Positions 1 to 59,141 of a stretch of 59,141 nucleotides of DNA are shown here, one piece after another. How positions within the stretch are numbered: position 1 is the first letter of the stretch; each line of letters starts with the position of its first letter. The translations under genes were made by a program, and so were the position numbers. This stretch comes from Eubacteriales bacterium (lineage in GTDB: Bacteria > Bacillota > Clostridia > Oscillospirales > CAG-272), in contig JBJDZM010000023.1 in assembly GCA_051867975.1 (NCBI GenBank), positions 1 to 59,141 of the forward strand, in the 5' to 3' direction. Below the pieces are notes generated by a model that ran no database searches, was not told where the DNA came from, and saw only the letters and a list, made by a program, of their open reading frames with translations.

Positions 1-94
1 TTATTGTTTTTTTTCGCTATATCTGTTGGTTACCCCAACATTTATTATAGAACCGTTTTTTTCTGTAAAAATTTCTTATTTTTGTGAAAACCTC

Positions 95-123
95 TTTTCA
101 AATGAGAGGATATTTGATATAAT
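95..123 (+). promoter_or_regulatory. sigma-A-like promoter for prmC-ddl
   Basis: TTTTCA-17 bp-TATAAT with TG extension. Confidence 0.55.
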
Positions 124-154
124 ATATTAGTCAATCAAAAAGGAGGGCGAGTAT

Positions 155-979
155 TTGAAATTCGAAGGAGTTGTAAAGAAACTTTCGGTTGCAGGTGTTC
201 AGGATGCCCGACTTGAGGCGAAGATTTTGATTGAAGAGTTGTGCGGTGAAAGAGTTTGCGAAAGTCGGGAATATGACGATGCCTTACTCGAAGATGCGCT
301 TGAAAAGCGGACAAGCGGATATCCGCTCCAATATTTAATCGGTAAATGGTGGTTTGCGAGGTGCGAGTTTGAGGTGGATGAGAATTGCCTGATTCCGCGC
401 CCCGATACGGAATGTGTAGTTGAGGAAGCGGTGAAATTTCTCCCCACGAACGCCGTCTTTGCCGACCTTTGCACGGGAAGCGGATGTATCGCGGTCTCGG
501 TTGCCGACATCCGCCCTGACACGCGCGGAGTTGCGGTTGACCTATACCCGAAAACGCTTGAAATCGCAAAGAGAAATGCAGGGCGAAACAATGTTGCGGA
601 CAGACTTTCGTTCATTCTCGGCGACGTTCTTTCGGGTGACGTTCTCGGCGAAGATAAATTTTCCGCGATAATATCAAATCCGCCCTATATCAGACGCGGC
701 GTGATAGACACGCTTTCGCGTGAGGTCTCGTTTGAGCCGAGAGCCGCTCTTGACGGCGGTGAAGACGGACTTATATTTTACCGTGCGATAGTCGAAAAAT
801 ATCAAAAAAATCTCAGCGAGAGCGGTCGGTTTATCTTTGAGATAGGGTACGACCAGGCAGAGGACATAAGGGCAATTGCCGAGGAGAACGGATTTTCCTG
901 CAACGTCAAAAAAGACCTCGGCGGAAATTATCGGGTTGCCGTACTCGAAAAACGCAACAATCCGAGTGTTGAGGAATAA
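155..979 (+). CDS. prmC: Release factor glutamine N5-methyltransferase
   Basis: PLQYLIG, LIPRPDTE, DLCTGSG, SNPPY motifs; TTG start after GGAGG. Confidence 0.95.
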   Translation: MKFEGVVKKLSVAGVQDARLEAKILIEELCGERVCESREYDDALLEDALEKRTSGYPLQYLIGKWWFARCEFEVDENCLIPRPDTECVVEEAVKFLPTNAVFADLCTGSGCIAVSVADIRPDTRGVAVDLYPKTLEIAKRNAGRNNVADRLSFILGDVLSGDVLGEDKFSAIISNPPYIRRGVIDTLSREVSFEPRAALDGGEDGLIFYRAIVEKYQKNLSESGRFIFEIGYDQAEDIRAIAEENGFSCNVKKDLGGNYRVAVLEKRNNPSVEE

Positions 980-1011
980 AATATACATAGCAAAAAAACT
1001 TGGAGATAGAT

Positions 1012-2046
1012 ATGAACATACTTGTACTTGCCGGAGGGTTTTCTCCCGAACGCGATGTCTCGCTGACATCGGGAAGTTTAATTGCAAACGCACTCAAAAA
1101 AGAGGGAGAGAAGGTCTGCTTAGCGGACGTCTACCTCGGAATAGACGAAGAAAAACTTAGTTCTCCCGACCTGTTCAACACGATCGAGGGAGAAGTATAC
1201 AGGGTAGAGAACAGTGTACCCGATTTAAAGGCGCTCAAAGAGCAGAGCGGAAACGGAGACGCGCTTATCGGGAAAGGAATAATTGAGCTTTGCCGCCGCG
1301 CGGACGTTGTGTTTCTCGCGCTTCACGGTGCGATGGGGGAGAACGGTCAGCTCCAGGCGACGCTTGATAATTACGGCATCAAGTACACAGGCTCGGGATA
1401 TGTCGGAAGTCTTTTGGCGATGGACAAGGACATCTCAAAGAAAATGTTTGTCGGCGCAGGCGTGAACACTCCGGAATGGATATATACGTCGGTCAAAAAA
1501 TTTGACAGAAGCGCATTTGAGCGGAAAATCGGATTTCCCTGTGTGGTAAAGCCCTGTTCATGCGGTTCAAGCGTGGGAATTTCAATTGTCGAGACCGAAG
1601 GAGAGCTGCAAAAGGCACTTGATTTTGCGGCTGAATACGAGGAATATATTTTAGTTGAAAAGAAGATCGAGGGCAGAGAGCTTACGGTCGGAATACTTGA
1701 CGATAAGGTACTTCCGATGATTGAGATTATCCCGACCGAAGGATTTTACGACTACACGAACAAATATCAGGCGGGAAAAACGCTTGAGATATGTCCTGCC
1801 GAAATCGACGAGAGCATAAGAGAGGCGCTTGCAAAGCAAGCAAAACTCGCTTTCTCGGCACTCAGACTTTCGGGATATGCGAGATTTGACTTTATCGTAG
1901 ACGGCGACGGCAAGCCGTGGTGTCTTGAAGCGAATACGCTTCCCGGTATGACCCCGACGAGTCTGCTCCCGCAAATGGCAGCGGCGGTCGGAATTGATTA
2001 CGGCAAGCTTTGCAAAAAAATCGTGGAGCTTTCACTGAAAAAATAA
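1012..2046 (+). CDS. ddl: D-alanine--D-alanine ligase
   Basis: GGFSPERDVS, LHGAMGENG, GSSVG, FYDYTNKY, LEANTLPG; start moved to ATG 1012 after GGAG. Confidence 0.93.
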   Translation: MNILVLAGGFSPERDVSLTSGSLIANALKKEGEKVCLADVYLGIDEEKLSSPDLFNTIEGEVYRVENSVPDLKALKEQSGNGDALIGKGIIELCRRADVVFLALHGAMGENGQLQATLDNYGIKYTGSGYVGSLLAMDKDISKKMFVGAGVNTPEWIYTSVKKFDRSAFERKIGFPCVVKPCSCGSSVGISIVETEGELQKALDFAAEYEEYILVEKKIEGRELTVGILDDKVLPMIEIIPTEGFYDYTNKYQAGKTLEICPAEIDESIREALAKQAKLAFSALRLSGYARFDFIVDGDGKPWCLEANTLPGMTPTSLLPQMAAAVGIDYGKLCKKIVELSLKK

Positions 2047-2049
2047 ATC

Positions 2050-2092
2050 AAAAAAATTGACCGCCTCGGCAATGCCGAAGCGGTCGAATTTT
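2050..2092. terminator. Bidirectional intrinsic terminator
   Basis: TTGACCGCCTCGGC/GCCGAAGCGGTCGA stem with A/T tails between convergent genes. Confidence 0.75.
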
Positions 2093-2648
2093 ATCTGCAG
2101 CTGCGCTTATAAAGTCTCAAAAGCGTATATGACGTGTTTCTTAGAATTGCAACCGGCATAATACTGAGAATAAAGTTCACGATAAATATCGGAATCCAGA
2201 TTGACGGGGCGGAGCAGATCGGAATAAACATAATCACAAATCCAAGCAGAGCATTTGCCGCGTGAATTACCATTCCGTAATTTGACTCGATGAGAAATCT
2301 TTCGAGGTATGCACAGTCCGCGGGACTTTGAATCTCACTCTTTGAAAATCCCGTGAAAAGACCAAGCTCGGGGACAAGATTCTTCCATTTCTTTATTTTA
2401 ATTGACTTGTAGAAGTTGTGCTCGGGCTTTGACACCTCGAAAAAACGTCTTTTCGGGTGAAACCATGACTTTGGAGTCAGTCTGCGGATAATAAGCGCGG
2501 AAAGTCCGTCCTCGGCGATAACCGCAACGACTCCTATCGCCACCGAGAGCGAAAGAAAGCCCGCAAGCTCCCAAGAAAAAGGCAGAAACGCCATATTTCC
2601 GAGAATTATCAGAATGGCACAAACTAAAATCGTGATTATATAGAACAT
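2091..2648 (-). CDS. CrtO-like (glycosyl-diaponeurosporenoate acyltransferase family) membrane protein
   Basis: FYKSIKIKKWKNLVP...YLERFLIESNYGMVIH resembles the CrtO signature; several TM segments. Confidence 0.65.
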   Translation of the reverse strand: MFYIITILVCAILIILGNMAFLPFSWELAGFLSLSVAIGVVAVIAEDGLSALIIRRLTPKSWFHPKRRFFEVSKPEHNFYKSIKIKKWKNLVPELGLFTGFSKSEIQSPADCAYLERFLIESNYGMVIHAANALLGFVIMFIPICSAPSIWIPIFIVNFILSIMPVAILRNTSYTLLRLYKRSCR

Positions 2649-3493
2649 GCGTCGACCTCGCCGTCTGTTGTGTATTCAAGCTTCTTTCCGTAGAAATCCT
2701 CGTATGTTTTAACCCAGAGCGCATAATTTTCACGGCACATGCGCACGCTGTCCTCACGAATTGACAGAGATTTGTCGGGGTAGATTGGGGGGAGATAATG
2801 AATCGTATAGCTCTGCACGGGAAGTCCGTCCGAGTCGAACTTGTCGGTGTCCTCAAGAGTGATAAAGACAGGGAGAACAGGGACGTTGTTCTTGCACGCA
2901 AAGTGGAACGCGCCGATCTTAATCGGTCTCGGTTTTCTGTAATTGTACCACATCGCCTGCTCGGGGTAGATGAGTATCTTCTCGCCGCGCTCAAAAAGCA
3001 CCTTCATCGCATTCATAAGAGCCTTCATGCCCTTTACGGACGAGCAGAGCGGCAGAGTGTTGCAATGCCTGAAAAGGTAGCCGTAAAATCCGCCGAAAGA
3101 GGTGTAATTACCCTCGCGAATGACCTTGTAGAGCATTTTTTTGCCGAGGATCGGGGTAAGGGTGCGGTAGACGGCGTAGTTGTCGAAGGCGTTGAAGTGG
3201 TTGCAGGTGATAAGCGCACCGCAATCGCGCACCTTTTCCATGTTTTCCACGCCGCGCACTTCTTTGATTACAACGTCTCCGCGCTTTATCATTTTTTCGA
3301 AATGCGCTTTTCCTACGCGGTTGGCAAAGAAAGAGCCTATGCGCGTAGAGAGTTTTTTTTGCGTGTAGTCCACCGAGTCCGGGTTGAGTGGGATCGTCGG
3401 GGGATCGTCGGCTACATCAACGTCGAAAAGCCCCTTTTTTTCATACTCGGCTATCCTGTCAAGCAGGAGCTGCTTTTCTTCTGATACTGCCAT
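2636..3493 (-). CDS. Lysophospholipid acyltransferase (PlsC-like)
   Basis: NHFNAFD (NHx4D), IYPEQ, KIGAF, VPVLP motifs. Confidence 0.85.
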   Translation of the reverse strand: MAVSEEKQLLLDRIAEYEKKGLFDVDVADDPPTIPLNPDSVDYTQKKLSTRIGSFFANRVGKAHFEKMIKRGDVVIKEVRGVENMEKVRDCGALITCNHFNAFDNYAVYRTLTPILGKKMLYKVIREGNYTSFGGFYGYLFRHCNTLPLCSSVKGMKALMNAMKVLFERGEKILIYPEQAMWYNYRKPRPIKIGAFHFACKNNVPVLPVFITLEDTDKFDSDGLPVQSYTIHYLPPIYPDKSLSIREDSVRMCRENYALWVKTYEDFYGKKLEYTTDGEVDACSI

Positions 3494-4503
3494 CAGATGC
3501 CCTCCAAGGCTTCAATAGGCTCGCTCGGGAATTCGCTTTCGGTGTCGATGCAGAAGTCGATGGGGAAGAATTCCTCTCCGAAGAATGCGCTGCGGGACAA
3601 AAGCTCCTCATAGGTCTCTTTTTCCGCGAGCTTTTCAAGGGAAGAATACTGCTCAGCATCCCTTGCCTTCTCGGCATCGGTGTATTCGGCTTTTGCCTTC
3701 AAAAGCGCGGCATAGTAGGGAGTTCTCTCTGCGTATTTCCAGAAATACTCGCCGTAAACTACGTTATCATAATGCCAAGGCTTGAAGTTTATTTTATAAT
3801 GAATGATATATGGAATTTTGTTTTTGTCGGAATAGGGCATCGGAGTCTTGTTCCAAAGAATATTCAGCATTTTGACTCGGCCGTGGCAGATGACGTTGAG
3901 GTAGTCCTGGTCCTGCGCGACGCGATATGTTTTCTTTCCGAGAAGGTCGGCGAAAACCTTTTCAATGTGCATTTTTCTCATCTCGCGGAGATTCATAACG
4001 AGAATACCCGCGTTGAAGTATCTGTCACGCGGAACCGAGAGAACGACCTCGGAATACCGTGTAAAGACCTCAATATCGGTTATTATCTCGTCGGATACCG
4101 CGCAAAGCAGATTTGAACCCATCTGAGTGTTATACATGTCCGCTACATCGCGTGTGATTATTATGTCACAGTCGAGATAAAGCCCCTTGTTGTACTGAGG
4201 AAACATCTCGGGGATAAAGAAGCGGTAGTAGGTCGCTCTTGTGTAGTAGTCACGAAGATGCAGCTTCGAGCAAAGGGCAGGCATTTTTTCTGAGACATCA
4301 CAGAAGGATATCTTTATGTTACCGCCGCCGATTGAAAGAATGTTATTTACATGCTCGGGGCTTATCTTTTCGACGAGAATGTTGATTTCGTAAATGTTCT
4401 TGTCCGATGCGTTGTCCTTGAGCGATTCGAGAGCCGCCGCAAGATAGGGGGCGTAATTGTCATCGACTGCAAAAAATATCGGGATAATGTTTTGTTTTTT
4501 CAT
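3493..4503 (-). CDS. Glycosyltransferase family 8 (GspA-like)
   Basis: TYYRF, LYLDCD, YFNAG, QDQDYLN, IIHY..KPW; start at ATG 4503 after GGAGG. Confidence 0.9.
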   Translation of the reverse strand: MKKQNIIPIFFAVDDNYAPYLAAALESLKDNASDKNIYEINILVEKISPEHVNNILSIGGGNIKISFCDVSEKMPALCSKLHLRDYYTRATYYRFFIPEMFPQYNKGLYLDCDIIITRDVADMYNTQMGSNLLCAVSDEIITDIEVFTRYSEVVLSVPRDRYFNAGILVMNLREMRKMHIEKVFADLLGKKTYRVAQDQDYLNVICHGRVKMLNILWNKTPMPYSDKNKIPYIIHYKINFKPWHYDNVVYGEYFWKYAERTPYYAALLKAKAEYTDAEKARDAEQYSSLEKLAEKETYEELLSRSAFFGEEFFPIDFCIDTESEFPSEPIEALEGI

Positions 4504-4614
4504 AAAAAACCTCCATTGGGATAATGTAGCGCATAGGATAATGAAGCGCAAACAAGTCTCATTTCACATTAAAACAGACCACCCGGGGAAGCCCCTCGGT
4601 GCTCTGCGAAGGAA

Positions 4615-4643
4615 AGTATATCACTTTTTTCGGAAAATGTCAA
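4615..4643 (-). promoter_or_regulatory. sigma-A promoter of GT8 operon
   Basis: TTGACA-17 bp-TATACT with TG extension. Confidence 0.75.
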
Positions 4644-4701
4644 TAGACTGTTGGTTTCCATGGCTCTACCGTGAGTGAAATCTCACTCTACTGCATGGGA
4701 A

Positions 4702-4730
4702 AAGCAACTCTACTGCACGTAGAGTTGCTT
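4702..4730 (-). terminator. Terminator after HAD gene
   Basis: AAGCAACTCTAC/GTAGAGTTGCTT perfect stem. Confidence 0.65.
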
Positions 4731-4745
4731 ATTCTATAAGGGTTT

Positions 4746-5600
4746 TCAGCTCATTTGGCGCTTGTACTGAGTGAGCTGCTGCTCCTCCTTTGTCTTAAGC
4801 TTTTCAAGTATCGCCATGTTCTCGATCATGAGCTTAACGATCTTTTCAAGTGCGGAATTAGGAGAATAATCGGCAACGCAGACATAGTTTATTCTGTCGT
4901 CGTCAACGAGCGGCTTTACCGTCTCACTGCGTCCCGAGGGGTAAAGCGCTATCGACTTACCGCCCTTTTGCTTTACCATCTTCATGCAGGGAATGTCGGT
5001 CATTCCGTCGCCGATATATATCATGTTGTTGTACGCTATGCGGCGAAGGCTTTCGTCCTGGAGACGGTTCAGGTTGTAGTCGTCGGTCACGTCTAAAATA
5101 CCCTTGGATATGCGGTAGATATACTGAGTCTTGAGCGTGTAGTTTATCGCAAGTGCGGGCCAGATCGCCTCGCCGTTTTCGTCGTACATGTACTTGCAGG
5201 CGTAAATTCTCTTGAAATATTTTGCTATCGGAGTGCCTTGGATTATTTCATACGTACCCGAAGAGATGATGTAATGCTCAATGTTTACACCGAGAGACTC
5301 ACCGAACTCATTGATTCGGTCGAACCAGGTCGTAACACCCTTGTAAAGAACGACGTTTTCACCGCAGGTGCGAAGATACTCTTCGGTGAGCGGTATTCCT
5401 TTTTCTCGGCATTTCTGTATCATAACGAACATGTAGGCGAGTATTTTTTCAACCTCGTGCTTTTTTGTGATATCAGCCGCGGCACCCCAGAATTCATCCG
5501 CACTCATTCCGAGATTTTTTATAAAGCTGTATTCCTGCATGTCTGTCGTGCAGAGCGTTTTATCGAAGTCGTAAAGAATTCCGAAGGTCGGTTTCGGCAT
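4746..5600 (-). CDS. HAD-superfamily hydrolase
   Basis: YDFDKT (DxDxT), IISSG, YIGDGMTD. Confidence 0.85.
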   Translation of the reverse strand: MPKPTFGILYDFDKTLCTTDMQEYSFIKNLGMSADEFWGAAADITKKHEVEKILAYMFVMIQKCREKGIPLTEEYLRTCGENVVLYKGVTTWFDRINEFGESLGVNIEHYIISSGTYEIIQGTPIAKYFKRIYACKYMYDENGEAIWPALAINYTLKTQYIYRISKGILDVTDDYNLNRLQDESLRRIAYNNMIYIGDGMTDIPCMKMVKQKGGKSIALYPSGRSETVKPLVDDDRINYVCVADYSPNSALEKIVKLMIENMAILEKLKTKEEQQLTQYKRQMS

Positions 5601-5645
5601 ATCAGTGTCCTCCTGAATTAAAGAATTACATTTCTATCCAAATAT

Positions 5646-5674
5646 ATTGTATCATAATTTTACCATCTTGTAAA
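5646..5674 (-). promoter_or_regulatory. sigma-A-like promoter of HAD gene
   Basis: TTTACA-17 bp-TACAAT with TG. Confidence 0.55.
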
Positions 5675-5765
5675 GTGTCGGGTAAGATTTTTTGCAGTAT
5701 TTTTGCGAAAATCGCCATAAAAGAGAAGAGAAAACCCCGAAAACGGCAGTTTTCTCTCCCATGAA

Positions 5766-6560
5766 TCAATATAATTTGTATTTCAGACGCAGATTATCCG
5801 CTATCATCGCGATAAATTCGCTGTTGGTAGGCTTTCCGCGGTTATTTTGTATCGTGTATCCGAAATAGGAGTTGAGTGTGTCAACGTCACCGCGGTCCCA
5901 TGCGACCTCAATGGCGTGGCGAATGGCGCGCTCGACTCGGCTTGTCGTGGTGGAATACTTCTTTGCAACCGAAGGATAGAGAATTTTCGTGACCGAATTT
6001 ATTATGTCGGAGTCCTTGACGGTCAAGAGGATTGCGGTGCGGAGATACTGATAGCCCTTGATGTGCGCAGGCACTCCTATCTGATGAATTATGCGAGTGA
6101 CCTGTGCCTCAATGTCGGGCGTGTCGTCACTTGAAGCGGGGAGGAGCAGATTCTTGGAGCCGTCCGCCTTCATACTTCTGCTTTTGAGCATGCTTTCGAC
6201 GTATTCAATGAGATTTGATTGGTTGAGGGGCTTGATGAGACAAAGCTCAGCACCTGCCTGAAGAGCCTGAACGAAAATATTTTGGTTTGAGATGGGAGAG
6301 GTCATGATGATGACGGGAGGTTTGTCCTCGCCGAAGTTTGTCGCCTTGGCACTGCGGACGACGCTGAGTCCGTCGAGCTTTGACATCCAGATGTCGATTA
6401 TTACGACGTCGGGGTGGAGTCTTCCGATTTTTGAGAGTGCATCCTCACCGTTTACAGCCTCATCTATGTATCTGCAACCGGCGTTTGTGAAACATTCTTT
6501 AAGCTGCGCACGTGCGGCTGCATTTTCATCGGCAATAAGGATTTTTGTATTGTATTCCAT
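5766..6560 (-). CDS. spo0A: Sporulation master regulator Spo0A
   Basis: Receiver domain plus [41 protein letters not shown]. Confidence 0.97.
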
Positions 6561-6752
6561 TTTTATGTATCCTCCTGTAAATTTTTGGAAATTTATTACA
6601 CTAATATATTACCATAAATTAGGAGATTTTGCAATACTTTTTACAAAAAATTCCAATTGTCAAATTTACCAAAATTTTCCAAAGTATTTTGTGTTTTATA
6701 TCAATAAAAGATAAATGCCTGTCGAGCGGTGCTGAATTTTGGAAAACCAAAT

Positions 6753-6785
6753 AAAAAATGGAGAGCATGTTGATCTCCATTTTTT
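6753..6785 (-). terminator. Terminator after rluB
   Basis: AAAAAATGGAGA/TCTCCATTTTTT stem. Confidence 0.65.
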
Positions 6786-6813
6786 ATGATGCCGTATTCA
6801 AGGTGTTATCGCA

Positions 6814-7548
6814 TCAAACCGTTTTGAGATAATGAATTTCTTTTTCGTCAAGGTATCGCCATTTACCCACGGGAAGATTTCCGAGCTTGATTTTTCCTAT
6901 CGCAACTCTCGAAAGCTTCAGAATACGGACATTGTGACATTCGCACATGCGGCGTATCTGGCGGTTTCTGCCCTCGTACAGCTCAAAGCAGGCAACCGTC
7001 TCGCCGTCGCTCTCGCCGACCTTCGTGACCTTTACGGGAAGAGTCGTCCTGCCGTCGATGTCTATTGACTCACCGAGCGTTGTGAGGTCTCCCTGTGAGA
7101 ATTTGCCCTTCAGCGTGACGTGGTATATTTTGGGGATAGAGTGGCGCGGATGAGTCAGCTTGTTTGCCAAAGCGCCGTCGTTTGTCAAGAGGAGAAGTCC
7201 GTCAGAGTCCATATCAAGGCGACCGACGGGGTAGAGCCGCAGAGGGTTTCCGTTCTTGTCTTTGACGTCGCGGCACAGGTCAGTGACGTTATACCTGCCT
7301 TTTTCATCGCTCGCAGTGCAGACTATGCCGCGCGGTTTGTTGAGCATGATGCAGATTTTTTGGTCGGTTTGAGCTTTTATCGGTCTGCCGAGGAAGATGA
7401 CCTCATCTGCCTCGGGGTCGACCTTCTCGCCAAGTTCGGCTACGTGGCCGTTGACACTGACATTTCCTTTTTTTATTTCCTCTTCGGCGGCGCGGCGAGA
7501 CATGATACCGCAGTCGGAAAAGAACTTTGAAAGTCTGATTTTTTCCAT
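6814..7548 (-). CDS. rluB: rRNA pseudouridine synthase (RluB/RsuA family)
   Basis: S4 domain SRRAAE, LNKPRG, GRLD, EGRNRQIRRM; start moved to MEKIRL. Confidence 0.85.
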   Translation of the reverse strand: MEKIRLSKFFSDCGIMSRRAAEEEIKKGNVSVNGHVAELGEKVDPEADEVIFLGRPIKAQTDQKICIMLNKPRGIVCTASDEKGRYNVTDLCRDVKDKNGNPLRLYPVGRLDMDSDGLLLLTNDGALANKLTHPRHSIPKIYHVTLKGKFSQGDLTTLGESIDIDGRTTLPVKVTKVGESDGETVACFELYEGRNRQIRRMCECHNVRILKLSRVAIGKIKLGNLPVGKWRYLDEKEIHYLKTV

Positions 7549-7609
7549 TTTTCTTTCCTTATGATTATAAATAACCAAGCGACAGTGAACAGGAAGAGCC
7601 GTTATCGGG

Positions 7610-8836
7610 CTAATCCTTTCCGAACAGCCGCTCAAATATGCCTTTTTTGACATTCAGTTTGTCAACCGCATATTTTGTGACTATCTTCGACTCTGCGATC
7701 TCCTCGCCGTTAAGGGAAAAGACCAGCCGACCGAGACATTCTCCCTCGGCTATCGGCGCTAAGCAAAATCTCGGCAATTCGACTGTGCATTTGACCTCAC
7801 CGTATCCGCGCGGAAGAATAACCGTTACGTCTTGCGTGTTTTCAAGCATCACGTGGTCAGATTGCCCACCGCTTATCGGCATTATGTAGGAAAAAGAGCC
7901 GCGAGTGCAGAGTGTCCGCGCCTCGTAGAGCGAAAAGCCGTAATCGAGCATCTCGGTGTGGTCGCGCCAATCGTCCGGAGCGGAGAGAGTAACGGCGATA
8001 AAGGTCAGCCCGTCACGCTCGGCGGCACTGACAAGGCAACGTCCGCTTTTCTTTGTAAATCCCGTCTTGACACCGACAGCGCCCTCGTATGAGCCTAACA
8101 TTTTGTTGTGATTTATAAGGAGTCTGACACCCTCGGTCTCGTTGAGCGGAATTGTTTTTTTGTGAGTCGAGACGATTTTTTTGAAGGTGCTGTTTGAAAG
8201 TGCCTCGCGCGCGATGAGCGCAAGCTCACGTGCGGTAGTGAAGTGGCTTTCTCCGTCAAGCCCGTGAGGATTTTCAAAATGCGTGTCGCAAAGCCCCATG
8301 CTTTGTGCCTTTTGATTCATCATTTCGGCAAATTGCTCAACGCTTCCTCCGACCTCAATTGCAATCGCTGCGGCGGCATCATTGGCCGACTCAAGCATCA
8401 TGGCGTAAATCAGGTCTTCGAGGGTGAGCTTTTCCTCGGGGTAGAGATAGACCGACGAGCCTTCGACTCCGACCGCTAAGGGCGAGACCGAAACCGTCTT
8501 TGAAATGTCGCAGTTTTCGATTGCGACGAGTGCCGTCATTATCTTCGTGGTCGATGCCATTGGCATGCGCACGTCGGGATTTTTCGAGAAAATCACCTCA
8601 CCCGAGCAAGCCTCGATGAGTATCGCGCTTTTTGCACTCACATCGGGGGTGGCGAGAGAGGAATTATTAGCCTTGATAAATACCGACGTGCCGGCATTTT
8701 GCGTGCTGTCAGCGTCCTGCCACGGGTCCTTTGAATGATTTAAAAAGACAAAAAATCCCCCAAGACACAACAACAATACCGCGGCGAGTGCCGAGGCAAA
8801 TACAAGCGTGTTTTTCTTAGAAGATGTTTTTTGCAT
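7610..8836 (-). CDS. dacB: D-Ala-D-Ala carboxypeptidase (peptidase S11), DacB-like
   Basis: STTK, SAN, KTG motifs; N-terminal anchor; position between scpAB and rluB. Confidence 0.8.
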   Translation of the reverse strand: MQKTSSKKNTLVFASALAAVLLLCLGGFFVFLNHSKDPWQDADSTQNAGTSVFIKANNSSLATPDVSAKSAILIEACSGEVIFSKNPDVRMPMASTTKIMTALVAIENCDISKTVSVSPLAVGVEGSSVYLYPEEKLTLEDLIYAMMLESANDAAAAIAIEVGGSVEQFAEMMNQKAQSMGLCDTHFENPHGLDGESHFTTARELALIAREALSNSTFKKIVSTHKKTIPLNETEGVRLLINHNKMLGSYEGAVGVKTGFTKKSGRCLVSAAERDGLTFIAVTLSAPDDWRDHTEMLDYGFSLYEARTLCTRGSFSYIMPISGGQSDHVMLENTQDVTVILPRGYGEVKCTVELPRFCLAPIAEGECLGRLVFSLNGEEIAESKIVTKYAVDKLNVKKGIFERLFGKD

Positions 8837-8923
8837 GATACTCCTCCGGGACAAGTAATTTTCTCTAAATTATATTTGTCCCGGAGGAATATTATTACCG
8901 ATTAGCCGATGTCGGGATAGAAA

Positions 8924-9376
8924 TTAATCTTCCTCGGTCTCAGACTCCTCAGCCTCTGTTTCCTCTGCTTTGTCCTTTGCAAAGAGAGCCTTTATCTTCG
9001 CGATGATCTCGGGAGCGCGGTCGATGATGTCGGAGAGCTGCTCCATTGGGTCTGTCGGGTTCTTTACGCCGATGTTGATAAGCTCAACGCTTCCGTCACG
9101 ACTTACGCAGAGCATACCGATAGGCTGGACCGAGATGCCCGCTCCGCCGCCTGCGCCGAAGTTCTGGTCCTTGTTTGCAGGCTGTGTTGCCTTTTGGTCC
9201 TTGTCATTGAAATCGAGACCGCCTGTTGCAAAGCCCATAGCGACCTTTGAGATCGGGATGATGGATGTGCCGTTTGCCTCAATGGGCTGACCGATTACGG
9301 TGTCCGCACCGATGATGTTCTTGATTTCTTTGAGGGTTTGTTCTACAACGCCTTGAAGTTTGTTTTCGGATGACAT
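8924..9376 (-). CDS. ytfJ: Sporulation protein YtfJ/GerW
   Basis: TVIGQPI, IIPISKV.MGFATGG, FGAGGGAG.SVQP. Confidence 0.9.
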   Translation of the reverse strand: MSSENKLQGVVEQTLKEIKNIIGADTVIGQPIEANGTSIIPISKVAMGFATGGLDFNDKDQKATQPANKDQNFGAGGGAGISVQPIGMLCVSRDGSVELINIGVKNPTDPMEQLSDIIDRAPEIIAKIKALFAKDKAEETEAEESETEED

Positions 9377-9451
9377 GATTTTTGATCCTTTCTTTTATGT
9401 TGATTTATTTCTTTTAATTTTTGCTTGGGTTGCTGTTACTCTTCCGTATGA

Positions 9452-10210
9452 TTAAGAGTTTTTCTCGGTGCTCGGCGAATTGTGTCCCGAGGGGACAGAG
9501 GGTTTTATCTTAACATATCCGAAGATGAGCTTAAATCCGCTCTTGAGGGCTATTCCGAGTATTCCGCCGAGACTTGTCGAGAAACCTATTTTGACGTCCG
9601 CCTTAATCTCGTCGGAGAGAAAATCGGGGCGTATGTCTATCTCTGCTGTGCTTCTGCCGTGGAGATTTGAGTGTTTTTCGATGAAATTCAGCGTAGGCGA
9701 GATAGCGTTGGTTATTGCGTAATACATAAGAGCTGTCTGAGCCGCATCGGCTCCGCCTATGCTGAGCTTTATTCTCGCTATGTGGAAATGTACCTTTGTG
9801 AAGAGTCCGGGGAAGAAAAATCCAAGTGTCTTTAACAGAAGCGAGATGAGCGGCGGAAGCGGAGGTCGAGACGCTTTTTTGCGAGCCTTTATCGCCTTCT
9901 TTTCTTCTTTTGAATGGCTTGCCTGCTCCTCTTGACGGCGTTTTTTCTCATCAGCCTTCTTTTTCTTTTTGAGTGCCTGCGCCCGAGCCTTCTTTTCTGC
10001 CTTTCGAGCGTTTTTCTTGTCCCGTTTGGCGATTTTTTTGAGAGTGTAATTACTCAGCTTGTATTTTTTCTGCTTTTTGGGCAGAATTTTTATTTTGATG
10101 CCGCAGACCATCACGGTAAGATTAAGCTCGTCCGACATGTCGATGGTCACACGGACACGCACGGCGAACAAAAATACAAACAGTGCAATTATACCGAGAA
10201 GAATGTACAA
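9452..10210 (-). CDS. YtfI/DUF2953-like protein
   Basis: N-terminal TM, Lys-rich linker, G.DAAQTA motif, immediately upstream of ytfJ; start uncertain. Confidence 0.65.
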   Translation of the reverse strand: MYILLGIIALFVFLFAVRVRVTIDMSDELNLTVMVCGIKIKILPKKQKKYKLSNYTLKKIAKRDKKNARKAEKKARAQALKKKKKADEKKRRQEEQASHSKEEKKAIKARKKASRPPLPPLISLLLKTLGFFFPGLFTKVHFHIARIKLSIGGADAAQTALMYYAITNAISPTLNFIEKHSNLHGRSTAEIDIRPDFLSDEIKADVKIGFSTSLGGILGIALKSGFKLIFGYVKIKPSVPSGHNSPSTEKNS

Positions 10211-10268
10211 TGCAACTATAATTTACCACTCCTTTCAATCAAAATGTAAAAATCCTCACGCTTGACCG

Positions 10269-10922
10269 TTATTGCCCGTCCGAGTCTTCGCCCACGGTCT
10301 GTGGCTCTGCCGAAGAAACAGAGGTCAGAGCCGAGGAAAATCCGACTTCTTCAACCGCCAAGGCTTCCTCGGCAGGAGCGGGAGTCAGCTCGGTCTCGGG
10401 GAGGTCGTCAAGCGACGAGAGTCCGAAGACACGCAAGAATTTCTCGGTCGTCGTGTAGAGCATAGGTCTGCCGGGGGCATCGAGACGGGAAAGCGACTCG
10501 ATAAGTCCCTTGTCGATAAGCGAAGTCATAGCATATGAGGAATCAACTCCGCGCACGGCATCGACGAATGAACGGGTGACGGGTTGATTGTATGCCACGA
10601 CTGCCAAAGCCTCAAGCGTTGACGCGGAGAGATTTCCGCCGCGCTTTATGCCGAGTGCCTCGCGTATGTAGGGGAGAAATTTCTCCTTCGTCGCAAGCTG
10701 GCAGGAGTCGGGGTAGGTGAGTAAGAGCAGTCCGCGCTTTGATTTTTCGGAATTGTATTCCTCGCACATTGCTTCAACCATGCTCTTGATATCGTTTTTT
10801 GATAGTCCCAGCACCTCGGAGAGCTTTTCGTATTCTACGGGGTGTCCCGCGGCGAAAAGAATCGCCTCGATCGCGGCAGTGACCGACTCAAGCTTTATTT
10901 CAATTTTTTCTTCACGGTTCAT
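10269..10922 (-). CDS. scpB: Segregation and condensation protein B
   Basis: IEAILFAAG, LEALAVVAYNQPVTR, PGRPMLY, FGLSSLDDLP. Confidence 0.95.
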   Translation of the reverse strand: MNREEKIEIKLESVTAAIEAILFAAGHPVEYEKLSEVLGLSKNDIKSMVEAMCEEYNSEKSKRGLLLLTYPDSCQLATKEKFLPYIREALGIKRGGNLSASTLEALAVVAYNQPVTRSFVDAVRGVDSSYAMTSLIDKGLIESLSRLDAPGRPMLYTTTEKFLRVFGLSSLDDLPETELTPAPAEEALAVEEVGFSSALTSVSSAEPQTVGEDSDGQ

Positions 10923-11734
10923 ATGCCGTCGCCCCCCTCGTTTTCATTTTCGCCCGATTCGCTCTGCGTTATCACGTCGTCGGGATCTTCATTTATTATA
11001 AACTGCGCTCCGTCGTCAAGGAGCGTGCCTTCAAAATCGTGGATTAAAATTTTCCTTATTTTAATAAGCTCCAAGACTCCGAGGAATATCGCTATCATGT
11101 CGGGCAGAGAAACCGAATCCGAAAGGAGCTCGCGCAGAGTAGTGACCTTCTTTTTCTGCATCCTGCGAATAATACCGGTTATCTTGACCTCGACCGGAAC
11201 GATTGGCGAGCTTATCATGGGTGTAAAGACCTCGCGCTCAAGCTTCGGTCGGTTTTCGTTATAGGTTATTATTCTGCGAACCGCAAGACACAGGCTGTCA
11301 ATCTCTTGGTCGAGTACAAAGGTTTTGTCAACCGAAATCTCGTCGGTGTCCTTCTCAAGTCTGCCCGAAAAACGAGGGTAGAGAAGCGCCATTTTTTTCG
11401 CCGCCTCTTTTGCCTGCTGATATTTTAGGAGTGCATCGGTAAGAGCGGCGCGTGGGTCTTCCTCTTCTTGTTCCGTCTTGGGAAGCAGTAGCTTGCTTTT
11501 TATCAGCATAAGCTCGCTTGCCATGACGAGAAATTCGCCGGCAAGCTCCATGTCAAGGCGCTTAGCTTCTTCGATATATTCGATGTATTGCTCACAGATG
11601 ATATTTATTTTGATGTCGTCGATCGCCATTTTGTTTTTGTGGATCAGCGACAGGAGAAGGTCGAGAGGTCCTTCAAAACTTTCAAGTCGGTAGCTTATTG
11701 CGTCCAAATTCCGGGACCTCCTTTCCAAAGTCAT
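10919..11734 (-). CDS. scpA: Segregation and condensation protein A
   Basis: FEGPLDLLL, EFLVMASEL..IKSK.LLP, FLGVLEL. Confidence 0.95.
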   Translation of the reverse strand: MTLERRSRNLDAISYRLESFEGPLDLLLSLIHKNKMAIDDIKINIICEQYIEYIEEAKRLDMELAGEFLVMASELMLIKSKLLLPKTEQEEEDPRAALTDALLKYQQAKEAAKKMALLYPRFSGRLEKDTDEISVDKTFVLDQEIDSLCLAVRRIITYNENRPKLEREVFTPMISSPIVPVEVKITGIIRRMQKKKVTTLRELLSDSVSLPDMIAIFLGVLELIKIRKILIHDFEGTLLDDGAQFIINEDPDDVITQSESGENENEGGDGI

Positions 11735-11736
11735 AG

Positions 11737-12450
11737 TTAAAAGAGAAGAGAGAGCAGTTTAAACGTCGAATTTGCGATAAGATTGAACAATTTGTCTGCA
11801 ACCCAGCCGAAGGGGGAGAAGTTGAAAAGTCTTGAGCATACTATCATCAATACAAGAATACCTATCATGATGTATTTTTCGTATCTCATCATGGAAAAAT
11901 AGATTTTCTCGGGGAGAAAGAGCGAAAAAAACCGCGAGCCGTCAAAGGGCGGAATCGGTATCAGATTAAATACCGCAAGCACGAAATTCATAAAGCCGAG
12001 GTAGTAAAAGAAGTTTAAAAGAACTGTCAGGACGTTGGTCAGCAGCTCATTCGTGAGAATATCGGCTGCAAAGAAGGAAAAAAGAAATAGTGTCACGGAG
12101 TACAAAAATGCGCCGATAATGCCTATCAGGATGTTCGATACAGGTCCCGCGATTGCGGTAAATGCCATACCGTACTTTGGTTTTCTGAAATATCTTGCAT
12201 TTATCGGCACGGGCTTTGCCCATCCGTAGCCGAATATTAACATGCAAAGTGAACCCATAGGGTCGATATGCTTGAGTGGGTTCAGAGTGACGCGTCCTAA
12301 ATTGTAAGCGGTCGGGTCTCCCATTTTGTAAGCGATATATCCGTGAGCCGCCTCGTGAGTCGAGAGCGAGATTAGTATTACGGGAATCATTAGCAGAAGG
12401 CTTATGATTGCCTCACGGATATTTCCGCTTGAAAGAATTGAAAATAACAT
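11737..12450 (-). CDS. Site-2 protease family (M50)
   Basis: HEAAH, GWAKPVP, AGPVSN, FNLIPIPPFDG. Confidence 0.9.
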   Translation of the reverse strand: MLFSILSSGNIREAIISLLLMIPVILISLSTHEAAHGYIAYKMGDPTAYNLGRVTLNPLKHIDPMGSLCMLIFGYGWAKPVPINARYFRKPKYGMAFTAIAGPVSNILIGIIGAFLYSVTLFLFSFFAADILTNELLTNVLTVLLNFFYYLGFMNFVLAVFNLIPIPPFDGSRFFSLFLPEKIYFSMMRYEKYIMIGILVLMIVCSRLFNFSPFGWVADKLFNLIANSTFKLLSLLF

Positions 12451-12469
12451 TTTTTATTTCTCCGAAAAA

Positions 12470-13078
12470 TTACAAAACTATATCGGCGAGGTCTGCGATG
12501 GCATGCCAAAGCTCCTGCTTTCCTTCCCCCTTGAGCGAGGAAAAGGGAATAATGGGCGTACCCTCCGCTATCATTGGGTCTGTGCTGATTTTTTCAATTA
12601 TCGCCGCGCGGTCTGTCTTGTTGAGCTTGTCGATCTTCGTGATGACAATGATATAGGGCATATTTGCGCTGTTCATCCAATTTATCATCATGGCATCGTC
12701 ATTTGTGATGCCCGCACGGCTGTCCACGAGCTGAACGACTCCGCGGACAAGGTCAATGTTCTTGTTTTTGGTAAAATATCCGTCGGTGAGGCTCTGCCAG
12801 ACACCCTGAGAGTCCTTGCTCCTTGCGGCAAAGCCGTAGCCCGGCAGGTCGACGAGAAATAGCTTTTTGTCAACCTCGTAGAAGTTGACGGTTACCGTCT
12901 TTCCGGGGGTCGCCGAGACACGCGCAAGGCTCTTGCGCCCGAGCAGCGTGTTTATAAGCGAGCTTTTTCCGACGTTTGAACGCCCCGAAAGGGCGACCTG
13001 AACTATGGGGTCTGTCGGGAATTGGCTTGCAAATCCGGCGGTCATTTTAAGGTTAACATTTTGAGTATTGAGTCCCAT
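12470..13078 (-). CDS. engB: Ribosome biogenesis GTPase YsxC/EngB
   Basis: GRSNVGKSS, PGKT, DLPGYGFA, TKID; follows lon. Confidence 0.95.
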   Translation of the reverse strand: MGLNTQNVNLKMTAGFASQFPTDPIVQVALSGRSNVGKSSLINTLLGRKSLARVSATPGKTVTVNFYEVDKKLFLVDLPGYGFAARSKDSQGVWQSLTDGYFTKNKNIDLVRGVVQLVDSRAGITNDDAMMINWMNSANMPYIIVITKIDKLNKTDRAAIIEKISTDPMIAEGTPIIPFSSLKGEGKQELWHAIADLADIVL

Positions 13079-13145
13079 TTTGAAGCCCCGGCGACATGCG
13101 CCTGCCTTTCATTTGATTATAAGGTTATGCCGACAGACTGAAATT

Positions 13146-15581
13146 CTATTTATCATTTTTGCCCTTGGCATCGGCACGGTTTCGGTTACTGCTGACGGTA
13201 TGAAGATTTATTGAAGCATCGGTCTCGGCTTTTACGACGTTCTTTACTTCAACGGAAGTATTTACGAGCGCGTTTGCAAGCACCTCACTTGCGCGGCGGC
13301 AGGGAATAAAGGTCACGTTCTCACGGACAACGGGGTCGATTTTATCAAGATCCTTCAAATTGTCCGCGGGAATGAGTATCGTCCTGACACCTGCCGAATA
13401 TGCAGCCATGGTCTTCTCGCGAAGACCGCCGATGGCGAGTACGTTTCCGCGAATCGTTATCTCACCCGTCATGGCAATGTCACGGCGGACGGGAATGTTC
13501 GCAAGAGCGCTTACAAGTGCCGTCAAAGTCGTTACACCTGCGCTCGGACCGTCCTTCGGGACCGCACCCTCGGGAAAGTGGATATGTATGTCCTTCTTTG
13601 CGTAGAAATCGGTGGGAATATTGTATTTATCGGCAATCTGGCGCGCGTATGTCACCGCCGCATGAGCGGATTCCTTCATCACGTCGCCGAGCGAGCCTGT
13701 AAGCTCTAACTTGCCGCTGCCGTCCATTATCGCACATTCGACCTTCAGCAGGTCACCGCCCGACTGAGTGTACGCCATGCCGTTGACGACTCCGACCTCG
13801 TCGTATTCGCCGATAAGCTCGGGAATGATCTTGCGAGGACCTAAGAGCGACTCAACGCTCTTTGCGTTTACGGTCATGCTCTTGATGCCGTCCTCAAGCA
13901 TTTTCTTGGCGGCCTTTCTGCACACCGCGGCTATCTCACGTTCAAGATTGCGGACGCCCGACTCGCGTGTGTAGCCGTCGATTATCTCCGAGAGTCCGTC
14001 GTCGGTGAATTTCAGCATGCGCTTGCTGAGTCCGTGGCGTTTTAACTGCTTTCCGATGAGGTGATTTTTGGCAATTGCGAGTTTTTCACTCTTTGTATAT
14101 GTCTGAAGCTCGATTATCTCCATTCTGTCAAGCAGTGGGCGGGGAATACGGTCAAGCGTGTTTGCCGTCGCTATGAATATGCAGTCGGAGAGGTCGAAGG
14201 GAAGCTCCACGAAGTGGTCGCGGAAATATTTATTCTGCTCGGGGTCGAGTACTTCAAGCATGGCGGAGGCAGGATCGCCGCGTCCGTCGCTTGCCATCTT
14301 GTCTATCTCGTCAAGCAAAATGAGCGGATTTCTCACCTTTGCCTGCGACAATGCGTTAATGATTCGTCCGGGCATAGCTCCTACGTAGGTTTTTCTGTGT
14401 CCGCGGATGTCCGCCTCATCACGCACGCCGCCTAAAGAGACGCGAACGTACTTTCTCTTCATCGCCTTGGCAAGAGACGCGGCAATAGAGGTCTTTCCGA
14501 CACCGGGAGGGCCGTAAAGACAGATTATCTGACCTTTAAGCTCGGGATTTAACTGCTTGACCGCAAGATATTCAAGTAAGCGGTCTTTGACATCGTCAAG
14601 CCCTTCGTGGTCGGCATCAAGTATCTTTTTTGCCGCCGCGATGTCGGCTCTGTCCTTCGTCGTCTCGGTCCACGGGATTTCAAGACATACGTCGAGGTAG
14701 TTTGCGATGACCGTCGCCTCGGCTGAACCGAAAGGCGACTTTGCGAGTCGGTCGGTCTCCTTGAGTAGCTTTTTGCTGACCTCGTCGGGAAGTTTAAGCG
14801 CCTCGATCTTCTGTCTGTATTCATCGACCTCGCTCTCGCCGCCTCCGCCGAGCTCGTCCTGAATTGCGCGCATTTCCTCGCGCAGATAGTATTCACGCTG
14901 AGAGCGGTTTATCCTCTCGCGAGTCTTTCTGTGTATGTCGTTTTCAAGTCTTAAGACGTCTATCTCATCCTCGGCAATTTCAAGCACCGCCTCAATTCTT
15001 CTGTAAGGCTCATAGAGCGAAAGGATCTCAAGCTTGTCCTCGTGCTTTATAAAGAGTCCCGAGGCGATAACGTCCGCAAGCAGTGCGGGATTTTTGATGC
15101 TTTTGAAATTCGGCAGGATGCTCTCTGCAGGGGGAGGGAGCAGCTTTGCCATCGCCTGTGCCGATTCGTTAAGACGGCGCAGATATGCCTGATTTTTAAC
15201 GCTCGGACCGTCGGGGAGCGTTACCGTCTTGCAGATAACATTGGCGGTAAAATACCTGCCTGTTCTTCTGTAATCGGCAACGGTGGCGCGTGAGACACCC
15301 TCGGCGATGCAACGAACGCTGTTCTCGCCTGCGCCTATAAGCTGCTTGACTTTTATGACCGTGCCTATCTCAAAAAGCTCGGAATTTTCATCGTCCTCGT
15401 ATTTGTACGGGACGGCAATTGCGTATTTTGAACCCTCAAACGCCTCTCTTGCCGCCTCGCTTGAACCAAAGCGCTTTTCTTTTATTTCAAGATTGACTAT
15501 CTCGCCGGGAAAGGCGACAGTCGACTCAAGTGCGATAAGGGGTAAGGACAGCTTTTCTGCCCGCGTGGTATATTCTGACAT
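13146..15581 (-). CDS. lon: ATP-dependent protease La
   Basis: GPPGVGKT, LLDEIDK, PKDGPSAG. Confidence 0.97.
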   Translation of the reverse strand: MSEYTTRAEKLSLPLIALESTVAFPGEIVNLEIKEKRFGSSEAAREAFEGSKYAIAVPYKYEDDENSELFEIGTVIKVKQLIGAGENSVRCIAEGVSRATVADYRRTGRYFTANVICKTVTLPDGPSVKNQAYLRRLNESAQAMAKLLPPPAESILPNFKSIKNPALLADVIASGLFIKHEDKLEILSLYEPYRRIEAVLEIAEDEIDVLRLENDIHRKTRERINRSQREYYLREEMRAIQDELGGGGESEVDEYRQKIEALKLPDEVSKKLLKETDRLAKSPFGSAEATVIANYLDVCLEIPWTETTKDRADIAAAKKILDADHEGLDDVKDRLLEYLAVKQLNPELKGQIICLYGPPGVGKTSIAASLAKAMKRKYVRVSLGGVRDEADIRGHRKTYVGAMPGRIINALSQAKVRNPLILLDEIDKMASDGRGDPASAMLEVLDPEQNKYFRDHFVELPFDLSDCIFIATANTLDRIPRPLLDRMEIIELQTYTKSEKLAIAKNHLIGKQLKRHGLSKRMLKFTDDGLSEIIDGYTRESGVRNLEREIAAVCRKAAKKMLEDGIKSMTVNAKSVESLLGPRKIIPELIGEYDEVGVVNGMAYTQSGGDLLKVECAIMDGSGKLELTGSLGDVMKESAHAAVTYARQIADKYNIPTDFYAKKDIHIHFPEGAVPKDGPSAGVTTLTALVSALANIPVRRDIAMTGEITIRGNVLAIGGLREKTMAAYSAGVRTILIPADNLKDLDKIDPVVRENVTFIPCRRASEVLANALVNTSVEVKNVVKAETDASINLHTVSSNRNRADAKGKNDK

Positions 15582-15896
15582 TTGTAATCTTCTCCAATTT
15601 TGCGTGTATCTTCAACGATACTGATAATCCAATACATTATATCATACTTCCGCGCACTTTTCCATAGTTTTAAAAGAATATTTACATTTATATATGCCAT
15701 ATTCATTTTTTCTGTTTTTTCCAATATGTTCCCCCGACGCATCCCTGCATCCTCGCCTCGTCAAAAAAGAAAGCACAACCTGCGTTTTTCATAGCGATCC
15801 GATATCATTAGGTTGATATTTCGCCGAAAAAAGAGCAGATTGTGCAGGAAATTAATAAAGCGGAGGCGCGGACCTCGCGCTTTACTCGGGGCTATC

Positions 15897-15925
15897 ATTA
15901 TACACTATCCGCGGTGTTTTGTAAA
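15897..15925 (-). promoter_or_regulatory. sigma-A-like promoter ~310 bp upstream of lon
   Basis: TTTACA-17 bp-TATAAT. Confidence 0.55.
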
Positions 15926-16162
15926 TATCCATTTTGTACGATTTTTTGTCGCAAATTTTGGCGAAAAGTATAGTATGAAAAAATTTATGGTTTTTGTCGC
16001 AGTACTTTTTGTGCATTTTAACAATCGAGGATGTCGTAGTGGGAGCGGTGTCCTGGGCGGCACCGGTCGGGCGGATAGACTTGCGACATGAATTTGGGCT
16101 ACGATGCTGCCGGCTTAGGACAGAATAATTGAAGGAAAAATCCGAAAAATTCAAAAAAACTA

Positions 16163-16191
16163 TTGACAAAGACTTTTTTGCGTGGTATAAT
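16163..16191 (+). promoter_or_regulatory. sigma-A promoter of infC operon
   Basis: Perfect TTGACA-17 bp-TATAAT with TG. Confidence 0.9.
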
Positions 16192-16199
16192 ATGTGCCG

Positions 16200-16320
16200 T
16201 AATAAAGAGAAGTTCCGCTTCCACCCTGCCGCAAAGCGCGCTCGGTTAATATTCAAAAGCCTTACACGGTAAAGAAAAAGGCTTGGATTGTGCGCGGAGT
16301 TTGTCGTCCGCGTTTTTCTT
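16200..16320 (+). ncRNA. L20 leader (ribosomal protein L20 autoregulatory RNA)
   Basis: AGAAGTTCCGCTTCCACCC 5' motif and GCGCGGA...TCCGCGT+T-run terminator upstream of infC-rpmI-rplT. Confidence 0.8.
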
Positions 16321-16412
16321 TTCTTTATCTATCGGTGCGAAAAGAGACTCGCACCCAAAACCATGACAAATATTAAAAACATACATATTTTTTACAACGG
16401 AGGTGTGTACCC

Positions 16413-16946
16413 ATAGCAGCAAACAACACTAAAGATACTCTCATAAACGAGGCGATCGATTTCCCCGAGATAAGAGTAATCGGCGCTGACGGAGAGCAGC
16501 TTGGACTCATGAGTTCAGACAAAGCACTTAAGATGGCATATGACAAAGGTCTTGACCTCTGCCTTATGTCGGCACAGGCAAATCCGCCCGTATGCAAGAT
16601 CATGGACTACGGCAAGTACCGTTTCGACCGTGAAAAGCGCGAAAAGGAAGCCAAGAAGAAACAGCAGACCGTAGAGCTTAAGGAAATTCAGCTTTCCCCC
16701 AGAATCGACACCCACGACTTTGAAACGAAGGCAAAGCAGGCTAAAAAGTTCCTTGAAGCCGGAAACAAGGTAAGAGTAGTCATGAGATTCCGCGGAAGAG
16801 AGATGAGTCATATGGCGATAGGCCGCGAGATCATCGACAAGTTTGCAGAATTTTGCAGCGATGTCGGAACGGTGGACAAAAAGCCCGCCGTTGACGGACG
16901 AATCATGAGTATGGTGGTATCACCCATAACGCAAAAGAAAAACTGA
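16413..16946 (+). CDS. infC: Translation initiation factor IF-3 (non-AUG start)
   Basis: In-frame extension INEAI..PEIRVIGADGEQLG upstream of track ATG; ATA 7 nt after GGAGGTG; PPVCKIMDYGK, MRFRGRE. Confidence 0.93.
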   Translation: MAANNTKDTLINEAIDFPEIRVIGADGEQLGLMSSDKALKMAYDKGLDLCLMSAQANPPVCKIMDYGKYRFDREKREKEAKKKQQTVELKEIQLSPRIDTHDFETKAKQAKKFLEAGNKVRVVMRFRGREMSHMAIGREIIDKFAEFCSDVGTVDKKPAVDGRIMSMVVSPITQKKN

Positions 16947-16986
16947 ATAATATTTGTAAATTTTAATTTTTAAGGAGTATACAAAA

Positions 16987-17181
16987 ATGGGAAAAGTCAA
17001 GACACATAAGGCTTCTGCCAAGAGATTTTCGGTTACCGGCACAGGTAAGGTAAAGATGAATCACTGTCATCACCGCCACAACCTCGGTCTTAAGACACAG
17101 AAGAGAAAGAGACATCTTCGCACGGGCGCTATCATGAGCGAATCCATGGCAGGCAACATCCGCACACTCATTCAGAAGTAA
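16987..17181 (+). CDS. rpmI: 50S ribosomal protein L35
   Basis: KTHKASAKRF..TGTGK; operon position. Confidence 0.97.
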   Translation: MGKVKTHKASAKRFSVTGTGKVKMNHCHHRHNLGLKTQKRKRHLRTGAIMSESMAGNIRTLIQK

Positions 17182-17213
17182 TTTAGTCGTAATCGAGAAA
17201 GGAATATTGAAAA

Positions 17214-17567
17214 ATGGCAAGAGTTAAAGGCGCTATGATGACGCGCAAGAGAAGAAATAAGATGCTGAAGGCTGCGAAGGGCTATTGGGGAGCAAAATCC
17301 AAGCACTTCAAGATGGCTAAGCAACAGGTAATGAAGAGCGGCAACTATGCATTTGCAGGCCGCAAGATGAAGAAGAGAGACATGAGAAGACTCTGGATAA
17401 CCAGAATCTCCGCTCAGGCTAAGGTTTGCGGAATGAACTATTCCACATTCATGAACGGTCTCAAGAAGGCAGGCATTACACTCAACAGAAAGATGCTCGC
17501 AGAGCTTGCAGTCTCCGACAAGGCGGCATTCGCAACACTCGCAGAGCAGGCAAAGGCAGCCCTCTGA
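17214..17567 (+). CDS. rplT: 50S ribosomal protein L20
   Basis: [28 protein letters not shown]. Confidence 0.98.
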
Positions 17568-17578
17568 TCTACTTCAAT

Positions 17579-17606
17579 AAAAACCCGGTAAGATGACCGG
17601 GTTTTT
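17579..17606 (+). terminator. Terminator after rplT
   Basis: AAAAACCCGGT/ACCGGGTTTTT. Confidence 0.8.
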
Positions 17607-17847
17607 GTCATAGATAGGGGTAGGGAGATTTTTGCATTTTGCGGCTCCCACGGTCGATTTTAACGCAAAAAATCGGCTTTTATCTAATATTTTTTGACAA
17701 AAAAGTAATTTATTTACATATAATTATATGTCAAGTTTGGGATGATGACGGTCATTTGAAGATTGATGATGCCTGTTGTCATAAATTTTCAGCGCAAACT
17801 CTTTTTGCATTTTTATGCAAAAAATGTATAAAATAAGGGGGATAAAA

Positions 17848-18732
17848 ATGCCTTACATCGGCGAGATAGTGACCTCATCTCAAAATAAATACGTCGCTCT
17901 CGCGCGCTTGCTCGGCGAGAGAAAACAGAGACAGAAAAACGCTCTTTTTCGGTTTGACGGAGTAAAATTGCTCTGCGAAGCGGCAACGAAAGGCACCAAG
18001 ATCGAGTTTTTGCTTGTCAGTGAGAGCGCGTACGACGCTGTTTTTGACAAGGCGGAAAAGCTGTATTCGATAACCCCTAAGACGCCTGACTGCAAGATTA
18101 TTGTCGTCTCGGACTCGGTTTTTGAAAAGATTTCCGAGGAAAATGCGCCCGAGGGCGTGATAACGGTCGCAAAATACGATACGCAAAGGCACCGTGCCGT
18201 CTCTGCTGACGAGATAAGTGTCGGCGAGGGCGAGAACGTATTGCTGCTTGAGTCGGTGAGAGATCCGCAAAACGTCGGCGCGATAATGCGCACGGCGGCG
18301 GCATTTTCGGTCGACCGAGTGATAATGAGCGCCGATTGCGCCGATATTTACAATTCAAAAACGCTCCGCGCGTCGATGGGAGCGGTATTTTCTCTGAAAA
18401 TCGACCGCGTTGACTCGATCTGCGCGGCGATAGGTGCCGTGAGACGGTCGGGTAGGCGTGTGTTTGCCGCGGCACTCGACGGCAGTGCGGTAAGGCTCGG
18501 TGAGTCATGTTTCCGCGCAGGGGACTGTGTCGTCATCGGCAACGAGGGGCATGGACTCTCGGAAAAGACGATATCGGCGTGTGATGCGTCGGTGTATATC
18601 CCGATGGCACCGGGTGTCGAATCGCTTAACGCGGCGGTCGCGGCGTCGGTTCTTATGTGGGAATTCTTCGGCTCAAAGACGGGCTTTTGCGAGAGCGGAA
18701 AACGAGAAGGAATGGGAGGACGAATGCCATGA
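17848..18732 (+). CDS. TrmH/SpoU family RNA methyltransferase
   Basis: DPQNVGAIMRTA, RASMGA, IGNEGHG, ESLNAAVA. Confidence 0.9.
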   Translation: MPYIGEIVTSSQNKYVALARLLGERKQRQKNALFRFDGVKLLCEAATKGTKIEFLLVSESAYDAVFDKAEKLYSITPKTPDCKIIVVSDSVFEKISEENAPEGVITVAKYDTQRHRAVSADEISVGEGENVLLLESVRDPQNVGAIMRTAAAFSVDRVIMSADCADIYNSKTLRASMGAVFSLKIDRVDSICAAIGAVRRSGRRVFAAALDGSAVRLGESCFRAGDCVVIGNEGHGLSEKTISACDASVYIPMAPGVESLNAAVAASVLMWEFFGSKTGFCESGKREGMGGRMP

Positions 18733-20045
18733 AGCATGCGGCTAAATGGATATGGTTTGCCGAGAAGTGCGGTGTCGGAAACACTGATCTGATGACGGTT
18801 TTCGAGAAGTTCGGCTCTGTAAAGGACGTTTATCTTGCCGACTATGACGAATATATCGAAAAGGGTGTCGGCGAGAGACTTTCCGAGATTCTTTCCGACA
18901 AGTCGCTTGACGGTGCATATTCGATAATGAAATATTGTGAGGTCACGGGTGTCGGAATACTTACGTATTCGGACGAAAATTATCCTAAGAGTCTGCGTTC
19001 TCTGAAAGACCCTCCGGCGGTGCTTTACTATGTCGGAAAATTGCCCGACTTCAATAAGCATCTCTGCATTGCCACTGTCGGCACGCGCAAGATGAGTGAA
19101 TACGGCATGAGGTCGGCGTATAAAATAGCCTATGAGACTGCGGCGTCGGGCGCGATAGTCATAAGCGGTATGGCACTCGGTATCGATGCGGTTGCGGCAA
19201 GTGCCGCAATGGCGGCGAATGGCAAGACGGTTGCGGTGCTCGGATGCGGAATAGACGTTATCTATCCAAAGGAACATAAGAAGCTTTACAACGCAATCAA
19301 GCAGAACGGCGCGATATTAACCGAATATCCTCCCTCAACCGAGCCTCGCGGATTTAATTTTCCGGTAAGAAACAGAATAATCAGCGGACTCTCTCAAGGT
19401 ACGGTAGTTATCGATGCGGGCGAGAAGAGCGGCGCGCTGATAACCGCCAAGACCGCGATACTTCAGGGAAGAGACGTTTATGCCGTTCCGAGCAATATTG
19501 ACTCTGAAAATTCATCGGGCACGAACGCTCTGATACGCGACGGCGCGCAGGCGGTGCTTTGCGGAAACGACATAGTGAAAAATTATGTGTATCTCTTCCG
19601 TGATACGCTTGATGTGCAGAGAATGAAGGCGAGCGAGGAGAGATCGGAATTTGACGCCTCGGTCCTATCACGCTTCGGAATCAGGGCGCGAGGCGGTGTT
19701 CCCGCATTTGAGGGAATATCGGCAAAAGCCGAAAAGGAAAACAGTAAGTATTCCGAGGTAAAAGAAAAAACACACGAAAATAAAAAACAGGACGCGCGTG
19801 CGCCTGTGTCTGAGCCCTCGGCACCGAGAGCGGAGCATAAGGGTGACGATTCCATGGCGGCACTTCAGTCGCTTGATGAAAAACAGAGAAGGATATTCGA
19901 CGAAATGCCGCTTGACAGGGCAATCTCGCTCGACTATCTTCTGAAGACGGGATTTAAGCTCGGAGAGATAATGTCGGCACTGACAAAGCTCGAGATAAAG
20001 GGACTTATCTCATCTCTCCCGGGTGGACTTTACACAAGGAAATAA
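18729..20045 (+). CDS. dprA: DNA-processing protein DprA
   Basis: DPPAVLY, VGTR, SGMALGID, FPVRNRIISG, SGALITA; ATGA overlap with upstream stop. Confidence 0.95.
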   Translation: MKHAAKWIWFAEKCGVGNTDLMTVFEKFGSVKDVYLADYDEYIEKGVGERLSEILSDKSLDGAYSIMKYCEVTGVGILTYSDENYPKSLRSLKDPPAVLYYVGKLPDFNKHLCIATVGTRKMSEYGMRSAYKIAYETAASGAIVISGMALGIDAVAASAAMAANGKTVAVLGCGIDVIYPKEHKKLYNAIKQNGAILTEYPPSTEPRGFNFPVRNRIISGLSQGTVVIDAGEKSGALITAKTAILQGRDVYAVPSNIDSENSSGTNALIRDGAQAVLCGNDIVKNYVYLFRDTLDVQRMKASEERSEFDASVLSRFGIRARGGVPAFEGISAKAEKENSKYSEVKEKTHENKKQDARAPVSEPSAPRAEHKGDDSMAALQSLDEKQRRIFDEMPLDRAISLDYLLKTGFKLGEIMSALTKLEIKGLISSLPGGLYTRK

Positions 20046-20068
20046 TTGAAAGGATATATAGCTTTTAC

Positions 20069-22360
20069 ATGGCAAATTTAGTAATCATGGAGTCGCCTTC
20101 AAAGGCGAATACGGTCAAGGGCTACCTTGGCTCAAACTACAAGGTTATCGCATCTGTCGGACACGTCCGCGACCTTCCGAAATCAAGCCTCGGTGTCGAT
20201 ATCGAGAACGATTTTGAGGCGCACTATATAAACATTCGCGGCAAGGGCGAGCTTATCAAAGAAATTAAAAAGGAAGCGAAGAACGCAAACAAGATATATC
20301 TCGCAACCGACCCTGACCGTGAGGGCGAGGCTATCTCGTGGCACCTTGCGACCATCCTCGGAATACCTGTTGAGAAGACCATGAGAGTCACGTTCAACGA
20401 GGTCACGAAGAACGTCGTCAAGGCGGCGATAAAGAACCCCAGAAACATCGACATGAATCTGGTCGACGCACAGCAGGCGAGAAGAATACTTGACCGCATA
20501 GTCGGATACAAGATATCCCCACTGCTTTGGAAAAACGTCAAGAACGGACTGAGCGCGGGACGCACGCAGTCGGTAGCCGTAAGAATAGTCTGCGAGCGCG
20601 AGGAAGAGATAAGAAGCTTTATTCCCGTTGAATATTGGAACATCGAAGCGGTGCTTGAAAACGAAGAGGGCAAGAGTTTTACCGTGCATTTCTACGGCGA
20701 CAAAAACGGTAAGATCGATATTGCAAACGAGGGCGAGGCGAACAAAATACTCGCGGCGATTGACGGCAAGCGCTTCAACGTCACATCGGTAAAGCGCTCA
20801 ACACGTCACAAGCTCCCATCTCCCCCCTTCACGACGTCGACTCTCCAGCAGGACGGTTACAGAAAGCTCGGATTTCAGTCGCAGAGAATAATGAGAGTCG
20901 CTCAGGAGCTTTACGAGGGAATAAACGTCGGCAGTGAAAACGGCGGCGTGCAGGGTCTTATAACCTACATGCGTACCGACTCGCTCCGCATCTCTGCTGA
21001 GGCGCAGGCGGCGGCAAGAGAGTATATCGCGGAGAAATTCGGCGATAAGTACAACACCGAAGAGCCGAGACAGTATAAGTCAAAATCGGGTATTCAGGAT
21101 GCGCACGAGGCGATAAGACCTTCGCGCGTTGACCTTGAACCCAAGAAGATAAAGTCATATCTCACATCTGACCAATATAAGCTCTACAAGCTCATCTGGG
21201 ACAGATTTGTAGCGAGCCAGATGGAGTCCGCGACACTTGCAACGCTCTCTGTTGACACCGAGTGCTCGGGCTACATCTTCCGCACGGGCGGATATACCGT
21301 GACCTTCCAAGGTTATATGGCGGTCTACGACGACGGTGCGGATGAGAGCGGTGACGACATCGCAGGGCAGAAGAACGCAAAGATACCGGAGCTTTTCGAG
21401 GGAGAGCAACTTGACTGCAACCGCATAGACCCCTCAAAGCACTTTACCGAGCCTCCTCCGAGATTTAACGAAGGCTCGCTTGTAAAATTCCTTGAAGAAA
21501 AGGGAATCGGACGTCCGTCTACATTCTCGACGATAGTTACGACGATAATTTCGAGAAACTACGTCAAGCGCGACGGAAAAAGTTTGGTTCCGACTCCGCT
21601 CGGCGAGCTTACGACAAAGCTCATGTGCGAGAATTTTGCCGACGTTGTTGACTACAAGTTCACGGCAGACATGGAAAACGATCTTGACGCCATCGAAAAG
21701 AACGAAAAGAGTCTCAATGCAGTTCTTCACGAGTTCTGGAACGACTTTTCACGTGAGCTTTCGGTTGCGGAGGAAAAGCTCGGAAACGCCAATATCGAGG
21801 TTCCCGTCGAGGAGACCGACATCATCTGCGACAAGTGCGGAAGCCGCATGATAGTCAAAAACGGACGGTTCGGCAAGTTTGCCGCATGTCCGAATTACCC
21901 GACGTGCAGAAACACGAAGCCACTTAACGAGAACAAGCCCAAGGTTGAGGAGAATGATGCGGCGGCAGAGAAAAAGCAGCCTAAGATTGCCGATTTCAAG
22001 TGCGAGAAGTGCGGCGGAGACATGGTGCTGCGTACGGGAAAATTCGGCAGCTTCTACGCCTGCGCAAACTACCCCACGTGCAGATTTACAAAGCAGAAAA
22101 CGAAGAATATCGATGTTCCTTGCCCCGAGTGCGGAGCAAAAATTGTTGTGAAATACAGCCGCAACCGCACGGTATTCTACGGCTGTGAGAGATACCCCGA
22201 GTGCAATTTCTCGTCATGGGATATGCCCGTGAATGAAAAATGCCCCGAGTGCGGAAAGCCGCTGTATCAGAAGAAGGGCAAGCAGCTGCTTGTCTGTCAC
22301 GACGAAAAGTGCGGTTTTTCAAAGCCTTATACCGCACAGCCCGAATCTGAGGAAGAATAA
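20069..22360 (+). CDS. topA: DNA topoisomerase I
   Basis: ESPSKA, ATDPDREGE, ITYMRTDS, AHEAIRP, C-terminal zinc ribbons. Confidence 0.97.
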   Translation: MANLVIMESPSKANTVKGYLGSNYKVIASVGHVRDLPKSSLGVDIENDFEAHYINIRGKGELIKEIKKEAKNANKIYLATDPDREGEAISWHLATILGIPVEKTMRVTFNEVTKNVVKAAIKNPRNIDMNLVDAQQARRILDRIVGYKISPLLWKNVKNGLSAGRTQSVAVRIVCEREEEIRSFIPVEYWNIEAVLENEEGKSFTVHFYGDKNGKIDIANEGEANKILAAIDGKRFNVTSVKRSTRHKLPSPPFTTSTLQQDGYRKLGFQSQRIMRVAQELYEGINVGSENGGVQGLITYMRTDSLRISAEAQAAAREYIAEKFGDKYNTEEPRQYKSKSGIQDAHEAIRPSRVDLEPKKIKSYLTSDQYKLYKLIWDRFVASQMESATLATLSVDTECSGYIFRTGGYTVTFQGYMAVYDDGADESGDDIAGQKNAKIPELFEGEQLDCNRIDPSKHFTEPPPRFNEGSLVKFLEEKGIGRPSTFSTIVTTIISRNYVKRDGKSLVPTPLGELTTKLMCENFADVVDYKFTADMENDLDAIEKNEKSLNAVLHEFWNDFSRELSVAEEKLGNANIEVPVEETDIICDKCGSRMIVKNGRFGKFAACPNYPTCRNTKPLNENKPKVEENDAAAEKKQPKIADFKCEKCGGDMVLRTGKFGSFYACANYPTCRFTKQKTKNIDVPCPECGAKIVVKYSRNRTVFYGCERYPECNFSSWDMPVNEKCPECGKPLYQKKGKQLLVCHDEKCGFSKPYTAQPESEEE

Positions 22361-23742
22361 TGTTTACGAAAGAATATGTAAACGTCTACGGCGCGGGACT
22401 TGCGGGCTGTGAGGCGGCGTGGCAGATAGCAGGGCGCGGAATAAAGGTCAGGCTTTACGAGATGAAGCCGAAGAAATTTACTCCGGCGCATCACAGTGAG
22501 GGCTTTGCGGAGCTTGTCTGCTCAAACTCTTTGCGCTCGGACAGACTTACAAACGGCGTGGGGCTTTTGAAGGAAGAGCTGTATAGACTCGATTCGCTCA
22601 TAATGGAGGCGGCATACGCCACGCGCGTTCCCGCAGGCTCGGCGCTTGCCGTCAACCGAGACGATTTCTCGGCTTACATTACGGGAAAGATAAAAAACCA
22701 CCCGAATATCGAGGTCATCGAAAAAGAGGTGTCGGGTGTAGAGGACGGCGTTATTACAGTTATCGCCACGGGACCTCTTACAAGTCAGCCCATGGCTGAT
22801 TACATAGAGAAGACACTCGGGTGCGAGGGGCTTCATTTCTTCGATGCGGCGGCGCCAATCGTCGATGCGTCAAGCATAAATATGGATATCGTATATGCGG
22901 CGTCGAGATATGACAAGGGAGATCCCGATTATCTAAACTGCCCCATGAGCCGCGAGCAGTACGACGCGTTTTACAACGCGCTCATCACGGCGCGCGAGGC
23001 GGAATTGCACGACTTCGACCGCCGCGAGCTTAAGGTCTTTGAGGGCTGTATGCCTGTTGAGATCATGGCAAAGCGGGGCTATGATACGCTCTGCTACGGT
23101 CCACTCAAGCCCGTCGGACTTGTCGATAAGCGTACGGGAGAAGAAGCGTTTGCGGTGGTGCAGCTTCGCCGCGAGAACGCAGAGGGAACGATGTATAATA
23201 TCGTCGGATTCCAGACTCATCTTGCGTTCCCCGAGCAAAAGAGAGTCTTCTCGATGATACCGGGACTTGAAAATGCGGAGTTTTTGCGCTACGGAATAAT
23301 GCACCGCAACACGTATCTTGACTCCCCGAAGTATCTTGATGCCGACTACTCGCTGAGAAGTAACAAAAACATTTACTTTGCGGGGCAGATGACCGGCGTT
23401 GAGGGATATATTGAATCGACAGGCTCGGGATTTGTCGCGGGGGTCAATGCGGCGGCGAGGATACACGGCGAGGATGCCGTCATTTTCCCGAAGACCACAA
23501 TGCTCGGCGCGATGGCGGAATATATCAGCAGGGGCAATATGTCGGGCAATTTCGTCCCGATGAATGCGAATTTCGGAATCGTTGAACCCCTCGGATACCG
23601 TGTTAAGGGCGGAAAAGTCGCAAAGTACGAGGTAATTGCGGCTCGCGCGCTCAGTGCGCTTGACGAATACGCCGAGAGACTCGGCGCGAAAAACAATAAA
23701 ATCAGGAAAAACGAGGAAAACCTGAATGAGGATAATAATTGA
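22360..23742 (+). CDS. trmFO: tRNA (uracil-54) methyltransferase TrmFO
   Basis: GAGLAGCEAA, ELVCSNS, FFDAAAP, MHRNTY. Confidence 0.96.
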   Translation: MFTKEYVNVYGAGLAGCEAAWQIAGRGIKVRLYEMKPKKFTPAHHSEGFAELVCSNSLRSDRLTNGVGLLKEELYRLDSLIMEAAYATRVPAGSALAVNRDDFSAYITGKIKNHPNIEVIEKEVSGVEDGVITVIATGPLTSQPMADYIEKTLGCEGLHFFDAAAPIVDASSINMDIVYAASRYDKGDPDYLNCPMSREQYDAFYNALITAREAELHDFDRRELKVFEGCMPVEIMAKRGYDTLCYGPLKPVGLVDKRTGEEAFAVVQLRRENAEGTMYNIVGFQTHLAFPEQKRVFSMIPGLENAEFLRYGIMHRNTYLDSPKYLDADYSLRSNKNIYFAGQMTGVEGYIESTGSGFVAGVNAAARIHGEDAVIFPKTTMLGAMAEYISRGNMSGNFVPMNANFGIVEPLGYRVKGGKVAKYEVIAARALSALDEYAERLGAKNNKIRKNEENLNEDNN

Positions 23743-24775
23743 CATAATGAGCGGAGACCGCGCGCCTCTTGAGACGCTTAAGGGGGCGGTCGACGCCAAA
23801 AAAGAAGAGTATTCCGAGGGCGTTGACTATACGCTCGTAGGGGACGAAAACGTAATAAGAAAAACTGCCGAGGAGAACCAACTCGATATCTCGGGCTTTG
23901 ATATAGTACATACGGACGTTACTCTCGACATGCACGACGACCCCATGTCGGTCATGAAGGAGAAGAAGGACTCCTCACTTGCGCGCGGACTTAACATGCT
24001 CGCGAAAGGCGAGGGCGATGCCTTTGTCAGCTGTGGAAATACGGGTGCGCTCTTTTGCGGTTCAACTCTCATTTTAAAGAGAGTCAAGGGTGTGCAGAGA
24101 GCGGCGATAGGCGCGATATTGCCGCTTACAAAGCCTTTCATGCTCATGGATTCGGGTGCAAGCGTCAAGGTCAACGAGGACTATCTCCACATGTTCGGAG
24201 TTATGGGCACGGCGTATATGAAAGCGATATACGGAATAGAAAACCCGACGGTTGCAATGATAAATAACGGCTCCGAGGAGCATAAGGGCGGAGAGCTTCA
24301 ACTGTCTGCTTATCCTAAACTTATGGAGAGCAAATATATAAACTTCATCGGAAACGTCGAGGGAAATCAGCTGCCGTTCGGATACTGCGACGTTGCAGTC
24401 TGCGACGGATTTGTCGGAAACATCGTGCTTAAAACGAGCGAGGGCATGGGCAAGCTGATGGCATCCGAGCTTAAGGGACTCTTCAAAAGCGGCATCGGCG
24501 GTGCGGTAGCCTACCTTTTACTCAAAGGAAAACTCAAGAATTTCAAGAAAAAATTTGACTCGACCGAGCACGGCGGAGCGCCGATTTTGGGAATTACAAA
24601 AACGGTAATTAAGGCCCACGGCTCGTCGAACGCAAAGGCGTTTAAAAACGCGATCCGTCAGGCGATAGCGTGCGAGAGGGCAGGTGTCGTCGACATAATC
24701 GCAAAGGAAGCCGCAAAAGTTTCGGCAGAAAAGAAGAAGGCGGCGGCAGAGGCACAGGGTGCCGATGCGGAATAA
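23726..24775 (+). CDS. plsX: Phosphate acyltransferase PlsX
   Basis: DIMSGDRAP, GNTGAL, CDGFVGN, GGAPILG, KAHGSS. Confidence 0.95.
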   Translation: MRIIIDIMSGDRAPLETLKGAVDAKKEEYSEGVDYTLVGDENVIRKTAEENQLDISGFDIVHTDVTLDMHDDPMSVMKEKKDSSLARGLNMLAKGEGDAFVSCGNTGALFCGSTLILKRVKGVQRAAIGAILPLTKPFMLMDSGASVKVNEDYLHMFGVMGTAYMKAIYGIENPTVAMINNGSEEHKGGELQLSAYPKLMESKYINFIGNVEGNQLPFGYCDVAVCDGFVGNIVLKTSEGMGKLMASELKGLFKSGIGGAVAYLLLKGKLKNFKKKFDSTEHGGAPILGITKTVIKAHGSSNAKAFKNAIRQAIACERAGVVDIIAKEAAKVSAEKKKAAAEAQGADAE

Positions 24776-24798
24776 AAACAACGGGAGGATGTATCCGT

Positions 24799-25521
24799 AT
24801 GGCAGGGAGCAGCAGGGACATAAAACTGCTTGAAGATAGAATCGGATATAGATTCAAAAACCATGAGCTTTTGGAGCGTGCGCTGACGCACTCGTCCTAC
24901 TCAAATGAGTCGGGACTCAAAAATCACCATATGCTTTGCAACGAGAGACTTGAATTTTTGGGTGACAGTGTGCTATCCATTATAACGAGCAATTATCTCT
25001 ATAAAAACTTTTCCGACTGTCCCGAAGGAGAGCTGACGCGTATGCGCGCCGAGGTCGTCTGCGAGAGGGCGTTGTCGGGATATTCCGAGGCTATCGGACT
25101 CGGAGAATTTCTCCTTCTCGGTATCGGCGAGGAGAAGAACAACGGCAGACACCGCAAGTCCATTGTGGCAGATGCTTTTGAGGCGCTTTTGGCGGCGATT
25201 TATCTTGATGCGGGTGATGACGGCATGGAGACCGCGCAAGAATTCCTTTTACCTTTTATCACAAAGGAAATCGAGAACGTAAGACAGCGCGGCAGCTTTA
25301 ACGGCGACCCGAAAACACTGCTTCAGCAGTTCGTTCAGCAGGCGGAGGGGGATTTCCTTGAATACGTCGTCGTAGGAGAGAGCGGTCCCGATCACATGAA
25401 ATTATTTAAGGTCGAGGCGAGACTCAACTCAAATGTTATCGGCAGAGGCGAGGGCAGGAGCAAGCGCGAGGCGGAGCAGAATGCCGCGCGTGAGGCTCTG
25501 GAGCTTTTCTCGTTCGATTGA
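24799..25521 (+). CDS. rnc: Ribonuclease III
   Basis: ALTHSS, NERLEFLGD, ADAFEA, dsRBD; ATG after GGGAGG. Confidence 0.96.
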   Translation: MAGSSRDIKLLEDRIGYRFKNHELLERALTHSSYSNESGLKNHHMLCNERLEFLGDSVLSIITSNYLYKNFSDCPEGELTRMRAEVVCERALSGYSEAIGLGEFLLLGIGEEKNNGRHRKSIVADAFEALLAAIYLDAGDDGMETAQEFLLPFITKEIENVRQRGSFNGDPKTLLQQFVQQAEGDFLEYVVVGESGPDHMKLFKVEARLNSNVIGRGEGRSKREAEQNAAREALELFSFD

Positions 25522-25533
25522 TGTAAAAATGAA

Positions 25534-26577
25534 ATGAAAAAGAAAAATCACAGGAATATACCGATCTTTATTCCGCATCTCGGCTGCCCCAACATGTGCG
25601 TTTTTTGCAATCAGCGTTCGATCTCGGGGAAGCAGAGCTTTTGCCGTGAGTCGGTGAAGGACGAGATCGATGCGGCACTTGCGACGATTCCGGAGAATTG
25701 CGAGGTCGAGATAGCCTATTTCGGCGGCTCATTCACGGGTATCGACCGCGAGCTGATGATATATCTGCTCGACGTTGCCGAGGATTACGTCAAAAATCCG
25801 AGAGAAGGCCGGGCATGCGTCACGGGAATTCGGATGTCGACACGTCCCGACTACATAAATGACGAGATAATCGGGATCTTGTCGCGCTACACGGTAAAAA
25901 CGGTCGAGCTTGGACTTCAAAGCATGCGTGACGATGTGCTTCTGCTCTCAAAGCGGGGACACACCGCCGCCGATGCCGAAAATGCTTGCAGAATGATAAA
26001 AAAAGCAGGGTATTCGCTTGTCGGACAGATGATGATAGGTCTGCCCGGCTCAAATATCGAAGACGAGATATTCACCGCGGAGAGAATTTGTGAGTTGGGG
26101 GCTGACGGCGCGAGAATATACCCGACGGTCGTATTTTACGACACCGAGCTTGCAAAGATGGCTTGCGGCGGAGAGTATCGCATGCTTGAAATCGACGACG
26201 CGGTGGAGCGTTCATGTGAAGCACTGAAGATTTTTAAATGCCACGGTGTTGAGTGCATACGCATAGGACTTTGCGCCTCGGACAACCTCGGGGACGACTC
26301 GTGCGTTATGGGCGGTGCAAATCATCCTTCCCTTGGCGAGCTTGTCATGGGAGAAGAATATTTCGACAGAATGACGGCGAGCGCTGACATGATTATCCGT
26401 GAGTGTGGCTGCACGGGCGGTGAGCTTGTCTTTACCGTGCCGACGGGAGATATGTCAAAGGCGGTGGGACAGAAGGGCAGAAACCGCAAAAGACTTGAAG
26501 AAAAATACAAAAATTATAAGATTTCAATAAAAGAAGCGAATGTACCTAATTTAGTTTCATCAATCGGGAAACAGTAA
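25534..26577 (+). CDS. Radical SAM protein (Elp3-like)
   Basis: CPNMCVFC, FGGSFT, STRPD; usual position between rnc and smc. Confidence 0.85.
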   Translation: MKKKNHRNIPIFIPHLGCPNMCVFCNQRSISGKQSFCRESVKDEIDAALATIPENCEVEIAYFGGSFTGIDRELMIYLLDVAEDYVKNPREGRACVTGIRMSTRPDYINDEIIGILSRYTVKTVELGLQSMRDDVLLLSKRGHTAADAENACRMIKKAGYSLVGQMMIGLPGSNIEDEIFTAERICELGADGARIYPTVVFYDTELAKMACGGEYRMLEIDDAVERSCEALKIFKCHGVECIRIGLCASDNLGDDSCVMGGANHPSLGELVMGEEYFDRMTASADMIIRECGCTGGELVFTVPTGDMSKAVGQKGRNRKRLEEKYKNYKISIKEANVPNLVSSIGKQ

Positions 26578-26592
26578 CTCGGAGGAATAAAA

Positions 26593-29500
26593 TTGTATCT
26601 TAAATCAATAGAAATGCAGGGCTTTAAATCCTTCCCCGACAAGACAAAGCTTGTGTTTGATGCAAGCGATGCCGAAAGAGACGAGACGGGTGTCACGGTC
26701 ATCGTGGGTCCTAACGGAAGCGGAAAATCGAATATTGCCGATGCCATGCGCTGGGTGCTTGGCGAGATATCCTCGAAGACTCTGCGTTCGACCAAAATGG
26801 AGGACGTCATCTTCGGCGGAGCCGACAGCCGTAAGCCCATGGGCTTTGCTGAGGTCTCGGTCACATTTGATAATACCAAAGGTCCGTCTCGCCTTGAGTG
26901 TCCGTACGACGAGGTCACGGTCACGAGGCGTTATTTCCGCGCGGGCGAGAGTGAGTATTACATAAACCGCCGCCCTGTGCGTCTGAAAGACATATATGAG
27001 CTTTTCCTCAATACGGGTATCGGACGTGACGGTTATTCGATAATCGGTCAGGGAAGAATTGCCGACATGGTGTCGAGAAAAAGCGAGGACAGACGCGACA
27101 TATTTGAGGATGCGTCGGGAATCGCAAAATTCAGACATAAAAAGAGCGAGGCGGAGCGAAAGCTTAAAGCGACTGAAGAAAATATGGTCAGAATAAATGA
27201 CGTGTTTTCCGAGGTCTCGGCTCAAATAGGTCCTCTTGAAAAGGAGTCTCAGAAGGCTAAAAAGGCTATCGAGCTTATGGAGATAAAGAAAAAGGCAGAC
27301 GTCTCTCTCTGGCTTTTCGACACCGAAAAATACCGCGCGGATATTGCCGCGGCGGAGGATGCTCTGCGCCATTCGGAATTTGACCTTCGCAACGCCGAGG
27401 ACTCAATGCAGTCGCTTGATGCGAGAAACGCAAAGCTCTATGAGGCGGCGCAGAGCGGAAAGCTCGCGCACAATCAGCTCCTTAACATGATAAAGGAGAG
27501 CACGGGCGAGATATTTAAGCTTGACAGCGAATTTCGAGTAAACGAGACGAATATAAAGCATACCGACGAGCTTATCGAGACAGCGAAGCAGTCGCTTAGT
27601 TCAAGCGAGCGTGCGATAGCCGAGGAAAAGATTAAGAGCGAGGTGCAAAAGGATAAGATCGGAGAGCTTGAAGATGCCGCCGGACAAAACCGCGAAAGAC
27701 TTGAAAAAATTGAAGATTCGATATTCGATGAAAAGGTTAAAATAGACAAGTGCAATAAGGACATCGACACGATTTTCGCAGATATAAGGGCGGCGGAGGA
27801 AGAGGCGGTCGACATAAAGGTCCGCATCTCGGTGCTTGAAAACGCACGAGAGAGCGGAAGCGACCGAAACGCGGGTGTCCTCGAAGACATAGAAAGCTAT
27901 GAGGAAGAGTCACAAAGACTTGAAAAGTCGATGAAGCTCAAGCAGAAGACGGTCTCGGAGTACGACGAGTCTATCTCGGAGATAGACCTGGAAATTGAAA
28001 AATGCGACAAAGAGTTAACAAAACTTAACTCTGATATCGGAGAGAAATACGGAGAACTGAACCAAAAAAAGCTTCGCCTTGAATCCTGCGAGCAGAGAAT
28101 TAAGACGATCAAGGCTATGGAAGAGCAGTTTGAGGGATATAATAACAGTGTGCGCTTTGTAATGAAGTCATATGCCGAGGGCAAAATAACCGACCGACAC
28201 GGCGCTCCATGCGGAAAGATATACGGTCCTTTATCAAAGGTCATCTCGGTCGATACGAAATATGTCACCGCCATTGAGACGGCTCTCGCGCAAAATCTTC
28301 AGCACATCGTAGTCGAGGATGACGAAACGGCGAAGAACGCCTTGTTTGCGCTCAAAAAAGCCGAGGCGGGAAGGGCAACCTTCTTTCCGCTTGAAATGGA
28401 GAGGCAGAGCGAGACGCATGAGATGGTCGAGGCGAGACGCTTTCAAGGCTACATTGCAATCGCAAGCGAGCTTTGCATGTGCGACGGGAAATTTGACGGA
28501 ATAATCGGCTCACTGCTCGGCAGAACGCTCGTGTTCGACAACCTTGACAACGCGAATATCATGTCACGAAAGCTGCAAAGGCGAGTTAAGGTCGTCACGC
28601 TTGACGGACAGGTCATCAACGCAGGCGGCTCGTTCACCGGCGGTTCGGTTAAGCAGGGCGGAGGAATGTTGTCGCGAGCCGACGAGATAAAGAGACTTAT
28701 GTCCGAGGCAGACGAGTTAAAAGTTAAGGTTTCTAAACTTTCTGACGAGACCTCAAAGCTGAAAGAAAAAATATCAGATCTTACGTCCGACCGCACCGAC
28801 CTATCCGACAGAAAAGACCTCGTAAGCGTCTTAAAGAACACCGAACTGCAGGCGCTTGAAAAGATAAGCGGACAGTTTGAGTCGAATAAGGCTCTGCTTG
28901 ACAAGCTCAAAGAGGATTACAGGCAGATGCTCGAAGCGGCGGACAGATACGACGACGATATCGCGGAACTCAAGCGAGAGGAAGAGGCGCAAAACAAAAA
29001 GATTGAGGAATATACCGCGGCGCGAGAGTCAAGGCACTCCAAAAAGGTCGAATGTGAGGACAGGCTTCGGGCGTTTGAGGACGAAAAGACCGCCGCCGTC
29101 ATAAGGTCAAGCGAGATACAGAAGGATATTGAAAACTCGCGCGCACTGCTTGAAGTATCCATCGAGAGGATAAGAGTCTGCGAAGAGGATATCAACGCCG
29201 CTAAAGCGAGAATTGACTCATACCGCGCGCAGGTAGACAACATCACGGTTGCGCAAGCCGAAAACCGCAAGAGATATGACGAGGTGCAGGGTGAGCTTGA
29301 CAAGCTCAACGCAAAGCGCGCCGAGGTCGAGGAGGGCAATCTTGAATTTGACAAGAAGCTCGCCGAGATAAACGGCATGATGCGCGACAAGATGGCGGAA
29401 AAGGAAATGATATTCAGAGTACATACCACCAACGAGTCAAGACTTGAAAATCTAAGGGAAAAATACGACAAGCTGGCAAGCAGACTTTGGGATGACTATG

Positions 29501-30246
29501 AGCTGACGCGTGCCGACGCATTGAGCCTCGGATATCCGCCCGTAACAGAGGAAAACCGAGCCGAGGTCGCAAAGCAGCAGACCGAATGTCAGAATAAGCT
29601 CAGGCATATCGGTTCCGTCGACCTTGACGCGGTAAATAAATATAACGAGGTCAAGGCGAGATACGACTATATGTCCGAGCAGATAACCGACCTTGAAAAA
29701 TCGAAGTCCGAGCTTGAAGGCATAATCCGCAAGCTGGAGAGCGAGATGAAGACGGCGTTTATCACGGCGTTTGACCAAATAAACGAGAATTTCGGTAAGA
29801 CCTTCTCCGAGCTTTTCGGCGGCGGCTCTGCCGAGATATACCTCACAGACCCCGAAAACGTGCTTGAAAGCGGAATTGAGATAAAGGCGGCACCTCCCGG
29901 AAAGATAATCAAGAATCTGATGCAGCTAAGCGGCGGCGAGCAGGCATTTATCGGAGTTGCGCTCTTCTTTGCAACGCTGAAGGTCAACCCCACGCCCTTC
30001 TGTATTCTCGACGAAATAGAAGCGGCGCTGGACGAGGTCAACGTCGAAAGACTTGCGCAGTATATCAAGCGTTATACCGACGGAACGCAGTTTATTATGA
30101 TAACGCACCGCCGAGGAACAATGGCGGCGGCGACGAGGCTCTACGGAGTGACCATGCCCGAGCATGGAATTTCAAAGATACTCACACTTGATGTCAAGGA
30201 CATTGAAAAGAAGAAGGATGGTGAATGGAATGGCATTTTTGAGTAA
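26593..30246 (+). CDS. smc: Chromosome segregation protein SMC
   Basis: GPNGSGKSN, coiled coils, hinge, LSGGE, LDEIEAALD. Confidence 0.97.
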   Translation: MYLKSIEMQGFKSFPDKTKLVFDASDAERDETGVTVIVGPNGSGKSNIADAMRWVLGEISSKTLRSTKMEDVIFGGADSRKPMGFAEVSVTFDNTKGPSRLECPYDEVTVTRRYFRAGESEYYINRRPVRLKDIYELFLNTGIGRDGYSIIGQGRIADMVSRKSEDRRDIFEDASGIAKFRHKKSEAERKLKATEENMVRINDVFSEVSAQIGPLEKESQKAKKAIELMEIKKKADVSLWLFDTEKYRADIAAAEDALRHSEFDLRNAEDSMQSLDARNAKLYEAAQSGKLAHNQLLNMIKESTGEIFKLDSEFRVNETNIKHTDELIETAKQSLSSSERAIAEEKIKSEVQKDKIGELEDAAGQNRERLEKIEDSIFDEKVKIDKCNKDIDTIFADIRAAEEEAVDIKVRISVLENARESGSDRNAGVLEDIESYEEESQRLEKSMKLKQKTVSEYDESISEIDLEIEKCDKELTKLNSDIGEKYGELNQKKLRLESCEQRIKTIKAMEEQFEGYNNSVRFVMKSYAEGKITDRHGAPCGKIYGPLSKVISVDTKYVTAIETALAQNLQHIVVEDDETAKNALFALKKAEAGRATFFPLEMERQSETHEMVEARRFQGYIAIASELCMCDGKFDGIIGSLLGRTLVFDNLDNANIMSRKLQRRVKVVTLDGQVINAGGSFTGGSVKQGGGMLSRADEIKRLMSEADELKVKVSKLSDETSKLKEKISDLTSDRTDLSDRKDLVSVLKNTELQALEKISGQFESNKALLDKLKEDYRQMLEAADRYDDDIAELKREEEAQNKKIEEYTAARESRHSKKVECEDRLRAFEDEKTAAVIRSSEIQKDIENSRALLEVSIERIRVCEEDINAAKARIDSYRAQVDNITVAQAENRKRYDEVQGELDKLNAKRAEVEEGNLEFDKKLAEINGMMRDKMAEKEMIFRVHTTNESRLENLREKYDKLASRLWDDYELTRADALSLGYPPVTEENRAEVAKQQTECQNKLRHIGSVDLDAVNKYNEVKARYDYMSEQITDLEKSKSELEGIIRKLESEMKTAFITAFDQINENFGKTFSELFGGGSAEIYLTDPENVLESGIEIKAAPPGKIIKNLMQLSGGEQAFIGVALFFATLKVNPTPFCILDEIEAALDEVNVERLAQYIKRYTDGTQFIMITHRRGTMAAATRLYGVTMPEHGISKILTLDVKDIEKKKDGEWNGIFE

Positions 30247-31540
30247 ACTTTTCGGGAAAAAGGACAAAGATAACGAAAAAAAACAAAACGAGGCACAACA
30301 GACCATACTCGATGACGATAATGACGGAGAGGAGGGCTTGACCGAGGAGGAGATAGCCGCCGCAGAGAGGTACGAGGAGGAGCATAGAGACGAGTTTATC
30401 GGGACTACTCCTCTTGACGTTGACGGCGAATTTCTCGACTTTGAAAGCCTGATTGATGACGATGAGGAATATGACGAGGAAGAATTTGAAGCACAAGAGG
30501 AAGATGAAGAGACGTTAGCAGACGTTGAGGCAGTCTACGGCACAGAGAGTGACGGGGCGGAAGAGTCAGAAGAGGAACCCGAAGAAGAACCCGAAGAAGA
30601 ACCTGAAGAAGAAACCGAAGAGGAAGAAGACAAGGTATCCTTCTGGGAAAAACTCAAAAACGGACTTGCAAAGACCAAAAACGCGCTTTTCGGCTCGGTT
30701 CACGACCTGCTTTCAAACTTCGTCCGAGTTGACGAGGACATGCTCGACGAGCTTGAAGAGCTGCTTATCATGTCGGACATCGGAGTCAATGCGACAGAGC
30801 AGATAATCGACGAGCTTCGCGCGCGCATCAAGGACGGCAGACTTAAAGAAAAGGAGCAGGTCGTAGGTGCGCTCAAGGAAATTCTTTCCGAGATGATAGG
30901 CGAGCATCAGCCCTTGGTGCTTGAGACGAAGCCGTCTGTCATTCTCGTTATCGGCGTAAACGGTGCGGGAAAGACGACGTCTATCGGAAAAATGTCAAAG
31001 AGACTTCGCCTCTCGGGCAAAAAGGTAGTTGTCGCGGCGGCGGATACCTTCCGTGCGGCGGCTATCGACCAGCTTGAGGTCTGGTGTCAGAGAGCGCGTG
31101 TCGATATCGTCAAGCAGAGTGAGGGAAGCGACCCTGCGGCGGTCGTGTTCGACGCTATCAGCTACGCAAAGAAAAAGGAAGCCGACGTGCTTGTCATCGA
31201 CACGGCAGGAAGACTTCACAACAAGGCAAACCTTATGAATGAGCTTGCAAAGATAAACAGAGTTATCGACCGCGAGCTGCCGGGGGCATCGCGCGAAAAC
31301 CTGCTCGTGCTTGACGCGACGACGGGACAAAATGCCGTAATTCAGGCAAAAGAGTTCAGCAAAGCGGCGAATATCACGGGAATTACACTCAACAAGCTCG
31401 ACGGAACTGCAAAGGGAGGAATCGTGATTTCAATCAAGCAGGAGCTTGGAATCCCCGTCAAGTTCATCGGTGTCGGCGAGAAGATCGACGACATGCAGGA
31501 GTTTGACGCAACACAGTTTATTGACGCATTGTTTGAATGA
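30230..31540 (+). CDS. ftsY: SRP receptor FtsY with acidic N-terminal domain
   Basis: GVNGAGKTT, DTFRAAA, DTAGR, KLDGTAKGG. Confidence 0.96.
   Translation: MAFLSKLFGKKDKDNEKKQNEAQQTILDDDNDGEEGLTEEEIAAAERYEEEHRDEFIGTTPLDVDGEFLDFESLIDDDEEYDEEEFEAQEEDEETLADVEAVYGTESDGAEESEEEPEEEPEEEPEEETEEEEDKVSFWEKLKNGLAKTKNALFGSVHDLLSNFVRVDEDMLDELEELLIMSDIGVNATEQIIDELRARIKDGRLKEKEQVVGALKEILSEMIGEHQPLVLETKPSVILVIGVNGAGKTTSIGKMSKRLRLSGKKVVVAAADTFRAAAIDQLEVWCQRARVDIVKQSEGSDPAAVVFDAISYAKKKEADVLVIDTAGRLHNKANLMNELAKINRVIDRELPGASRENLLVLDATTGQNAVIQAKEFSKAANITGITLNKLDGTAKGGIVISIKQELGIPVKFIGVGEKIDDMQEFDATQFIDALFE
30569..30628 (+). repeat. 12-bp coding tandem repeat (EEEP)n in ftsY
   Basis: GAAGAGGAACCC GAAGAAGAACCC GAAGAAGAACCT GAAGAAGAAACC GAAGAGGAAGAA. 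Confidence 0.8.
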
Positions 31541-31541
31541 T

Positions 31542-32156
31542 ATGAAGATAGTATTGGCATCGAGAAATAAAAAGAAAAAAGCCGAGCTTCTCTCTCTGCT
31601 CTCGGAGTACATCGAGGGAATCGAGATACTTTCTCTCGACGATGTCGGAATTTACGGCGAGATAGAGGAAGACGGCGAGACATTCGAGGAAAATGCGCTT
31701 ATCAAGGCGCGCGTCGCGGCGACGTCCGGATATATCGGTGTCGGCGACGACTCGGGACTTGAGGTCGATGCGCTCGGCGGCGCGCCGGGTGTTTACTCGG
31801 CGAGATATTCGGGAGAGCACGGAGACGACGAGGCGAACAATACCCTTTTGCTGAAAAACCTTGAGGGCGAGCGCAACAGACACGCCCGATTTGTCTCATG
31901 TATAGCCTGCGTTTTCCCCGAAAAATACGGAATTGAGCCTTTCACGGTGAGAGGATGCGTTGAGGGTGAAATACTTTCCGAGAGGCACGGCGGGGGAGGA
32001 TTCGGATATGATCCGCTCTTCTACTATGCGCCCCTCGGCAAGACTCTTGCCGAGGTCACGGCAGATGAAAAGAACAGAGTCAGTCACAGGGCGAATGCGA
32101 TAAGGTCATTCGCGGAAAAACTAAAAACAATTAAAGTTGAGGATATGGAATGTTAA
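31542..32156 (+). CDS. rdgB: Non-canonical purine NTP pyrophosphatase (RdgB/HAM1)
   Basis: ENALIKA, DDSGL, PGVYSARY, GFGYDP, SHR. Confidence 0.95.
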   Translation: MKIVLASRNKKKKAELLSLLSEYIEGIEILSLDDVGIYGEIEEDGETFEENALIKARVAATSGYIGVGDDSGLEVDALGGAPGVYSARYSGEHGDDEANNTLLLKNLEGERNRHARFVSCIACVFPEKYGIEPFTVRGCVEGEILSERHGGGGFGYDPLFYYAPLGKTLAEVTADEKNRVSHRANAIRSFAEKLKTIKVEDMEC

Positions 32157-32443
32157 CATCAAAACAGAGAGCATATTTGCGCGGACTCGGCACGTCCTGC
32201 CCCGCCATTATGCAGGTAGGAAAGGGCGGAATCACCGAAAACCTTTTGAAGACAGTCTCCGATGCACTTGAAGCGCGCGAGCTTGTAAAGCTTTCGGTGC
32301 TTGAAAACTGCGCGGAGACACCGAGAGAGATACTCGACAAGCTTTGCGCCGAGCTTTGCGCTGAAGGCGTGGCGTGCGTTGGGAAAAAGATAATTCTCTA
32401 CCGTGAATCGGTCGAGAAGAAGACGATAATCCTGCCGAGATAA
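32150..32443 (+). CDS. yhbY: YhbY/CRM RNA-binding protein
   Basis: LTSKQRAYLR, QVGKGG, ELVK, ILYR. Confidence 0.93.
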   Translation: MLTSKQRAYLRGLGTSCPAIMQVGKGGITENLLKTVSDALEARELVKLSVLENCAETPREILDKLCAELCAEGVACVGKKIILYRESVEKKTIILPR

Positions 32444-32444
32444 A

Positions 32445-33035
32445 ATGCTGAGAGTAGGAGTATATATGGGGACATTTGCCCCGATACACAAAGGACACGT
32501 TGAGGCGGCACGAGCCTTTATAGAACAAATGTGGCTTGATGTTCTTTTCGTCGTGCCGACATGTAACCGAGCAGCGCAAGACGTGAGCGACGAAGACAGA
32601 ACCGAGTGCTGCCGTATTGCCTTTCGAAATATTGACGGAGTGATCGTCAGCGACATGGCGATAAGACGGGGCGACGGAGACCGCATCTCTATTCTTCGGG
32701 AACTTTCCGAGGGCGGAGACCGCAGACTTTTCATGCTCTGCGGAAGTGACGAGATGCTGACTCTTGACAAGCACGATAACGTCGGAGAGATATTCAAGCT
32801 CTGCTATCCGGTCTATGCCCGCCGTGAAAATGACCGTTCGCTTGACACTGAAATAGTCGCAAAGAATACCGAGTATTTTGAGAAATACGGAAGATATGTC
32901 ATCAAGCTTGATGCTCCCGTCACTGAGATCTCATCGGGAGAAATACGCAGGATGATAAAGGACGGCGAGGATGTGTCAGAATACCTGGACAGTGAGGTCC
33001 TAAAATATATAAACGAAAAGGAGCAATACAGATGA
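32445..33035 (+). CDS. nadD: Divergent nicotinate-nucleotide adenylyltransferase-like protein
   Basis: GTFAPIHKGH, ISSGEIR and yhbY-nadD-yqeK-rsfS synteny; substrate motifs altered. Confidence 0.7.
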   Translation: MLRVGVYMGTFAPIHKGHVEAARAFIEQMWLDVLFVVPTCNRAAQDVSDEDRTECCRIAFRNIDGVIVSDMAIRRGDGDRISILRELSEGGDRRLFMLCGSDEMLTLDKHDNVGEIFKLCYPVYARRENDRSLDTEIVAKNTEYFEKYGRYVIKLDAPVTEISSGEIRRMIKDGEDVSEYLDSEVLKYINEKEQYR

Positions 33036-33673
33036 GAGAGCAGATAAGTGATGAAATGCTTGACTCACTCAGAAACAGCTTAAAGACGAAAATGTCGGGG
33101 TACAGATTGGCGCACACCTTCGGAGTTGAAGAAATGGCGCGAAGGATAGGCGAGATATACTGCCCCGAAAAGGTGAACATGCTGCGCGCCGCGGCACTTC
33201 TTCACGACATTACAAAGGAGTTGTCAACCGAAGACCACAAAAACATCTTCTCAAAGCACGGCATGGAGATGAGCCGTGAGATGGAGGAGGCGTACCCGAC
33301 ACAGCACGCGGCAAGCGCCGCGCTTGAGATTCCGGATAGGTATCCGGAATTTTCGGACAGAGAGATAGTGGATGCGGTGAGATATCACACGACGGGACGG
33401 GCGGACATGAGCCTGTGTGAGAAGATAATCTACCTGTCTGACTACATCGATTCGACACGTACATACAGCGATTGCATATTGCTTCGCGATATGTTCTGGG
33501 GCGCTCATCCCGAGAATATGACACAGAAAGAGCGGCTTTTGCATCTTGACAGAGTCGTACTCAAATCATTTGAACTTACGATAGAGGACCTCAAGGAGAA
33601 CAACAAACCGGTAAGCCGCGAGACGGAACAGGCAAGGGATTTCCTGCAAAAACAAATAAATGAAACGAAATAA
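33032..33673 (+). CDS. yqeK: YqeK HD-domain Ap4A hydrolase
   Basis: R.AHT, LLHDITKE, RYHTTG, IYLSDYI. Confidence 0.88.
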   Translation: MREQISDEMLDSLRNSLKTKMSGYRLAHTFGVEEMARRIGEIYCPEKVNMLRAAALLHDITKELSTEDHKNIFSKHGMEMSREMEEAYPTQHAASAALEIPDRYPEFSDREIVDAVRYHTTGRADMSLCEKIIYLSDYIDSTRTYSDCILLRDMFWGAHPENMTQKERLLHLDRVVLKSFELTIEDLKENNKPVSRETEQARDFLQKQINETK

Positions 33674-33681
33674 AAAGGAAT

Positions 33682-34056
33682 ATGAACATGGAAGAAAACA
33701 GAAATGAAGAAATAAAATCATTGAGAGGTGCCGAACCCGAGGATCTGGCGCAGGCAATTGCCGACATCCTTGACAACAAAAAGGCTAAAGACGTAAAGAT
33801 TATAAAGGTCAGTGACAAGACGATTATCGCAGACTACTTCGTGCTTGCAAACGGAAACACCTCAACTCACGTTCGCTCGCTTGCCGACGAGGTTGAGTTC
33901 AAGCTCGCACAGGCGGGAGTAGAGGAAATAAGACGCGACGGCGGGGGCGGAGCGGAATGGAGAGTGCTTGACTATGCAAGCGTTATCGTCCACATATTTG
34001 ACCGCGAGGCGCGCGAATTTTATAAACTCGATAAGCTTTATAGCGATTTTGAATAA
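33682..34056 (+). CDS. rsfS: Ribosome silencing factor
   Basis: KKAKD, ADYFV, WRVLDY, VHIF..EAREFYKLDKL. Confidence 0.95.
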   Translation: MNMEENRNEEIKSLRGAEPEDLAQAIADILDNKKAKDVKIIKVSDKTIIADYFVLANGNTSTHVRSLADEVEFKLAQAGVEEIRRDGGGGAEWRVLDYASVIVHIFDREAREFYKLDKLYSDFE

Positions 34057-34087
34057 TGGAGAGCTTGCGGAAACGGGGGAAATGATA

Positions 34088-34213
34088 ATGAAATATATGG
34101 AATACAAGGCTCCCGAGGTTGAGCTGATTTGTGCCGACATCGATATTCTTACTTTCAGTCCGGAACTTGAAAATGACGAGAAATGGAATCTTGGCGGAGT
34201 ACCGCTCACATAA
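34088..34213 (+). CDS. 41-aa peptide with YxxP leader-like motif
   Basis: MKYMEYKAPEVELICADIDILTFSPELENDEKWNLGGVPLT; GGGGGA RBS; lies before the operon terminator. Confidence 0.55.
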   Translation: MKYMEYKAPEVELICADIDILTFSPELENDEKWNLGGVPLT

Positions 34214-34249
34214 AGCCTAAAAGAAAATGCAGTTAAAACCGTATATAGC

Positions 34250-34288
34250 AAAAAACAAGGGTTTCAAACGGGAAACCCTTGTTTTTTT
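34250..34288. terminator. Bidirectional terminator
   Basis: AAAAAACAAGGGTTTC/GAAACCCTTGTTTTTT between convergent operons. Confidence 0.85.
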
Positions 34289-34350
34289 GTGCTAAATTCG
34301 AAGTTTAGGATATCATTTTTCGGGATTCAGCGACAATGTTTCAATTAATT

Positions 34351-35151
34351 CTATCCTTTGAACATCGCTCCGATGCCTTTTATGAGCAGAGAGAGCAAGA
34401 GCAAAAGAGCTAAGAACAGAATTGAAAGCGAGAGAAAAGCGGACAGGAGAGAGCCGAATGAGACGGCTGTCCCAACGAATGAAAAAAACGCGTCCCGTGA
34501 TATGAGATAGATAATTCCGTCGACTAAAAGCAAAATTATTGATATAAAGAGAAGTCCGCGCAGACTGCTTTTTATGTCCGATGCGCTCATTTCCATGTGC
34601 GTTGATATCATGACAGCCAAAACCATGAATACCCACCAGCGCCATGAGGTGAAATTATGGGGTGAGAACAGTGCTTTTATCATACCCCAAACGAAACTCG
34701 ATACCGTAGAAACCGGTGAACCCCCAAAATGCAGGGTGTGCATTTCCGACGTGACCGAGCCGAACGTACCGGGAGTGAGTATGAGCATAAAGAGCAGGAC
34801 GAATGCACCGCCGAGAAGTACGGGCGCAGTTCCGATAAAGAAATTGCCGATTTGATGGTAGATATTCTTTTTATTATATGTATGACTGACGTGTCCGAGC
34901 GAGCCGTCGGTCGATTTTGGCTGATAAAACTTGATTTCGGTTACCTTGTGTCCGAAAAGCAGACACATCGCGGCGTGGCTCAACTCATGTATCGGCGTGC
35001 CGACAATTCCCGTCACAAGCAGCAGCTTCGGACCGTGTTTGCCCGCAACCGAGCAAAAACCGCGCCGCAGAAGTGAGATTATCCAACCGAAAAGAAATAT
35101 TACTCCCGCTGTCGAGACAATTTGAGTCAAAAAACCTATAAATAAGTCCAT
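34351..35151 (-). CDS. Membrane metallopeptidase (M50-like)
   Basis: GTPIHELSH (HExxH), LGHV, FFIGTAP, multiple TM segments. Confidence 0.7.
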   Translation of the reverse strand: MDLFIGFLTQIVSTAGVIFLFGWIISLLRRGFCSVAGKHGPKLLLVTGIVGTPIHELSHAAMCLLFGHKVTEIKFYQPKSTDGSLGHVSHTYNKKNIYHQIGNFFIGTAPVLLGGAFVLLFMLILTPGTFGSVTSEMHTLHFGGSPVSTVSSFVWGMIKALFSPHNFTSWRWWVFMVLAVMISTHMEMSASDIKSSLRGLLFISIILLLVDGIIYLISRDAFFSFVGTAVSFGSLLSAFLSLSILFLALLLLLSLLIKGIGAMFKG

Positions 35152-35161
35152 ATGTACACCG

Positions 35162-35884
35162 TCAATTTCCTTTGTATGACTCGATTGCGTCAATATCGTT
35201 GCGTGTCAGCTTGCAAGCGAGATTTTCGGTATCGTTGTCATAAATAAGAAGAGTTCCGTAAGGCTCTTTGTCGTAATCAATATCACCGACGTAATAAAAA
35301 TCTGCATAGACCGCTATTACGCTGTCGTCGATCTTTATCCCGTCGAAAACAAATTTTCTGTAATTGTAAAGCGTTTTTTTCGCCGAGACAGACTTGGTTG
35401 CGAAAAACCGCTCGTATCTTACGGCTTCGGGAGTTTTTCCGTCGTTGTCATCGGGGTTGTCGGGAGTCAGATCGTACATTACGGTAATCGTCACGTTGTA
35501 AACATCCTCGTCGCGCGAGGGAACAGAGTCGAGCTTATAGTCTTCCTTTGTGTACTTCAGCGTGCTGTTATTGTATCGGAATACGAACTGTATCTGGTCG
35601 ATATCCCGAATGATCGTTGATTGCGTTATTGCAAAATAGCCGTAATTTTCCTCTGCACGGGTGAATTTTGACTGCTCCTGCGTAAAAATGTCGAGCTTGC
35701 CGTCCTGCTCTCTGTAAGCGTCGGCGAGCTTGTCTGTGACGATTATCGTGTCCATTTCGCGCGGGTCATTATTGCTGTCAATAATTCTCCAGAGTAAAAG
35801 GATTACTACGGCGGCAATCACAAGAGTACACAGTGCCTTGAAAATAAAGCCTGCGATGCGCCATTTGTATATGTTTCGAGCCAT
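35162..35884 (-). CDS. Hypothetical membrane-anchored protein
   Basis: Single N-terminal TM, Tyr/Asp-rich domain, in operon with RBS. Confidence 0.75.
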   Translation of the reverse strand: MARNIYKWRIAGFIFKALCTLVIAAVVILLLWRIIDSNNDPREMDTIIVTDKLADAYREQDGKLDIFTQEQSKFTRAEENYGYFAITQSTIIRDIDQIQFVFRYNNSTLKYTKEDYKLDSVPSRDEDVYNVTITVMYDLTPDNPDDNDGKTPEAVRYERFFATKSVSAKKTLYNYRKFVFDGIKIDDSVIAVYADFYYVGDIDYDKEPYGTLLIYDNDTENLACKLTRNDIDAIESYKGN

Positions 35885-35894
35885 TTTTGTCCTC

Positions 35895-36359
35895 TCAGTT
35901 CATATTTTTCAGCCTGTCGAGCGCGTTTTGAAGAATTATTTGCGCGGAAAGTGTGTCGATAACGTTTTTTCTTTTTTGACCGCGAGTGTCGGTCTCGTTG
36001 AGGTAGCGCGACGCCGCCATGGTCGTCATTCGCTCGTCAAGCATGACTACGGGCATGTTTGGGACACCGCTCTCGGTCATTTTTTCGGAGAGAACGGACG
36101 CAAATTTTTGAGCATGCTCGGCGCGCGGACCGAGCGAGCCGTTCATGTTGACGGGAAGACCTATGACAACACCGCCCGTGATACCCTCGCTCTTGATTAT
36201 CTCGCATATCTTCTCGGCAGTCTTCTGCATACCGCCGACGCTTATCTGCCCGATGCCGGATGCCAAAAGACGAGTTCTGTCGGACACGGCAAGCCCCGTG
36301 CGTTTGTCGCCGAAGTCGACTCCGAGAATTTTACCGCTTGTCGCTTTTATTCTTTGCAT
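35895..36359 (-). CDS. yqgF: YqgF/RuvX pre-16S rRNA nuclease
   Basis: ILGVDFGDKRTGLAVSD, GLPVNMNG, DERMTT, IDTLSA..IL. Confidence 0.93.
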   Translation of the reverse strand: MQRIKATSGKILGVDFGDKRTGLAVSDRTRLLASGIGQISVGGMQKTAEKICEIIKSEGITGGVVIGLPVNMNGSLGPRAEHAQKFASVLSEKMTESGVPNMPVVMLDERMTTMAASRYLNETDTRGQKRKNVIDTLSAQIILQNALDRLKNMN

Positions 36360-36365
36360 TATAAA

Positions 36366-36482
36366 CTCCATTCTGCCGCTTGCGGCAGTGCAAAAAGTAA
36401 TCGGTGAAAATTGCCGAGCAAAATTCGTGCGTGAAACAGGTTGCTTCACCGTTAAACAGAAGTCACTTTCACGCAAATCTCC
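36366..36482 (-). repeat. Dispersed structured intergenic element, copy B
   Basis: About 85% identical by hand alignment to 55249-55365. Confidence 0.85.
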
Positions 36483-36489
36483 GAAAAAA

Positions 36490-36825
36490 TTAAAACTTAA
36501 ATTCTGCCGACGTAAGGCTTATAAGCAGCTTTAGATTGTCGGGCTGGATCTTTGCCTCATGCGCGGCGCGGTTGCGGTGTATCTCACCGCAACCGGTGCA
36601 TTTGTGAATGATAATGTAGCCCTTTTTTGCGTCGGTTATCACCTTGACAGGTTCCATCGGCGCGCGACATTCGCAGGCACGGTCGCCGGGATTGACGTCG
36701 ACGTGAAGTGACCAAAGGCAAAATGGGCAGTGGTTGCGAGAGGTGAAGCCTAAGGGCTTGACCTCCCGTCCGCAGTGAGCGCAGATAAAGCCCGAGTCAT
36801 TTTTTGTAAATAATTTCTGTTCCAT
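36490..36825 (-). CDS. RNHCP domain protein
   Basis: FICAHCG, RNHCPFCLWSLHVD..PGDR. Confidence 0.9.
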   Translation of the reverse strand: MEQKLFTKNDSGFICAHCGREVKPLGFTSRNHCPFCLWSLHVDVNPGDRACECRAPMEPVKVITDAKKGYIIIHKCTGCGEIHRNRAAHEAKIQPDNLKLLISLTSAEFKF

Positions 36826-36872
36826 TATTCTTCATTGACCGTATCACAGAGAGCGTCGGTGAGGTCAACGCC

Positions 36873-37070
36873 TTATTTTTTTAAATGTTTTTTCGTGCCG
36901 TCGGGATACTCAATAACCGTATTGTCAAGCTGGGCTTTGAAATTCTTACGGAATTCTGCGAGAAACTCCTGACGGAGCTTCTCACGGTCGGCAATCTCCT
37001 CGGGTGTCAGCACCTCGCCTGCCTTGACACGGCGTGAGTATTCGTTTAGCTTTTCGGTTCTTGATGACAT
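36873..37070 (-). CDS. DUF896 (YnzC-like) protein
   Basis: LTPEE..R..LRQE....R.NFKAQLDN....PDG. Confidence 0.85.
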   Translation of the reverse strand: MSSRTEKLNEYSRRVKAGEVLTPEEIADREKLRQEFLAEFRKNFKAQLDNTVIEYPDGTKKHLKK

Positions 37071-37073
37071 TTC

Positions 37074-39473
37074 TTATCCTCGGATATTAAGACCAAGCTT
37101 ATATGAGAGGTCTTTGATTATCTTATTTGAGACCTTGTCGGCTTCTTCAACGGTCAGAGTGCGGTCGGGCGCACGGAGGATCACGCGGAACGCAACACTC
37201 TTTTTGCCCTCGCCAATCTTTTCTCCGCGGAAGATATCAAAGAGCTTGACATCCTCGCAGAGCTTTCCTGCCGCCTTTGCCATGACCTCTTCAATCGTTC
37301 CGACTTCGAGAGATTCGTCGCAGACGAATGAGAAGTCACGGGAGACCGAGGGGAATTTGGGCAGGGGCTTATAGTCAACGGTCATGTCTGACTCTGCGAA
37401 GATGGCGTCAAACGAAAGCTCGGCGGCATAAATCGCGGTGTAAACGCCGTAGTTCTTTGCGGTCAAGGGGTGGATCTGACCGAAGATGCCAAGCTCACAG
37501 CCGTCAGCAGTTACAACCTTTGCACATCTGCCGGGGTGAAATGCCGCATCGTCGGTGTAGGAAACAAACTTCGCCCCCTTAATTCCCGCCGACTCAAGAA
37601 TATTCTCAATAACGCCTTTGAGCGAATAGAAGTCTTCGTCCTTTCCGTAAGCCGCCAAAGTCAGAACCTTGTTTTCGGTCGGGAGTGCCTCTGTGTCATC
37701 GGACGGTATATAGGTTGCCGCCATTTCAAAGAGACGTACGTCGTCATTTGAAAATTTGATATTTCTCGCAACTACCTCAAGCATGGAGGGAAGCGCAGTC
37801 GTGCGCATAACGCTCGTGTCCTCGCCGAGAGGGTTGCTTATCACAACCGAGCGGCGCAGAGGTGAGCTTGCGTCCATTCGCACCTTGTCATAATATTTGG
37901 GACTGATGAACGAGAAGGTCTGTATCTGGTCAAAGCCCATGCCGTAAAGCATATGCTCGCAGTCGACCTCATACTGCTGTTTGGGCGTTCTGCCGCCCTG
38001 AGTCGTCTCCGCGTAGATGCAGGTCGACTTTATCTTGTTGTAGCCGTAGATACGGATGATTTCCTCTGCGATATCCTGCATGCAGGTAAGGTCGTTTCTG
38101 AACGAGGGAACGATTATCTTGTCCCCCTCAATTTTACATTCAAGGCGTTCGAGAATGCTTACCATATAGTCGCGGTCGAGGTCAACACCGAGGAATTTAT
38201 TGATCCTCTCAACCTCGAGAGGAAGAACAACGGGTTGGGGCTTCGTGGGGTAAACGTCGATAATTCCGTCAACCACCTCTCCTGCTCCGAGCAGTTGAAC
38301 CAGCTCGCAGGCGCGCAGAAGACCGCCCATGCAGTTCTCGGGGTCAAGTCCCTTTTCAAAACGGGAGGAGGACTCTGTCCTCATGCCGTTTTTCTTCGCC
38401 GTAACACGTACCGAGGGTCCGTTGAAGCAAGCCGACTCAAATACGACGGTCGCTGTCGAATCCTTTATCTCACTGTTTGCGCCGCCCATAACGCCGGCGA
38501 GAGCGCAAGCCTTTTTGCCGTCTGCGATAACGAGCATCGAGGAATCAAGCGTGTGGTCCTTGTCGTCGAGCGACTTGAAAAGCTCACCGTCAAAAGCACG
38601 GCGGACATTTATCTCGGAGCCGTCGAGCATCGCGTAATCAAACGCGTGCATGGGCTGACCGTATTCGAGCATAACGTAGTTTGTGATATCGACAATGTTA
38701 TTTATCGGGCGCACGCCTGAGGCGCGGAGTCTCATGCGGAGCCAGAGCGGCGAGGGCGCGATCTTGACGTTCTTTACGACCTTTGCCGCATAGCGGTAGC
38801 AGAGGTCGCTGTCGCTTATCTTGACCGACAGGTAATTATCAATCTTATCGCCGTCGTTCATGTCCTTGACACAGGGAGAAGGAAGGTTCAAAGGCTTATC
38901 GAAGCTTATCGCGGTTTCGCGTGCAAGACCGATGACCGAGAGACAGTCGGGGCGGTTTGACGTTATCTCAAACTCGACAACCGTGTCGTTGAGCATCAGC
39001 GCGTCCTTTATATCCATACCGACCTTGTCCTCAAAATCTTTTCCGAGAATGAGGATTCCGTCCTCAATCGCCTCGGGCATGTCGTGGAGCGTGAGGTTAA
39101 GTTCGGCTATCGAGCAGAGCATGCCGTTTGACTCAACGCCGCGGAGTTTTCCGGGCTTTATCGTAACGTCTCCGGGGAGATGTGCCACGGGAATAGCCGC
39201 AGGGACTATGTCGCCCTCGTGTACGTTCTGCGCGCCGGTAACTATCTGGACTATCTCGCCGCCGATATCGACCTGACAGATGAACATGTGGTCGGAGTTC
39301 GGGTGACGCTCCATTGAAATGACCTTCGCGACTCTGACGTTCTGTATGTCCTCGCCGAGTTCTTCGTAGCACTCGACCTTGGAGCCAGTGTCTGTCATTC
39401 TGTCGCAGTATTCCTTTGTTGAAATACCGTCTGTATTTGTGAAATCATGTAACCATTTAAGTGAAAGATTCAT
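37074..39473 (-). CDS. pheT: Phenylalanine--tRNA ligase beta subunit
   Basis: HPNSD, LRGVESNGMLCS, NRPDCLS, VDITNY, FHPGR. Confidence 0.97.
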   Translation of the reverse strand: MNLSLKWLHDFTNTDGISTKEYCDRMTDTGSKVECYEELGEDIQNVRVAKVISMERHPNSDHMFICQVDIGGEIVQIVTGAQNVHEGDIVPAAIPVAHLPGDVTIKPGKLRGVESNGMLCSIAELNLTLHDMPEAIEDGILILGKDFEDKVGMDIKDALMLNDTVVEFEITSNRPDCLSVIGLARETAISFDKPLNLPSPCVKDMNDGDKIDNYLSVKISDSDLCYRYAAKVVKNVKIAPSPLWLRMRLRASGVRPINNIVDITNYVMLEYGQPMHAFDYAMLDGSEINVRRAFDGELFKSLDDKDHTLDSSMLVIADGKKACALAGVMGGANSEIKDSTATVVFESACFNGPSVRVTAKKNGMRTESSSRFEKGLDPENCMGGLLRACELVQLLGAGEVVDGIIDVYPTKPQPVVLPLEVERINKFLGVDLDRDYMVSILERLECKIEGDKIIVPSFRNDLTCMQDIAEEIIRIYGYNKIKSTCIYAETTQGGRTPKQQYEVDCEHMLYGMGFDQIQTFSFISPKYYDKVRMDASSPLRRSVVISNPLGEDTSVMRTTALPSMLEVVARNIKFSNDDVRLFEMAATYIPSDDTEALPTENKVLTLAAYGKDEDFYSLKGVIENILESAGIKGAKFVSYTDDAAFHPGRCAKVVTADGCELGIFGQIHPLTAKNYGVYTAIYAAELSFDAIFAESDMTVDYKPLPKFPSVSRDFSFVCDESLEVGTIEEVMAKAAGKLCEDVKLFDIFRGEKIGEGKKSVAFRVILRAPDRTLTVEEADKVSNKIIKDLSYKLGLNIRG

Positions 39474-39490
39474 TATTTTAGGCTCCTTTC

Positions 39491-40513
39491 TTAGAATTGC
39501 TCTACAAAACGAACGTCATTTTCATAGAAATGACGGATGTCGTCGATGTGATATTTGAGCATTGCGATACGCTCAACGCCCATACCGAAGGCAAATCCGC
39601 TGTAGATCTCGGGGTCGATTCCGCAGTTGCGAAGCACGTTCGGGTGAACCATTCCGGCACCGAGTATTTCGATCCAGCCTTCGCCCTTGCAAAGACGGCA
39701 GCCCTTACCGCCGCACATAAAGCAGGAGATATCGACCTCAGCGGACGGCTCGGTGAAGGGGAAGTGGTGGGGGCGGAAGCGGATGCGAGTCTCCTCGCCG
39801 AATTCGGTCTTCGCAAATGTCTCAAGCATGCCCTTAAGGTCGCCCATCGTGATTCCCTTGTCGACAACGAGTCCTTCCATCTGGTGGAAGAGGGGAGAGT
39901 GAGTTGCGTCCATGGCATCGCTTCTGTAAACGCGTCCGGGGGAGATTATGCGAATCGGGGGCTTCTGCTTTTCCATGACTCTCGCCTGAACGGGGGATGT
40001 CTGCGAACGGAGCAGAATTTTGTCGGTGATGTAGAATGTGTCCTGCGTATCGCGCGCAGGGTGGTTTTCGGGGATATTGAGAGCCTGGAAGTTGTAGTAA
40101 TCGTACTCGACCTCGGGTCCCTCCGCAATAGAGAATCCCATGCCGATAAAGATGTCCTCCATGTCTCTCTGCACAAGCGTGAGAGGATGGCGGTGTCCCA
40201 TCTTCGACTTTTTGCCGGGAACCGTAACGTCGAGCTTTTCGGCGAGCAGCTGTGCATCAAGTGCGTGTGCCGCCAGTGCCGTCTTCTTCTCGGCAAGCGC
40301 CGTCTCAATTTCGGCTCTGACTTCGTTTGCAATCTGACCGACTATCGGTCTCTCTTCCGGCGAAAGCGCGCCCATACCGCGCAGAACGGCGGTAAGCTCG
40401 CCCTTTTTGCCGAGATATTTGATGCGGAGAGCCTCAAGTGCCGCGTCGTCGGTCTCGGGAGATGCAATTGCTTCAAGTGCCTCTCTTTTGATGCGATTAA
40501 GTGTTTCTTTCAT
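39491..40513 (-). CDS. pheS: Phenylalanine--tRNA ligase alpha subunit
   Basis: [27 protein letters not shown]. Confidence 0.97.
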
Positions 40514-40541
40514 TTTTATGTGTCCTTTCTTGGGGGGTGCG

Positions 40542-40573
40542 CTAAGGGAACTTTTTGCAAAAAGTTCCCTTAG
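40542..40573. repeat. Perfect 32-bp palindrome upstream of pheS
   Basis: CTAAGGGAACTTTTTG|CAAAAAGTTCCCTTAG. Confidence 0.9.
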
Positions 40574-40681
40574 GAACCCTCAAAAACCTTTCATAAAAGG
40601 CTTTGTATGAAAATATTATCTGAAAAAATGGATTTAGTTCATCAGCTCAGCTGATCTTCGGATGGTTTTGGTCGCCGAAGA

Positions 40682-41014
40682 CTAAAAAATTCCAAAATGG
40701 AATAGCAAAAATACAATGCCTGCCTGAACTATTATGATAAGCGGGATACCGAGCATGAATTTGACATGCTTTGTTTTGTGACGGATTATCAGCATTGTGA
40801 TGAACATAGCAACGCTTCCGCCGAGAGCCGAGAGGAGCATGAGGGTTTTTTCGGGTGTGCGAAGCTCAACGCGGTTCTTTTTCGATATTTTCTTGTCATA
40901 GATGCAAACTATGACGGAAATGATAGAAATTATCGCTATATAAGCCAAGAAAATTGACAGAGCGAGGTTTTCTTTGATGAATGACAGAGCAAGATTTTCT
41001 TTTATTTCCGGCAT
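40682..41014 (-). CDS. DUF1294 membrane protein
   Basis: YDK......R.PEKTL...GGS....RHKTK..F. Confidence 0.85.
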   Translation of the reverse strand: MPEIKENLALSFIKENLALSIFLAYIAIISIISVIVCIYDKKISKKNRVELRTPEKTLMLLSALGGSVAMFITMLIIRHKTKHVKFMLGIPLIIIVQAGIVFLLFHFGIF

Positions 41015-41029
41015 TTTCTTATCCTCCGC

Positions 41030-42688
41030 TCAATTATTTCTCGGGAAGCTGTCCTTAAGTCCGACAACTCGGTTGAAGGTGCCTTCATTTTTCGTGTCCT
41101 TGCAGAAATAACCGACTCTGACGAACTGGAATTTCTCACCGGGAGCGGCGGACTCAAGCGAAGGCTCAACCATAGCGCCATCAATCTTTGTCAGCGAACC
41201 CGGGTTTAAGAAGTCAAGATATGTCTTGCCCTCGGGAACCTCGGCGGTGTTTTCAATATCGAAAAGACGGTCGTAGAGCATTAGCGTCGCAGGCATTGCA
41301 TATTTTGCCGAGAGCCAGTGTATCGTGCCCTTTATTTTTCTGCCGTCCCGGGGCATACCGTTGCCCGTTTCAAGGTCAGCGACAGCGTGAATACACTTTA
41401 TCGAGCCGTCGGAGTTCTTCTCGATTCCGGCGTATTTGATGATATATCCGCCCATCAAGCGTACCTCTCCGTCGGGCTTGAGACGGAAGAATTTGGGAGG
41501 AGGAACCTCGGCAAAGTCATCGGCATCAATGTAAACTTCGCGCGTCATGGGAACGTCACGCCGTCCAAGCTCCTCTTTTTGAGGATGGTTGGGGAGACTT
41601 ATCATTTCCTCCTTGTCCTCGGGGTAGTTGTCGATGATGACCTTTATCGGGTCTGCGATCGCTATGCGACGGAGTGCGTTTTCATTGAGGTCATCGCGCA
41701 CGCAAGCCTCAAGCTGACGAACGTCGACGGTGTGGTCGGTATTGGTAACGCCTGCCTCGCGAACGAAGTTAAAGAGGGCGGCAGGTGTGTAGCCGCGGCG
41801 GCGCAGACCGCAAAGCGTGGGCAGACGGGGGTCGTCCCAGCCGTCAACGTGACCTTCCTCAACAAGCTGGCGAAGATAACGCTTTGACATGACCGTGTAG
41901 GTGATGTTCATGCGCCCGAACTCCCACTGATGGGGCTTCTGCTCAAATCCGATTTTATTTACTACCCAATCGTAAAGAGGACGGTGGTTTCTGAACTCAC
42001 TTGAACAAAGCGAGTGGGTGATTCCCTCAAGCGCATCCTGAATTGGGTGGGCAAAGTCGTACATCGGGTAGACGCACCACTCATCTCCCTGACGGTGGTG
42101 ATGAACATGCTTTATTCTGTAAATCACGGGGTCACGAAGATAGGGGTTGTCGTTCGACGGATCGATTTTCGCGCGGAGCGTTCTCGCGCCGTCGGGGAAT
42201 TCGCCGTTTTTCATTCTCTCAAAGAGGTCGAGGTTTTCCTCAACAGATCGGTTGCGGTAGGGAGACTCCTTTGATGCGACTGCGCGGTCGGTACCCTTGT
42301 AGTCGGCGAGGTCATCCTTCGAGAGGTCGCAGACGTAAGCGTCGCCCTGCTTTATAAGCTGAACGGCAAACTCGTAGCACTTGCCGAAATAGTCCGAGCC
42401 GTAGAAAACACCGCCCGTGGGGGTCGCGCCCAGCCATTCGAGGTCCTCACGTATCGAGCGGACGAACTCATCCGACTCCTTTGCGGGGTTTGTATCGTCG
42501 TAACGGAGATTGAAAAGACCGTTATATTTGTTAGCGACGTCGGTGTTTATGCATATCGCCTTGACGGAGCCGATGTGAAGATAACCGTTAGGCTCGGGAG
42601 GAAAGCGAGTGTGAATTTTCAAATTCGGATTTTCTTTTAAATCTTCGTCAATAATGTCGTGTATAAAATTATTCTTGATTTCTTCCAT
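41030..42688 (-). CDS. glnS: Glutamine--tRNA ligase
   Basis: RFPPEPNGYLHIG, YPMYDFAH, VMSKR, GWDDPR. Confidence 0.95.
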   Translation of the reverse strand: MEEIKNNFIHDIIDEDLKENPNLKIHTRFPPEPNGYLHIGSVKAICINTDVANKYNGLFNLRYDDTNPAKESDEFVRSIREDLEWLGATPTGGVFYGSDYFGKCYEFAVQLIKQGDAYVCDLSKDDLADYKGTDRAVASKESPYRNRSVEENLDLFERMKNGEFPDGARTLRAKIDPSNDNPYLRDPVIYRIKHVHHHRQGDEWCVYPMYDFAHPIQDALEGITHSLCSSEFRNHRPLYDWVVNKIGFEQKPHQWEFGRMNITYTVMSKRYLRQLVEEGHVDGWDDPRLPTLCGLRRRGYTPAALFNFVREAGVTNTDHTVDVRQLEACVRDDLNENALRRIAIADPIKVIIDNYPEDKEEMISLPNHPQKEELGRRDVPMTREVYIDADDFAEVPPPKFFRLKPDGEVRLMGGYIIKYAGIEKNSDGSIKCIHAVADLETGNGMPRDGRKIKGTIHWLSAKYAMPATLMLYDRLFDIENTAEVPEGKTYLDFLNPGSLTKIDGAMVEPSLESAAPGEKFQFVRVGYFCKDTKNEGTFNRVVGLKDSFPRNN

Positions 42689-42701
42689 TGTTATAACCTC
42701 A

Positions 42702-44390
42702 TTACTTAAGAGAAACAATCATTGTTTTTATTCTTTCAAGCGTCTTGTCCTTGCCAAAAATTTGCATTACGGTATACAGGTCGGGGGCGTTTTGCTTGCC
42801 CGTGACTGCAACACGGATGAACATACTGATGTCGGCAACACTGCCCTTGAAGGCTTCAGGGTCTGCCTTGTATGCCTTCATGTCCGAGGCAAAGCCGAGA
42901 GAGTCGGCAATCGCTTTTACCTTGTCAAACCACGTGTTCATGTCGTCAGAGTAGTCGTAGCTCTCGACGAATTTTTCAAGAGTTAAAATGATATCCGACT
43001 TGTCAAAGCCTTCGGGATAGCTGTCCTCGATCTTGAAAAATTTATCGTAGAAGAATCCCATATAAGGCTTTGCATCAACCCATGTTGCCAAGTCCTTGCG
43101 AGGCTTTTTACCGCCGCGACCGATAGCGAATATTTTTTCCGCAAACTCACGGTCATAGGATAACTCCGCACCGAATTCGGGGTCGTATTCAAGCGCCCAA
43201 GCGGTGACCTTTTCGGTGACCTCTTCGGCACTCATGCGGGAGATGACGTTCTTTGAGACGTCGTTTAACTTGTTGAAGTCGAAGAGACAGCCCGAGACCG
43301 ACATCTTTTTGATATTGAAAGGGAAGTCGGTGTAAGGCTTGTCCGCATTTTGCATATGCCACTCCTCGTAGTTAGAGTTTAACAGCGTCATGATGTATTC
43401 GCAGACCGCCTCGGGGCAGTAGCCCATGCGAGTGTAGTCATCCATGTTTGCGCCCATGTCGCGCTTAGAGAGCTTCTTCTTGTTACCGTTCTCGTCAAGC
43501 TTCATTATCTGCGCGATGTGCATGTATTTGGGGAGCTTGAAGCCGAGATAGGAAAAAAGCTGAATGTGCTTGGGAAGACTCGGGAGCCACTCCTCACCGC
43601 GAATGACGTGTGTAGTACCCATAAGGTGGTCATCGACCGCGTGGGCGAAGTGGTAGGTCGGAATTCCGTCGGATTTAAGAAGGACGAAGTCCTCGTCATT
43701 TTCGGGGATTTCAAGCGTACCCTTTACAAGGTCGGTGAATTTTATCTTTTTGTCGGGGTTGCCGAGCGCGAGAATACGAAGCACGAAGGGATGACCTGCT
43801 TTGATGTGTTCTTCAACCTCTTCAATCGTGAAATTTCGGCGCGCGAGCATCTCCTGTCGCCGTGATTCAGCCTCAGCCTGCCAATCGGTGTTCTTTATCT
43901 CTTCTTTTTTATTTACAGACTGCAATTCGTCAAGCTCTTCCTCGGTCGTAAAGCAAGGATAAGCCTTGCCCTCGCGGACGAGCTGCTTTGCGAATACCTG
44001 ATAGATAGGACCTCTCTGACTTTGCTTGTAGGGACCGTATGCGCCCTTGTCCGAGATGTTGCCGTCCTCATCGAGTATCGCGCCCTCGTCGAAATTGATT
44101 CCGTATTTTGCGAGAGTCTTTATAAGTCCCTCGGCGGCACCCGCAACCTCACGCTTTGCGTCGGTGTCCTCAATCCTAAGGTAGAAAACGCCGCCCGATT
44201 GGTGTGCAAGTCTCTCGCCGACGGTTGACGGGAAGAGTCCGCCGAAGTGAACGAATCCCGTGGGGCTGGGGGCAAATCTCGTTACCTTTGCGCCCTCGGG
44301 GAGAGTGCGAGGGGGATATTTTGCCTCAATATCGGCGGGGGTTTCCTTTATGTGCGGAAAGAGAAGCTCCGCTAAATAGTTGTAGTCCAT
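42702..44390 (-). CDS. gltX: Glutamate--tRNA ligase (long form)
   Basis: RFAPSPTG..HFGG, RIEDTD, GPYKQS, IRGEEW, KLSKR. Confidence 0.95.
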   Translation of the reverse strand: MDYNYLAELLFPHIKETPADIEAKYPPRTLPEGAKVTRFAPSPTGFVHFGGLFPSTVGERLAHQSGGVFYLRIEDTDAKREVAGAAEGLIKTLAKYGINFDEGAILDEDGNISDKGAYGPYKQSQRGPIYQVFAKQLVREGKAYPCFTTEEELDELQSVNKKEEIKNTDWQAEAESRRQEMLARRNFTIEEVEEHIKAGHPFVLRILALGNPDKKIKFTDLVKGTLEIPENDEDFVLLKSDGIPTYHFAHAVDDHLMGTTHVIRGEEWLPSLPKHIQLFSYLGFKLPKYMHIAQIMKLDENGNKKKLSKRDMGANMDDYTRMGYCPEAVCEYIMTLLNSNYEEWHMQNADKPYTDFPFNIKKMSVSGCLFDFNKLNDVSKNVISRMSAEEVTEKVTAWALEYDPEFGAELSYDREFAEKIFAIGRGGKKPRKDLATWVDAKPYMGFFYDKFFKIEDSYPEGFDKSDIILTLEKFVESYDYSDDMNTWFDKVKAIADSLGFASDMKAYKADPEAFKGSVADISMFIRVAVTGKQNAPDLYTVMQIFGKDKTLERIKTMIVSLK

Positions 44391-44437
44391 ATATGTCTTT
44401 CCTTTCAGATTATAAATCAAAAATACCGTCTGAAAAA

Positions 44438-45058
44438 TCAAAAAATACCGTCAAGCGCATGGCGAAGCGTAGCACTTGTGCCGTGACCGGGATAAATTAT
44501 GAGATTTTCGTCAAGCTCACGCAGCCTTCCGATAGAAGCGTACAGCTGCATTGAATTTCCGCCGTAGAGGTCTGTCCTGCCGATTCCGCCGTCGAAAAGC
44601 GTGTCTCCCGTGAGCAAAAAATCATTTCCTATAAGTCCGATAGAGCCTTGCGTGTGACCGGGAAGGTGAATGACCTTAATTTCCTCGTCGCCAAGTGTCA
44701 ATATCTCTCCGTCAAAGAGCGTTTTTTCGGCTTTTTTCTGCGAGAAATCCTCGGAGAAGAAAAACGAATAAGCATTCTTATATCCGTCAGAGAGCAGCTC
44801 TGCGTCGTTTTCGTGAATGTAAGCCTGAGCGCCGGTCAGCGCACGCAACGAATCAAGGGACATTATGTGGTCAAAATGTCCGTGAGTCAGAATTATCATA
44901 TCAAGGGATGCACCGCTTGCCCTCAGAAAATCGCAGATCATGTTCGCATCCGCGCTCGGGTCGACTACCGCCGCATGAGACACGCCTGCGCTGTCTCGGC
45001 TTATCAGCACATAGCAATTTGAGAGCCAAGAGCCGGAATAAAGATTGTGTACAGTCAC
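44438..45058 (-). CDS. MBL-fold metallo-hydrolase
   Basis: THGHFDH, PGHT.GS, TGDTLF, GRTD, PGHG; GTG start after AAAGGTG. Confidence 0.88.
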   Translation of the reverse strand: MTVHNLYSGSWLSNCYVLISRDSAGVSHAAVVDPSADANMICDFLRASGASLDMIILTHGHFDHIMSLDSLRALTGAQAYIHENDAELLSDGYKNAYSFFFSEDFSQKKAEKTLFDGEILTLGDEEIKVIHLPGHTQGSIGLIGNDFLLTGDTLFDGGIGRTDLYGGNSMQLYASIGRLRELDENLIIYPGHGTSATLRHALDGIF

Positions 45059-45097
45059 TTTTTCACCTTTTGACATTGCATAATATTTCAATTTTAT

Positions 45098-45126
45098 ATT
45101 ATATCATTTTTTTATCGTTTTGTCTA
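45098..45126 (-). promoter_or_regulatory. sigma-A promoter of MBL-gltX-glnS operon
   Basis: TAGACA-17 bp-TATAAT with TG. Confidence 0.7.
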
Positions 45127-45157
45127 CATTTATTAGATAAAAAATAAACTTTTTTGC

Positions 45158-45191
45158 AAAAAAATGCCCTGACCGAGGTCAGAGCATTTTT
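45158..45191 (-). terminator. Terminator after OppA-like gene
   Basis: AAAAATGCCCTGACC/GGTCAGAGCATTTTT. Confidence 0.75.
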
Positions 45192-45223
45192 GTATTAAAA
45201 GTGATTTGAAATACTATCCTAAT

Positions 45224-47407
45224 TTATTTTCCGGGCTTTGCGGGAATCCATTCGTAGTTCTCGGTTCCGAATTTGTCTTTAAAGAGATAGTAGTAATTAG
45301 AGTTGGTATAAACAAATGATTCCTTGTCAAGAGTTGCGAAGTTTTTGCCGAAGTAGGAATTGCTTCTCGTCTTCCACTCTTCAAAATTGTCATAAACATA
45401 TTTTGCGCATGCCAATTCATATTTGTCGTAGTCCTTTACGGAAATCTTATCAAAGCATACGGGATAATAGTATTCTCCTGCGGTTTCCCAGAAAAGGACC
45501 TTATTGTTGAGATCAAGCACGTCTTCGTTGATAAGGTAAGCACCCTGATTGAACACAAGAGGAATAACAGGCATATCGGTCATGAGCAAATCTTCTGCCT
45601 TATGGAGGTCTTCGGATCTGCTTGCGACGTTTTTGTTACCGTATATTTTTTCTATGAGGTCGTTATATGCTTCGGAGTTGTATCCCGTTGCGTGGGGAGC
45701 AAGCTCATAGTTATCGGAATTTGACATATCCATCTTCTCGCCTGCAAACTGTCTTGCAAAAGGAGCAAGTATGGACATGGAGTCAGCGCTTGAGGCAACG
45801 AGATCAAGAAGCGCAACCTCATACTTGCCGCTTCGGATATCTTCCGCCCAAAGGTCATCACAAAGGTCTGAGGGAACACTTGTGACATCCTTGTGATAGT
45901 CATTGTTTGCGACAGTTCCGCGCGCGTTGAGAGTAACATTAAATCCAAGAGCCTTCCATGCTTCAACGACAATGTCGGCAATTGCAAGGTGAACCTCGTC
46001 ATATGCGGCAACGGTTACTGAGAAGGAATACTCAGATGCAATGATGTTTGCCTCATTGAGCAGAGTCATTGCCTTCTCTTTGTTATATTTAAGGTTAGCG
46101 TTAGTCGCGGTTGCGTTATCGCGGAAGAGGTCTTTTGCATTGGTTGTTTCGAACACTCCCGTGGGGACGATACCCGTTGCAGGTTTTGCATAGACTATCT
46201 TGTTGACTATTGCATCACGGTCTATTGCCATAGACAAAGCCTGTCTGACCTTAACATACTCGTCGGAGAAAAGTTTGACTTTTTCGGTAACGGTCTCGCC
46301 GTCCTTTACGTATTCTCTGGTGACCTCGGCATTCTGGTTGAGGTAGAGAAGGTTTGTTGAGAGTGAGTCATAGATCTTAACTTCATCCGAAACATCGTCG
46401 CGGAGCGAGAGCGGAATATCTCCGACATATGTAATTATGCCGTCTTTATACGCCTTGAGTACCTCATCGTCGGTAAGACTGCAGTCAACGATGATCCTGT
46501 AAGGTGTTACGGAAACGTCAAGCTTTTCGTCATCCTCTGCATTTCTGTAATAGTATGCATTTCTCTCGAGTATAAAGCTGTTGACTCTCTGCTCTGCAAA
46601 GAAAGAGGGGCTTGTTGCATCCTCGTAAACGGGATTTCCGTTCTTATCAAGCACTACCTTGTTGTTTTCGTCGACTACCTTTACCGAGTAATTTATGTCC
46701 TCGTAAGTAATCTCTCCGTTTTGGTAGAAACCGATCTTTGAAAGCTTGAAAGGACCGCTTGCGGTCATGATGCCGGGCTTCTTTGCCCAGTCATCGCCCT
46801 TGGATGCGATATCCTCACGGAGAGGTGCAAGTGCCAAGCTGGTGAGATTCAAAAGGAACTGATCGTAATCAGGCTCACCATTGTTGTTTTCAAATTGAAC
46901 GGTAAGCAGCTTTCCGTCGGCAGAAAGACCGATATCGTCCTTAGATACCTCTGCTTTGTTGTAGTCGCGTGCATTTTTGATATCGAAGAGAAGGTAGGCA
47001 CTGCTGAATGAGTTATTCGGGTTGAGCAATCTCTTCCACGCATATACGACGTCATCAGCGGTAACGGGCTGGTTATCGGACCAACGTGCGCCTTCGTTGA
47101 TTTCTATATACATGAAGTACTCGCCGTCTTTGGTCTTTTCGGTCCTGTAGCTCTTGGCGAGAGAAGGCTGAACCTTGCCGTTTTTGTCGAGCGTGAAGAG
47201 GGTATCGAAAAGAAGATTGACAATACTCCGTGAGCTTTCATTTGTGTATGCATAGGCCGGGTCAAGGTTGTAGATGTTTTCAGACAGATACATGGTGATC
47301 TGCTGACCCTTGTACTCCGAGTCAGCGTCTATACTGCCTGCACAGCCTGCCAAAACAGTCAACGATGCTGCAATACAGAGAATTAAAGCGATTATGCGCT
47401 TTTTCAT
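45224..47407 (-). CDS. Peptide ABC transporter substrate-binding lipoprotein (family 5, OppA-like), 727 aa
   Basis: Lipobox LAGC, LDPA, WSDNQPVTADD.VYAW.R, SGPF, VRQALSMAIDR, MPVIPL. Confidence 0.85.
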   Translation of the reverse strand: MKKRIIALILCIAASLTVLAGCAGSIDADSEYKGQQITMYLSENIYNLDPAYAYTNESSRSIVNLLFDTLFTLDKNGKVQPSLAKSYRTEKTKDGEYFMYIEINEGARWSDNQPVTADDVVYAWKRLLNPNNSFSSAYLLFDIKNARDYNKAEVSKDDIGLSADGKLLTVQFENNNGEPDYDQFLLNLTSLALAPLREDIASKGDDWAKKPGIMTASGPFKLSKIGFYQNGEITYEDINYSVKVVDENNKVVLDKNGNPVYEDATSPSFFAEQRVNSFILERNAYYYRNAEDDEKLDVSVTPYRIIVDCSLTDDEVLKAYKDGIITYVGDIPLSLRDDVSDEVKIYDSLSTNLLYLNQNAEVTREYVKDGETVTEKVKLFSDEYVKVRQALSMAIDRDAIVNKIVYAKPATGIVPTGVFETTNAKDLFRDNATATNANLKYNKEKAMTLLNEANIIASEYSFSVTVAAYDEVHLAIADIVVEAWKALGFNVTLNARGTVANNDYHKDVTSVPSDLCDDLWAEDIRSGKYEVALLDLVASSADSMSILAPFARQFAGEKMDMSNSDNYELAPHATGYNSEAYNDLIEKIYGNKNVASRSEDLHKAEDLLMTDMPVIPLVFNQGAYLINEDVLDLNNKVLFWETAGEYYYPVCFDKISVKDYDKYELACAKYVYDNFEEWKTRSNSYFGKNFATLDKESFVYTNSNYYYLFKDKFGTENYEWIPAKPGK

Positions 47408-47518
47408 GTTGAGTTTCCTCCCTTTTTTAATTGCGTGGATAGTGTAATGAATCTCCGGGACAGCGCTCGGCTGTCCATTCATTTCCGTATAAGACAAAAA
47501 CACGGTATCATACAAGCA

Positions 47519-47547
47519 ATTATATCATAAAAAATGAAAAGAATCAA
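47519..47547 (-). promoter_or_regulatory. sigma-A-like promoter of OppA-like gene
   Basis: TTGATT-17 bp-TATAAT with TG. Confidence 0.6.
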
Positions 47548-47792
47548 TAGGATTGGGAAATATAAAAACACAATCGTGATTTTGCACACAATGGATTACA
47601 CAAATTTGTGCAATCTGACATTTGATTAAGTCTTTTTCGCTCAAAAAAGCCCGAGACAGGAGATCTGCTTCTGCATGGTTTTGAAATGTAAATTTTATTT
47701 GAATTTTTCCCCGAAAAAACATTTACAGCCTGTTGGGGAAATAAAATGAAGCGAGTCATTAGTTCGAAGAGGAAAAGGAGGGGGAGAGATAA

Positions 47793-48899
47793 ATGGAGGA
47801 CAAAAAGAAAAATGAAGTCGGTGAGCGGCGCGAGAGCAATGTTTTGTTCGAGCCTGTCGAACCGTTGTTTCCGGATCTTGTGCCGAGACCGAGAAGATTT
47901 TTGCCGAGAATTATTGCGTTGGCATTGTTTGCCTTGACGGTTGCCGCAGTTTGGGCGGTGGTTGCGTCGGGAGAAGACGAAGGTGATATCCTCGGTTCGG
48001 ACGAGGGCTATCGCGAAAGCTCGCCGAACGAAAGCATTTATGAAAGTGAGCCATCCGAGGAAACGAGCGAAGGCGAAGCTGACGGCGCTGAGTCGGACAG
48101 ACATGAGAATGAAAGCATGGAAAGCGGAAAGGACACCAAGACGGATGTCGGCGGAGAGCATGAAAGTACAGAGATTATTGAGTCGGCAAGCATCAAAGAA
48201 GTAGACCTCTCGCAAATAGAAAAGGGAGACAAATACATAATAAACTACACCTCAAAGACACCGGATATCTCCGGGCTTATAGACCGAGGATTTATTGATT
48301 GCGAAAAAACGGGAGAAGCGGCTCCGGTCGTTATGGTCATACATACCCACACGTCCGAAACATATCTCGGCGGTGAAAATTCGTTTTTCGGGGGAGTTGC
48401 CTCCGCAGGAGACGTGCTTGTTCAAAGGCTGAACAGGCTCGGACTCAGCACCCTGCATTGTACGGTGATACACGACGGCGATGATAAAAACGCATACCTG
48501 AACGCCCGGGATACTATCAAAACGATGCTTGAAATCTACCCGAGCATAAAATACATTATCGATCTGCACCGACTCAAACTTGAAGCCGACGGAGAAATTA
48601 TAAAAACGGTTTCCGGTAGCCCTGACGGCTCGGCACAGATAAGGCTGACGGCAAGCGCAGGCTCGGGGGATAGATGGCAGGAGAATCTATCACTCGCGCT
48701 CGCTTTGAAGAGTAGCCTTAACCGCGGAGGAGAACACGTGTGCATGCCGGCGGTGCTTTCTCAAAGCACATATAACAGCGACCTTGCGGAGTATTATATA
48801 ATGGTAGATATCGGATCGAGCGGAAACGCTGTCGATGAGGCGAAGGCGGCGGCGAAAAGACTTGCGGATGCGCTTGCCGATGTTCTGCTTGAAAAGTAA
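47793..48899 (+). CDS. spoIIP: Stage II sporulation protein P-like
   Basis: TM, acidic linker, IHTHTSETY, YPSI...IDLHR, W.ENL.LA, YN.DL. Confidence 0.8.
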   Translation: MEDKKKNEVGERRESNVLFEPVEPLFPDLVPRPRRFLPRIIALALFALTVAAVWAVVASGEDEGDILGSDEGYRESSPNESIYESEPSEETSEGEADGAESDRHENESMESGKDTKTDVGGEHESTEIIESASIKEVDLSQIEKGDKYIINYTSKTPDISGLIDRGFIDCEKTGEAAPVVMVIHTHTSETYLGGENSFFGGVASAGDVLVQRLNRLGLSTLHCTVIHDGDDKNAYLNARDTIKTMLEIYPSIKYIIDLHRLKLEADGEIIKTVSGSPDGSAQIRLTASAGSGDRWQENLSLALALKSSLNRGGEHVCMPAVLSQSTYNSDLAEYYIMVDIGSSGNAVDEAKAAAKRLADALADVLLEK

Positions 48900-48946
48900 G
48901 GTTCGGGAAGATTTAGCAAGACACATAAATTGATTTTTTGAAAAAA

Positions 48947-48982
48947 TTCCGCGGCGGAGTCTTACCGAGAGATACCGCCGTG
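48947..48982. terminator. Probable bidirectional terminator
   Basis: CCGCGGCGG...CCGCCGTGG imperfect stem between convergent genes. Confidence 0.5.
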
Positions 48983-49006
48983 GCAGATATTTTTTTGAGA
49001 AGATGT

Positions 49007-49333
49007 TTATGCCGAAGCATCAGATTCGACTTTTTTCTTCTTTTTAAACATACTTCTTAAAATTGCGTATTCAGCAACAGAGATAAGTGCGCCGAGAACT
49101 ACTCCGCCGAACATGGGAAACGCGCCTGCTTCGATTGCACCGACAAGCCCGAAGAACGAGACAAACAGCGCGAAAACAACGGCTGTTTTTTCAAGCATTA
49201 CGGCGGCAGGGCAGGTGACCATTCCGACGATTGCGCAGATGAACGAAATAAGACCGTCACCGAAACGGCGTGTGTTTGCCTTATGTGTCCTTGCATTGTT
49301 GTTATATCTTACATTTTCAAAATAAGCATTCAT
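49007..49333 (-). CDS. Small hypothetical membrane protein (108 aa)
   Basis: GGGAGG RBS before ATG 49333; 2-3 TM segments; Lys-rich tail. Confidence 0.7.
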   Translation of the reverse strand: MNAYFENVRYNNNARTHKANTRRFGDGLISFICAIVGMVTCPAAVMLEKTAVVFALFVSFFGLVGAIEAGAFPMFGGVVLGALISVAEYAILRSMFKKKKKVESDASA

Positions 49334-49420
49334 AAAAACCTCCCGATTATATAAGCTGATTTTTTCTCGTTTGAGAAAAATAATGCTCGAAATTTGTCGT
49401 ATTTTTCCTTTTGTGACGCC

Positions 49421-49449
49421 ATTATACCACCAAAAACGGAATTTGTCAA
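49421..49449 (-). promoter_or_regulatory. Consensus sigma-A promoter
   Basis: TTGACA-17 bp-TATAAT with TG. Confidence 0.85.
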
Positions 49450-49510
49450 CGCTTTTTGAAAAATTTTTTGAAAAATAATTCAAATTTCGGAAAACATTTT
49501 AAAAAACCTC

Positions 49511-49539
49511 TTTACAAATCGGAAAAACCGTGGTATAAT
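49511..49539 (+). promoter_or_regulatory. sigma-A promoter of XRE/S24 repressor
   Basis: TTTACA-17 bp-TATAAT with TG. Confidence 0.8.
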
Positions 49540-49618
49540 AATTCCGTAAAAAGAAAAATAGTAAAATGTGCGTTTGTGGAATTTTACGGAATAATTATAA
49601 ATGAAAGGTGTTTTGAAG

Positions 49619-50416
49619 ATGGAATACACATACATCGACAGGATAAAAAAGATAAAAAGCGAAAAGAAGATAACCAACGACCGTCTCTCCGAGATGACCG
49701 AGATACCGCTTGGCACGCTCTCGAAAATTCTGGCGGGCATCAGCGATTCGCCAAAACTCTCAAACATCGTCGCGATCTGCGCGGCTCTTGAATGTTCGGT
49801 AGACTATATCCTCACGGGTATCCCAGAAAACACGAACAATTATACCTTGACCGAAAAAGAGATAGATATGATTGAGGACTATCGCAAGCTCGACGCGCAC
49901 AGCCGTGAGCTTGTGTCAATGGTCATATCAAAGGAGTCCGAGCGTGAGGTCGGCGTATACAATAATGATAGATTCTCGGGACACAAAGGTGCGGGAAGGG
50001 GAGCTGTCATACGCGGAAACGCCATGAAGAGTGCTGTCGGACTCTCTCGCAGGAGCATTGACCTTTATGACCTGCCCGTTTCCGCGGGAACCGGAGTCTA
50101 CCTCTCTGAGACCGAATCTACGACGATAAGTATCCCTGACAACCGCGAGACTGCCGAGGCGGATTTTGCGCTTCGCATCAAGGGCAACAGTATGGAGCCG
50201 AAATATCATGACGGCGATATTGTCTTGGTTGAGGAGTGCGATGCGGTCGAGCAGGGCGAACTTGGTATATTCATTCTTGACGGCGACGGATATTTCAAAA
50301 AGTTCGGCGGTGACAGGCTTATTTCTCTCAATCCTGAGTACTCTGACATAATGCTCAAGAACTTCGGCGAGGTGGCTTGCTGCGGCAGAGTCGTAGGCAA
50401 ACTTAAGAGAAAATAA
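49619..50416 (+). CDS. XRE HTH + S24 autopeptidase repressor (CI/LexA-like)
   Basis: N-terminal HTH; PVSAGTG (Ala-Gly site), GNSMEP (Ser), YFKK (Lys). Confidence 0.9.
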   Translation: MEYTYIDRIKKIKSEKKITNDRLSEMTEIPLGTLSKILAGISDSPKLSNIVAICAALECSVDYILTGIPENTNNYTLTEKEIDMIEDYRKLDAHSRELVSMVISKESEREVGVYNNDRFSGHKGAGRGAVIRGNAMKSAVGLSRRSIDLYDLPVSAGTGVYLSETESTTISIPDNRETAEADFALRIKGNSMEPKYHDGDIVLVEECDAVEQGELGIFILDGDGYFKKFGGDRLISLNPEYSDIMLKNFGEVACCGRVVGKLKRK

Positions 50417-50518
50417 TCGACAAAAAACAACAATAAATTGATTAAACAACAAAAAGTTTATTTTTGTGACCGATTGAGGAATCCGTACATTTACGGTCAA
50501 AAAACTTTTGAAAACCAC

Positions 50519-50547
50519 TTGACAAAAATGGTTTTATACATTATAAT
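50519..50547 (+). promoter_or_regulatory. sigma-A promoter of leuS
   Basis: TTGACA-17 bp-TATAAT. Confidence 0.85.
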
Positions 50548-50562
50548 ATTAGCGTTGTTTTC

Positions 50563-50806
50563 AAATGCGTTGAAGAGGACAGAGAATATATGCGTGCGCA
50601 AAGAGAGATGTCGGGCGGTGCGAGACATTCGGCGCTTTATTCTTACTCCCCTCGGAGCAGTCTTTCCGAAGCACGATTCGGTGTTGTAAGGAAGAACGGT
50701 CAGCTGCCGTTATAAGCCGGAGCGGCGTTTTATGCGCAATTTGAGTGGTACCGCGGAAGATATATGCTTTCGTCTCAATTTTGAGGCGAAAGCTTTTTGT
50801 TTTTTG
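50563..50806 (+). ncRNA. Leucine T-box riboswitch
   Basis: AGAGA and GGTGCGA stem-I motifs, probable CUU specifier at 50642, AATTTGAGTGGTACCGCG at 50738, terminator 50766-50806. Confidence 0.9.
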
Positions 50807-50913
50807 CGGTATGCGCAATATGCATCCAAAACTTTTCGCCCGCAGGTCTGCTCTATGAGCGAAAATATAATTGAATTATTACTTGCCGAACACACGGCAG
50901 AAAGGATCTATAA

Positions 50914-53349
50914 ATGAAATACGACCATTTATCAGTTGAAAAAAAGTGGCAGGAATATTGGGAGAAAAATGAGACCTTCAAGACCGACGTCTGGGATTTT
51001 TCAAAGCCCAAATTTTACGCGCTTGATATGTTCCCGTATCCGTCCGGAGTGGGACTGCACGCAGGTCACCCCGAGGGATATACCGCCACCGATATAGTTT
51101 CGAGAATGAAGAGAATGCAGGGCTATAATGTTCTTCACCCCATGGGATACGACTCCTTCGGACTTCCTGCAGAGCAGTATGCCGTAACTACGGGAAATCA
51201 CCCCAACGGATTTACGCAGAAAAATATCGCAACCTTTTCAAAACAGCTCAAGGAGCTTGGTTTTGACTACGATTGGAGCAAGATGATAGCTACCAGCGAC
51301 CCGGATTTCTATAAGTGGACTCAGTGGATATTCAAGCAGCTTTATCTTGACGGCTACGCTCAGTATATCGATATGCCGGTGAATTGGTGCGAGGAGCTCG
51401 GAACCGTGCTTTCAAACGACGAGGTCATCGACGGTAAGTCGGAGCGAGGCGGATATCCCGTCGTAAGAAAGAACATGAAGCAGTGGGTAATCAATCAGCC
51501 TGCGTTTGCAGAGGAGCTTTTAGAGGGACTTGACGAGGTAGATTGGCCCGAGTCGACGAAGCTGATGCAGAAGAATTGGATAGGCAAATCTACGGGCGTT
51601 GAGGTCAAATTCAGCATCGTCGGCGGCGGAGAATTTTCCATTTTTACAACTTGCATAGAGACGATATACGGTATCACCTTTATGGTCTTGGCTCCCGACG
51701 GTGACATCGTCAAAGAACTCATGCCGAGAATTCAAAACAGGAATGAGGTTCAAGCGTATATCGACGAGACACTTAAGAAGAACGATATGGACAGAACCGA
51801 GCTTAACAAAACGAAGTCGGGTTGTGAGCTTAAGGGTGTCACCTGTATTAACCCCGTAAACGGTAAGGAAGTCAGAATGTTTATCGGTGATTTCGTTCTT
51901 GCAAACTACGGAACGGGTGCAGTCATGGCTGTTCCTTCGCACGACCAGCGTGACTTTGAATATGCAGTTGCCCACAATATAGACATGATTCAGGTAATCG
52001 ACGGCGACGAGAAGCTCGGCCATGTTGACGTCTCCGAGAAGGCATTTGAGAAGGGCGAGTATCTCGGACGCGGATATAGACTCGTAAACTCCGAGGAATT
52101 TTCGGGACTTACCGTTGAGGAAGCAAAAGAGGCAATCACGCAGAAGCTTGAAAAAATCGGCGTCGCAAAGAGAACTGTAAACTATCACTTCAGAGAGTGG
52201 ATATTTGCAAGACAGCGCTATTGGGGCGAGCCTGTTCCCGTGGTGCACTGCGACGACGGCTCTATCCACGTACTTGACGACGACGAGCTGCCTCTGATCC
52301 TGCCCGAGCTTGAAAATTACAAGGGCGTCAACGGAAAGGCTCCTCTTGAAAATGCCGAAGAGTGGAAGAAGTACGACAAAAACGGTGTCAAGGGAACGAG
52401 AGAGACCTCTACGATGCCGGGTTCGGCAGGCTCCAGCTGGTACTTTTTGCGCTATATAGACCCCCACAACAACGACGAGTTTGCAAATCAGGAGCTTCTC
52501 AAGCATTGGATGCCTGTTGACCTCTATATCGGCGGTCCCGAACACGCGGTAGGACACCTCATGTATTCCAGAATTTGGAACAGATACCTTTACAATAAGG
52601 GCTTGGCTCCGACTAAAGAGCCTTTCAAAAAGCTCGTGCATCAGGGTATGATCCTCGGCGCGAACGGAATAAAGATGGGCAAGCGTTTCCCCGAATTTGT
52701 CGTAAATCCCAGCGAGGTAGTCCGCGAATACGGTGCTGATACTCTCCGTCTTTACGAGATGTTCATGGGTCCTCTTGAAGTTTCAAAGCCTTGGAGCGAC
52801 GCGGGCGTTGAGGGCGCAAGACGATTCCTAAACCGTGTTTGGGCGTTCTTTACAGAACCCGGAAACATCGTTGACGGTGACGTTCCCGCTCTTGATAAAA
52901 TATACCATAAGAGTGTCAAGAAGATCACAGATGACTTTGAGAAGCTCGCCTTCAATACCGCCATCTCGCAGATGATGATATTCGTAAACGCGGTCTACAA
53001 AGAGGGTAAATGTCCAAGAGCTTACGCGGAGGGACTTATCAAGATGCTCTCCTGCATCTGTCCTCATATCGGCGAGGAGATCTGGTCGATACTCGGACAC
53101 GATAACACTATCGCCTATGAAAGCTGGCCTGTATATGATGAGTCAAAGACCGCAGACGACACAGTTGAGGTAATCGTTCAGATAAACGGCAAGCTCAAAG
53201 GAAAGGTAAATGCTCCCGTCGATATGGACAAGGAAGAGCTGCTTGCACTTGCTAAGACCGACGAGAAGGTCGCCTCGGCAATTGAAGGCAAGACGGTTGT
53301 AAAGGAAATCGTGATCCCGAACAAAATCGTAAACATCGTTGTAAAATAA
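50914..53349 (+). CDS. leuS: Leucine--tRNA ligase
   Basis: MFPYPSG.GLHAGH, RQRYWGEP, GGPEHA, KMGKR. Confidence 0.97.
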   Translation: MKYDHLSVEKKWQEYWEKNETFKTDVWDFSKPKFYALDMFPYPSGVGLHAGHPEGYTATDIVSRMKRMQGYNVLHPMGYDSFGLPAEQYAVTTGNHPNGFTQKNIATFSKQLKELGFDYDWSKMIATSDPDFYKWTQWIFKQLYLDGYAQYIDMPVNWCEELGTVLSNDEVIDGKSERGGYPVVRKNMKQWVINQPAFAEELLEGLDEVDWPESTKLMQKNWIGKSTGVEVKFSIVGGGEFSIFTTCIETIYGITFMVLAPDGDIVKELMPRIQNRNEVQAYIDETLKKNDMDRTELNKTKSGCELKGVTCINPVNGKEVRMFIGDFVLANYGTGAVMAVPSHDQRDFEYAVAHNIDMIQVIDGDEKLGHVDVSEKAFEKGEYLGRGYRLVNSEEFSGLTVEEAKEAITQKLEKIGVAKRTVNYHFREWIFARQRYWGEPVPVVHCDDGSIHVLDDDELPLILPELENYKGVNGKAPLENAEEWKKYDKNGVKGTRETSTMPGSAGSSWYFLRYIDPHNNDEFANQELLKHWMPVDLYIGGPEHAVGHLMYSRIWNRYLYNKGLAPTKEPFKKLVHQGMILGANGIKMGKRFPEFVVNPSEVVREYGADTLRLYEMFMGPLEVSKPWSDAGVEGARRFLNRVWAFFTEPGNIVDGDVPALDKIYHKSVKKITDDFEKLAFNTAISQMMIFVNAVYKEGKCPRAYAEGLIKMLSCICPHIGEEIWSILGHDNTIAYESWPVYDESKTADDTVEVIVQINGKLKGKVNAPVDMDKEELLALAKTDEKVASAIEGKTVVKEIVIPNKIVNIVVK

Positions 53350-53435
53350 TTTTCAAAGGTGAACTGCTATTTTAGCCGGTTTATGCGAAAAACTCAAAAA
53401 AATTTTGTGTTTTCGGAAAAAATTGTATTTTCATA

Positions 53436-53464
53436 TTGACAAAACCTAAAGAATAGTGTATAAT
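53436..53464 (+). promoter_or_regulatory. sigma-A promoter of rpsU
   Basis: TTGACA-17 bp-TATAAT. Confidence 0.85.
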
Positions 53465-53526
53465 CATAAGGTATCTGTGAGAAATTCTCACTGCAATCTT
53501 TCAAAGCGAGGGGAGGGAAAAAGAAA

Positions 53527-53703
53527 ATGGCAGAAGTTAAAGTAAAAGACGGCGAGTCTCTTGACAGTGCGCTCCGTCGTTTCAAGCGTCAGTGTGCTCG
53601 TTCGGGAATCCTTGCCGAGCTTCGTAAGAGAGAGCACTACGAAAAGCCCAGCGTAAAGCGTAAGAAGAAATCCGAGGCTGCACGCAAGAGAAAGTACAAA
53701 TAA
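53527..53703 (+). CDS. rpsU: 30S ribosomal protein S21 (below ORF-track cutoff)
   Basis: Hand translation [58 protein letters not shown]. Confidence 0.97.
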
Positions 53704-53723
53704 TTGTATTTTTTGACTATTTG

Positions 53724-53757
53724 AGAGCAGACGGTTGCGAAAGCACCGTCTGCTTTT
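53724..53757 (+). terminator. Terminator after rpsU
   Basis: AGCAGACGGT/ACCGTCTGCT + TTT. Confidence 0.7.
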
Positions 53758-53792
53758 GAATAAATATCAAATTTAGAAAAGAGGACAGTAAA

Positions 53793-54059
53793 ATGGAGTT
53801 ACTTAAGAAAATTTTTCCTTATTCATTTAAGAAATCTGAGGATGTTGCAGGTCTTGTTATCTCGATACTCCTTCACATCGTAGTTGCGATCCTGGCAGGT
53901 GCTGTTATCGGTCTTGCAACCCTTATTGTCGGCTGGATACCGGTCGTGGGCGCGATAATCGGCTGGGTGCTCGGTGTTATCGGCAGCTTGGTCGGATTGT
54001 ACGTCATTGCAGGAATCGTTATCAAGATTCTTGTTTATGCAAAGGTTATAAAGGAATAA
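53793..54059 (+). CDS. Small hypothetical membrane protein
   Basis: GAGGA RBS, two hydrophobic segments, WIPVVG turn. Confidence 0.75.
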   Translation: MELLKKIFPYSFKKSEDVAGLVISILLHIVVAILAGAVIGLATLIVGWIPVVGAIIGWVLGVIGSLVGLYVIAGIVIKILVYAKVIKE

Positions 54060-54074
54060 GAAGCAAATAATCCG

Positions 54075-54117
54075 AAAAATCTTCCGTGACAGTGCAATTT
54101 GTCACGGAAGATTTTTT
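54075..54117 (+). terminator. Intrinsic terminator
   Basis: AAAAATCTTCCGTGACA/TGTCACGGAAGATTTTT. Confidence 0.85.
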
Positions 54118-54226
54118 GTATAAAATTCAATTTATATACATTTTTGTGCATTAACGACAAAAAACATTTGTGCGTGTTGATCATATAGTGCCAATCAACA
54201 AAATTAAAGGTTTTTATGAAAAATCA

Positions 54227-54255
54227 TTGACAATTATGCGAGAAGGTGATACAAT
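54227..54255 (+). promoter_or_regulatory. sigma-A promoter of amino-acid ABC operon
   Basis: TTGACA-17 bp-TACAAT with TG. Confidence 0.75.
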
Positions 54256-54300
54256 GTACTACATCAAAAATAAATATTTATTCATTTCGGAGGCATAAAA

Positions 54301-55191
54301 ATGAAGAAAATAACAGCTATCGTTTTATCACTCATTATGGTGGTATGCGCAGTTTCGGTTTTTGCATCCTGCGATTCGTCGAATAAGGGCTATGCGGCAG
54401 GTGCGGCAGGCATGACCATCAACGCAGAGCGTATGGAAGAGGTCGATTTCTCTCACATCTATTACAGCTCAACTCTCGTAGTCGTTTCCGCTAAAGATAA
54501 GAGTTATTCGAGCGTCGCAGACCTTTCGGGTCTTAAGGTCGGCGTCCAGGAGGGCACGAGCGGTGATCTCATCATCAGCGCAGCAAAGACCGCTGACGGA
54601 CACGAATACACCGAAAAAGATGAAAATGGCAACGAGATAACAAAGACGGTTAAGGTTGACAGTGCAACAGAGGTCAAGCAGTATAAGCAGTACGCTCTGG
54701 CGCTCGCTGACCTTAAGGCAGGCAGAATCGATGCCATTCTCATGGATAAGCTTCCTGCGCAGACTATGCTTGCGGCGGCTGACGGCGCAGGTGCTTATGT
54801 TGCAATTGACGCGACAGACCTTCTGCAAGAGGATTTCGGAATCGCGCTCAAGAAGGGTGATGATAAGTTTGCCGCTATGGTAAATGCCGTTATCGACGAG
54901 TGGGTAGCGGATGGCACGATGGCAAAATATGTTGATTACTACGATGCACTTGCAAAGGGCGAGACACCCAATGCGGGCGACCTTAAGGTCAAGTGGGATT
55001 TCGGAAAGGCAACCGATGTTCTGACGGTTTACACAGAGTCGGGATTTGCTCCCTTCGAGTTCGTCATGAACAGAGAAGTTATAGGTGTTGACATCGCGAT
55101 CATGAGCGAGGTAGCCGAGAGAAACAACATGAAGGTTGTAGTTAAGGACGTTGCGTTTGACACCATCACGACCTGCGTAAAGGATAACTGA
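54301..55191 (+). CDS. Polar amino-acid ABC substrate-binding lipoprotein (family 3), apparently circularly permuted
   Basis: Lipobox FASC; AGMTI.AER..VDFS, VGVQEGT, GRIDA, EDFGIA; canonical N-terminal GFAPFEF...GVDI segment is at the C-terminus. Confidence 0.85.
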   Translation: MKKITAIVLSLIMVVCAVSVFASCDSSNKGYAAGAAGMTINAERMEEVDFSHIYYSSTLVVVSAKDKSYSSVADLSGLKVGVQEGTSGDLIISAAKTADGHEYTEKDENGNEITKTVKVDSATEVKQYKQYALALADLKAGRIDAILMDKLPAQTMLAAADGAGAYVAIDATDLLQEDFGIALKKGDDKFAAMVNAVIDEWVADGTMAKYVDYYDALAKGETPNAGDLKVKWDFGKATDVLTVYTESGFAPFEFVMNREVIGVDIAIMSEVAERNNMKVVVKDVAFDTITTCVKDN

Positions 55192-55248
55192 TTGTAAATG
55201 AAAACAGAAAGAGGGCGTAATGCGCGCCCCCTTTACTGTGTTATTAAG

Positions 55249-55365
55249 GGGATCAGCGTCAAAGTTACTTCTATTTAAAGGTGAATAAGCCTGTTTCACG
55301 CACGAATTTTGCACGGCAAAATTCGCTGATTACTATTTGTGCTGCCGCAGAGCGGCAGAATGGGG
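55249..55365 (+). repeat. Dispersed structured intergenic element, copy A
   Basis: Shares identical 23-mer CCTGTTTCACGCACGAATTTTGC and flanks with 36366-36482 (minus). Confidence 0.85.
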
Positions 55366-55371
55366 ATTAAA

Positions 55372-56130
55372 ATGGATCTGCAAGAATTCTTTTTGTCTGT
55401 ATGGACAAGATTTGACAAGGCGTTTTTAGTCGAGGACCGATGGAAATTATACCTTGAGGGACTCGGAAACACGCTTCTCATCGCCCTGATGGCGACGGTG
55501 ATCGGCGTGGTTTTGGGCATTATTTTCGCAGTAATAAACTACGTCAACAAGAAGACGGGAAAGCTCAAACCTCTTTCCGTCATTGCAAATATATACATAA
55601 CGGTCGTCCGCGGAACTCCTGTCGTGCTTCAGCTTATGATAATGTACTTCGTCGTTTTCGTATCATGGAACTTTGATGTTACAGTCGGTGGCGTGGAGCT
55701 TTTCGACAGCAGTCTGTTGATTGGCGCAATCACCTTCGGACTCAACTCTGCCGCATACGTTGCCGAGATAACGAGAGCGGGATTTGAGGCGGTCGACGAC
55801 GGTCAGCGCGAGGCGGGAAGGTCGCTCGGACTCTCAACCGCGCAGACGATGTGGTATATCATCATTCCGCAGGCAATGCGCAACAGTCTCCCGCCTCTCT
55901 TCAATGAATTTATCACTCTCGTCAAGGAGACCGCGATAGTCGGTTATCTCGGAGTTTACGACCTTGGAAAGATACCGGGACTTATTCAGTCGCGTACGTT
56001 TGACTATCTTTTCCCACTTATTATTGCCGCCGTCATGTATCTGGCGGTCGTCATGATCTTGACCGCGATTCTTCGTGTACTTGAAAAGAAACTTGCAAAG
56101 AGCGACAGGAGGCACCACCATGGAAAATAA
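55372..56130 (+). CDS. Polar amino-acid ABC permease (GlnP/HisM family)
   Basis: [39 protein letters not shown]. Confidence 0.93.
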
Positions 56131-56902
56131 AAATGAAATAAAACCTCTTATCTCTGTAAGAGAGCTTAAAAAATGTTTCGGTAAACTCACGGTGCTTGAC
56201 GGAGTCAGTACAGACATATATCCGGGTGAAAAGGTAGTAATCATAGGTCCTTCGGGCGGAGGGAAAAGTACGTTTTTGCGTTGCCTCAACTGCCTTGAGG
56301 ACCCTACGTCGGGTTCGATATTTTTTGATGACGTCGACATAGCTGACGTGAGGGTGGATATCAATATCCACCGCCAGAACATGGGGATGGTGTTCCAGCA
56401 GTTCAATCTTTTCAACAATCTGACGGTGCTTGAAAACATCATGCTCGCGCCTGAGAAGATAAAGTGGAAAAAGGCGAAAAAGGAAGGAAAGACACGCGCA
56501 GAGTTTCACGCTGAGGTCAAGGAAAACGCGCTGTCCCTGCTTCGCCGCGTGGGACTTGAAGAAAAGGCAAATGTTTATCCGTCAACCTTGTCGGGCGGAC
56601 AGAAGCAGAGAATAGCTATCGTCCGTGCGCTTGCGATGAATCCGAAGGTGATGCTTTTCGACGAGCCGACGAGCGCGCTTGACCCCGAGATGGTGGGCGA
56701 GGTTCTTGCGGTAATGAAGGAGCTTGCAGAGGACGGAATGACAATGGTCTGCGTGACGCATGAGATGGGATTCGCGCGCGAGGTTGCGGACAGAGTCCTC
56801 TTCATCGCGGACGGCAACATCTTAGAGGACGGCACGCCTGCCGAGATATTTGATTCTCCAAAACATCCGAGACTTAAACAGTTCTTAAACAGCATACGTT
56901 AA
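56120..56902 (+). CDS. Polar amino-acid ABC ATPase (GlnQ-like)
   Basis: [35 protein letters not shown]. Confidence 0.95.
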
Positions 56903-56914
56903 ATACAAATGATT

Positions 56915-56947
56915 TCCGACCGCTTATGAGCTTCATAGGCGGTCGGA
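56915..56947. terminator. Terminator-like hairpin between convergent genes
   Basis: TCCGACCGCTTATGA/TCATAGGCGGTCGGA. Confidence 0.7.
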
Positions 56948-56999
56948 CGCTTTGCAGGAAGTATTTAGTTTCTATTGTCGTTTATCTTTTTTTGCAAGG

Positions 57000-57869
57000 T
57001 CAAAGCGCGACAAACATGTCGACAAGTCTGTGTGCCGCGTCTGCCATGTTCTTCATGCCGACCTCGATATTGTCGGGCGTGAAGTCGGAAAGATATGTGT
57101 CGGCTTCAAGGGTGAAATATCCTCGGTAGTCTATCTCCTTTAGAGCTTTGACAACGTCCTCAAAGTCGATATTCAGGGAAAAAGGTATCTGGTGCGAATC
57201 GTGAAGTAGGTCGGTGTCGTGAATGTGAAGCGCCTCGACGTGCTTGCCGAGCGTCAGTAGCATCTCTCGAGGTGACGTGTTGAGTCCTTTCATGGAAGTA
57301 TGACCTATGTCGACGCAGGCAACCAAAAACGGGTCGTTGACTGCATTTATGTGTGCCAAAAAATCATTGTGAAGCGAACAAGCGGCACTTGTTGCGTGTC
57401 CTGCCTCATGGTCCCAGCACCACATATTCTCGGTCGCAATCTTCACACCGTATTCCTTTGCGAAGGGCAAAAGCTCGAAATACATCTCCGCGTTTTTCTC
57501 CGCATTCGCGTAATTGTCGGGGTGGATGACGCAAATCTTCCCGCCTGCAATCGCGGTACATTCGATTGCGCGCCTGAGGTAGTCGAACATGCCCGGAGCG
57601 TACGATGGGAAGGGCGCGTGCGACTGATTGCAGTGGATACCGTTATCCTCGCCGACCTTGCGGAGTTTTTTTGCGAAGGCGGCGTAATTATCAGATGCCA
57701 GCGGATGGTTTGATTCGACGAGCGTTTTGGTCGAGTGGTTGTATATTGCCATATTGAACATGGAAAAATCCCATGCGTCAAATCCGACCTTGGCGTATAG
57801 CTCGATAGCCTTTTCCTCGCCAATATGACGTGCGGCAGAGCCGATTTCAGTGGACGTTAACGGTCTCAT
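57000..57869 (-). CDS. Sugar phosphate isomerase/epimerase (xylose isomerase-like TIM barrel)
   Basis: QSHAPF, VIHP, ATENM, DIGH, LHIHD, DSH, TLE; GGGAGG RBS. Confidence 0.85.
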   Translation of the reverse strand: MRPLTSTEIGSAARHIGEEKAIELYAKVGFDAWDFSMFNMAIYNHSTKTLVESNHPLASDNYAAFAKKLRKVGEDNGIHCNQSHAPFPSYAPGMFDYLRRAIECTAIAGGKICVIHPDNYANAEKNAEMYFELLPFAKEYGVKIATENMWCWDHEAGHATSAACSLHNDFLAHINAVNDPFLVACVDIGHTSMKGLNTSPREMLLTLGKHVEALHIHDTDLLHDSHQIPFSLNIDFEDVVKALKEIDYRGYFTLEADTYLSDFTPDNIEVGMKNMADAAHRLVDMFVAL

Positions 57870-58071
57870 ATTTGTACCTCCCGGGGTAATTTTCGAATTA
57901 ATAGCGTGTTTGTAAAAAAAGAATCGATGGAGCGAGCGTTTCCCGATTAATGCTTTCAAAGCCGAGACAGAGAAGAGCAGTGTTAACGTAAAATTAAGTA
58001 AACTTAATACAGTTAAGCAAAATTAATTCTTGCTTTTCCCGCATTCGTCGAAAAATAATATATCGGGTAGA

Positions 58072-58236
58072 TTATACAACTTGTTTTCTGTCGAGAGTAT
58101 ATGTGTGCTTAACTCCATTTACCGTCTTGCTCGTTCTGATGCCGTTCGCATTATAGGTATATGTATTATTGTCAGCTTTTTGAGTTGACATCCTTTTTCC
58201 CTATGTCAGCGTATGACCGAGATGATATGTCGGGTT
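58072..58236 (-). pseudogene. RHS/YD-repeat fragment
   Basis: Hand translation NPTYHLGHTLT*/EKGCQLKK/DNNTYTYNANGIRTSKTVNGVKHTYTLD with one stop and frameshifts. Confidence 0.75.
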
Positions 58237-58247
58237 AACTTGGGAAA

Positions 58248-58276
58248 ATTATATCATATTTCCGTAAAAAAGTCAA
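58248..58276 (-). promoter_or_regulatory. sigma-A-like promoter in front of the YD fragment
   Basis: TTGACT-17 bp-TATAAT with TG. Confidence 0.6.
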
Positions 58277-58277
58277 C

Positions 58278-58312
58278 AAAAACTCCGCACCTCAAAATGA
58301 AGTGCGGAGAAA
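58278..58312 (-). terminator. Terminator after candidate immunity gene
   Basis: CTCCGCAC/GTGCGGAG stem with T-run on minus strand. Confidence 0.7.
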
Positions 58313-58317
58313 ACAAG

Positions 58318-58725
58318 TTACATGGATAAAATAAATTTCCTTAGGTAATTAATCCTGTTCATATTTCCAAAGTATACGATTACCCAAAACAACAGAGCTA
58401 TAATTCTAATGTGTAAGTATTCATAAGGAGATATCAACATTAGCAAGGTAAATATCGTCAAGAACATAGAGGGACCAATGTATCCGAACAAGAATTCCTT
58501 TTTACATAGTCTTATAATTATTCCATAAAAGCATATATTCGGGTTTGCTCCGCGCAATGAATAGTTGTTTTCAACATTGAATATTGTGATAGTGTTGTCT
58601 TTTACTTTGGCATACAATCCATCCGGGCGATGAAATCCGTTTATCCATGGCTTAGCTCTGCTGATTATTGAACATTTAAAATCAATAGTCTCCGTTGCGG
58701 TAGAAAAACTTTTCAGAATAATCAT
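58318..58725 (-). CDS. Hypothetical AT-rich protein with two C-terminal TM segments; candidate RHS immunity protein
   Basis: AGGAG RBS; starts 3 nt after the stop of the RHS C-terminal remnant. Confidence 0.6.
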   Translation of the reverse strand: MIILKSFSTATETIDFKCSIISRAKPWINGFHRPDGLYAKVKDNTITIFNVENNYSLRGANPNICFYGIIIRLCKKEFLFGYIGPSMFLTIFTLLMLISPYEYLHIRIIALLFWVIVYFGNMNRINYLRKFILSM

Positions 58726-58728
58726 TGT

Positions 58729-59038
58729 TTATACTCCTAACAAAAGCTGAAGTGAGGTTAACAATATCGGTTTTACCGTGCATGCGGCTGCGCCCGGAAT
58801 CTTCACAACGTATGCAGCTATTGGTATCAATTGCGGGACAATACAACAAGCAATAGCAACTGTTAATGCTAACCAGGTGAATAAATCAATATATATTCCG
58901 AAGTGTCAGAATTTATAAACCTACCAACACACTCATCAAAATATCTACTCTGCAGATAATACAAACCAATTTCACGGTCATATAAATATCCACGGTATTA
59001 TTCAGAGCTATACCGCTTGTGTTGAGGGTTATAGTGCA
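58729..59038 (-). pseudogene. RHS repeat-associated core remnant plus hydrophobic C-terminal tip
   Basis: CTITLNTSGIALN/YRGYLYDREIGLYYLQSRYFDECVGRFINSD (from 58997 down), then a different frame IDLFTWLAL...LLLGV*. Confidence 0.8.
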
Positions 59039-59050
59039 GTTGATTTCAGC

Positions 59051-59090
59051 AAAAACAATAGGACATCCCATCGGGGTGTCCTGTAGTTTT
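59051..59090 (-). terminator. Terminator after tRNA
   Basis: AGGACACCCCG/TGGGATGTCCT stem followed by T-rich tail. Confidence 0.7.
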
Positions 59091-59141
59091 TGGCGGAGAA
59101 GGAGAGATTTGAACTCTCGCTCCGGTTACCCGGACTACACC
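59091..59141 (-). tRNA. tRNA-Ser, 3' portion (cut by window edge; anticodon not visible)
   Basis: Long variable arm CCGGGTAACCGG, T-arm GAGAGTTCAAATCTCTC, acceptor CTTCTCC-G-CCA. Confidence 0.8.

Follow-up and report, generated by a model that had tools for sequence, protein, structure and literature searches.

A conserved circularly permuted family-3 amino-acid-binding protein, probably derived from an ancestor that was itself permuted

The gene at positions 54301-55191 (+ strand) of the window, by which is meant the whole 59,141-nucleotide stretch of DNA analysed here, encodes a genuine and conserved circular permutation of the amino-acid-binding fold, as confirmed by its profile matches and by relatives with the same chain order. 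It is probably a lipid-anchored receptor, a permuted type II binding protein (cluster F, SBP_bac_3), whose order CP3 arose once from another permuted order, CP1. CP3 denotes the segment order M-L2-C50-LK-N57 of the window protein and CP1 denotes the order C50-LK-N57-M-L2, with M standing for residues 30-62 (GAAGMTINAER..VDFS) and L2 for lobe II (residues 63-162). The first-pass annotation of this DNA had already proposed a permutant; that part stands, and the ancestry is what has to be corrected, the immediate ancestor being most likely a CP1 permutant and not a canonical protein.

The coding sequence, recognised as an open reading frame with Pfam and TIGR01096 matches, comprises 296 amino acids plus a stop codon, and its translation contains no internal stop. 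Read by eye, its N-terminus consists of MKK, a hydrophobic stretch and the lipobox-like motif FASC, which together form a putative signal peptide (54301-54372, + strand). Cys24 (codon 54370-54372) is the presumed lipidated residue and is invariant in all 10 CP3 proteins; the mature protein thus reads as a predicted lipoprotein anchored by Cys24. Block B (residues 28-162; 54382-54786), delimited by the Pfam and TIGR01096 alignments and by the secondary structure of an AlphaFold2 (AF2) model, contains lobe I's third strand, which bears GAAGMTINAER..VDFS, the first hinge strand and lobe II, the last of these carrying a clade-specific beta-hairpin insertion at about residues 97-123. In the relatives, unlike here, this block comes behind block A. 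The two blocks are joined by the loop AAADGAGAY (residues 158-166; 54772-54798), located from the alignments of relatives and bridged by contigs from sequencing runs X1, X2 and X4; the loop is unbroken in the window protein and in canonical proteins, and is the place where the chain termini sit in CP1 relatives. Segment C50 (residues 166-214; 54796-54942), which follows the TIGR01096 profile up to position 246 of 250, comprises the final strand of lobe II and the second hinge strand, along with the pair of helices that ends the chain of canonical proteins (in the AF2 model, strands at 166-170 and 177-183 and helices at 188-204 and 206-218). It is followed by the linker LK, defined by comparison with relatives and by AF2 (residues 215-237; 54943-55011), which bridges what are the C- and N-termini of canonical proteins, is common to the CP1 relatives and is modelled as coil at high pLDDT. 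Its length, put at about 25 residues in the first reading, was measured as about 23. The last segment, N57 (residues 238-296; 55012-55188), is supported by Pfam profile positions 1-57 on 55021-55188 and by AF2, and corresponds to the first strand-helix-strand-helix of lobe I including the GFAPFEF loop. Here it is C-terminal, with strands at 239-245 and 277-283 and helices at 263-274 and 286-295, all modelled at pLDDT 92-98, and the chain ends in CVKDN.

The swapped order is read directly from the profile alignments. Pfam SBP_bac_3 (PF00497) matches the protein with 76 bits (the cut-off being 26.4) in two stretches: residues 33-214 correspond to profile positions 61-129, and residues 241-296 to profile positions 1-57. 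At the DNA level, 54397-54942 corresponds to profile positions 61-129 and 55021-55188 to positions 1-57 of 132, and each piece alone exceeds the cut-off (46.7 and 31 bits, respectively). The canonical colinear order is absent, profile positions 61-129 coming ahead of positions 1-57, and positions 58-60 are the sole part unmatched by either piece. With TIGR01096, residues 31-211 align to profile positions 84-246 of 250. These alignments bear out what had been read from the letters alone, namely two matches in reversed order, the missing first 57 or so amino acids at the C-terminal end, and parts that neither overlap nor leave an obvious gap. The two-piece match far exceeds chance, and the order recurs in nine further protein clusters. 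Homology to SBP_bac_3 is retained; what the permutation alters is the topology. The nearest NCBIfam models (Lys/Arg/Orn, GlnH, cystine and ArtI/J) all score far below their cut-offs, and no MglB-type family occurs among the Pfam and NCBIfam matches of the protein. In a genome-wide HMM run on the source genome, which is 89.9% complete, the window gene was the only PF00497 match.

The gene is the first of three on the same strand, in the order binding protein, permease, ATPase. It is preceded by a promoter-like site of the sigma-70/sigma-A type (54227-54255, + strand; TTGACA, 17 nt, TACAAT, with TG ahead of the -10 element), which matches the consensus at 11 of 12 positions, and by a ribosome-binding site GGAGG (54289-54293) 7 nt ahead of the ATG. 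The permease gene (55372-56130, + strand; BPD_transp_1, 4.4e-26) probably starts at ATG 55372, judging from the MxLQEFF start of relatives, and the ATPase gene (56120-56902, + strand; ABC_tran, 2e-36) probably at ATG 56120. Promoter, permease and ATPase had been described as intact, and these matches agree. A GC-rich hairpin (55213-55229, + strand) lies about 20 nt past the stop codon and is kept at the same distance from the stop in CP1 loci. The promoter, signal-peptide, permease and ATPase DNA is colinear with that of same-genus loci, and only two internal blocks are swapped. The product most likely serves as the tethered receptor of the polar-amino-acid ABC importer encoded next to it. In the window's strain, the binding protein gene and the permease gene are separated by a dispersed repeat of about 123 nt. 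An Rfam scan of 53300-57100 returned nothing at E<=1. The metatranscriptomic RNA run X20 yielded a single 174-nt contig (55101-55274) together with repeat pieces, by which transcription is not shown.

A search for homologues gave 820 proteins at E<=1e-10, and the segment order was called by segment-wise BLAST for the best 120 of the 820. Nine of these (P0002-P0010) have the same CP3 order, with 74-96% identity and 99-100% query coverage, and the remaining 111 have the CP1 order. The nine are 90%-identity clusters drawn from several source collections, and the window protein's own 90% cluster has 55 members, also from several sources, with a length of 296 amino acids in 13 of the 15 members listed. 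Contigs were also obtained from X1, X2 and X4, which are DNA runs from three different studies. A 1830-nt contig of X1 aligns to 54101-55246 with 43 differences and 10 gaps and spans all three junctions; counted by us, third codon positions account for 16 of the 22 differences listed within the coding sequence. A 940-nt contig of X4 covers 54134-54918, and the contigs of X4 and X2 span the N-terminal and B-to-A junctions. A search of public runs found none that contained at least half of the words sampled, the best having 0.26.

It could be supposed that a tandem two-domain gene was mis-joined or collapsed, or that strains were merged into a chimera, and that the protein does not exist; the source genome is indeed fragmented (120 contigs, 89.9% complete), and among species-representative genomes the order occurs only in genome G000. 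This explanation is effectively refuted by the nine other clusters of the same order, by the size of the window protein's own cluster and by the contigs from three different studies that cross the junctions. Moreover, no junction breaks the reading frame, and across the B-to-A junction the chain is again connected as in canonical proteins. Both kinds of evidence, homologues of the same order and sequence bridging the junctions, had been named by the first-pass annotation as means of checking its claim. None of the conditions by which it would have been refuted came true, the profile alignment being non-colinear and permuted homologues existing independently. A real gene might still be the decaying remnant of a tandem binding-domain gene, non-functional and heading for loss, and the short anchor spacer of 7 residues, as well as the dispersed repeat ahead of the permease gene in the window's strain, could be taken in that sense. 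We regard this as very improbable. The open reading frame is intact in 10 clusters, the 10 CP3 proteins have a mean column identity of 83%, and the putative binding-site motifs GAAGMTI..ER, VGVQEGTSG, MDKLP and GFAPFEF, which align to the same motifs in solved binders found as PDB sequence matches, are invariant in all 10. Compared with 10 CP1 orthologues, both halves of the gene have pN of 0.10-0.24, far below pS of 0.61-0.85; dS is saturated against these orthologues, and dN/dS is 0.06-0.12 where computable. These values are evidence for purifying selection on both halves. The AF2 fold is confident, and the gene, the only one for a family-3 binding protein found in the genome, adjoins intact permease and ATPase genes.

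The protein is a real and conserved permutant under selection, and by its AF2 model it should fold well, in keeping with the functional permutant first proposed. A spacer of 7 residues separates the presumably lipidated Cys from the third lobe I strand; lobe II and the helices that usually close the chain come next, then the linker, and last the strand-helix-strand-helix of lobe I that is usually N-terminal. The anchor is thereby predicted to be relocated in the fold, as had been suggested, Cys24 standing just ahead of the lobe I third strand. The protein should bind and deliver an amino acid like a canonical receptor.

The structure prediction that the first-pass annotation had called for gave a confident fold. 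Given an alignment of 150 rows, taken from CP3, CP2-like, tandem, canonical and CP1 proteins and covering the relocated piece with about 27-33 rows, AF2 reached a mean pLDDT of 94.5 and a pTM of 0.87, with the linker and N57 at 92-98. The secondary structure is that of a type II binding protein with one additional beta-hairpin in lobe II. A model from the 10 CP3 sequences alone (pLDDT 48.1) was unusable and was superseded by the 150-row model. In a Foldseek search of the PDB the best match was 6H30, followed by 4YMX, engineered and native GlnBP, ArgBP and AncQR, the family hits having E-values of 1e-12 to 1e-10 over about 170-210 aligned columns. N57 is predicted to pack back and complete lobe I; since Foldseek depends on sequence order and the location of the relocated piece is outside its reach, this packing is taken from the AF2 confidence only. 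Residues 238-296 might instead complete the lobe I of an adjacent molecule, so that a domain-swapped dimer or a chain of molecules would form. The linker is long enough, at about 23 residues, to invite such an idea, and the PDB matches include several entries for Thermotoga maritima ArgBP, which dimerises via a swap of its C-terminal helix. Such complementation is nevertheless improbable, given that the AF2 monomer is compact and confident, including its linker and relocated piece, and that the linker is conserved across CP1, CP3 and the canonical proteins that carry it as a tail.

In genomes of the same genus the query matches as residues 166-295 followed by 28-162, in one open reading frame of about 295-330 amino acids. 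Ten of the 39 genomes of the genus possess a close homologue (E<=1e-30), with CP3 in G000 only and CP1 in the other nine. In a family sample of 401 genomes, 14 matched (E<=1e-40), distributed amongst 7 genera; CP3 was again confined to G000, 12 of the others had both pieces in the CP1 order and one had a single piece. Amongst 63 loci on species-representative contigs there were no CP3 loci, 41 CP1 and one CP2-like, the others being canonical or partial. No further CP3 locus was found beyond G000 in the 39 genus genomes, the 401 family-sample genomes or the 63 representative loci. The other orthologues found in the genus and the family carry CP1 and not the canonical order, and the CP1 close relatives at the same locus are 62-82% identical to the window protein.

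An exhaustive search of protein representatives gave 3961 matches at E<=0.001. The best 150 of these 3961 comprise 76 representatives with all four segments in canonical order, 15 that are CP1-like with 3 more that are partly so, and 8 that are CP2-like (L2-C50-N57-M). Among distant relatives, P0250 (29% identity) uses the CP3 cut site in a different subfamily, and P0147 has a fourth cut site, within N57. Tandem multi-domain relatives are many, for example P0129, P0134-P0136 and P0148, and P0173 (387 amino acids, L2-C50-N57-M-L2-C50) and P0146 possess one and a half domains. Close relatives of canonical order, namely P0123 (64% identity), P0130, P0131 and P0137, end in linker sequence as a tail. 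In four others, P0285-P0288, the lobe II end of a CP1 domain is fused to the permease, and in two loci (L040 and L061) tandem paralogous binding-protein genes adjoin. The tether is predicted on lobe I in CP3 and on a lobe II strand in CP1, and the transporter seems to tolerate several tether points.

Phylogenetic analysis was performed on single-domain proteins cut into N57, M+L2 and C50 at the HMM boundaries and re-ordered canonically. A FastTree phylogeny of 209 rows unites the 10 CP3 proteins in a single clade (support 0.992) that lies many nodes inside CP1. A quick IQ-TREE analysis of 69 rows included 37 of the 111 close CP1 proteins, taken at every third row, the 10 CP3, 12 deeper CP1, 4 canonical-with-tail proteins and 6 canonical outgroups. 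Here CP3 has an SH-aLRT of 98 and lies inside starred sets of 28, 37, 48, 51 and 56 rows that are otherwise CP1. From this placement CP3 most likely arose once, as a single clade nested in CP1. The canonical-with-tail proteins are placed inside CP1 by both programs, which suggests that in these proteins the order has reverted, with the linker remaining as a scar. In an AU test, a topology holding together all 46 CP1 rows against CP3 and the 6 outgroups was rejected (delta lnL 74, p-AU 0.0059), in an alignment that omitted the 4 canonical-with-tail and 3 long-branched CP1 rows; one holding together the 37 sampled close CP1 rows, with CP3 as their sister, was not (p 0.156). The AU groups were chosen post hoc from the tree and the root depends on the outgroups, and for these reasons the derivation of CP3 from CP1 is rated as likely and no more. 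The opposite polarity, in which CP3 is older and CP1 derived, or both come independently from a tandem ancestor, would agree with the B-to-A connection of CP3 being the canonical one and with the sister position that the AU test leaves to CP3, and the root was not inferred by the tree method. It is unlikely, however, as in two trees CP1 lineages branch deeper than CP3 and around it, the grouping of all 46 CP1 rows is rejected, and CP1 spans 7 genera of the family sample, against G000 alone for CP3.

If CP3 derives from CP1, the most likely route would have three steps. The mature coding region of CP1 would be duplicated head-to-tail and in frame, the front half of the first copy would then be deleted, also in frame, and finally the back half of the second copy would be lost; each intermediate on this route would keep one complete domain. 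The B-to-A loop of CP3 (AAAD-GAGA-Y in the window) resembles the C-terminal tail of CP1 followed by the spacer behind the CP1 Cys, as expected if the mature CP1 region had been duplicated in frame and head to tail. In 8 of the 10 CP3 proteins the lipobox Cys is separated by 7 residues from the [AS]xGAAG strand, and the same 7 residues separate the Cys of the CVK motif from this strand in all 44 CP1 proteins that match the Cys-containing pattern, out of 111 CP1 examined. An in-frame deletion from Cys to Cys would fit the shared spacing, and the lipid-anchor Cys may therefore have been recruited at the position of the internal conserved CVK Cys. Since CP3 had a single origin, the match counts as one coincidence and not as eight. 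The hairpin in the 3' flank is the same as in CP1 loci, which implies that the back half of the second copy would have been lost cleanly. Microhomology at the breakpoint (CCTGCG, at the lipobox Cys codon and the CVK Cys codon) was considered and rejected, the match being too short and the sequences too diverged. For the final two residues (DN or GN), the old CP1 C-terminus and the CVK-G-H loop are both candidate sources.

No duplicated or one-and-a-half-domain intermediate was found inside the CP1/CP3 clade, the best 120 of 820 homologues all having 232-320 amino acids; a search for longer forms (519-2000 amino acids) gave the four fusions of a CP1 domain with a permease and no duplicated intermediate. 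As the intermediate was not found in this clade, the route by duplication and trimming is a model and not a finding. Duplication followed by trimming had been put forward as a possible origin by the first-pass annotation, and it has indirect support from the tandem and one-and-a-half-domain relatives in distant subfamilies (P0129, P0173 and P0146) and is left without its intermediate in the CP1/CP3 clade itself.

Canonical cluster F binders (GlnBP 1WDN/1GGG, ArtJ 2PVU, ArgBP 4PRS, AncQR 4ZV1 and 4YMX) belong to the same Pfam family as the window protein and share with it the motifs AGMTI..ER..VDFS, G.Q.GT, the lobe II D and PFEF, the bilobed fold as far as it is predicted for the window protein, and the type of operon. 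In contrast to them, the window protein has the first 57 or so canonical residues at its C-terminus behind the linker of about 23 residues, its predicted lipid anchor just ahead of the third strand of lobe I, and an additional beta-hairpin in lobe II. The best PDB match in both sequence (5.9e-25) and fold is the SBD1-SBD2 tandem of GlnPQ from Lactococcus lactis (PDB 6H30), in which query residues 35-287 are colinear with residues 68-285 across the boundary between SBD1 and SBD2. This tandem is the starting arrangement expected for a permutant made by duplication and trimming. It possesses two complete domains and a permease fusion, whereas the window protein has one set of segments and would have to close on itself. 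The superposition of the two gives a TMq of 0.40 and an rmsd of 19 Å, and such a low TMq is expected if the relocated piece packs differently.

Among ABC binding proteins the one published natural permutant found was Tp0684 (TpMglB-2) of Treponema pallidum. PMC4990184 describes it as a natural circularly permuted ABC-type lipoprotein that binds ligand and changes conformation, proposes a subclass name for permuted forms, reports that its homologues are mostly tethered, and notes poor sequence similarity for its moved part. TpMglB-2 is a Type I/cluster B sugar binder with another cut site, and the window protein is type II/cluster F. In the window protein the homology of the relocated piece is clear, and its family has several permutations side by side at more than 60% identity. 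The window protein is thus an analogue, and not a member, of Type Ic/Cluster Bc, of which TpMglB-2 is the founder. Circular permutants of periplasmic binding proteins have been engineered as FRET and fluorescent sensors, and, going by PMC5087393 and PMC4168480 for example, this fold class appears to tolerate new termini; those permutants are man-made, whereas the permutation in the window is natural. A passage of PMC8694067 mentions permutation in general terms only. In full-text searches of the literature, natural circular permutation of family-3 binding proteins did not come up.

Natural circular permutants offer rare views of the evolution of protein topology, and this one falls in the heavily studied type II fold, which is the scaffold of glutamate and other biosensors. 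With CP1 orthologues, canonical proteins bearing the linker scar, and tandem and one-and-a-half-domain forms, the duplicate-and-trim route becomes testable on natural sequences, and so does the tolerance of the transporter for tethering on lobe I or lobe II. It is conceivable, with the balance lying a little towards doubt, that serial circular permutation has a hot-spot in this clade, which belongs to uncultured gut Clostridia; the window protein would then be one permutant derived from another. Such a hot-spot would comprise at least three orders (CP1, CP3 and reverted canonical with linker tail) at more than 60% identity in one operon scaffold, to which distant relatives would add at least two cut sites and a case, P0250, in which the CP3 cut site came into use independently. 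If this were true, the effects of the positions of tether and termini on folding and on docking to the transporter could be measured on nearly isogenic natural proteins. The natural cut sites are, in addition, evolution-tested positions for sensor engineering. Annotation pipelines label these proteins 'transporter substrate-binding domain-containing protein', and sequence aligners give just half coverage between orthologues.

Four proteins related to the window protein (P0123, P0130, P0131 and P0137), with identities to it of up to 64%, have the canonical chain order, in which the N-terminal piece is followed by the GMTI motif, lobe II and the C-terminal helices, and each ends in a C-terminal tail that consists of linker sequence (..GLK.xWN[CV]). 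In both trees (FastTree, 209 rows; IQ-TREE, 69 rows) these proteins are placed within the clade of CP1, the other circular permutation, which runs from C-terminal helices through linker, N-terminal piece and middle to lobe II. This placement suggests that the chain order has reverted to canonical and that the linker tail is a scar of the permuted state.

Further cut sites are found in more distant relatives. P0147 (284 aa) is cut within the N-terminal piece, so that a strand and the PYEF loop form its extreme C-terminus. P0250 (283 aa, 29% identity) shares the cut site of the window protein, yet belongs to the CP2-like subfamily (order L2-C50-N57-M); this cut site may have arisen there independently. 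Lobe II of the window protein carries a clade-specific insertion (54589-54669, residues about 97-123), predicted as a beta-hairpin with strands at residues 101-106 and 112-117 in the AF2 model, and its columns are filled in no more than about 52-66 of the 150 relatives in the alignment.

Proteins P0285-P0288 (520-541 aa; 50-57% identity to the window protein) join an ABC permease to the lobe II end of a CP1-order binding domain. P0287, the only one of the four whose sequence was inspected, has no Cys within its N-terminal hydrophobic segment. Binding-protein genes also occur as same-strand pairs on two species-representative contigs, at 1981-2841 and 2932-3822 in L040 and at 1938-2783 and 2944-3846 in L061, the second gene of each pair having CP1 order. 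Such neighbouring genes could yield an in-frame fusion.

The genes upstream of the window's transporter promoter are not common to the loci of relatives. They include what we take, from reading the translations by eye, to be a leuS-like gene (50914-53349) and an S21-like ORF (53527-53703). Just upstream of the promoter lies a very hydrophobic 88-aa ORF (53793-54059, plus strand) without a match in the Pfam scan. Behind this ORF stands a strong hairpin of 17 bp with a run of T (54075-54116), which the hairpin scan assigns to the minus strand.

The intergenic region between the binding-protein and permease genes contains an element, about 123-125 nt long (55247-55369), that is dispersed through the genome: the window has a second copy on the minus strand (36357-36482), and the 1.8-Mb genome holds 40 matches of 73-100% identity. 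No Rfam family matched it in a scan of 53300-57100 at E<=1; it could represent an element of the MITE or REP type, or a small RNA of unknown kind. The interval 55247-55369 is absent from related strains' contigs in three public DNA runs from different studies (X1, X2 and X4), where 21 other letters stand instead, and metagenome depth is 200-400 on the element versus about 8 alongside.
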